The notes beneath the pieces are model-generated. The model worked only from the letters and a program-made list of their open reading frames with translations, made no database searches and was not told where the DNA came from. From a virus (taxonomy: Duplodnaviria > Caudoviricetes), in the IMG/VR virus record IMGVR_UViG_3300032277_000031, positions 1 to 36,794 of that record: a DNA stretch of 36,794 nucleotides. One strand, 5' to 3'. How positions within the stretch are numbered: position 1 is the stretch's first letter; every line of letters begins with the position of its first letter. Shown one piece after another: positions 1 through 36,794 of this stretch. Both the position numbers and the translations under genes were made by a program.

Positions 1-11
1 GGTGGAATTTG
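1..11. repeat. Left terminal copy of 11-bp repeat GGTGGAATTTG (probable cohesive end, cosN)
   Basis: Identical to 36784-36794; followed by CGCGGGT as in lambda cosN; lies about 360 bp upstream of the terminase small subunit. Confidence 0.85.
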
Positions 12-96
12 CGCGGGTCGTGCGAGTCCCTAAGATTTTATATAAAAACACTTTATGTCATGTCGGTTTTGATTTTTCCTAGTCAGTTTTCAATTT

Positions 97-126
97 ATAT
101 GACTCATTTTTTATATTGAGTCATAT
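97..126. promoter_or_regulatory. Inverted repeat ATATGACTCA-N10-TGAGTCATAT, possible terminase (cosB-like) or regulator site
   Basis: Perfect 10-bp arms at 97-106 and 117-126, close to the genome end. Confidence 0.4.
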
Positions 127-145
127 TTTTTTTAAGGTTCATATT

Positions 146-385
146 ATGAAAAAAACAAGCATGTCAATTAATGAGGTCGAACAACTTTTTATTGATCTTG
201 GTATTAAGAATAAAATTAAACAATATATTTCATGGTCTTATTTTTGCGGTAGTCGCTATGGCAATAGATTGTTAGTAGAAACAAAGCAGTTAGAAAAATT
301 TAAGCAAATAGTTACAACCACCAAAAATAAAAAAAATTTAAATTTATATATTGGTGAGTATTTAAGGGTTAACGATGGCTGGTAA
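146..385 (+). CDS. Hypothetical protein
   Basis: ORF track 116..385; ATG at 146 is preceded by AAGG; overlaps the terS start. Confidence 0.5.
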   Translation: MKKTSMSINEVEQLFIDLGIKNKIKQYISWSYFCGSRYGNRLLVETKQLEKFKQIVTTTKNKKNLNLYIGEYLRVNDGW

Positions 386-902
386 ATTCAGAATCTCTAA
401 AAAATGTATTGCTTCTGATTTAGCCGAGCTATTAGGAGAGAGCCCGCGCAATATGAGATTTTTTGCAAGTAAGGGAATGCCAAGAGATGAATCGAATTTA
501 TATTTAGTTCGTCCAAGTATTATTTGGTATATCTCCCACCTAAAACAACAGGCAAAACGGAAACCCGACAAACCCGACAAACCCGACAAAAAAACAGATT
601 TACAAATGCTAAAAATAGAATCTGAAATAAGGCTTAATAAAGCGCGTGCCGATAAAGAGGAAATTTCATCTAAGCAAATTAAAAAAGAATTAATCAATTA
701 TCAACAGACTCAATCAGCGGTAAGGGAAATAATAGGAACATTAAAAAAAAGTATGCTGTCGCTGTCAACCTCTGTAAGTTCGGAACTAGTGGTGGAAGAA
801 AACCCAGCGGTCATTAAAAGGATACTTGACGATAAAGTTAGAGAGATTTTCTCTAATGCCAAAAATGAGCTAGAAAAAATAGCAAGGCTTGATAATGTAT
901 AA
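375..902 (+). CDS. terS: Terminase small subunit (lambda Nu1-like)
   Basis: N-terminal winged-HTH pattern (ASDLAELLGESPRNMRFFASKGMP), coiled coil (RLNKARADKEEI), directly upstream of the large terminase. Confidence 0.88.
   Translation: MAGKFRISKKCIASDLAELLGESPRNMRFFASKGMPRDESNLYLVRPSIIWYISHLKQQAKRKPDKPDKPDKKTDLQMLKIESEIRLNKARADKEEISSKQIKKELINYQQTQSAVREIIGTLKKSMLSLSTSVSSELVVEENPAVIKRILDDKVREIFSNAKNELEKIARLDNV
561..590 (+). repeat. Tandem 9-bp repeat (AAACCCGAC)x3 encoding KPDKPDKPD in terS
   Basis: Seen directly: aaacccgacaaacccgacaaacccgacaaa. Confidence 0.9.
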
Positions 903-2691
903 AACGGCTTCTGATTTACTTATTGATACATCAAGTTTTTTAGAAATACCACCTATTAGAAATTGTTGCGAATGGGCAAAAGAAAAAAGAATAATGGCGG
1001 GTAATGAAAAATTTGATTCTTCTAAAACTCCATATATAGAACCCATAGCAAGGGCTACCATCAATCCCAATTTTGAAGAGATTGTAGGCTGGTTAATGTC
1101 ACAAGGTGGAAAAACAGAGCTTACATTAAATATTGGTGGTCATCTAATTTCCGAGATACCAAACCCCATTACTTTTGCATTTCCAAATAAAAAACTTGCC
1201 GAGTCAATGAGTAAAGATAGATTTGATAACATGGCTAAAAATAGTTTTCCCCATCTATTGGACACTCATAAAAACGGAACCATTTATGAGAAGTTTTACA
1301 ATGGAACGGTGGTTAGATTTATTTGGACATCCTCAGCTAATGAGGTATGCATGCACCCCGTTTGCTATGTTGTAGTAGATGAGTTGGACAGACATAAAAA
1401 CATAAAAGGAGAGGGAGACCCATTAGAGCTACTTAAAAGTAGAATGGTAACTTTCATTGATTCTAAAATTATTATGATTTCTTCACCTCTAATAGAGGGA
1501 GTTTCTAAAATTCAAAAAAACTGGAAAAAGGGAACCCGATATATATATTGCTTTGTTTGCTCATCTTGTAGGCTTCCATTTGAACCTAAGTTTGATCTTT
1601 TGGAGTTTGGCAATAAAACTAATAATTTTGATGATAGTTTTATTTTATGCCCTAATTGCGAAAAGCAAATAAAAAATAAAGAGAGATTGATTTTATTACA
1701 GAAATCAAGCCTTTATTTGTGTGAGGAAGATTTAGAGAATAAGCCAAGAATAACAGACATTCCAAACGATAGAATATTTAGGCACGTAGAAGGAAACAAG
1801 ATAGGTAGCTTTCGCGTAAATGGTTTATTCTCTCCTTTTCAAACCTTGGGAAAGATGGTTAGAAGGTATAATACAGCGATGGAGGATGACCAAAACAGGC
1901 AACACTCGGTGCAATCTGTTATAAATACTGTATTTGGCCAGACTTGGAAAATTAAAACAAAGGAAATTAAAACAGAAGATGTAAAAGAAAAGTGTTGCGC
2001 TAATTATAAACGTGGTGAGGTTCCAGAAAAGCTTTCTTTAGTTGTTGGTGCAGATATTCAAAAGAGGGGGATTTTCTGGGTTTGCAGAGGATTTGCAAAA
2101 GATAAAAAAGGAACCTCCTACCTTATAGATTATGGATTTGTCTCTGGTGATACTCTTCATGATGAGACTTGGAAAGAGTTTTACCAGACGGTGATAAAGT
2201 CCACTTATGGAGAGAAAAGGCAGTTCATAAGGAAATCGGGCATTGACTCCGGCTATAGGTGTGATGAGGTATATATTTTTTGCGAAAATAAAAACCATAA
2301 GTCTATTCCCACTAAAGGAGTAGGGAAAAGCGGTAGCGCATACAAGTTTAGCAATCAAGAATTAAAGATAAGGGGTAAGCAAAGAAAAATTAATTGCAAT
2401 ATAATGTTAGTTTCTGATAGAATTATTAAAGAAACTATATTTTCTAGGATAGAAAAAGACATAGACGAATGCGGAAGTTTTCTTTTACCTAGTGATATAG
2501 ACGACTATTATATTAGGCAGTTGACAGCCGAAGCACCTTTCGACGACGACGACGGCGTTAACTTTGTTAAAATAAGAGATGAAAACCACCTTTTAGACTG
2601 CGAAGTTATTTGTTTTGCTATTGGCTATTATTACTTGCGTCTACATAAACAAAAAACATCGAACAATGAAAGAAAAATAGAAGAGGTTTAA
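895..2691 (+). CDS. terL: Terminase large subunit, lambda gpA family
   Basis: Walker A SQGGKTE, Walker B VVVDELDR, ISSP motif, CxxC...CPNC zinc knuckle, nuclease motifs GADIQ / IDSGY / NHLLDCE. Confidence 0.95.
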   Translation: MYKTASDLLIDTSSFLEIPPIRNCCEWAKEKRIMAGNEKFDSSKTPYIEPIARATINPNFEEIVGWLMSQGGKTELTLNIGGHLISEIPNPITFAFPNKKLAESMSKDRFDNMAKNSFPHLLDTHKNGTIYEKFYNGTVVRFIWTSSANEVCMHPVCYVVVDELDRHKNIKGEGDPLELLKSRMVTFIDSKIIMISSPLIEGVSKIQKNWKKGTRYIYCFVCSSCRLPFEPKFDLLEFGNKTNNFDDSFILCPNCEKQIKNKERLILLQKSSLYLCEEDLENKPRITDIPNDRIFRHVEGNKIGSFRVNGLFSPFQTLGKMVRRYNTAMEDDQNRQHSVQSVINTVFGQTWKIKTKEIKTEDVKEKCCANYKRGEVPEKLSLVVGADIQKRGIFWVCRGFAKDKKGTSYLIDYGFVSGDTLHDETWKEFYQTVIKSTYGEKRQFIRKSGIDSGYRCDEVYIFCENKNHKSIPTKGVGKSGSAYKFSNQELKIRGKQRKINCNIMLVSDRIIKETIFSRIEKDIDECGSFLLPSDIDDYYIRQLTAEAPFDDDDGVNFVKIRDENHLLDCEVICFAIGYYYLRLHKQKTSNNERKIEEV

Positions 2692-2693
2692 TC

Positions 2694-2900
2694 ATGGTAT
2701 CAGTTTCTAGGAAAGAAGAGTTAAAAACAGAAAGAGACTTATTGCTGAAGTATTATCATATATCTCTTAAGGCTAAGGTTGTTAAAGGCTCTGGTGGTGA
2801 TGAAATACAACTAAACGAACCTTCATTTTATCTAAAAAGAATTTCCCAAATTGATAAAATTCTTGCTGGCAGGGTAAGAGCAAGAAGGGGTATTAGTTAA
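2694..2900 (+). CDS. Head-tail joining protein (gpW-like)
   Basis: 68-aa basic protein between terL and portal, the position of lambda W; helix-hairpin-helix pattern. Confidence 0.65.
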   Translation: MVSVSRKEELKTERDLLLKYYHISLKAKVVKGSGGDEIQLNEPSFYLKRISQIDKILAGRVRARRGIS

Positions 2901-4453
2901 TGAAAATAAATTTTTTAGAAAAGGTTATTTCTATTATTAGCCCTAAGACAGCTTTTACAAGAGAGGTGCAAAGGCAGAAAATAAAAGCAATAACAGATAA
3001 CGAAATAGTGGATAGCTCATCATTTCAAGAATCTACGCTAAGAAGGTTTAATCCACCATTAGATAAACCAAAAACATATATGAATAGGTCAGTATTAAAT
3101 ATAACATCGGCTAGGATTCAGAAATTATATTGGTCTGGCACTACAGCAAAGATTATTATTGATGGTATAGTTTCAAATGTTGTGGGTGAAGGAATAAAGG
3201 TTAAGTCTGTTCCAGACCATGAAACGCTAGGGTTAACCAGAGATGAGGCGCGCAAGCTTGGGGAAAGAATAACTAAAAACTTTTCCTCATGGTGTTTAAG
3301 TAATGAATCTGATTTAATGGGCGAGGATTCATTTTTTCAACAAACAATAACAGCTTATACCACTTATCATATTTTTGGTGAATTTTTCTTTAGAATAACC
3401 GTGGAAAATACAAAATATGGAGATATTCCAAAACTTTATCTTGTTTCGCCTGATAGGGTAAAAAACCCTACATCAACAAATGAAAAATTAAACATTAATT
3501 CTAAAGAAAAAAAAGTTATAAATGGAATAGAATTTGATCAAAATAATAAAGCAACTCATTACCATATCTGTTTAGATGATAACCCCAATTCTTTTTTATC
3601 TGAAACGCAACGTTTCGGTATTTATGGAGAAGAAAGCAAGGAGAGGGTTATTTTTCATTTCTTGGAAAGAAAAATAATTGAACAAATAAGGGGTATTTCT
3701 CCTTTAGCGGCCTGTTTAGCTTCTATAGTAAATTTAGAAAAGTATAAAAAAGCAGAAAGAACGGCGGCCGTGCAACAGGGAAATTTAACATTTACGATAA
3801 AAACAGACGAAGAACTGGAAGAGGACGAAGATTTTTTTGACGATGAAGAATCTAAAAAATTAAAGAAAAGTGGAGTTATGGAAAAAAATTCCACTAAAAT
3901 TAAAGAGGCTACTTTTGTAGAAATAAAGGGCAATGAAGAGGTTAAAATGCTTCAGCCTAGCAGACCTAATGCGCAATATAAGCCATATTTAATGGCAGAG
4001 TGGCAAGAAATAGCAGCCTCAATAGAAGTTCCATTTGAAGTTTTATTAATGTTTTTTTCTGCTTCTTATTCAGCGTCAAGAGGCGCGGTAACTCTTTCTG
4101 ATAGGTCATTTGACCTAAAAAGAAATAAGTTTGGTAATGGATTTATTTTTCCATTCTATCAAGCATTATTTGAAATAGATTTAGAGGGTGGTTTATATCC
4201 AGAGATTGACAAAGAATTATATTTTGATAATTTAACCTATAGGTCAGCCGTTCTAGGAGTTGAATATAGCTCTCTTAGAAGAAAAGATATTGACGGACTA
4301 AAATCAGCAAAAGCGGCTGGTGAGAGAATATTAAGAAAAATAACGTCTATTGGACATGAACAACGGGAAGCAGGGCTAGACCCTGATTTAATGAAAGCAG
4401 AAATTAAAGAGGAAGAAAAATTTTATTGTAAAGAGGTGCAACAGAATGTTTAA
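2900..4453 (+). CDS. Portal protein, lambda family
   Basis: NVVGEG, GEFF, INGIEFD, QIRGISPL, SYSASR motifs; 517 aa; synteny. Confidence 0.95.
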   Translation: MKINFLEKVISIISPKTAFTREVQRQKIKAITDNEIVDSSSFQESTLRRFNPPLDKPKTYMNRSVLNITSARIQKLYWSGTTAKIIIDGIVSNVVGEGIKVKSVPDHETLGLTRDEARKLGERITKNFSSWCLSNESDLMGEDSFFQQTITAYTTYHIFGEFFFRITVENTKYGDIPKLYLVSPDRVKNPTSTNEKLNINSKEKKVINGIEFDQNNKATHYHICLDDNPNSFLSETQRFGIYGEESKERVIFHFLERKIIEQIRGISPLAACLASIVNLEKYKKAERTAAVQQGNLTFTIKTDEELEEDEDFFDDEESKKLKKSGVMEKNSTKIKEATFVEIKGNEEVKMLQPSRPNAQYKPYLMAEWQEIAASIEVPFEVLLMFFSASYSASRGAVTLSDRSFDLKRNKFGNGFIFPFYQALFEIDLEGGLYPEIDKELYFDNLTYRSAVLGVEYSSLRRKDIDGLKSAKAAGERILRKITSIGHEQREAGLDPDLMKAEIKEEEKFYCKEVQQNV

Positions 4454-5720
4454 TAAACCAATGCTTGTTAGTCGGGGGTTTGTTTCTAGTCTCAAGACTA
4501 ATGTCAAATTTCTTTCATTTATTCAAGATAAACCACTCACAAGAAAACAGTCGTTAAGCTGGCTTTTTGATGATGATTACAAGGCCAAAAATTTTGAGAG
4601 GATAACTCAAGTTGTAGGAAGTAATGCTTTTATATCAATAGAGGGCTTAATTGTTCACAAGGAAAGCTGGTGGAGTGCTTTTTTTAATGAAATATCCACT
4701 GTAACAATAACTGATGCAATACAGGCATGTATTGATAATAAGTCCATTGAGAAAATTTATCTAGTTATTGACTCCCATGGTGGTGAGGTTGACGGAATTA
4801 GCAATCTTGCTAATTTTATTAAGGCTAACAATAAAAAGAAAAAAATATGCGCTGTTGTTACTGCAATGTGCGCAAGCGCGGCCTATTGGGTTGCGTCTGC
4901 TTGTGATAAAATTTACACTACAGAAGAAACAAACCAAGTAGGTTCGATAGGTGTTATTTTTATTCATTTTTCATATGAAGATTCTTTAAAAAAAGAAGGT
5001 GTTATTGTTTCTCATATCCAACATGGGGAATTAAAATCAACTGGAAGTAAATTTAAGCACCTTAAAGGAAAAGAACTTTTAGAGTTGCAAAAACAAGTTG
5101 ATTCGGTAGGAGAAATTTTTACAAAATTTGTTTCAGAATCAAGAAAAATTGATCAAGAGAAAATAAAAAATTTAGAGGCTGCTATTTTTTTATCAAATGA
5201 ATCTTTGATAAACGGGCTAACAGATGGTAATATTAATATTAGAGATTTAAAAAAAGTCCAAAAAAAGAAAGGTTATTATATGGAAATCACTAACGAGAAA
5301 ATTTTAGCTTTCAAAGAAGATCAACCCGAAATGTATGCCGCTTTAATGGCAAAAGGTAAAGCTAAAACCGAAAAATCAGTTTACAAAGAAGCTAAAGATA
5401 AGGGCGTAAAAGAAGAATCTGACAGACAAACAGCGATCAGAAGTAGTTGCCCAAAGGGAATGGAAGCCCTAGCAGATGAATTTTGTAAAAATACGTCAAT
5501 TACAGCTTCAGAAGCAAAGTTGAAATTTGCAGAAAAAATAATTGAAAATGCAAAAAAAGCAGAATCAAGCCTTAAAAATAAAAATAAAAAATTCAAAAAA
5601 GACACTAACAAGCAAATTGCAACTGCTAAGCCTAAAGAAACAAGCGATGATGACAAAGAAAAAGTTGTATTGAGTAGTAAATTTACTAAAAAATTTACTA
5701 CTCTTGCAGAAGTTTTTTAA
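4446..5720 (+). CDS. Prohead protease, S49 family (lambda gpC-like), with C-terminal scaffold region
   Basis: IDSHGGEV, MCASAAYWVAS, VGSIGV motifs of S49 peptidases; charged helical C-terminus. Confidence 0.93.
   Translation: MFNKPMLVSRGFVSSLKTNVKFLSFIQDKPLTRKQSLSWLFDDDYKAKNFERITQVVGSNAFISIEGLIVHKESWWSAFFNEISTVTITDAIQACIDNKSIEKIYLVIDSHGGEVDGISNLANFIKANNKKKKICAVVTAMCASAAYWVASACDKIYTTEETNQVGSIGVIFIHFSYEDSLKKEGVIVSHIQHGELKSTGSKFKHLKGKELLELQKQVDSVGEIFTKFVSESRKIDQEKIKNLEAAIFLSNESLINGLTDGNINIRDLKKVQKKKGYYMEITNEKILAFKEDQPEMYAALMAKGKAKTEKSVYKEAKDKGVKEESDRQTAIRSSCPKGMEALADEFCKNTSITASEAKLKFAEKIIENAKKAESSLKNKNKKFKKDTNKQIATAKPKETSDDDKEKVVLSSKFTKKFTTLAEVF
5280..5720 (+). CDS. Nested in-frame scaffold protein (lambda Nu3-like)
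   Basis: In-frame ATG at 5280 preceded by AAAGAAAGGTT; composition switches to a charged helical sequence at this point. Confidence 0.7.
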   Translation: MEITNEKILAFKEDQPEMYAALMAKGKAKTEKSVYKEAKDKGVKEESDRQTAIRSSCPKGMEALADEFCKNTSITASEAKLKFAEKIIENAKKAESSLKNKNKKFKKDTNKQIATAKPKETSDDDKEKVVLSSKFTKKFTTLAEVF

Positions 5721-5779
5721 TCAAAAAAAAATTTAAATCGTTTTAAAATAAAACTACATTTAATGAGGTAATGAAAAAA

Positions 5780-6418
5780 ATGACTTTAGAAACAAGAACC
5801 TATAATAGCTTTATGTCAGACATTAAAGCAGTTGAGCCGGTAACAGTACCAGAAAGCCAAACATTAGTTGCCGGTACTGTTTTAGGAAAAATAAATAACT
5901 CAATCGCCGCGCCAGTTGGAGCAGCTGACGGTGGTAACATTGGCGATGCAACAATCGGTAGTATAACGGTAGGAACTAAAGCAAAGGTGGGGGTTTATAA
6001 CGTAAACTTCCTAATGGCAGATGGTGTAAATATTGGTCTGTTTGAGGTTTTAGACCCTGATAATAAAAAAATCGGTATTGCTTCTGTTGGTGTTGCTTTT
6101 ACTAGCGAGCATGTTAATTTTACTATCTCCGCTGGTGCAGCTGCTAGTGCAGATGGGGACACGTTTACCGTAACTGTTTTAACTAATGCCGATGCTGGAA
6201 AGTATATCAAGGCTGTAAAAGCTGCAACCGATGGTAGTAGCCAGCCAGTAGGGGTTTTGACTGAAGATGTTACAACCGCTGTTAGTGAAGAAAAAGAAGC
6301 AACTTTATTAATTGCTGGCAATGTTGCTAGTAATAAGTTAACATTTGGCACAGGATGGACAGCCGCAAACACAAAAGAAGATTTTAGAAAGCTTGGAATT
6401 TTTTACACAAATAGCTAA
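5780..6418 (+). CDS. Head decoration protein (gpD-like) with inserted beta-rich domain
   Basis: LVAGTVLGK ... DGSSQPVGVL ... LRKLGI-like gpD motifs flanking an insertion of about 100 aa; GAGGT RBS spacing favours ATG 5780 over 5771. Confidence 0.85.
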   Translation: MTLETRTYNSFMSDIKAVEPVTVPESQTLVAGTVLGKINNSIAAPVGAADGGNIGDATIGSITVGTKAKVGVYNVNFLMADGVNIGLFEVLDPDNKKIGIASVGVAFTSEHVNFTISAGAAASADGDTFTVTVLTNADAGKYIKAVKAATDGSSQPVGVLTEDVTTAVSEEKEATLLIAGNVASNKLTFGTGWTAANTKEDFRKLGIFYTNS

Positions 6419-6482
6419 TTTATAACTATTTGCTTTAATTATTCTATGTAAAATAAAAAAAACTAATTGGAGATTTTTAAAC

Positions 6483-7508
6483 ATGCCTTTTGAAACATCA
6501 TTTGTTGCAGATATACAAAGTCAACTTGTAATACCTCAACCATTATATCAGCAATTATTTTTCCCTAACACAGAGGATAGAATTGCCCTTTTCCATACGG
6601 AGAAAGTAATTGTAAAATTGCTTTATAGGGCTAGACAAGCTGCAAGATATGTAGCAGCTGACCAAGAAGCAGAAATAAGTGAAAGAGGGAAATATGAAAA
6701 AAGAACTTTTGACACTCCCTATATTAAGGAAAAGAGATTAACTCAAGCTGGGGAGTATCTCAAAGAAGGTTTTATTGATTCTGAGTTTTCTACTAAAACT
6801 CCACTAAAAAAAGCTTCTGATATGTTGGCACAAGACATGCTAGAGTTAGCAAGCCTTTTAACCTTAGTTAAAGAATTACAAGCTAAAGCTTTACTAGGCA
6901 ATGGTTCGATGACTTTAACAGGAAAAAAGGTTAATATTACAATTGATTATGGAATGCCCGCTGCAAACAAAATAACATTGACTGGTGCCGATAGATGGAG
7001 CGAGTCAACATCTAAGCCATTAGAAGATTTGAGAAACGTTAGAAAAATAATTTCTCGCGCTTCTGGTTTAAATCCGTCTATTGCAATTTTTGGTTCTTCT
7101 GCTTGGGATAATTTTTCTGGTCATGCAGATATAAAAGAGAGACTAAAAATTATTCAAACAACGGCTAAACCTATAAAGTTTGATCATGTAATTATGCCGG
7201 ATGGGGCTATCTATCAAGGATATGTAGAAGGATATCATTGCTTTACTTATTATGATAAATACGTTGATGAGGCTGGCTCAGATCAAGATTTGATGGACGA
7301 ACACGACGTGTTTTTCGGTTCTACCAAAGCGGAAACTAAAACATATTATGGATGCATCCAAGACAAGAAGGCATTAACGCCAATGGATGTATTTTTTAAG
7401 ACATGGGAAATTGAAGACCCTAGTGCGGATGTTTTATTAATGCAGTCAGCACCATTATTAGGAATGACCCAAGCAAACGGATTTGGTAAACTATTAACAT
7501 ATAGCTAA
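6483..7508 (+). CDS. Major capsid protein, lambda gpE family
   Basis: FDTPYIKEK, IDYG, W...PLEDL, LLMQSAPL motifs; 341 aa; follows decoration gene. Confidence 0.93.
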   Translation: MPFETSFVADIQSQLVIPQPLYQQLFFPNTEDRIALFHTEKVIVKLLYRARQAARYVAADQEAEISERGKYEKRTFDTPYIKEKRLTQAGEYLKEGFIDSEFSTKTPLKKASDMLAQDMLELASLLTLVKELQAKALLGNGSMTLTGKKVNITIDYGMPAANKITLTGADRWSESTSKPLEDLRNVRKIISRASGLNPSIAIFGSSAWDNFSGHADIKERLKIIQTTAKPIKFDHVIMPDGAIYQGYVEGYHCFTYYDKYVDEAGSDQDLMDEHDVFFGSTKAETKTYYGCIQDKKALTPMDVFFKTWEIEDPSADVLLMQSAPLLGMTQANGFGKLLTYS

Positions 7509-7568
7509 TTTTTGATTTTTATTTATATTTTTTTCTTTTTTGTAAGAAAAATGGAGATTTTTAGAAAA

Positions 7569-7766
7569 ATGGAAGCAAGAGCAGTAAATACAATAAAATA
7601 TAATGGCGTTTATTATCTCCCTAGTGAATCTTTAGAAATGACAACAGAAGATGCTTATAAATATGCGGAACGTGGTGTTGTATCTGTAAAAGGGGGTAAT
7701 GAAAAACAAGAAATTACAAAAGTTAACGTTGATAAAATTGTTAAGAATAATAAAGGCAAAAAATAA
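7569..7766 (+). CDS. Small virion-associated protein (gpFI position)
   Basis: IKYNGVYYLPSESLEM...A...RGVV pattern is typical of small post-capsid genes; start uncertain (7551 or 7569). Confidence 0.55.
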   Translation: MEARAVNTIKYNGVYYLPSESLEMTTEDAYKYAERGVVSVKGGNEKQEITKVNVDKIVKNNKGKK

Positions 7767-7769
7767 AAA

Positions 7770-8096
7770 ATGTCTACTTTTAAAGAGGATTTCAAGGAGC
7801 TACAAAGCTTGCTTTTTGATGAAACCATTTTTGCAAACCCTGTTGTTTATACTCCCTTTGGTGGGAGTAGCTTTAATACTACTGCAAAAATGGATTCTCT
7901 TTTAACATCTAAGGAGGAAAGGAACGTGAATATTACTTATTCTGCTTTTTCTTTTCCTTCTAAAGATTTCTCAGCCCAGCCAGAGTATAAAGATAAATTT
8001 ACCTATTTGGGCGAAACTTGGAACGTTAGAAGCATTGCAGATAAAAACGTTTTCTCTTACAAGGTTGTTGCAGCTAAGGATTATAGAGGCTCTTAA
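7770..8096 (+). CDS. Head-tail joining protein (gpFII-like)
   Basis: 108-aa beta-rich protein (FANPVVYTP...GETWNV); synteny. Confidence 0.7.
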   Translation: MSTFKEDFKELQSLLFDETIFANPVVYTPFGGSSFNTTAKMDSLLTSKEERNVNITYSAFSFPSKDFSAQPEYKDKFTYLGETWNVRSIADKNVFSYKVVAAKDYRGS

Positions 8097-8097
8097 A

Positions 8098-8691
8098 ATG
8101 ATTAGCTTTGAAACTGATTCTAATGAGTTTATTATAACAGTAAAAGAAAAAGAAAAATTGCTTAAAAAGGCCAAAGTTTCTTCATTAAAAAGCACTGGTT
8201 ATTTTATTAGGGGGGAAATGAGAAAAGAAATTTCCACTTTTAAATTTAAGCAGAAGCAGCCGCCCGTATTTAAAGGTTTTTCTGGTAATAGAAAAAGTTC
8301 ATCGGGTATAAATCCTTGGGCTAGGAGTAATAGAGAAAAACCTTTTTCTTTTTTAAAGGACGTTGTGAGATATGGTTTAAAAAATGAAAATAATCTTATT
8401 ATTTTTTACTCTGGAAGCAGGGCAAAAAGTGCAAAGCCTAAAAGCGAAAAACAACTTTTAGAAATAATAGAAAGAGTTCAGAAAGGCAGAAATTACGCCG
8501 TAAACAATAAGATGCGTGGAATGATGGGTCTTGCTAGAAGAGTTAATAGAAATGTTATAATTGTTCCACGTAAAGAAACGAAAATCATAAAGGTTGAGGC
8601 TAGACCATTTGTAAGTCCAACATATCGAAAAATAAAAAATACTGCATTATCTTTTTATGAAAAAAGATATTTTGAAAAGATTATAAAATGA
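8098..8691 (+). CDS. Neck / tail completion protein (gpZ or HK97 gp10 position)
   Basis: Very basic protein with C-terminal ARPF motif; GAGG RBS before ATG 8098. Confidence 0.65.
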   Translation: MISFETDSNEFIITVKEKEKLLKKAKVSSLKSTGYFIRGEMRKEISTFKFKQKQPPVFKGFSGNRKSSSGINPWARSNREKPFSFLKDVVRYGLKNENNLIIFYSGSRAKSAKPKSEKQLLEIIERVQKGRNYAVNNKMRGMMGLARRVNRNVIIVPRKETKIIKVEARPFVSPTYRKIKNTALSFYEKRYFEKIIK

Positions 8692-9185
8692 CTCTCATTA
8701 ATGCAACTTCTAGTGAAGTGATAGAAAAATTAACAAATTTTCTAAAAAATGATTCTGAAATTGCGTATAAATCTACTGAATTATTTGGAAAAGTTTTCTC
8801 TTTACAAGTGGGTCTTGATCATGAAGATTTACCAGGTAAAAATAAATGCCCATGCGTTGTTATAAAATCAATACCAAGAACAGAAAACACATTACAGCAA
8901 AGCAACATAAGCTATCAAGCATTGATTTCTATTGTTGCTTATGATGAATCATCGGAAGTTTTAGAGGAAGTTTTAGCAACTGGTGTAAAAGTATATAAAT
9001 ATCAGGCTTTTGTTGATGTTGAAAAATTTAGGGAGTTTATAGAATATAAGATCATGGCAGAATCTGGAATCTCAGATATTGTTAGGAATTTTTCTGGAAC
9101 TCAAAGCGAAACATTAAAACCGCTTTGGATTTCTGAAACAGGAATTGACTTTACTTTTAAACAAAACTTTAGAAGAGGAATATAA
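8688..9185 (+). CDS. Tail terminator protein (putative)
   Basis: Acidic 165-aa protein with P..CP.V.I motif directly upstream of the tail tube gene. Confidence 0.6.
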   Translation: MTLINATSSEVIEKLTNFLKNDSEIAYKSTELFGKVFSLQVGLDHEDLPGKNKCPCVVIKSIPRTENTLQQSNISYQALISIVAYDESSEVLEEVLATGVKVYKYQAFVDVEKFREFIEYKIMAESGISDIVRNFSGTQSETLKPLWISETGIDFTFKQNFRRGI

Positions 9186-9190
9186 AAAAA

Positions 9191-9979
9191 ATGTCAAATA
9201 TACCAGAGCAAATTTTACATATCCCACGAGGGATAGCACGATTTAAAGAAGATGGTAAAGCGGCTTGGTTAGATATAGGTAACGCTAAAAACCTTGAGAT
9301 AACGCCCGAAAATGAAGAAATAGAGCACGCTAATTATAGAAATAAAGATTCGTTTATTGACCAAACGGTTAATAAATCTCACAAAGTTAACGGGGCTTTT
9401 ACTGTAGACTCTATATCAAGCGAGGTTTTAAGGCTTTTCTGTCATGCTAATGACTTGACAGAATCAACACAAGCAATTACCGCCGTTACTGATGAACCGC
9501 ACACCGCAAAATTAGGAAAGTGGTTGAAGGTTGGTGCTACAGCTACCGATTCTTTAGGTAAAGTTGATCTTTCAGCGGTAAGAGTAACAGATGATACGGA
9601 CACTGATTTAGACCAAGCAACCAACTATATACTGGATGCTAAAGGCGGCTGGGTTTATATAATGGAAAATGCAGCCGATATATCAGAAGATGACACAATA
9701 CATTTTGATTACACTCCGGCCGCTACTGTTATAGAAACAATTAAGGGTGGTACTCAAAAAACTATCCAAGGGCAATTCATGTTTACCGGCGACCCAATAA
9801 AAACAAACGGAGTAAACACAAAAAGACAGATTTTTATTGCAGATGTTACTTTGTCCTCAGCAAACGCATTACCTTTAATTGCTGAAGAGTTCCAAGAACT
9901 AGGAATGACAATGAAACTTAGAGACACTGATAATTTTGATGGTCTATATGATCTACACGTAATGAAAATTGGTACTTAG
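9191..9979 (+). CDS. Major tail tube protein
   Basis: RG...F ... DIGNAKNLEI pattern, LPLI.EEF C-terminus, inserted Ig-like segment; synteny. Confidence 0.85.
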   Translation: MSNIPEQILHIPRGIARFKEDGKAAWLDIGNAKNLEITPENEEIEHANYRNKDSFIDQTVNKSHKVNGAFTVDSISSEVLRLFCHANDLTESTQAITAVTDEPHTAKLGKWLKVGATATDSLGKVDLSAVRVTDDTDTDLDQATNYILDAKGGWVYIMENAADISEDDTIHFDYTPAATVIETIKGGTQKTIQGQFMFTGDPIKTNGVNTKRQIFIADVTLSSANALPLIAEEFQELGMTMKLRDTDNFDGLYDLHVMKIGT

Positions 9980-10037
9980 AATAATAAAAATTGTTATCGT
10001 TTTAAAATAGAAAACTGACTAAGGAAAAATTAAAAAA

Positions 10038-10484
10038 ATGAAACCAAAATATAAAAAAATAGATTGTGGTGAAGGAAAAAAGATTTGCGTTAAAGAATTG
10101 TCTATTGCAACTATACTAGAGGCTAAAAGACTAATGTCGCAGAAAGATGTTAGTTTTAAAGAGGGGGTCGATTTTGCAAAGGAAAAATTAATCCCTAGTT
10201 GTATTAAAATTTATGATTCTGATTTTGATTCAGAGTTAAAAGATGCAACACTCGAATTGTTAGCAAAAAAAGATTTTTACCCAAGCGATTTGGAAGTAGT
10301 CTTTGACGCATTTAAGGAGCTCAACACAGTTTTTTTGTCGATTACAAAATTCTTAGGCTTGATGGAAAAATTACAGAAAGCTTCAAACGTTCTATTAGAA
10401 GCTTATTTGGGGGCAATAGAGGAAGTAGTGAAAGAGAAGTCATTGCTGGTGGAGAAACCACAGATCAAAGGGAACGACGGTTAA
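10038..10484 (+). CDS. Tail assembly chaperone (gpG-like)
   Basis: Between tube and tape measure genes; VKELS and FKELN..F motifs. Confidence 0.8.
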   Translation: MKPKYKKIDCGEGKKICVKELSIATILEAKRLMSQKDVSFKEGVDFAKEKLIPSCIKIYDSDFDSELKDATLELLAKKDFYPSDLEVVFDAFKELNTVFLSITKFLGLMEKLQKASNVLLEAYLGAIEEVVKEKSLLVEKPQIKGNDG

Positions 10485-10804
10485 TAGAAGAAAAGCTTTT
10501 AATTATAGAAGAGTACAATAAAAACGGAATACCATTAAACCCAAGCCAACAAGAATGGTATTCCAAATATTTAGAAAGAGATTCAAGTAAAAGAAAAGAG
10601 AGTTATTATTCTTTGCTAGAATCTATTTTTTTAATTAAGCAGGAAGGTCATTTTGACGTTATGGAATACTCTTATGAATCGTTTAAAATTGCAATAAAAG
10701 CGGTTCACTATAAGTATAAGTTGCAAACTGTTTCTGTTGCTTCAGCGGTAACACTCTTATTTAATAAAGACAAAAAAGCTATAGAAAAATTTTTAAGTGA
10801 ATAA
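10337..10804 (+). CDS. Tail assembly chaperone -1 frameshift extension (gpT-like portion)
   Basis: The -1 frame is open from 10316 to 10804; in-frame slippery heptamers T TTT TTG (10331-10337) and T TTG GGG (10406-10412). Confidence 0.75.
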   Translation, partial: VDYKILRLDGKITESFKRSIRSLFGGNRGSSEREVIAGGETTDQRERRLIEEKLLIIEEYNKNGIPLNPSQQEWYSKYLERDSSKRKESYYSLLESIFLIKQEGHFDVMEYSYESFKIAIKAVHYKYKLQTVSVASAVTLLFNKDKKAIEKFLSE

Positions 10805-10809
10805 AAAAA

Positions 10810-13800
10810 ATGAGTAACACACTGAATATAAAAATTAATATTAGGGAAATAGGTCTTGAGGTTTTCGACAACATAAAAAATAAGGTTGTTGAAGTACAGG
10901 AGGCAATGTCAAAGGAAATTTCTTTTCCAAATATAAGAGATTCGTTAAAAGCTGTTAATACAGAAATGAAAAGTGAAGCAGTTATAATAAAAGATAGCTC
11001 TAGCAAGATCATGGAAGAGACAGCCGCAACGGCTGTCAAGTCAGTAGAACAATTTTATTCTGCTATAGGAATAGGTGTTTCAGCATTAATACATGGAAAA
11101 GCAACGGCTATATCTGAATTTTTCTTTAATGTTACGGACTCTATAATCGTTGCTAATGATTCTGCACTTGCTTTTAAATTTATTAGCGAGGGATTAAACT
11201 CTGCATTTCTTGGACTTGGGGCTAATTTAAAAGGGTTCTTAGGTTATACTCTCGCGCTTTCTAATAATATGATATCCATTGGAAATGAGATGGGATTGAT
11301 TATATATCATGCTACTAGTGCAATACCGTTAATAGGAGAATTTAGTCATTTTTTCGCCTCTATTGCCTCTATTGCTGGCCTTGTTGGTAAAGGGACTGTT
11401 TTATCTTTAAGCTTTATGCTGTTTACCAATTTTCTTAAAGAATCAGAAGTTTTGTTGAGAAGGATTCTTGGCCTTGGTTCAGAGGCTAACACCCCCTTGA
11501 AATCTGGTGTTAGCCTTATACAGACTTTTAATGGAGCATTAACGGAAACACAATTAACTGTAGGTCAAATTTTTAAAACTGTTACGTTTACTGTTGCTGC
11601 TTTTACCTCTCCTGCAATGTCATTAATAGCGGGGGTTCCTGCTATTAATGGAATAATTGATAGTGTTCTAAGGCTTGGTTCAAGGTTTAGGCTAAGCTTC
11701 CTTTCTTTTTTTGGTAGTGCAAAGGGGCAAATTTCGCTAATAGTATTAACGGTTAGAAATGCATTTGAGCAAGCATTGCCAATGGTAAATAAAATAGGTA
11801 ATTCTTTTGGTAATATACAAAAACGTTCTGAATTAGCTGGAAAATCATTTCAGAATGCATTACCAAATAACGTATTAAGAAATGTTTCTAATCTTAGATT
11901 GCCATTTGCGGTTCAATTTCAAAGCTTTTCCCATGATTTTAGAAATTTAATTTCCTTTGGACTGAAAAAAATAACAGAGCTTACGACAACTATGCAGCTT
12001 GCGCTTGGAATGAGTAAAAAGGAGATAATGTCTATAAGATCAATAGCAAATAATTCTTTAAATCAAGCAAGCGAAAAAACAAGACATAATTTAAATTTGA
12101 TATCAGATGTTGCAACTAATAGCAGAAAAGCATTTGGTTTTTTGCCAAAGATCTTTGGCAAAACTAATAACCATATTAGAAAGATATCAAAGGATATAAA
12201 AGATAAAAAAATCTTTGGGGTCACTTTTAGAAGGGGGTTCGAGGTAGCAGCAAAAACAAAGGCTGAATCTTTAGTGGCTCCAAGATTAGGAATCAGCGGT
12301 CAGAACTCGACTAAATCAGTAAAATTAATTGCAGACCAAAAAAAAGCAATAGTGGATTTAAGCACAACTATTAATAACTTAAATATTGCCATATCTAGCG
12401 GTTTTAAGAAAAAACATGCAGATATTGTAGAAACAACAAAGGCTTTTGAAAATTTCTCTACGGTGGCCGTTAAATCAGCCAAAAAAGTTAATGCTGCTAT
12501 ACCTTCTACAATTAAAAAAACTGGTGTTAGGCAAAATGTAGGTGATTTTCTAAAAAAAGGTTTTAATTTTAATACTGTTGCTGATAGAGATGCTTCTATT
12601 TTCTCTAGGTCTAAAAGTGCTGGACTTGCGAAAATTCGCGGTGGTGGTGCAAATAACTTGTCTACGTCTGGCTTTTTAACTTCTCTGTCTACTGGTTTAG
12701 AAAGCGGTAAATTAGAAGCTGTGTATAAAAGCTTGACTAAATTTTCTGGTGCACTCGCTACAATGGCTTCTAATATAAACTCTAAAAGCTTTAGTAGTAA
12801 TGAGTTTATGAAATTCATAGATAGCTTTGCAAAGGTCGAAAAAATCAATAAAGTTGATATAAGTAAACTTAGGAAGTTATTCGCTGAATTAAAAGAAAGT
12901 GTTAAGGGGTTCGAGGGAAAAAACATAGGTGATAAATTCGTCAAGTCTATTTCTGTGGGTGTTGAAGAGAACTCAGGCAAAGCGGCAAAATCAATGGAAA
13001 TTTTCACCAAAATGCTAATGGAATTTTTCCCACAATCACCAGCAAAACGTGGGGCTTTAACTAAGCTTCCGAAGGTTGGATTACAAATAAATAAGCAAAT
13101 TGCAACTGGAATGATCAGAAATATAAAAATTGTAAATGCGGCTGCAAAAAGAATAGCAGAACAAATAGCCGGATTCTTTCCGCAATCACCAGCTAGATTT
13201 GCCCCTTTGTCAGGTTTAACAAGGGCTGGTTCGCAAATACCGACATTTATAGCTGACGGAATGATGAAAACAATTTTAAAGGTTAAGTCTGTATCACAAA
13301 CTATTGCAAATTTTATCTTTGCCCCACTTGATGAGGCTATTTTAAATAGAAGAATAGCGCGTCAAGTTGGTATTGCTGTAGAGCAGTTTAGCGCGCTTGA
13401 ATCATCATTTAAAGTTATTGGGGTAAATGGGCAAGAGCTAGTTTTTGTTTTGAATAGAATAAATAGAATAATCAAGGGTAATGCAACAGAAGAAACAAAA
13501 AATTTCCTCTCTGGATTAGGTGTTTCATTGGAGGAAATAAGAAAGCAAGCACAACCTAATATAGCTTTGTTTCTACAAATGTCTGATGCATTAAAAAATG
13601 TTGGTTCTGGTAGCAAGGAGCAACAAAAATTATTAGAAATTTTAAGCGTAACCGCACAAAGTGGTGCTTTTGACCTTATGATTAGAGGCTCTAAAGAAAT
13701 TTCCCAGGCATTAAATGATATTTCTGGTGTTGGTGCTTTTTTTGATGAAACATTTTCTAAAGCTTCAGAGGGAATAGGAAAAGTATTAAACTTGCTAAAA

Positions 13801-15507
13801 GAGGCTAGGAAATTCTTCTTTGTTGAAGTTCTTAGAAAAACTTTACCCGAAGTAGAGAGAATATTAAATAATATAAAGGCTTCCGCGCTTGCCAATAATA
13901 CAATAATAAGGGCATATTTTTCTAAAGTTTCTGAATTTTTGGCAATATCTATGGTGATGATAGAAAAAACTTTTATTTTCGCTAAAAATGAACCTGTAAA
14001 AGCTCTTGGGCTTGCTCTTGAAATTTCCAAAAAAACTATTATGTTTCTTTTTGAAATTTTTACTGGTGCTATATCTGGAATTAACAAAACAATACTAATT
14101 AGTTTTAAGAATTTAAGTTTTGCTATTCTCTCTATAGGTGCTAGTGTGCTTCTTGTTTTTGCTAGGGAAGTAGATAATTTTGTTGATAATAGACTAGAGT
14201 CAATAACAGCAAAAATAAAAGATGCTTGGATAATTATTTCAGAAATAATAAAAGCACCTTTTACACTTCTTTTTAATGCGCTAGAAGAAATGGAAAGAAG
14301 CAGGAATCAAGCCGGCAATATATTTAAAAATTTCTCTGGTACTTCGAGAATGACATTTACAGATGAGCAGTTTCTAAAAGGTGCTGTAAAAAATCCTGAG
14401 CTTTCAGAAAGTAATAGACTAAAGAAAGAGGTTGAAGAGCGGCAAAAGAATATAGAAATAGGAATAAAGGATATATCCCAAGGGATAAATGAAGTAATAG
14501 AAGAATTTAGTGATTTTGGAAATATATTTTTAAAAGAATTTGATTTTGCAGGAGTGGAAAAAAAATTAAAAAGCTCACTAAAAACGATAAAAAAAGAAAT
14601 ACTAGGTACTGCAAATGAAATAGGCTTAAGCGAAGAATTGAAGAAAATTGATAACCTGTTTTCTATTGATATCAAAAAAACAATGGAAGAGGTTAAGAAA
14701 GCAAAATCTATTTTAATGGAAGGATTACAAAGCGCGAGCAATTTTGCAGAAAATAATAATATATTTGGTGATGAAAAAAATGATGATAACAATGATGAGG
14801 TAAAAAAGGCATTTACTTTTCAAGAATTTATTGCTGGAAATACATTCAAAGCTATTCAAAAGGGAATTAGCGCAACTGGTGACGCATTTAGCAAAATGTA
14901 TGAGTTGAGCGGAAAACAAGCAAAAGAATTATTTCTTGTAAAACAAGCAGCGGCAATAGCAACAGCAATAGTTAATACATCTGTTGCAGTAACAGAAGCC
15001 TTGAAAATGGGTGCGGCTGGTATTGCAATAGCTCCTATTGTCTCGGCGGCTGGCCTTGCAGAAGTTGCAACAATAGTAGCACAAACCGTTCAAGGGTTTG
15101 CCGATGGTGGAATGATTACAGGCGGTATAAAAGGGAAAGATAGCGTCCTTATAAAGGCGATGCCCGGTGAGCTAGTAGTCAATAAAAACGGGGTTGATAG
15201 GCTAAGGAGCCAGTACGGAAATGGATTTTTACAGAATTTAATAAATGGAAGAATTAGTAAAGAATTTGTTTCAGGTTTTAACATGAATCATAAAAAGGCT
15301 ATATCTGGTGGTATACAAACTTTTTCTAATGGTGGTGTTGTTTTGCCACAATCAAGCACAGATCAAAAACAGGATATTAAAATAAACATGGCCTCATTCA
15401 TGGATAAAAAAGAATTTAGAGATTATTTGCTTAGTAGTGAGGCAAATAATATAATCTTAAATGTTTTCCGAAAAAATCAACACTACGTAAAAAAAATAAT
15501 GAGGTAA
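10810..15507 (+). CDS. Tape measure protein
   Basis: 1565 aa, Ala/Ser/Ile-rich helical; two FFPQSPA repeats; C-terminal FADGG..GG..GKDSV...PGE.VV motif. Confidence 0.92.
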   Translation: MSNTLNIKINIREIGLEVFDNIKNKVVEVQEAMSKEISFPNIRDSLKAVNTEMKSEAVIIKDSSSKIMEETAATAVKSVEQFYSAIGIGVSALIHGKATAISEFFFNVTDSIIVANDSALAFKFISEGLNSAFLGLGANLKGFLGYTLALSNNMISIGNEMGLIIYHATSAIPLIGEFSHFFASIASIAGLVGKGTVLSLSFMLFTNFLKESEVLLRRILGLGSEANTPLKSGVSLIQTFNGALTETQLTVGQIFKTVTFTVAAFTSPAMSLIAGVPAINGIIDSVLRLGSRFRLSFLSFFGSAKGQISLIVLTVRNAFEQALPMVNKIGNSFGNIQKRSELAGKSFQNALPNNVLRNVSNLRLPFAVQFQSFSHDFRNLISFGLKKITELTTTMQLALGMSKKEIMSIRSIANNSLNQASEKTRHNLNLISDVATNSRKAFGFLPKIFGKTNNHIRKISKDIKDKKIFGVTFRRGFEVAAKTKAESLVAPRLGISGQNSTKSVKLIADQKKAIVDLSTTINNLNIAISSGFKKKHADIVETTKAFENFSTVAVKSAKKVNAAIPSTIKKTGVRQNVGDFLKKGFNFNTVADRDASIFSRSKSAGLAKIRGGGANNLSTSGFLTSLSTGLESGKLEAVYKSLTKFSGALATMASNINSKSFSSNEFMKFIDSFAKVEKINKVDISKLRKLFAELKESVKGFEGKNIGDKFVKSISVGVEENSGKAAKSMEIFTKMLMEFFPQSPAKRGALTKLPKVGLQINKQIATGMIRNIKIVNAAAKRIAEQIAGFFPQSPARFAPLSGLTRAGSQIPTFIADGMMKTILKVKSVSQTIANFIFAPLDEAILNRRIARQVGIAVEQFSALESSFKVIGVNGQELVFVLNRINRIIKGNATEETKNFLSGLGVSLEEIRKQAQPNIALFLQMSDALKNVGSGSKEQQKLLEILSVTAQSGAFDLMIRGSKEISQALNDISGVGAFFDETFSKASEGIGKVLNLLKEARKFFFVEVLRKTLPEVERILNNIKASALANNTIIRAYFSKVSEFLAISMVMIEKTFIFAKNEPVKALGLALEISKKTIMFLFEIFTGAISGINKTILISFKNLSFAILSIGASVLLVFAREVDNFVDNRLESITAKIKDAWIIISEIIKAPFTLLFNALEEMERSRNQAGNIFKNFSGTSRMTFTDEQFLKGAVKNPELSESNRLKKEVEERQKNIEIGIKDISQGINEVIEEFSDFGNIFLKEFDFAGVEKKLKSSLKTIKKEILGTANEIGLSEELKKIDNLFSIDIKKTMEEVKKAKSILMEGLQSASNFAENNNIFGDEKNDDNNDEVKKAFTFQEFIAGNTFKAIQKGISATGDAFSKMYELSGKQAKELFLVKQAAAIATAIVNTSVAVTEALKMGAAGIAIAPIVSAAGLAEVATIVAQTVQGFADGGMITGGIKGKDSVLIKAMPGELVVNKNGVDRLRSQYGNGFLQNLINGRISKEFVSGFNMNHKKAISGGIQTFSNGGVVLPQSSTDQKQDIKINMASFMDKKEFRDYLLSSEANNIILNVFRKNQHYVKKIMR

Positions 15508-15509
15508 TA

Positions 15510-17045
15510 ATGGCATATTTATTGAATGAAGTTATTACAAACGCCTATAATCTTGAAATAACAGATGAGGTTATAGGCACTGGTGATGGTGGAACAAGTT
15601 ATAGTTTAAATTCTAATGATTACCCTGTTAGAGATTTTGCTAGCGCAACATTAAAATATACAGTTTCCGCGACTGAGTACACCGCAACATGCAATAGCAG
15701 TGGAGTATTTACAGGAACCCATATAACTAGCGCAACTATTAACGTCGATGGCGATTTGTCTATCACTACTTCAACGGGAATAGATAACACAACTGATATT
15801 AAGCTGACCTATAAAACATCTGGATTAGGTCAAGCAATAATAAATTTCTGCAAGGGCGATGATTATATTGAGCTTATAGGGACTGGCAACGGTTCAGATG
15901 TTACTTTTGGTTTTACGGCTGCTAATGGTGATATTGCAAAGGGTCAAGCTGTTTTAGAATTTTGGATAGGTGGCGGTAAATTCAGGGTTTACGATGATGG
16001 GTTAGGGGCTTTTAATCATGCTCATATTTCATCATCTAGCCTTAATTATACAACAAAGGTTTTTACTGTTACTTTCAATATAGCAATAGATGATACAAAG
16101 GCCGTTAACCTTGATTATTTAGTAAATCAAGGTGGTAGTGGTGAGGGGCAAGATTGGAGAATAATTTTAGATCAAAGAACCAAAAATGACAGCTTGACAA
16201 GCCCCGTAGACGAATTTGCAGCAAGTATACACGCTAGGGAATGGATTCTTAGAAATTCTGGTTCCTCATACAATGAGGAATATTACATCGGAATAAGAGA
16301 ATTTTATGGCTCATCAAGTGGCGAATATGGAGTAAATTTAAATATTTATAAAGGGCATGATGAAACGCAAGACCAGTGGAATTACAATTACACTGGTGCT
16401 GGTGGTCATGGCCTAACGGGATATGATTCAGGCACGGGAAGGTGGGAGAATATGCCATCGGCGGTTTTTGCTAATGGCTCTAATATTAATTTGTGGGTTT
16501 ACACAAGTAAAAATCGAATTTGTGCTAATTGGTTCTCCAATAGCAAATACCAAGCGTTTTACGTTGGAGCCGGTAGAAGATTGCAACCACAAAATAATAT
16601 TCAATTTCCAATGGTCGCGGCCGGCATGTCATCCAGCAATAAGACAATCGGTTCTACTGGTGTGGAGAATGAAGGATTTCCCACACCATACACGGGAAGT
16701 TATACAAGTAATAATTTTTTCTGTGTTGGCATGGACGGAGTATTTGCAAAAGCTCACACCGGAGCGGGGTATATTAGATTTAGCCCTACTAATCATCAAC
16801 GTTACGCATCAGGTTCTAGCGTGTACAGAGACACGAACGACGGAAAAATTTTAGTTTCACCTGTTCATTTATTTGATGTAGATGCGCAAAGCCCACTTTT
16901 TGAGCTAGAAGGGGTTTTTTGTATGTGTACTGAAACAGTTCTAGCTCAAGACACCTTGCAAGATCAAGACACAAACGACTATGATTGTTTTATAAGAGGC
17001 GGCGAGAGTGGAACATTCGGCAAGTATGCAATGAAAAGGGAATAG
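15510..17045 (+). CDS. Virion structural (tail base) protein with two N-terminal beta repeats
   Basis: Follows tape measure; two IGTG(D/N)G...Y repeats; C-terminal YQAFYVG, FP...G, GELEG-like motifs. Confidence 0.65.
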   Translation: MAYLLNEVITNAYNLEITDEVIGTGDGGTSYSLNSNDYPVRDFASATLKYTVSATEYTATCNSSGVFTGTHITSATINVDGDLSITTSTGIDNTTDIKLTYKTSGLGQAIINFCKGDDYIELIGTGNGSDVTFGFTAANGDIAKGQAVLEFWIGGGKFRVYDDGLGAFNHAHISSSSLNYTTKVFTVTFNIAIDDTKAVNLDYLVNQGGSGEGQDWRIILDQRTKNDSLTSPVDEFAASIHAREWILRNSGSSYNEEYYIGIREFYGSSSGEYGVNLNIYKGHDETQDQWNYNYTGAGGHGLTGYDSGTGRWENMPSAVFANGSNINLWVYTSKNRICANWFSNSKYQAFYVGAGRRLQPQNNIQFPMVAAGMSSSNKTIGSTGVENEGFPTPYTGSYTSNNFFCVGMDGVFAKAHTGAGYIRFSPTNHQRYASGSSVYRDTNDGKILVSPVHLFDVDAQSPLFELEGVFCMCTETVLAQDTLQDQDTNDYDCFIRGGESGTFGKYAMKRE

Positions 17046-17049
17046 TGAT

Positions 17050-18000
17050 ATGACTAGAGCTTTCAATTATGAGCTTCATACTAATTTGACTGACCATCAT
17101 GAGATTTTAGAAAAACTAAAAGCTTTTGCTGAAAATGAAGGATGGACTATTGACCATTACCACGTAAATAAGGAGTGGGTTGATACAGGTGGCGGTGTGT
17201 ATGGCTTTCAGACTGATACTAATTACGAAAATTTCTTGCAGATAACCGGAAACCCTGATAATACTAATTTAGAATGCACATTTCGGTTTAGGAGTACAAC
17301 TCTTAATACGGGAACAATAGATCCTTATATTGGTGTGTCGGCACAAAGCAGCGTAACTAAACCGTTAGACACTTCTAGCTCTTCTCATCCAGCAAGTGCA
17401 TTGCTGGCCGGCATGAGTAGCTATAAATACTGGCATAGCGTTTATGATGGTGCTCAAGCTAGTACTTGGATAATTGGCGACGATAGATTTTTAGCCGTTG
17501 TAATGAAGTGTGATAATACATTTTATCAAATAATTTCAGTAGGCGAAATAGATTGCTTTGATAATTCTTTTGATAGCGGCGGGTTTATAGGTTCAACTCT
17601 CCATTTAGATTGGTGGTATCAATGGTATGATTACACCGTTTGGTTTGCTCCTTTTGGAACAAATGCTAATAATATTATAGTCGGTGGAACAGACGTTAAA
17701 GCGGCCGTGTACAGTACTAATTTATTTGAAACCACTAATAGCGGTTATCCCTTTAATGAGTACAATATAGTTAATTATGATAATTTAGGTGGTGGTGTAA
17801 AGGGAATGGTTAGGCCAATAATTTATGTAAAGGATGTTGCAGACAGTGCACCGCGTCCAATTGGACAACTTCCTGTTTTTTTTCTTAATGGTAGTGGTCT
17901 TTTTGCTGGGCAAGTCTTAGACAGGGGGTCAGAAAAATATATTGTTTTTCCTTCTTGTCAGCTTGCTTTAAAACAATGGTGGGCAATGAGGGTTTTATAA
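17050..18000 (+). CDS. Virion structural (tail) protein
   Basis: FA..EGWT N-terminus and PIG.LP...G..Y.VFP C-terminus; location in tail module. Confidence 0.65.
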   Translation: MTRAFNYELHTNLTDHHEILEKLKAFAENEGWTIDHYHVNKEWVDTGGGVYGFQTDTNYENFLQITGNPDNTNLECTFRFRSTTLNTGTIDPYIGVSAQSSVTKPLDTSSSSHPASALLAGMSSYKYWHSVYDGAQASTWIIGDDRFLAVVMKCDNTFYQIISVGEIDCFDNSFDSGGFIGSTLHLDWWYQWYDYTVWFAPFGTNANNIIVGGTDVKAAVYSTNLFETTNSGYPFNEYNIVNYDNLGGGVKGMVRPIIYVKDVADSAPRPIGQLPVFFLNGSGLFAGQVLDRGSEKYIVFPSCQLALKQWWAMRVL

Positions 18001-19061
18001 TGACTAATTACGACTGTATAGCATTAAAAGGTGTTGAATATATAGAGCTTGCAGAGCAGACAGAGCAAAGATTATATCCTGTAAAAATGCAAGATTTAAA
18101 AATCTGCTCTGTTACTGGCAACTCTTTTGTACAATCTTCTAATAATAGAAACGCTATTGTAGTTAATAATTGGGCTAATGAAACTATATTTGAAAGGATT
18201 TGGTTTAGCCCATTAGAACACAATGCAGGGCTAATAACCGGCAACATAATAATAGAAGTAAGTATATGGAATGCATATCAAAAAGACTCTAAAAATTTAA
18301 CTGAAATAAATGTTACATCGGGAGCGGGTACAACAATTGAAACAATTGTTTTGCCAGATACGTATAACCCTACAATGCAGAAAACGCATAATATAACTAT
18401 ATTAGAGGAAGGTTCACCAACTCAAAATACTACCTATGAATATGTTATAGGTGGCGAGACATATTTATTAAAGATTACTGGTGCAAGAATAGAAAAATTT
18501 TTCTTTTTGCCTAACTGGAAAAATGAAATAGTTTTTGACTTTAATGTTGATGCAGTCTCCGTAGAGAGTAAAAATAGAGTAGAGCAAAGAAGGAGAATTA
18601 ATAGTAAGTCTCTGTGTAACTTATCTGCTAGTTTTGTACTAGAAAAGGAAAGAGCACAAGAAATAATAAACCTGTTTCGTAGATATTCGGGAAAGGTTAT
18701 TGCTGTTCCATTTTTCCCTGAGTTAATAAGGATTTCTAGCGTAACTATACAGGGGGAAACAACGATAACTTCTGTTGATGATTTGTCTAAATATTGGTAT
18801 TATCAAAACAGAGCCAAGTATGTATCAATAATGGAAATAGAGCAGGGAAATAATTACCCTTCAATTATTGAGGTTAAAGAAATTTCTCTGAAATCTGGAA
18901 ATGATATTACTTTTACAGAATCAATAATAGGTAATTTTACAACAAAAAATTGCTATGTTTTTTCTGCTATACTGGGTAATTATAAAACTTTTACTCCTTC
19001 AAATGAAACACCTACTATAGTTAAATTTGATATAGATTTTGAGGAATTAAACATTGAGTGA
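18000..19061 (+). CDS. Tail structural protein (Ig-like N-terminus, distal-tail-like C-terminus)
   Basis: ATG 18000 overlaps upstream TAA; IWNAY, PNW, EQRR motifs. Confidence 0.65.
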   Translation: MTNYDCIALKGVEYIELAEQTEQRLYPVKMQDLKICSVTGNSFVQSSNNRNAIVVNNWANETIFERIWFSPLEHNAGLITGNIIIEVSIWNAYQKDSKNLTEINVTSGAGTTIETIVLPDTYNPTMQKTHNITILEEGSPTQNTTYEYVIGGETYLLKITGARIEKFFFLPNWKNEIVFDFNVDAVSVESKNRVEQRRRINSKSLCNLSASFVLEKERAQEIINLFRRYSGKVIAVPFFPELIRISSVTIQGETTITSVDDLSKYWYYQNRAKYVSIMEIEQGNNYPSIIEVKEISLKSGNDITFTESIIGNFTTKNCYVFSAILGNYKTFTPSNETPTIVKFDIDFEELNIE

Positions 19062-19674
19062 TAGCATATTAGATTTGGGAGTTTCTCCTGTTTTTTTTGA
19101 TTTTTTCCATAATTGGACAAAGCCCCTTGATGCTGATTTTTTATCTAATGAGATATTCCATCAAACAGAATCCTCATATAAGAAAATAATAACCTTTGAT
19201 GCTAGAAAGCCAAAAGTTTTTAAAATAGAGATAGTTTTAAATGGACTAGATCAAATTAAAAGCTTTTTAGATTTTTTTGACGAAAGGGAAGGAATAATAA
19301 AACCTTTTTGGTTTAAGTCAAAAATTAACTCATTTACTGTTTCGACTGCTATAACCTCTGGTGCAACAGAAATTGAACATATTAAAAATGGATTTCCTAA
19401 TGGTTTTAGCGGCCATGAGAGATTTTATATAGAAAATTCAAGCGGCGATATAATAACAAGAAAGATTCAGACAGCGGTAAGTGTGGATTTATCTACAGAC
19501 AAGGTAACATTTACTGATGAAGTTGGGCAAGATATAGAAATTAATGAAGTGTCCTTTATGGGGTTTTGTGTTCTCTGTAGATTTATGAATAAAAATATAA
19601 AGGTTAAATATCAGGCACCAACAATAGCAACTGTAGATGTTACCCTTAAAGAATTAATAGAGGAATACCCATAA
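19054..19674 (+). CDS. Distal tail-like protein (DUF2460-like)
   Basis: FF..REG..KPFW motif, LCRF near C-terminus; synteny. Confidence 0.6.
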   Translation: MSDSILDLGVSPVFFDFFHNWTKPLDADFLSNEIFHQTESSYKKIITFDARKPKVFKIEIVLNGLDQIKSFLDFFDEREGIIKPFWFKSKINSFTVSTAITSGATEIEHIKNGFPNGFSGHERFYIENSSGDIITRKIQTAVSVDLSTDKVTFTDEVGQDIEINEVSFMGFCVLCRFMNKNIKVKYQAPTIATVDVTLKELIEEYP

Positions 19675-20474
19675 TGACATTTAATAGTGAAATTAATAGC
19701 ACTACCCCTGATTTATTCCTAGAGTTTTATGAAATTTTGTCAGGTGGTGTTACTTATAGGTTTGTAAATAATACTGAGACAAAATCATATGATGGGTTTA
19801 GCTGGGCACCCGCATTAATAGAAAGAGGTGAAGTAAAAGAGGATGTTTCTATTAGTGATAGCCAAGACATGGAAATTTCTGCATATGTAGAGGAACCTTT
19901 TGTTGATTTGTTGCAAAAAATTTCAGTAGAGAAAATAGAAATTAAAATTTTTCAAGTTTTTATTGGGTCATCAAGCGTTAATAAGATTTTTAATGGTGTT
20001 GTTTATTCAGCTAACGAAAAAGACCAAATTATTAGTTTAAAAGCACTGTCTAACAGCAACATTAATAGTAAAGAATGGCCTAGATATAAAATACAGTCAA
20101 CTTGTAATCATACTCTTTTCTCTACTCAGTGCACACTTTTAAAAACCAACTTTGAGACAGTAACAGCGGTTACTGTCTCTGGTGATGGTAAAACAATTAC
20201 ATCTTCTGCTTTTGGCATAGAAAGCGATGATTATTTCACGGGTGGTGAATTGGTGCATTCTAACGAAAGTAGGCTGATTATATCCCATGTTGGAAATGAT
20301 ATTGTTGTGGCTAGCCCTTTTGCCTCCCTTTCTTCTGGAACATCAATAAAAGCTTACCCATCCTGTTTTGGAAGATTTACGGAAGATTGCACAACAAAAT
20401 TTAGCAATACTGAAAATTTTGTTGGTTTTCCCGATATAGCAGAAAGCAATATTTTTATATGGGGCTTACAGTGA
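19674..20474 (+). CDS. DUF2163 / BR0599-family tail hub protein
   Basis: C.H.LF...C and C-terminal PSC...C..KF.N..NF.GFP motifs. Confidence 0.85.
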   Translation: MTFNSEINSTTPDLFLEFYEILSGGVTYRFVNNTETKSYDGFSWAPALIERGEVKEDVSISDSQDMEISAYVEEPFVDLLQKISVEKIEIKIFQVFIGSSSVNKIFNGVVYSANEKDQIISLKALSNSNINSKEWPRYKIQSTCNHTLFSTQCTLLKTNFETVTAVTVSGDGKTITSSAFGIESDDYFTGGELVHSNESRLIISHVGNDIVVASPFASLSSGTSIKAYPSCFGRFTEDCTTKFSNTENFVGFPDIAESNIFIWGLQ

Positions 20475-20971
20475 AATTATTAGATGTAGAAAAAAAAATC
20501 CCTAGCGCGGGATACAAGGAAAAATTTACAGAAAACAGTATAAAAGTACAAGACTTTATAGGGATACCTTACAGGGGCGGGTATCATGGAAAAAATGGCC
20601 TAGATTGTGCTTATTTTCTTGGGTATTTTATGTTAAAAAACAACATAATAAAAAAAATAGAAAAAATAGAATATTCTAATGATTGGCACCTTTACAAAAA
20701 TAACGGTCAAATTATGATCAAAAATTTTAATTATCATTTAAATAATTTTTTATGTAAAGGTGTCGATGTTGTCAAAACTAATGATATAGGTTATGGTGAT
20801 ATTATTTTCTTTTCAATGGTTGAAAGTGGCTTAATTAATCACTGTGCTATAAAAATAAATGATTCCTACATCTTACACAGCATAGAAAAATCAGGCGTTT
20901 GTATATCATCTCTGGGAAGATTTAAAGATAAAATTATAGGAGCTTATAAAATATGGGTATCCCTAGTATAA
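20471..20971 (+). CDS. NlpC/P60 family tail-associated peptidase
   Basis: GIPY..GG..GLDC, GDIIFF, NHCAI, ILHS; GTG start overlaps upstream stop. Confidence 0.88.
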   Translation: MKLLDVEKKIPSAGYKEKFTENSIKVQDFIGIPYRGGYHGKNGLDCAYFLGYFMLKNNIIKKIEKIEYSNDWHLYKNNGQIMIKNFNYHLNNFLCKGVDVVKTNDIGYGDIIFFSMVESGLINHCAIKINDSYILHSIEKSGVCISSLGRFKDKIIGAYKIWVSLV

Positions 20972-23232
20972 TAATAGGTGGTATTTCGGCGGCCGCTAGC
21001 ATTGGGGCGGGTTTTCTTCTTGCTAATAAGCAAACACCAGATAAAATTGATGGAGAGAAAAAAAAAGCAAATTCTTTTAATGCTCCATCAATGGAGGAAG
21101 GTCGAGTGATACCCGTTGTTTTTGGAAAAAATGTCAGGGTGTCTCCTAGTGTTATAGGTTATCAAGGGTTTGAGACACAAGATATAAAAGAAAAAGCCAA
21201 AGGAGGCGGGAAAGGCTTTGGCGGTTCGTCTGGTGGAACTAGCATTATAGGCTATAAGAGCTTTATTGATATGTGGTTTTGTGTCTCTCATGCAATCGGT
21301 GGAATGACTATAACAGTTAACAAGTATATAGTTGGAGATAAAGAAAAAACGCCTAATGCCAATATAACTAATAATAATGGTACTGAATCTTTCTTTCCTT
21401 TAGATATGGGAAGTCATGCAAATAAATTAAAGGGAATTTGTCATAGTTATTTTGGCAACTGGAACTTCGGAGAGAACACAACAACACCGCCGCCTGTAGA
21501 TTTTGAAATTACCTCTGTATTGCCAACAACTATAAATAATGCAAACATGGGTTCTAAAAAAGGAGTAAACCCAGCAACAATAATATATATAATTTTACTG
21601 GATGCAGGATTTATAGCCGGCACATCTGGAATTGTTCTTTCCTCTTTTAATAACTCTGCCGATTATTGGTATGATAAAGGGCATGGTTTAAATATTGTCT
21701 TTGACTCTATTAGTAACCCAATGGAAGCAATTAAAAGGGTTTTTGAATTTGTAGATGGAACATTATATAAAAATGGTGATGGGTTGTATATTTTAAAGGC
21801 TTTCGAGGATTCAGAACCAGCGGTCAGAACAATTGAGGAAAAAGATTTTATAGAGTTAGATTTAGAAATAGAAACTCTAAACAATCTTAATAATAAATTT
21901 TTTGCTACATATACAGATATTGAAAAAAATCATACAGAGAAAAGTTTACTGGTTTATAACCCATCATCAATAAGCCAAATAGGAATTGAAAATGATAAAA
22001 ATATTGACCTGACAGCTTTTACAGATAAAGAAATAGCCTCTAAAAGACTTTTTGAAATAATGAGGGTTGAGTCAATACCTAATAAAAAAATAGGGTTTTC
22101 TGTGGACATGAGATTTTTTGATGTAAATATAGGTGATATAGTAACAATTAACCACGGCTCAAAGGGCTGGACATCTTTAAATTTTAGGATTCTATCAAAA
22201 ACTATAGGGTCTTTTGAGGAAGCAAAAATAGATTTTCAAGGCGAGCTATATAGAAGAAATCTATTTGGCGACAACCATATAAATGTAAATAATAGCTCTC
22301 ATTCTCAGGTTGATTTATCACCAGTTGATTTAGACCACAGAAGAGTTTTTGAGCTTCCTTATAACTCAGACAGCAAGGAAAACCCATCATTTATTGTTCT
22401 TGCTCAAAAGAAAAAAGGTTCCGAAAGTGGATATAAAGTTTTAACAAGTGCGGAGAGTTCGTCTAATTTTATAGATTCTGGCTTGTTTACTACGTGGAGC
22501 CAGAGAGGAACACTTGTTAATTCTTATTCATCGTCCAGTAATAGTATTGATGATAGTACATCTGGGATTTTATACACTCCCTCGGGCTTGGAAAATCCTT
22601 CTTTTGATAGTATTTCCAGACAAAATTTGTTTTCTATTCGTCGAGTTGCTATAATTAATAATGAAATCGTAGCATTTCAAAATTATACTGTAGAAGGTGG
22701 GAACATAAGACTAACAGGAATAATTAGAGGTGTTCTGGGGTCAATAAAATCTTCTCATGGTGTAAGTGATGAAATTTGGCTTACTGATATTGATAATAAC
22801 ATTTTAAATTTTAAGCCATTTGAAACAACATATTTTCAAATTTTGCCAATTTTTGGAAATAATGAATTATCACCACCAGCAACAATAGAAAGTTTTACGT
22901 ATACAGGAAAGGCGAAGCAACCTTTCCCAGTTGGCAGAGTAGAGGCAATAAGAAGCGGTAGCAATATAACAGTTAATATACTTCCTGCAACCCCTAGTTT
23001 AAATGGTGCTGGAAGCATGCCAGAAAATGTTATTCTGCCTGTTAGTCAGGTTCCGTATCTTGGAGATTTTGAAATAAATTATGATAGTAACGATTATAAT
23101 TTTAATGATATCACCTATTCCTTTACAAGGTCTGGTTCCTTTACGTTAACGGTAAAAAGTAGGCTTAACGGGTTCTTGTCAACAGGAAAAAGTGTTACCG
23201 TAGGGGCTGGTGATGGTTCCTATTTTGGTTAA
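20953..23232 (+). CDS. Tail tip / central spike attachment protein (gpJ or GTA gp15-like)
   Basis: EG.VIPVVFG, NPA.IIY, GDIV.I, EIV.F, IRGV.G motifs; 759 aa. Confidence 0.85.
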   Translation: MGIPSIIIGGISAAASIGAGFLLANKQTPDKIDGEKKKANSFNAPSMEEGRVIPVVFGKNVRVSPSVIGYQGFETQDIKEKAKGGGKGFGGSSGGTSIIGYKSFIDMWFCVSHAIGGMTITVNKYIVGDKEKTPNANITNNNGTESFFPLDMGSHANKLKGICHSYFGNWNFGENTTTPPPVDFEITSVLPTTINNANMGSKKGVNPATIIYIILLDAGFIAGTSGIVLSSFNNSADYWYDKGHGLNIVFDSISNPMEAIKRVFEFVDGTLYKNGDGLYILKAFEDSEPAVRTIEEKDFIELDLEIETLNNLNNKFFATYTDIEKNHTEKSLLVYNPSSISQIGIENDKNIDLTAFTDKEIASKRLFEIMRVESIPNKKIGFSVDMRFFDVNIGDIVTINHGSKGWTSLNFRILSKTIGSFEEAKIDFQGELYRRNLFGDNHINVNNSSHSQVDLSPVDLDHRRVFELPYNSDSKENPSFIVLAQKKKGSESGYKVLTSAESSSNFIDSGLFTTWSQRGTLVNSYSSSSNSIDDSTSGILYTPSGLENPSFDSISRQNLFSIRRVAIINNEIVAFQNYTVEGGNIRLTGIIRGVLGSIKSSHGVSDEIWLTDIDNNILNFKPFETTYFQILPIFGNNELSPPATIESFTYTGKAKQPFPVGRVEAIRSGSNITVNILPATPSLNGAGSMPENVILPVSQVPYLGDFEINYDSNDYNFNDITYSFTRSGSFTLTVKSRLNGFLSTGKSVTVGAGDGSYFG

Positions 23233-23243
23233 GGAATAAAAAT

Positions 23244-23378
23244 ATGAATAATTGTTTTTTTTGTGATAAAAAAATCGAATCTTGGGAGAGCACAACAGAA
23301 ATTAATTTTGGGAAAAACATTTGCCATTCGTCTTGCTTTGTAGAACATAATGAAAAACTAAAAAAGGAAGCTGATTAA
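23244..23378 (+). CDS. 44-aa zinc-finger mini-protein (CxxC...HxxC)
   Basis: Read by hand: MNNCFFCDKKIESWESTTEINFGKNICHSSCFVEHNEKLKKEAD; AAGGA RBS; TAA overlaps next ATG. Confidence 0.7.
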   Translation: MNNCFFCDKKIESWESTTEINFGKNICHSSCFVEHNEKLKKEAD

Positions 23379-23824
23379 TGACAGTTTTAACCCCTAGTAA
23401 TTTAGAGAAAGTTGACTATAATCAAGAGGGCTGGCATAACATTTATAATGCTAATTGGGAAAAGTTAAACACTAAGTTTCAAGAATTATTACAAGCAACT
23501 TATAATTTTGCAAGTGAAGCCGTTATAGATGAGGCAACCGCCCTAACCGCTGCTATTGCCCCCACTCAGCAAACAACAACAGATAGCACAACGGGAACGG
23601 GTTCTTTAACTTTAAATGATGTTGGGGCAACATTTAGCCAGAGCGCAATTAATGATAATTTTGCTTCATTGGCCGCTAGGATAGCAGAAATAAAAGCAGA
23701 TATCGATAATTTAAAAACATTTGCTGATGATTCAAAAACAAGAAGTGATAACTTACAGTCAAAAATAAATGAACTGATTGCTGTTCTAAGGGAAACCGAC
23801 GGAGTAGGAGTCTTGAGTGATTAG
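23378..23824 (+). CDS. Short fibre-like virion protein
   Basis: N-terminal TP..L......W....N.N..KL pattern seen in fibre anchors; Thr-rich linker; coiled-coil C-terminus. Confidence 0.5.
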   Translation: MTVLTPSNLEKVDYNQEGWHNIYNANWEKLNTKFQELLQATYNFASEAVIDEATALTAAIAPTQQTTTDSTTGTGSLTLNDVGATFSQSAINDNFASLAARIAEIKADIDNLKTFADDSKTRSDNLQSKINELIAVLRETDGVGVLSD

Positions 23825-23888
23825 GAGTTTTTTTATGTTTTTAAGAGTAATATTAACTGACTTTATAGTAAAAAAAGGAAAAGAAGAA

Positions 23889-24182
23889 ATGAAAAACCAT
23901 TGGAAGCGGCATATTGTTTATATATTGATAACTCTTCTTGTAATTTTTGCAAGCTGTAGTTATAACGCGCCCACTGTTCAGGGACTAGAACAAAATCTAA
24001 AAAACATACAGATAATGAGGGAAAGTTTGTCAAAAAATCTTGCTGAAAAAGTAAGAAATGGAGATATTACCCAAGAGCAAGCAAGCAAAATAGAGTCATA
24101 CCATGACTCTTACGAATCACTTGCCAGAACAATGTATGATAAGCAAGTAGAGCTTAAGAAAGGTAAAAAAGAAAATGAATGA
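23889..24182 (+). CDS. Predicted lipoprotein
   Basis: Basic N-terminus, hydrophobic stretch, lipobox FAS-C (MKNHWKRHIVYILITLLVIFASC). Confidence 0.75.
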   Translation: MKNHWKRHIVYILITLLVIFASCSYNAPTVQGLEQNLKNIQIMRESLSKNLAEKVRNGDITQEQASKIESYHDSYESLARTMYDKQVELKKGKKENE

Positions 24183-24495
24183 ACAATTAGAGAGACTAGC
24201 AAAAGAAAATTATGATAATCTTTTATTAGGCATGAAAGATGTAGCGATTGATGACTTGCCAAAGATCAAGGAATTATTAGTAGACGTTGCCAGATATAAA
24301 GCACTTGAAACATTAGGCCAAGCCACCGAATTTGATATAAAAATGCTCAAGATGGCAAGTGCGGCATTATCAAGTGAGGCAATCATTTCGACATATGAGT
24401 TAACAGAAGTTGGTAACGAAGTATTGCAAGGGCTTGTTAAGTCAATCATCGGACTTGTTTTAAATTCTGCTCTAAAAAGTGTAAATATTTCTTGA
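24175..24495 (+). CDS. Hypothetical helical protein
   Basis: AAAGG RBS; overlaps lipoprotein gene end. Confidence 0.75.
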   Translation: MNEQLERLAKENYDNLLLGMKDVAIDDLPKIKELLVDVARYKALETLGQATEFDIKMLKMASAALSSEAIISTYELTEVGNEVLQGLVKSIIGLVLNSALKSVNIS

Positions 24496-24519
24496 CATTT
24501 TAAAAAATGATAATATAAT
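24492..24519 (+). promoter_or_regulatory. Sigma70-type promoter TTGACA-N16-TATAAT
   Basis: Perfect -35 (24492-24497) and -10 (24514-24519). Confidence 0.8.
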
Positions 24520-24525
24520 TTTGAA

Positions 24526-24634
24526 TAGTTTAGGAAGTGTCTAACCAACCTTTCTATGCTAAACCAAGATTTTTTGAAAAATCATTCTAAAATAGGCCGT
24601 TGCTCACTCCTTGAGCATTGGCCTATTTTTTTTT
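24526..24634 (+). ncRNA. Candidate small RNA of about 110 nt (sRNA-1)
   Basis: Consensus promoter followed by a region with no credible ORF and a strong terminator; hairpins gtttag/ctaaac and gatttt/aaaatc. Confidence 0.5.
24589..24634 (+). terminator. Rho-independent terminator
   Basis: AAAATAGGCC..TGCTCA-ctcct-TGAGCA..GGCCTATTTT followed by further Ts. Confidence 0.9.
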
Positions 24635-24735
24635 AATCATGCATTAGTAAAGATTATATGATATTATTGAGGCAATAGTAAATATATGGTTAATACTAAT
24701 ATTATCAACATGGTTTTTTCTCCTTGGGGGCAAAA

Positions 24736-25095
24736 TTGGAAAATAAAAAAAAAGAATTGATTACAGAAAAATCATATAAATTGACAGACATAAAAACAAT
24801 AGTTCTAATCTCAATGTTTTTATTGTCTGTTGTCACCATCAACACAACTATATCTTATTACCTTGTTGAGGCAAACAAACACGAGGTGACAGAAAAAGAA
24901 GTCCTGTCTATTGTTTCAGATTTAAATAAAATACTGAAAATGGTAGAAGAGCTTGAAAGACAACACGCCGATTTTTACATACATATTAATAAAAATAACC
25001 ACCTTCAAACAAAGCGATTTGATCAAGTAGTTTTACAGATGCTAGAAATCAGCATAGGTAAGGCAAAAGAAAAAAGTAAAAACAAAGAAAAATAA
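24736..25095 (+). CDS. Single-pass membrane protein with coiled coil (holin-like candidate)
   Basis: Hydrophobic IVLISMFLLSVVTINTTISYYLV then heptad-like region; TTG start after GGGGG. Confidence 0.55.
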   Translation: MENKKKELITEKSYKLTDIKTIVLISMFLLSVVTINTTISYYLVEANKHEVTEKEVLSIVSDLNKILKMVEELERQHADFYIHINKNNHLQTKRFDQVVLQMLEISIGKAKEKSKNKEK

Positions 25096-25118
25096 GGCAA
25101 AAATAAGGGGGAACATTT

Positions 25119-25355
25119 TTAAGAATCCTCCTTGTTTGCTTTTAGTGGCCGTCCAAAGTTTTTTTTATTTCTTAATTCATCTCTTGTTGCTTCTAATCTA
25201 TCCTTGCTCCACTTTCTATAAATTTTTCCTTTTATTTCTACTTCTCTACATGGTGCCGGTATTTCTCCATTTTTCATATATTTATTGGCCGTAGCCAGAG
25301 AAATATTAAGAAAAATTGCTAATTCTCGCATTCCTTCAATATGATTTTCTGACAT
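25119..25355 (-). CDS. HTH DNA-binding protein (AlpA/excisionase-like)
   Basis: MRELAIFLNISLATANKYMKNGEIPAP...RKW pattern; AAGGA RBS before ATG 25355; the only credible minus-strand gene. Confidence 0.8.
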   Translation of the reverse strand: MSENHIEGMRELAIFLNISLATANKYMKNGEIPAPCREVEIKGKIYRKWSKDRLEATRDELRNKKNFGRPLKANKEDS

Positions 25356-25370
25356 TTTTTTCCTTTTCAT

Positions 25371-25423
25371 TTGACATAATATTATTTTACTTTTATAATA
25401 GTGTTATAAAAGTCGAAAGTCAA
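25371..25423. promoter_or_regulatory. Overlapping divergent promoters with operator-like palindrome
   Basis: Plus: TTGACA(25371)-N17-TATAAT(25394). Minus: TTGACT(25423)-N17-TATTAT. Inverted repeat ACTTTTATAA-N5-TTATAAAAGT at 25389-25413. Confidence 0.8.
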
Positions 25424-25456
25424 GGTTTTATTTTTTTTAAAAAAGGCAAAATAAAT

Positions 25457-26320
25457 ATGTTTGAAAATATTTGCAATGTTGATAAATTCCTGAAAATAAT
25501 GATTTATGGCGGTGCTGGAACTGGTAAAACTCTTTTTTCTCTTGGTTTCCCTAACCCAGCAATTATAGATTTTGAGGGTGGATGTAATCATTACCATGAT
25601 ATAAATTTTGACCTATGCAAGGTTGATTCACTAAAGGGTTTTTTAAATGCTCTTGATGCATTCGAGGTTAGCGATTACGAAACATTGATCATTGACCCAA
25701 TTACCATTCTATGGGAGATTTTAAGAGAAGATTGGGCATTGAGGAAGGGAAAGGCAGAGTTAAGGCCGCAAGACTGGTTCTCCCTTAGGAAGGAGTGGCG
25801 TTCTTTAATACTCCAAAGAATTAGAAATATTGAAGCTAACGTTATAGTTATAGCAAGAGAAAAAGACGTTTTATCATACTTAAAAAACAGAGAAAAAGTA
25901 GAAATTGTTTCAGCTGGCAAAACCTTTGATGGTGAAAAAAACTTGGAATATGAATTTGATTTAGTGTTAAATTCATTTGTCGATGGGGAAAGGTTTTTCT
26001 TTAATGTTAAAAAGACAAGAATAAACAACGGTCTTTTTAAATTAAACTCTAAGGTAGAACAGAAAATAGAAAACTTCAACGAAGTAATTTTTGATAGAAA
26101 GAGAATGATTGATTTCTTAGGTGGTAACTTGAACTGGACTAATCAAATAATTCCTTTTAAGGACTGTAAAGAAAAATGGGAAGATTTAAAAGAAGATCAA
26201 TTAGTTAAAATTGCTGAACTTAAAGGTAGAAAAAATTATTTATCTACTTTAAAGGCTTTAGTGTTGATTGATGTATTAAAAGAGGGCAAAGAAGGAAAAA
26301 TAGAAGAGGTTAAAAAATGA
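25457..26320 (+). CDS. AAA_24 ATPase, Sak4-like recombinase
   Basis: KIMIYGGAGTGKT, IDFEGG, TLIIDPIT, EFDLVL motifs; adjacent to ssb; ATG 25457 after AAGG. Confidence 0.85.
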   Translation: MFENICNVDKFLKIMIYGGAGTGKTLFSLGFPNPAIIDFEGGCNHYHDINFDLCKVDSLKGFLNALDAFEVSDYETLIIDPITILWEILREDWALRKGKAELRPQDWFSLRKEWRSLILQRIRNIEANVIVIAREKDVLSYLKNREKVEIVSAGKTFDGEKNLEYEFDLVLNSFVDGERFFFNVKKTRINNGLFKLNSKVEQKIENFNEVIFDRKRMIDFLGGNLNWTNQIIPFKDCKEKWEDLKEDQLVKIAELKGRKNYLSTLKALVLIDVLKEGKEGKIEEVKK

Positions 26321-26760
26321 ATGATGTAAAATTCTCAGGAAATATTTGTAATGATATAGTGCCTAGAACTATTCCTAGTGGGGCTAGTGTTTGCAATTTT
26401 ACTATTGCAAACACCAAAAAATATAAAGACCAAAGCGGAACATTGAGAGAAACAACAACTTTCGTTGATTGTGTTTGGTGGGGAAGCTCTGCGGGGCTTG
26501 TTAAGTGGAATAAAAAAGGCTCTAAGATTCTTGTCTCTGGTGAATTGCAGCAAGATTTTTGGGAAGATCAAAACGGAAACAAGAGAAATAAACTTAAAAT
26601 TAAAGTTAATGAAATGGAATTTTTCTTTAATCTTGTTCCAGATGGTACAAGAAACAGCAACAACAATAATAATAGCGGTGGTGGAAATAATCAATTTTCA
26701 ACTCTCCCAGAGGAACATTCTTGGCAACCAGAAAGACCAATGGACGAGCCACCGTTTTAA
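26317..26760 (+). CDS. ssb: Single-stranded DNA-binding protein
   Basis: MN.V...GN, FTIA, KG..ILVSGEL, acidic C-terminal DEPPF. Confidence 0.96.
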   Translation: MNDVKFSGNICNDIVPRTIPSGASVCNFTIANTKKYKDQSGTLRETTTFVDCVWWGSSAGLVKWNKKGSKILVSGELQQDFWEDQNGNKRNKLKIKVNEMEFFFNLVPDGTRNSNNNNNSGGGNNQFSTLPEEHSWQPERPMDEPPF

Positions 26761-26782
26761 TTTTTCCACAAGGAGTTTTCTT

Positions 26783-26899
26783 TTGATTGACGAAAAGGAA
26801 ATGGAAAGGTTAAAATTAGAGATACAGAGAGAGAAGAATAAAACTCTCTCTCTGTTATTGAAAATTTATTTAACAGTAAATGAAAAGGAAAAAAAATAG
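26783..26899 (+). CDS. 38-aa hypothetical (possible small DNA-binding) protein
   Basis: AAGGAG RBS 7 nt before TTG 26783; fills the gap between ssb and the replication gene. Confidence 0.45.
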   Translation: MIDEKEMERLKLEIQREKNKTLSLLLKIYLTVNEKEKK

Positions 26900-26900
26900 A

Positions 26901-29825
26901 ATGAAAAATATAAAATCTATGGACTTAGCAAATATATTGGGGGTTGAATCCTCTACAGTTAGAAAATGGAAGCAAAAGAAACTGGTTAACCATAAAAAAG
27001 AAGGCAGAACACTTGTTATAGTGCTAGATGAAAAATTTGATAAATTCTTGTCAGGTACTAAACATATAACTAAAAAAGGGGCAATAAATGTTTTTCTTTC
27101 CAGAGAAGAAAAAAACCAAAAAGGAAATAGCAAAGAAAATACACAACTCGAAAAAGGCAAAGAAAAGGAGATCAAACAAAAAGTTGATGAAAAAGCAAAG
27201 GGTGAGGCTAAACCGGAGATAGATTTATCTCTTGTCGCACAGCAAATATTATTTTATGGCCGCTCTTGTATGTCTCAGAAAACCGTATATGATAAACCAG
27301 ATATTTTTAATGGTGATGGGGAAACCTTGATAGATCATCAATATTGCGTTCTTTCAGCGGTAAGAGGGGAAAGAAAAAAGGCAAATTTATTGTATAGGCA
27401 TGGCTTAACAATAGAGTTTGATATATTAGAAATAGAGCAATCATTAAATTTAATACATAAAGTTTTAGGCAAGGAAAATGTAAGCGTTTGTTGTCATAGC
27501 GGCAATAAATCACTTCATTTTCACTTGTCATTTTATAACCCTAGTGACAATCAAGATAAAATAGATGAGATAGCAGAAAAATTAAAAAAACTGCTTCCAT
27601 TTTGCGATTTTCCAGTTTTGACGGATAAGGTAAGGTTAGTAAGAACACCAGCGGCAATAAGGAATTGCCCCAATAAAAAAGGGCATGGTAAAAAGCAGCT
27701 AGTCGTTTTTGTCAATAAAAGATTTTGTCCTGAAGAATACAATAAAATTCTTGACTCTAAAATAAGTGGACTAGGATTTAGTGGGAGTTGCCCTAAAAAA
27801 TTAAATCATGTTTTATCTAAAATTTCCTCAAGGAAGAGCCCTACAGGAGCAGACATGAAGGAGGCCGTTTTAGAGTTTTGGAAAAACGGCTATAATAATA
27901 ACATCCTTTATTATGATATTATACAGGATTTTATACCTTATATAGGTGTTTTGTTCGAGCATATTAAAAAAGAAGAAAAACAAGAAAAAATAATTAGAAA
28001 AACAATAGTTAATGATGGCTCTACTAATTATCAAGTATGGGACTTAATAAACTGGTGTAATTTTTACTCTCAACATGGCGTAAAAGTTACAAGAGAGAGC
28101 GATGAATGGTGCGAGGGGCACACAAAAGGACTCCATAAAAATAAAAGTGGAAATTTTCATTTTCGCGCTGATACTGGAACATGGAAAGACCACAGCACAA
28201 ACGATAGTGGTAACGCTATAAAGTATTTGGTTGTTTATGGTGGGATAATGAATAAAAAAGATGCTTGGCTATATCTCCACGAGCTAGCAGGAATAGAAGC
28301 ACCTGAGCGAGATTACAAGGTATCCCTTGTAAAAAGAAAAAGAAACGATACAGGAGTCATTGAAGAGTCAAAAGTTGTTCCACCAGAGGAGACAGTAAAA
28401 ACTATTTCTGTACCTGTTGCAGTAAACCCACCTGTTAATATTACTGACATATACCAAGATGAAATTGTCCCCGAATTTGACGTGAACTCTGACTCTTTAC
28501 CAGTCGATGTTTTTCCTATATATATTAGGAAATATATAGAGGAGGCTTCTATGTCGTTTGCTAGTAGTCCAGACTTTATAGCAGTTTCCGCGCTATCTGC
28601 TTTGTCAATAGCAATAGGAAATTCGAGAAGGATTATTGTAAAAAAAGGATGGAGCGAGGGCGCGAGCCTATATTGTGCTATCGTAGCAAATCCTGGTTCG
28701 GGAAAGTCTCCAGCCATTAAAGCCGCCTTAAAACCTATCATAGACATTGATCAAGACAAGCAAAAAAAGTTTGAGGAAGATTTGAAAGAATACAGAAAGC
28801 AAATGAGAGATTTTACACTCGGTAAAATCCAAGATGAGCCAGAAAAACCCGCAAACGGCCACTTGTATACATCTAACGCGACAATAGAAAGTTTGTCAAA
28901 GATTGCATCTGAAAATCAACGGGGAATAATGCTATATAGAGATGAATTATCAGGATGGTTAACAAGTTTCGGGCAATATAAAGGGGGAAAAGGCGACGAC
29001 AAGCAGTTTTACATGGAGTGTTGGAGCGGTTCACCAATTAAGACAACACGTAAAAGCGGCGATACAATGATTGTCAGGAACCCATTTTTAACAATCATTG
29101 GTAGTTTGCAGCCAGCAACTTTACATCTATTGCAACAAAATGTAGAGGATGGTTTTTTTGATAGATTTTTGATTTCTTACCCACAAACAGAAATAAAGGA
29201 AATATCAGAAGATGTATTATCAAAAGAAACCTCTTCATTATATGAAGAAATTATATACAACTTGTATAACTTCGACGGAGTTATACAAGACGATGGAACA
29301 ATAAAACCCTTCTTTATGGAGATAGAAAAGGGTGGTTTTGCGGTTTATAAAGAATGGCATGATAAACTAATGAAAGAGTCATCAACCTTTGTTGACTGCA
29401 TGGTTAATGTATTTGCTAAGTTGAGAACTCAAGCCCTTAGAATAGCTTTGATTTTCGCATCAATAGACGGCTCTCAGAATGTTACAATTAATCATTTGAA
29501 AAGGGCTTTTAGGCTATGCGATTATTTTAAATCTCAATACAAAAAAGTTTTCCACTATACAGGCAGAACAGAGGACGAAATAAAATCTAGTCCTATAATG
29601 CGATATATGATAAAAAAAAGACTAACAGAAATGACAGTTAGAATATTAGTTAAGAATAAAATACCATCTTGTAGAAATGCGAAAATGGCTAGAGAGAACA
29701 TACAGTTTTTGGTTGACGCTGGGTTTGTTTCTTGGCATGAGGACGGCAAAAGGTCACGCTTTAAAATAAATAAAGAGACAGAAAAAACGCCTTTGTCGGG
29801 TAAATGTCGCTCAATTGTCGTGTAG
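26901..29825 (+). CDS. Replication protein: HTH + AEP primase-like + degenerate CHC2-like + DUF3987/YfjI helicase-like domains
   Basis: DLANILGVESSTVRKW HTH; IEFD, SGNKSLH, D....RLVRTP AEP motifs; ANPGSGKSP, ATIE, RDEL..W, DGFFDRFL of DUF3987. Confidence 0.85.
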   Translation: MKNIKSMDLANILGVESSTVRKWKQKKLVNHKKEGRTLVIVLDEKFDKFLSGTKHITKKGAINVFLSREEKNQKGNSKENTQLEKGKEKEIKQKVDEKAKGEAKPEIDLSLVAQQILFYGRSCMSQKTVYDKPDIFNGDGETLIDHQYCVLSAVRGERKKANLLYRHGLTIEFDILEIEQSLNLIHKVLGKENVSVCCHSGNKSLHFHLSFYNPSDNQDKIDEIAEKLKKLLPFCDFPVLTDKVRLVRTPAAIRNCPNKKGHGKKQLVVFVNKRFCPEEYNKILDSKISGLGFSGSCPKKLNHVLSKISSRKSPTGADMKEAVLEFWKNGYNNNILYYDIIQDFIPYIGVLFEHIKKEEKQEKIIRKTIVNDGSTNYQVWDLINWCNFYSQHGVKVTRESDEWCEGHTKGLHKNKSGNFHFRADTGTWKDHSTNDSGNAIKYLVVYGGIMNKKDAWLYLHELAGIEAPERDYKVSLVKRKRNDTGVIEESKVVPPEETVKTISVPVAVNPPVNITDIYQDEIVPEFDVNSDSLPVDVFPIYIRKYIEEASMSFASSPDFIAVSALSALSIAIGNSRRIIVKKGWSEGASLYCAIVANPGSGKSPAIKAALKPIIDIDQDKQKKFEEDLKEYRKQMRDFTLGKIQDEPEKPANGHLYTSNATIESLSKIASENQRGIMLYRDELSGWLTSFGQYKGGKGDDKQFYMECWSGSPIKTTRKSGDTMIVRNPFLTIIGSLQPATLHLLQQNVEDGFFDRFLISYPQTEIKEISEDVLSKETSSLYEEIIYNLYNFDGVIQDDGTIKPFFMEIEKGGFAVYKEWHDKLMKESSTFVDCMVNVFAKLRTQALRIALIFASIDGSQNVTINHLKRAFRLCDYFKSQYKKVFHYTGRTEDEIKSSPIMRYMIKKRLTEMTVRILVKNKIPSCRNAKMARENIQFLVDAGFVSWHEDGKRSRFKINKETEKTPLSGKCRSIVV

Positions 29826-30063
29826 ACAATATTGTTTGTGTTGTATATTTTAAAAAGGATTCATTGCTTTTGTCGGATTGTCGGGCGTGTCGGGTAAAGT
29901 AAGAATGTCGCTATATAATTATTAAGTCAATATATATATATATTACTAATAGCTGTTAATTACTCTTGAATGTACCCGACAACCCGACATTTTTAAATCG
30001 GCGTATATATTATAAGGGTTACAGGGGAAACCGACAAAGGCGACACGACCCGACAACCCGACA
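29794..30063. repeat. Iteron array, probable replication origin
   Basis: 7 TGTCG copies (29794-29911) and 6 inverted CGACA copies (29975-30063) flanking a TA-rich core near 29912-29960. Confidence 0.8.
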
Positions 30064-30090
30064 TTTTAAAAAGAAAGTAGGTTTTATAAA

Positions 30091-30747
30091 ATGGAAAAGG
30101 ATTTATATTATAAAGGTGTTTCGTTACCTAATCCTGATTTAGTAAAAAAGGGGTTAGGTCAATTTTTAAATAATGCAGTGGAAGAGGCTTCAAAAATGAC
30201 TAGTAAAAAAAATAGCAAATCTAAATCTAAAGCTAAAACTAAAGATGTTAAAAAAATAACTCATATTGTCGAGGATGAACAGATAATAGAGGAAGTGTTG
30301 CCAGTAGATACAGGTTTTGATATTGACTTAGAGAATGAAGTTGAAGTTGACCTAGAGAACGAAGAGACTAACAGCGATAAGGAAATAGAAAACTCAATAA
30401 ATGAAAGCATCTCTAACAGAAAAAGAGACCTTGACGAAAAGGTTTTGTCTTTAACGATGAGAGTTGCAATTTTGGATGAAATGTTGAAGGATTCAAAAAA
30501 ACTATTAAAAGTGGTTACTAAAGAGTCTTTAGAAAATAGCTCAAAGGATGGAGCAATAATAGTTATTGCCAATAATAAAGAAGAATCAAAAGTCTTGGAA
30601 ATGGCAAAGGAACAAATCAATATATTAAGGGGTTACGGACAGACCCCAATGTTTGATAATATAGAAGATGAAGTAGAGGAAGCCCAATTAACTATTGACG
30701 ATGAAGAGACAATTGATTTAGAAAAGGAAGCTAACATTGATAGTTAG
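30091..30747 (+). CDS. Acidic hypothetical protein
   Basis: GAAAGTAGGT RBS; D/E-rich disordered centre and coiled coil. Confidence 0.8.
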   Translation: MEKDLYYKGVSLPNPDLVKKGLGQFLNNAVEEASKMTSKKNSKSKSKAKTKDVKKITHIVEDEQIIEEVLPVDTGFDIDLENEVEVDLENEETNSDKEIENSINESISNRKRDLDEKVLSLTMRVAILDEMLKDSKKLLKVVTKESLENSSKDGAIIVIANNKEESKVLEMAKEQINILRGYGQTPMFDNIEDEVEEAQLTIDDEETIDLEKEANIDS

Positions 30748-30955
30748 GGGAATAACTACAACATTCTTTTGTAGCAACAACGATGATTGTTGCTATCACG
30801 ATCAAGAAGGTAAACTTTTTTCTCAAGAGTTTAACAGTAAAAATTTCAAAATTGACATCAAGAGAGCAATAAAAGAAGGCTGGGAGGTTCCCAGCGATGA
30901 ACTAGGCAAGACTTATTGTCCTTACTGCCTAGACAATAAGCAAATGGATTGTTAA
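30737..30955 (+). CDS. Small Cys-rich zinc-binding protein
   Basis: C....CC ... A.KEGW ... YCPYC pattern. Confidence 0.7.
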   Translation: MIVRGITTTFFCSNNDDCCYHDQEGKLFSQEFNSKNFKIDIKRAIKEGWEVPSDELGKTYCPYCLDNKQMDC

Positions 30956-30957
30956 AA

Positions 30958-31470
30958 ATGGATACTCTTATAATTGCCATAGACCCCGCTACACAGAAAA
31001 GCGGCTTTTGTATAGCACTTGCACAAAGAAATAACTTTTATATTATAGAAAGTGGAATAATAGAAGCCTGTAAAGATAAAAATTATCTGGTTAGACTTTG
31101 CGATATTGAGAAAAAAGTTTACTCTAAAATAGAGAATTTAAAAAAAACAAAATATTTCTCTATCTTGGAAAGACATGTTGTTATAGAAAAGGCTTATGTA
31201 GAAAAAAATGCTCATGTTGGCTTAGTGTTAGGAGCTGCAAGGGGTGTTTTTCTTGGAAGTTTTTTTAGATACAATTTCAAACCTTTTGAATATTCACCAA
31301 TGGAAATAAAAACTATATCAAATGGAGGTAGGAGTAAAAAAGATGTTGCAGAAGCAATAGAGATTTTATTTAAAAAGAAAATGAACTTTAAAAGCAATGA
31401 TGAGTCAGACGCTATTGCTATAGCAATTTATCATTGCTTGAGGCAAAAAATAATTAGATTTAAAGGGTAA
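30958..31470 (+). CDS. ruvC: Holliday junction resolvase RuvC
   Basis: IAIDP..SG, VVIEK, L..ARG, YSP.EIK, DESDAIAIA. Confidence 0.92.
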   Translation: MDTLIIAIDPATQKSGFCIALAQRNNFYIIESGIIEACKDKNYLVRLCDIEKKVYSKIENLKKTKYFSILERHVVIEKAYVEKNAHVGLVLGAARGVFLGSFFRYNFKPFEYSPMEIKTISNGGRSKKDVAEAIEILFKKKMNFKSNDESDAIAIAIYHCLRQKIIRFKG

Positions 31471-31474
31471 TAAA

Positions 31475-32173
31475 ATGATAGTTCTAGAAGGAATAATAGG
31501 TAGTGGGAAAACTACCTTGATGGAATATTTAGAAAGTTTAGTAAATTTACACATTGATAAAACCTATGTGGGGGAGAATAAAATAAAAAAATGTAGCAGG
31601 AGACCCCTTTTATTTTATGAGCCTGTAAGAGGCAACCCATATTTAGAATCTTTTTATAAGGACATGAAAAAATGGGGTCTTGAAATGCAGTTTTGGCTCA
31701 TGTCAAAGCGATTTCAAGCACACAATGAAGCAGTGAGTCAAGAGTGGTTTAATAAAATAGAAACATTCCACGACCGTAGTATTTATGGGGACTCTGTTTT
31801 CTGCGAAATGTTATATGATGCTGGCTTAATAGAAAAAAGAGGTTTTGAGAATTATAATTTAATGGCTGCTCAAATGTGTAAGATGCTCAAGGAACCAAAT
31901 TATATTTTTTTCTTAGATACTGAGCCAGAAATAGCACTAGAAAGGATTAAAGGCAGAGGTAGAGAAAGCGAGCAAGGAATATCTGTAGATTATTTAATTA
32001 GCTTGAGAAAAAAATATTATGAAAAAATAATATTTTGGAAAGAAATATACCCTCATTGCAAAATAAAAGTGGTCGAGTGGAACGACCTAAAACCAGAGCA
32101 ATTTGATTTCTCGGACGTTCATTTTAACACTGGCTATGAAAGTAAGCTAGGGGAAGGAATTTTCTATGACTAG
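31475..32173 (+). CDS. Deoxynucleoside kinase (dNK family)
   Basis: IVLEGIIGSGKTT, EPV..NPYL..FY, DRSIYGD..F, RI..RGR.SE, YL..L...Y. Confidence 0.93.
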   Translation: MIVLEGIIGSGKTTLMEYLESLVNLHIDKTYVGENKIKKCSRRPLLFYEPVRGNPYLESFYKDMKKWGLEMQFWLMSKRFQAHNEAVSQEWFNKIETFHDRSIYGDSVFCEMLYDAGLIEKRGFENYNLMAAQMCKMLKEPNYIFFLDTEPEIALERIKGRGRESEQGISVDYLISLRKKYYEKIIFWKEIYPHCKIKVVEWNDLKPEQFDFSDVHFNTGYESKLGEGIFYD

Positions 32174-32717
32174 AATTTTTTGCAATATTGGGGGTGTTAG
32201 CAGCTACAAAACAACTGGTTGCTTGAAATCATTTAAAAAGGATAATTCTGAGAAAATATTAATTAGAGTTACCACAGAAGATTTAATAGAACCTATTTTT
32301 AAAGATGTTGTAACTAAATGCGGTTCTATTAAATCTTCTGCTTTGTGGATTTCTAAAATTTCCCAAATCCCCACTGGTTATGAATGCTATTATATTGATG
32401 AAGCCCATTTTTTAGGAAATAATGATAAAATACTTGATCATGACAAGTGGACTAACTTTTTAGATAGGGTTGGAGATTCTAAAGTATATATATATGGAAT
32501 TGACTTAGATTACGAGGATAAGCCATTCAACGATTTTATAGGTAAATGTGTATTGTTTTCTGAAGATGTCACAAAAACTAAATCGAGATGTTTTATGTGT
32601 AATAAAGACGCTGGAAGGTCTTTAAAAATAAAAGGTGGAGCTGAAAAAGTAGAAGAAGAATCAGTAGCAGAGGAGATATATAAACCTATTTGCTATAAAT
32701 GTAAAAAAGAAAATTAA
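32166..32717 (+). CDS. tdk: Thymidine kinase (TK1-like), divergent
   Basis: IDEAHF, GIDLDY..KPF, CxxC...A.R, Y...CxxC; P-loop altered to GGVSSYKTT. Confidence 0.8.
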   Translation: MTRIFCNIGGVSSYKTTGCLKSFKKDNSEKILIRVTTEDLIEPIFKDVVTKCGSIKSSALWISKISQIPTGYECYYIDEAHFLGNNDKILDHDKWTNFLDRVGDSKVYIYGIDLDYEDKPFNDFIGKCVLFSEDVTKTKSRCFMCNKDAGRSLKIKGGAEKVEEESVAEEIYKPICYKCKKEN

Positions 32718-32726
32718 AAAAAGTTT

Positions 32727-32787
32727 GCTGTAAGCCGTCTATATCCTGTTAGAAATGCTTGTATGATCTGGTTTACAGCTTTTTTTT
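32727..32787 (+). terminator. Terminator-like stem with long loop
   Basis: GCTGTAAGCC...GGTTTACAGC followed by T8. Confidence 0.65.
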
Positions 32788-32806
32788 GTTTTTTTTTATT
32801 TTGTGT

Positions 32807-32835
32807 TTGACTTTTGTATTAGAAAATTGTAATAT
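32807..32835 (+). promoter_or_regulatory. Sigma70-type promoter TTGACT-N17-TAATAT
   Basis: Lies after the terminator and upstream of the small-ORF cluster. Confidence 0.6.
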
Positions 32836-32889
32836 ATAAGCATGTTAGAAAATAAGCCGATTATAAAAAAATGATCAAGGGGTTTTAAT

Positions 32890-33387
32890 ATGTTTTTATT
32901 CACTGAAGAAGTTCACCAGCTAGCGCAAGAATATTATTGGATTAATGGTTTGCGCTCTGTTATGAGATATTGCGACTGCGTTGCATTGGCAATGGCAGAC
33001 TTGAAAGAAGATTTGAGTAATAAAGATTATTGTTATGATCAAATGTTTTCTCGGGATTCGGTTATTTATGCAACTGGCAATTTAAATGTAGAGGTTGGTA
33101 TTAATTCTTTTAGCTTCTCTAGTATTATAGAAGCATCTCTTAAGCTACTAGAAACTAAAATTAAAAAAGATACTGTGTATAATGAAACATTTAGTCATCT
33201 AAAAGACTATTTTAGTAATTTTTTTGCAGATATTTTATTGACCGCAATAAAAAGAAATATAAATAGGTCTGAATTAGTGAATAAAATAATTAAAAGTCCT
33301 GTTTTTATGATAGGTAACAAAACGTTAGATGATTTACTAAAAATAATATGTGTAAATAGTGAGGATTACAAAAATGAAAAATACTAG
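32890..33387 (+). CDS. Hypothetical protein
   Basis: AAGGGG RBS; 165-aa ORF. Confidence 0.7.
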   Translation: MFLFTEEVHQLAQEYYWINGLRSVMRYCDCVALAMADLKEDLSNKDYCYDQMFSRDSVIYATGNLNVEVGINSFSFSSIIEASLKLLETKIKKDTVYNETFSHLKDYFSNFFADILLTAIKRNINRSELVNKIIKSPVFMIGNKTLDDLLKIICVNSEDYKNEKY

Positions 33388-33541
33388 TAACGTAGAGCCT
33401 AATACATTGGTTTATGCTGGCTATTCCTATTGTAATAGCAAAGTCAAATATTGCTGCTCTACTACTGGAATGCTGCATTATTACAACCAAAATAAAAAAA
33501 TGCAGGGTATGCCTTGCCAATGCTGTAAAGGAAAAAAATAA
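33374..33541 (+). CDS. Small Cys-rich hypothetical protein
   Basis: GAGG RBS; CC and CxCC clusters; stop overlaps next ATG. Confidence 0.55.
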   Translation: MKNTSNVEPNTLVYAGYSYCNSKVKYCCSTTGMLHYYNQNKKMQGMPCQCCKGKK

Positions 33542-33795
33542 TGGAAAATCTTTTGTTGTTATTGCGTCCTGCTCTTATTAATAAGCATGAAACGCTGAAA
33601 AGATTTATTATTACTGCAATATGTGGAATGGAAATAGTAATTAAAATAAAAGATGATATGCAATATGGTGTTCTTGATTCTGCATGTTTCAATGCTAATA
33701 CTATAAGTGTAAAAATTGATGGAAAAATCCAAAAATATATATTTAACGGAATAGATGAAATAATAATTTTTAATCATGGGGTCGATAATGTCTAA
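33541..33795 (+). CDS. Hypothetical protein, possible Sm/SH3-like beta barrel
   Basis: Helix then GMEIVIKIKDD..YGVL...ISVKID...IDEIII. Confidence 0.6.
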   Translation: MENLLLLLRPALINKHETLKRFIITAICGMEIVIKIKDDMQYGVLDSACFNANTISVKIDGKIQKYIFNGIDEIIIFNHGVDNV

Positions 33796-34246
33796 AGACA
33801 AGAAAAAAAACTTTAGCGTTTATCTAAGTGAGATGCTAGTAGAAAACCTAAAAAAAGACAGCGATAAGGGATTGTCCCAAATAATAAATGAAAAATTAGC
33901 GATTATCTATGATAGAAAATGCAGATTAGAGCGAATTTTATCGACCTATACATCTGTAAGGGATATTAAAGGAAATGTAGTCGCTTGCGTAAAAGGTAGC
34001 ACTAATTTAAAGAGCCTGTTAATTGATGATCAAGAAGATGATTTTTATTGTGGTTTAACTTCTGTTGATAATAAATTTATTTATATACATGGACATCTTT
34101 ATGCTGATTTTTTTACAGCGCAATTTATTACAAATGAAGCAGCAGTGGAAAAAATTATAGAATATAATGCTTATCATCTATTGAACGACAAGAGATTTGA
34201 TTTGCTTGTTGAGCTTCTGCAAAATAGGGTAACAATGGAGGATTAA
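33788..34246 (+). CDS. Hypothetical protein with N-terminal ribbon-helix-helix-like motif
   Basis: KNFSVYLSEMLVENLKK...LSQIINEKL. Confidence 0.6.
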   Translation: MSKDKKKNFSVYLSEMLVENLKKDSDKGLSQIINEKLAIIYDRKCRLERILSTYTSVRDIKGNVVACVKGSTNLKSLLIDDQEDDFYCGLTSVDNKFIYIHGHLYADFFTAQFITNEAAVEKIIEYNAYHLLNDKRFDLLVELLQNRVTMED

Positions 34247-34250
34247 ATCA

Positions 34251-34529
34251 GTGAGTAATGAATATAATGATTATGTTAATGAAAAAATTTGTAAATTAAA
34301 AGAAGTATTGATAGAAAAATTTCCTAATGAAATTGTAGAAATAGAAAAAACTGTAGATTTCTATAAAGATAATAGAGATAAAATAAAAATTGGTAGTTTT
34401 GCTTTATCATCAAGAAAAATTGGAGTTATTACAAAGTATATAAAACAGAAAAGTAATGGTGAAAAGTTTAATACTGTTGCTTATAATTTTTTTACATGGA
34501 ATAAAAAATATATTGAAAGCCAAGTATGA
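34251..34529 (+). CDS. Hypothetical protein
   Basis: GGAGG RBS, GTG start. Confidence 0.7.
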   Translation: MSNEYNDYVNEKICKLKEVLIEKFPNEIVEIEKTVDFYKDNRDKIKIGSFALSSRKIGVITKYIKQKSNGEKFNTVAYNFFTWNKKYIESQV

Positions 34530-34681
34530 TTATTATTGAAGTAAGGATAGAAAAATTAATAAATCAAGGCCATCCTAGACATTGCGCAACAAGAATTGTT
34601 AGCGGTGATGGCCTTTGTGAATGCGGTAATTTTTACTACAATATGAGAGGGGAATTAGTAAAAATAGGAGATAGCCAATGA
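34526..34681 (+). CDS. 51-aa His/Cys mini-protein
   Basis: Read by hand: MIIIEVRIEKLINQGHPRHCATRIVSGDGLCECGNFYYNMRGELVKIGDSQ; ATGA overlaps at both ends. Confidence 0.65.
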   Translation: MIIIEVRIEKLINQGHPRHCATRIVSGDGLCECGNFYYNMRGELVKIGDSQ

Positions 34682-34824
34682 AATCATATCTCCTTATGGC
34701 TTACGCTATAGCAGAAATTGACAAATTTAATGATAATTTATTAAGGGGTAAAAGTAAACATCCAAAGCCTAGAAAAAGTGGTAAGATAAAAAATAAAATT
34801 CGTAGTAGAAGGAAAAAAAAATAG
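34678..34824 (+). CDS. 48-aa protein with strongly basic C-terminus
   Basis: AGGAG RBS; ends RGKSKHPKPRKSGKIKNKIRSRRKKK. Confidence 0.65.
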   Translation: MKSYLLMAYAIAEIDKFNDNLLRGKSKHPKPRKSGKIKNKIRSRRKKK

Positions 34825-34845
34825 GGGTAATCAGCGTTTTACCCC
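34813..34845 (-). terminator. Hairpin with T-tract on the minus strand
   Basis: GGGGTAA-N8-TTACCCC with A9 on its left side. Confidence 0.5.
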
Positions 34846-34964
34846 AATAAAAATAAGGAAAAATCATGATATATATAAAACAACCTGAAGTAAAGAAAAA
34901 AAATAGACAAAGATATAACAAAAATATTGCAATTAGTATTAATTAAAAAGAAAGTTGGTAAAAA

Positions 34965-35234
34965 ATGATTAGTAAAACATTTGTTGTAACTGATATGGTT
35001 CAAGAATCAGAAAAAAAACAAGTATTAGAGCAAATTATGGATTTTTTAGGGTGTACTGTAAAAGTATTATTTCATGGTGCATCCTTGGAAATTTTCCTTA
35101 CTCTTACAGGAATAGAGGATGATATATTAGTCTTTAAATATGAATCATTAGAAATAGAAAAAAGAGTTAGTATTAACGATGTAAAAGAACTTTCTATTGC
35201 AAAGTTTATAGTTTTTGAAGATGAGGAAGAATAA
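34965..35234 (+). CDS. Hypothetical protein, possible Sm/LSm-like fold
   Basis: Helix then FLGCTVKVLF...LTLTGIEDDILVF...VSINDVKELSI. Confidence 0.65.
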   Translation: MISKTFVVTDMVQESEKKQVLEQIMDFLGCTVKVLFHGASLEIFLTLTGIEDDILVFKYESLEIEKRVSINDVKELSIAKFIVFEDEEE

Positions 35235-35237
35235 CAA

Positions 35238-35354
35238 ATGGATTTAATATGTGAGTATTGCGGGAAGCTTGATAACCAGTGTTTTTATAATGAAAGAGAC
35301 TTTTTAACTTGTTCTGATTGCCATTACAATCCTTATGATTTTTATTTGGGGTAG
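35238..35354 (+). CDS. 38-aa zinc-finger mini-protein (CxxC...CxxC)
   Basis: Read by hand: MDLICEYCGKLDNQCFYNERDFLTCSDCHYNPYDFYLG; GAGG RBS. Confidence 0.65.
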   Translation: MDLICEYCGKLDNQCFYNERDFLTCSDCHYNPYDFYLG

Positions 35355-35359
35355 AACAG

Positions 35360-35626
35360 ATGGGTGTATTATTTCTGGAAATAGAACCTCAGCTTGCAAA
35401 AACAGAGGTTGATTTAAAAAAAATGTCAATATTGCTAGAAAAAATAAAGAAGAAAACTGTTTTGGTTGAATTGAAAAATGACAAATCTCTTCATGTAGTT
35501 GATTTTTTATTTTACGATGAAGAGAAATTCTTTTTTTCTTTAGGGTATCTTGGAATTACAGAGGAAAAAGAAGTTCCCTTAAGTGAAGTTGAAAAAATAC
35601 AGTATAGCGATAGAATAACGGGGTAA
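35360..35626 (+). CDS. Hypothetical protein, possible Sm/LSm-like fold
   Basis: LLEKIKKKTVLVELKND...F..YD....VPLSEVEKI resembles the Sm1/Sm2 pattern. Confidence 0.65.
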   Translation: MGVLFLEIEPQLAKTEVDLKKMSILLEKIKKKTVLVELKNDKSLHVVDFLFYDEEKFFFSLGYLGITEEKEVPLSEVEKIQYSDRITG

Positions 35627-35628
35627 AC

Positions 35629-35668
35629 AAAAAAAAGGTGGCAATAGCAAGGGAGTTATTGCCACCTT
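35629..35668 (-). terminator. Rho-independent terminator on minus strand
   Basis: AAGGTGGCAATAGC-aaggga-GTTATTGCCACCTT stem with A-tract on the left side only. Confidence 0.75.
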
Positions 35669-35686
35669 CCGAAAGTAGGTTTTAAG
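35629..35686 (-). ncRNA. Candidate small RNA of about 58 nt (sRNA-2)
   Basis: Minus promoter TTGACT(35720)-N16-TAAAAT(35698) reading into the minus-strand terminator; no ORF. Confidence 0.45.
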
Positions 35687-35738
35687 TAAGAAATTTTACT
35701 ATAAAATAATATTAAGTCAATAAGAAAGTTGGTAAAAA

Positions 35739-35969
35739 ATGTCAGTTAAAAAATGTGTTAGTTGCTGGTGTCGTGTAGTAAAAAAAAGCGGTCTTTGCGT
35801 GAGATGCGAACAAATAAACAATGCTAATCTAATTATTAATATGGAGCGTAAAGGGCATGGTTTACACTGCATTAAAAAGTTTTTAGAAAATAGAAAATCA
35901 AATTGCGATTCATCATGCACAGCTTACCATGTAAATAGAAGATCATCCAGTATAGGAGCTAATAAATAA
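35739..35969 (+). CDS. Cys-rich zinc-binding hypothetical protein
   Basis: CxxC...CxxC...HC...CxxxCxxxH; AGAAAGTTGGT RBS. Confidence 0.65.
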   Translation: MSVKKCVSCWCRVVKKSGLCVRCEQINNANLIINMERKGHGLHCIKKFLENRKSNCDSSCTAYHVNRRSSSIGANK

Positions 35970-35970
35970 T

Positions 35971-36213
35971 ATGAGCAGTGGTATAAAATTTTTACTATAT
36001 GATGATATTTCTAAATATTCAATCGGTGATGGTGTCGTATATTATGAAGATAAAAAAGTTTACTCCTCTAGTGTTGAACTCAACCAAGATCAAGCGGAAC
36101 TATTATTACACTCTGTGCAAGAGGCGTTTGGCAAGGGATACACAAAAGGTCGCAATGATGGCAAAAGTTATGCAGTAGAAAAAATAAAATCATTATTGGA
36201 GTATCTAAAGTGA
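35971..36213 (+). CDS. Hypothetical protein, paralog of the next gene
   Basis: AGGAG RBS; AFxxGxxxGxxxG motif. Confidence 0.75.
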   Translation: MSSGIKFLLYDDISKYSIGDGVVYYEDKKVYSSSVELNQDQAELLLHSVQEAFGKGYTKGRNDGKSYAVEKIKSLLEYLK

Positions 36214-36233
36214 AACAGAAACAAAAGGGCTGA

Positions 36234-36491
36234 GTGATGAATATATCAAAGATAAGTTTGGAAGGTGTAGAATTGTTGTTGAATAATGATATACAAAACT
36301 ATACATTTGGCAATGGAAACGTGCTATATAAAGGAGATATTGTCTTTATATCAGACAATAACCTTAATGATGATCAAACACAACTACTTTTTTTATCCAT
36401 TAGATTTGCCTTTTACGCTGGTCATATCAAAGGCAGGGAAAAGGGCAAAAAGGAATTGAAGAAACAAATAAAAAGCTTTTTACATTTATAG
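36234..36491 (+). CDS. Hypothetical protein, paralog of the previous gene
   Basis: Shares Y..G.G.V.Y, LN.DQ..LL..S, AF..G..KGR..GK, IKS.L. Confidence 0.75.
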   Translation: MMNISKISLEGVELLLNNDIQNYTFGNGNVLYKGDIVFISDNNLNDDQTQLLFLSIRFAFYAGHIKGREKGKKELKKQIKSFLHL

Positions 36492-36510
36492 AACTCTGTT
36501 GTTAATTATT

Positions 36511-36540
36511 AGCGAGTGGTTAAAACCTCTCGCTTTTTTT
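36511..36540 (+). terminator. Rho-independent terminator
   Basis: AGCGAG-tggttaaaacct-CTCGCT followed by a T run. Confidence 0.85.
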
Positions 36541-36561
36541 ATTGGTAAAGGATAAACCCTA

Positions 36562-36774
36562 ATGATAATATATAATATATTGAAAATTTGTTTAATTTTA
36601 GTTATAAGGTTTTTGATTATGTTAATTGACATGTTCTATGCTATAGCTATTCAATTTAAGATAGTATTTAATATTTCGTCTTATATGATTAATGGAATAA
36701 AGATATTCTTTCTAGTGCTTGTGTTGGATTTAAAAAGGTCATTAAGTGTTTTAGGTTCTTCCAGAAAAATATAG
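36562..36774 (+). CDS. Hydrophobic 70-aa protein (possible membrane protein)
   Basis: AAGGA RBS; Ile/Leu/Phe-rich; overlaps the cosQ-like site. Confidence 0.35.
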   Translation: MIIYNILKICLILVIRFLIMLIDMFYAIAIQFKIVFNISSYMINGIKIFFLVLVLDLKRSLSVLGSSRKI

Positions 36775-36794
36775 TTCTACTGGGGTGGAATTTG
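36753..36794 (+). other. cosQ-like element AGGTTCT and right terminal copy of the cohesive-end sequence
   Basis: AGGTTCT at 36753-36759, 23-nt spacer, then GGGTGGAATTTG. Confidence 0.75.

What the first reader, a model, noticed from the sequence alone, without database searches (positions are those of the whole stretch)
24492..35720. Possible phage sRNA + Sm-like protein system for translational control (anti-Shine-Dalgarno mimic RNAs)
Seen: two clear and one weaker short units share one design, a sigma70 promoter, a short pyrimidine-rich 5' segment, then an intrinsic terminator (24526-24634 plus; 35629-35686 minus; 34813-34860 minus). Their 5' segments are ACCAACCUUUCU, ACCUACUUUC and UCCUUAU; the two clear units also have CUCCU / UCCCUU terminator loops. 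Known: the 16S rRNA 3' tail is about ACCUCCUUUCU in many bacteria, and Sm-fold proteins such as Hfq chaperone sRNA-mRNA pairing. Seen: three small proteins with an Sm-like pattern are encoded nearby, two of them next to the minus-strand units. Inference: the phage may use RBS-occluding or 16S-tail-mimic RNAs, possibly with its own chaperones, to time its genes or suppress host translation. The link between the RNAs and the proteins is only positional.
Basis: partly seen in the sequence, partly recalled or inferred. Interest (0 to 1): 0.78.

Follow-up and report, generated by a model that had tools for sequence, protein, structure and literature searches.

The report
Phage small RNA blocking own gene
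An uncultured phage carries a predicted 58-base RNA gene whose free end exactly mirrors the ribosome-landing site of one phage gene 5.6 kb away, so it likely switches that gene off, while the proposed link to three nearby proteins with predicted Hfq-like folds is still only positional.

Summary
The three promoter-short RNA-terminator layouts exist, but they are not one design. Unit 2 (35686-35629, minus) has an unpaired 5' end that is an exact 14-nt complement of the ribosome-binding site of ORF 30091, ending 4 nt before its start codon. It is the best of 50 start regions (-19.0 kcal/mol), and nulls reach this in about 0.1-0.3% of trials. Its promoter shares 18 of 19 bases with the main early promoter. 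It likely delays translation of one phage gene, c4-RNA style, and is not a general 16S-tail mimic. Unit 1 has a perfect promoter and strong terminator, but its pyrimidine segment is mostly paired in a hairpin and its best target match is chance-level. Unit 3 is weak. Proteins 33541 and 35360 have predicted Sm/SH3-type barrels (weak scores, no net positive charge); 34965 is inconclusive. Three LSm-like early proteins are already reported in T4. No close relative and no RNA run was found, so conservation and expression are untested. This scan's notes report similar anti-RBS RNAs in other phages (unchecked).

The parts
35629..35686 (-). Unit 2: predicted 58-nt small RNA with a free 5' seed, a 14-bp terminator stem and a U tract
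35671..35684 (-). Unit 2 seed, 14-nt exact complement of the RBS of ORF 30091
35693..35720 (-). Unit 2 promoter (10/12); 35702-35720 is 18/19 identical to the early promoter at 25371
   Evidence: (I22)
30073..30086 (+). Predicted target: RBS of ORF 30091, ending 4 nt before the ATG
30091..30747 (+). Predicted target gene, 218 aa, acidic (net -21), no family or homologue found; first gene of the block with RuvC, dNK and TK
24492..24519 (+). Unit 1 promoter, 12/12 consensus
24526..24634 (+). Unit 1: predicted 109-nt three-hairpin RNA; its terminator may also end the structural operon; target not identified
24544..24555 (+). Unit 1 pyrimidine segment, mostly paired; 11-bp bulged complement of the RBSs of 34965 and 35739, at chance level
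34813..34894 (-). Unit 3: weak promoter (34894-34866), 48-nt unit and 7-bp terminator converging on the 3' end of ORF 34678
34948..34967 (+). Start region of ORF 34965, identical over 20 nt to 35722-35741
35722..35741 (+). Start region of ORF 35739, back to back with the unit 2 promoter
25371..25399 (+). Main early promoter, 12/12, upstream of the AAA_24, SSB and DUF3987 genes
25119..25370 (-). Excisionase/Cro-like HTH gene, candidate regulator of the shared promoter block
   Evidence: HTH_17 E 0.0018, below curated cut-off; phrog_66 E 2e-4
29897..29930 (-). Third, diverged copy of the promoter block, without a consensus -10, upstream of ORF 30091
33541..33795 (+). 84-aa protein, predicted Sm-like barrel; best solved matches are Hfq/Sm at weak scores
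35360..35626 (+). 88-aa protein, predicted Sm/SH3-type barrel
34965..35234 (+). 89-aa acidic protein, helix followed by strands; fold inconclusive

Best explanation
Unit 2 is likely a free-standing, trans-acting antisense small RNA whose unpaired 5' end would pair over 14 bases with the ribosome-binding site of phage ORF 30091 and block its translation. Shown in the sequence: the promoter-like site, the free seed, the terminator, the exact complement, and a promoter block shared with the main early promoter. Inferred: the RNA is made early together with the replication genes and holds back ORF 30091 and, by translational coupling, the RuvC/dNK/TK block. Repression would lift when the small HTH protein (25119-25370) shuts both promoters, which makes the RNA a delay timer. 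A perfect 14-bp duplex with an open seed would probably need no chaperone. Unit 1 is probably a separately transcribed short RNA or attenuated leader with no target shown. Unit 3 is probably a weaker antisense/terminator element. [quoted passage not shown]
For: The 14-mer occurs exactly twice in the window, at 30073 and 35671 (2 matches at up to 1 mismatch; shuffle mean 0.06). Seed duplex -19.0 kcal/mol, next best -11.5 among 50 start regions that I picked from the ORF list, and the best non-self site in a genome-wide scan of both strands. Full-length co-folding gives -13.7 against a mean of -4.7, sd 2.2; opening costs 0.06 kcal/mol for the seed and 2.6-3.7 for the target. The result holds for six start-site choices. 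Nulls for a 14-nt or longer exact complement to any of the 50 start regions: 99 of 73,554 genomic 17-mers, 7 of 100,000 shuffles, 79 of 100,000 anti-SD-like seeds. Energy nulls: 1 of 300, 2 of 800 and 1 of 800. The U tract is on the minus strand, where no credible gene lies upstream. The promoter is 18/19 identical to P25371.
Against: No covariation: no close relative was found (nearest capsid proteins 23-38% identical; 0 matches to the unit 2 pattern in viral contigs). Exact 14-mer repeats are common in this AT-rich genome (150 repeated 14-mers), and 17 distinct places show a 14-nt or longer trans complement to a start region, unit 2 among them, so only the position makes the match unusual. 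Three units were examined after the fact, which raises the chance figure about threefold. The region around 29897-30091 shares other sequence blocks with 35671-35741, so the match may be a duplication relic. The RBS of 30091 is also the best partner of the canonical 16S tail, so part of the match is expected. The function of 30091 is unknown, and the regulator and timing are inference.
Confidence: 0.5

Rival explanations
1. Units 2 and 3 are only reverse-strand terminators or cis-antisense elements in gene gaps, and the 14-nt match is chance or the remnant of a duplicated regulatory cassette.
For: The layout gene end, reverse terminator, 20 nt, -10 box, identical 20-nt start region occurs twice. 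A homologous promoter block lies at 29897-29930 near the target. Repeated 14-mers are common. Matches of 9-10/12 to the promoter consensus are near chance.
Against: The copy lies in the free 5' end of the unit, in antisense orientation, without mismatch, while the neighbouring duplicated block has drifted. Nulls are 0.1-0.3%.
Confidence: 0.22
2. One reading: the RNAs are general anti-Shine-Dalgarno mimics that occlude many phage and host RBSs, helped by phage Sm-fold chaperones.
For: Both strong terminators have C-rich loops; such motifs occur in 1.7-3.8% of random 5-8-nt stretches of this genome. Unpaired UCCC motifs block ribosome binding in S. aureus RsaE (PMC2790875, abstract). Unit 1 pairs about as well with a consensus SD (-11.6) as with its best phage RBS (-12.2). 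Hfq/Sm chains head the fold matches of 33541.
Against: Both seeds depart from the 16S tail inside the core and pair 6-7 kcal/mol worse than the tail with a consensus SD. Unit 1's segment costs 6.5 kcal/mol to open. The proteins have net charges -1, -10 and -4. The same fold class includes RimP-C, BPL_C, WYL and Rof.
Confidence: 0.1
3. The repeated motif at 30073, 34950, 35671 and 35724 is a DNA site for a phage regulator, and the pairing is incidental.
For: Four near-identical copies, all on the plus strand; two flank the unit 2 promoter 53 bp apart.
Against: Three of the four lie at Shine-Dalgarno distance from a start codon, and the fourth is antisense within the RNA's free end. The motif is not palindromic, and a separate operator-like block already lies in the promoter spacer.
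Confidence: 0.1
4. For unit 1 only, and compatible with the best explanation: it is a lambda pR'/6S-like short transcript from a strong promoter, whose terminator must be read through to express the downstream membrane-protein gene 24724, and which also ends the structural operon.
For: Perfect promoter and the strongest terminator listed; one sense gene follows; no target above chance (185 of 300 shuffles do as well). Lambda 6S RNA ends at a Q-antiterminated terminator (bioRxiv 10.1101/2024.10.31.621285, passages).
Against: No Q-like antiterminator was recognised among the proteins scanned. A shortened form lacking the first 9-13 nt would pair with both twin RBSs at -11 to -12 kcal/mol, so a processed antisense role is not excluded.
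Confidence: 0.4

Closest known systems
c4 antisense RNA of phages P1 and P7 (Citron and Schuster 1990, as described in review PMC12197685, section 7 read; Rfam RF01695 listed in PMC2864571, passages)
   Same: A phage RNA that pairs with a phage mRNA around the ribosome-binding site and blocks translation.
   Different: No Rfam match. The pairing bases are a free 5' tail and not loops. The target lies 5.6 kb away and is not a recognisable antirepressor. No integrase or CI-type repressor was recognised in this genome. That c4 is processed from the operon it controls is recalled, not read here.
T4 LSm-like early proteins GoF, MotB.1, Frd.2 (PMC12152347; abstract and sections 2.2 and 3 read)
   Same: Three small early phage proteins of dissimilar sequence with a predicted LSm-like barrel; function and ring formation not shown there either.
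   Different: The proteins here are single-domain (84-89 aa) with a predicted N-terminal helix, have no detected homologues, and lie next to candidate small RNA genes.
S. aureus RsaE and related C-rich-motif sRNAs (PMC2790875, abstract read)
   Same: Unpaired C-rich motifs aimed at Shine-Dalgarno sequences; expression independent of Hfq.
   Different: Here the strong match is a specific 14-nt seed; the C-rich loops are short terminator loops with no tested target.
Lambda 6S, PreS/LPR1, LPR2 and VP882 VpdS (bioRxiv 10.1101/2024.10.31.621285 and PMC12197685, passages)
   Same: Short phage RNAs ending in intrinsic terminators; 6S resembles unit 1 in layout.
   Different: Those use host Hfq and PreS acts mainly on host mRNAs; no sequence comparison with them was run.

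Membership tests
c4 antisense RNA (RF01695) | Match to the Rfam covariance model | tested here: not met
   cmscan of the whole window to E 5 gave 2 weak unrelated matches, none in the units
c4 antisense RNA (RF01695) | Complementarity to a phage mRNA around its RBS | tested here: met
   14-nt exact complement for unit 2; not above chance for units 1 and 3
c4 antisense RNA (RF01695) | Target is an antirepressor message in an immunity region | tested here: inconclusive
   ORF 30091 has no family match or homologue
Trans-encoded base-pairing sRNA | Own promoter and intrinsic terminator in a gene gap | tested here: met
   Sequence patterns only
Trans-encoded base-pairing sRNA | Discrete transcript and seed-dependent regulation | not testable with these tools
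   No RNA holder listed
Trans-encoded base-pairing sRNA | Conserved or covarying seed and target | tested here: inconclusive
   No close relatives found
Sm/Lsm/Hfq proteins | Sm fold: helix plus bent five-stranded antiparallel sheet | tested here: inconclusive
   33541: Atlas pTM 0.74, own model pLDDT 63.6, Foldseek best Hfq E 0.092, VIA best Z 6.0 (rmsd 2.7, 61 aligned). 35360: TM 0.61-0.68 to RimP-C, WYL, LSM and unnamed clusters. 34965: pLDDT 53.2, best Z 7.9 to an unrelated chain. Likely for two, not separable from other SH3-type barrels.
Sm/Lsm/Hfq proteins | Profile match (Pfam LSM or Hfq) | tested here: not met
   No such family at E up to 1 for any of the three; none in PHROGs or NCBIfam
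Sm/Lsm/Hfq proteins | Cyclic oligomer through the beta4-beta5 interface (PMC3710371) | not tested
Sm/Lsm/Hfq proteins | RNA-binding surface | tested here: inconclusive
   Net charge -1, -10, -4, with 2, 1 and 1 arginines. The Hfq YKH and Sm RG motifs (recalled) are not seen by eye. 33541 has a glycine in strand 2 as in Sm proteins (PMC3710371 passage). Binding itself was not tested.

The most novel reading that the evidence does not exclude
The phage carries a self-contained RNA control circuit: two or three small RNAs, each tuned to a non-consensus Shine-Dalgarno of a chosen phage gene (unit 2 to 30091, unit 1 to 34965 and 35739, unit 3 to 35238), with phage-encoded Sm-fold proteins that open unit 1's hairpin and are themselves under feedback from it, independent of host Hfq.
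Probability: 0.07. Interest if true: 0.8.

Novelty: new variant of a known kind. Interest (0 to 1): 0.4.

Why it matters
If confirmed, a phage with no recognisable integrase or CI repressor times one of its own gene blocks with a minimal 58-nt RNA under early-promoter control. That would extend c4-type control beyond immunity regions and give a compact seed-target pair that is easy to test. A phage-encoded sRNA chaperone would matter far more, but nothing here shows one. The lack of relatives makes this case weaker than similar candidates noted elsewhere in the scan.

Tried and rejected
Unit 1 to twin RBSs 34965/35739: top 2 of 50 for the bare seed, but 185 of 300 shuffles do as well, and the full-length RNA does not place them in its top 5; rejected as evidence. 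Unit 3 to ORF 35238: rank 1 of 50, G-U rich, 57 of 300 shuffles do as well. Rfam: nothing in the units. Relatives: capsid and terminase in viral contigs and portal in genome contigs gave none. dNK in metagenome contigs gave one 100% locus of the same length (L121, probably this DNA) and others at 40% or less. A capsid alignment gave 80 kept loci at 35% or less. 157 fetched loci had no tblastn hit at E 0.01 to nine early proteins and only 14-18-nt chance matches to the units. Of about 590 viral stretches with unit 1's 14-mer, 120 were read; none had a promoter or similar flanks. 18 viral matches to the promoter block showed no similar unit by eye. Homologue searches for 30091, 35360 and 33541 returned only the query, plus two multi-repeat proteins for 33541. 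34965 and 35360 do not align; the three-way alignment was out of register and not used. PDB sequence searches gave nothing below E 0.05; viral Foldseek nothing at E 0.001. Sequencing runs: no RNA holder listed; contigs of two DNA runs showed no substitutions. Host not identified: SSB relatives only 37-39%, so the host's 16S tail is unknown. Literature: 9 searches answered. Their listings showed no paper on a phage sRNA working with a phage-encoded Sm protein. The library lacks most subscription journals, and no supplements were read.
Full report
Setting. The window is a single 36,794-base contig, 33% G+C, with a lambda-type terminase, portal, S49 protease and major capsid, and an early region with AAA_24, SSB, DUF3987, RuvC, dNK and TK. 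The same 11 bases open and close it next to the small terminase, which suggests cohesive ends and a complete genome (inference). No integrase or CI-type repressor was recognised among the ORFs scanned. The listed holders are microbial-mat DNA runs. The phage has no close relative in the collections searched: best terminase 28.7%, best capsid 38%.

The three units. Unit 1 has one of the genome's two perfect sigma70 promoters and folds into three hairpins, the last a terminator (z -6.5). Its pyrimidine segment lies at positions 19-30, and 8 of 12 bases are paired; opening costs 6.5 kcal/mol. Unit 2 has a 10/12 promoter, 16 free bases, a 14-bp stem and a U tract. Unit 3 has a 9/12 promoter and a 7-bp stem. 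Units 2 and 3 both have 20 nt between the -10 box and the stem, and both sit back to back with a gene bearing the same 20-nt start region.

The main result. The free 5' end of unit 2 (35684-35671) is the exact complement of 30073-30086, the ribosome-binding site of ORF 30091. The 14-mer has only these two copies, even allowing one mismatch. The duplex is -19.0 kcal/mol against -11.5 for the next of 50 start regions, and it is the best non-self site on either strand. With full folding it is -13.7 against a mean of -4.7, sd 2.2, stable to the start site chosen. Chance estimates: 99 of 73,554 genomic 17-mers, 7 of 100,000 shuffles and 79 of 100,000 anti-SD-like seeds reach 14 nt; 1 of 300, 2 of 800 and 1 of 800 reach the energy. 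Against this, 150 14-mers are repeated in the genome, three units were tried, and the start regions were my own choice from the ORF list.

Specific or general. The seed departs from the 16S tail quoted in the finding inside the core, and that change matches the 30091 site. With a consensus SD the seeds give -10.5, -11.6 and -7.4 kcal/mol against -17.6 for the tail. This argues for one tuned target for unit 2. Two facts keep the general reading alive. The RBSs of 30091, 34965 and 35739 rank first, third and fourth of 50 as partners of the canonical tail. Both terminator loops are C-rich, a feature found in 1.7-3.8% of random 5-8-nt stretches and used against SDs by S. aureus RsaE (PMC2790875, abstract). 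The host and its true 16S tail are unknown.

Units 1 and 3. Unit 1's bare segment ranks the twin start regions 34965 and 35739 first, but 185 of 300 shuffles do as well and the folded RNA binds them at only about -5 kcal/mol; a form lacking the first 9-13 bases reaches -11 to -12. Unit 3's best partner, the small ORF at 35238, is matched by 57 of 300 shuffles. Neither counts as evidence. Unit 1 is as easily read as a lambda 6S-like short transcript before gene 24724 (bioRxiv 10.1101/2024.10.31.621285, passages).

Control of unit 2. Its promoter shares 18 of 19 bases with the early promoter at 25371, and a diverged third copy lies at 29897-29930. The shared spacer has a palindromic core, and a small HTH gene starts beside it. 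I infer a common operator: the RNA is made with the replication genes and delays ORF 30091 and its overlapping downstream genes until the HTH protein closes both promoters. None of this is shown. The third copy also supports the rival view that these cassettes arose by duplication.

The proteins. For 33541 the Atlas model has pTM 0.74 and neighbours in RimP-C, BPL_C and unnamed clusters. My single-sequence model (pLDDT 63.6) ranks Hfq first in Foldseek at E 0.092 and an archaeal Sm first in VIA-align at Z 6.0, below the level the tool calls distinctive. For 35360 the Atlas model (pTM 0.69) matches RimP-C, WYL and LSM clusters at TM 0.61-0.68. For 34965 the model is poor (pLDDT 53.2) and its matches uninformative. 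Net charges are -1, -10 and -4. No Pfam LSM or Hfq hit was found, and ring formation could not be tested. [quoted passage not shown] The trio is thus not surprising by itself.

Comparison and verdict. Unit 2 would work like c4 RNA of P1/P7 (PMC12197685, section 7) but is not an Rfam c4 member. This scan's notes list eight similar anti-RBS candidates in other phages, some said to covary; I formed my reading before that look-up and did not check those notes. Look-ups by sequence found no relative of units 1 or 2. Verdict: a credible, testable single-target antisense RNA candidate (about 50%), with no expression or conservation data; the chaperone and host-shutoff ideas are unsupported.

Noticed in passing
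window 1-11 and 36784-36794: Identical 11-nt ends beside the small terminase, suggesting cohesive ends and a complete genome; no integrase or CI-type repressor recognised.
   Followed up: partly
window 29794-30063 and 564-588: Short G+C-rich repeats in both orientations between the DUF3987 gene and ORF 30091, a likely replication origin; the same 7-mer recurs three times inside the small terminase gene.
   Followed up: no
window 34664-34700 and ORF 34678-34824: The Shine-Dalgarno of a 48-aa protein with a basic tail is locked in a hairpin with its own first codons, and unit 3 converges on the gene's 3' end, a layout recalling type I toxin-antitoxin pairs (recalled); no membrane helix is evident.
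   Followed up: no
window 35238-35354: 38-aa ORF with two CxxC motifs between ORFs 34965 and 35360, below the ORF-list cut-off.
   Followed up: partly
window 35722-35741, minus strand: Any longer antisense transcript running into unit 2 from the right would also carry a 20-nt exact complement of the start regions of 34965 and 35739.
   Followed up: no
window 23817-25095: Three small genes around unit 1, two with hydrophobic segments, in the usual lysis position; no endolysin was recognised among the proteins scanned.
   Followed up: no
window 32275-32340: Perfect 19-nt inverted repeat with a 28-nt gap inside the TK gene.
   Followed up: no
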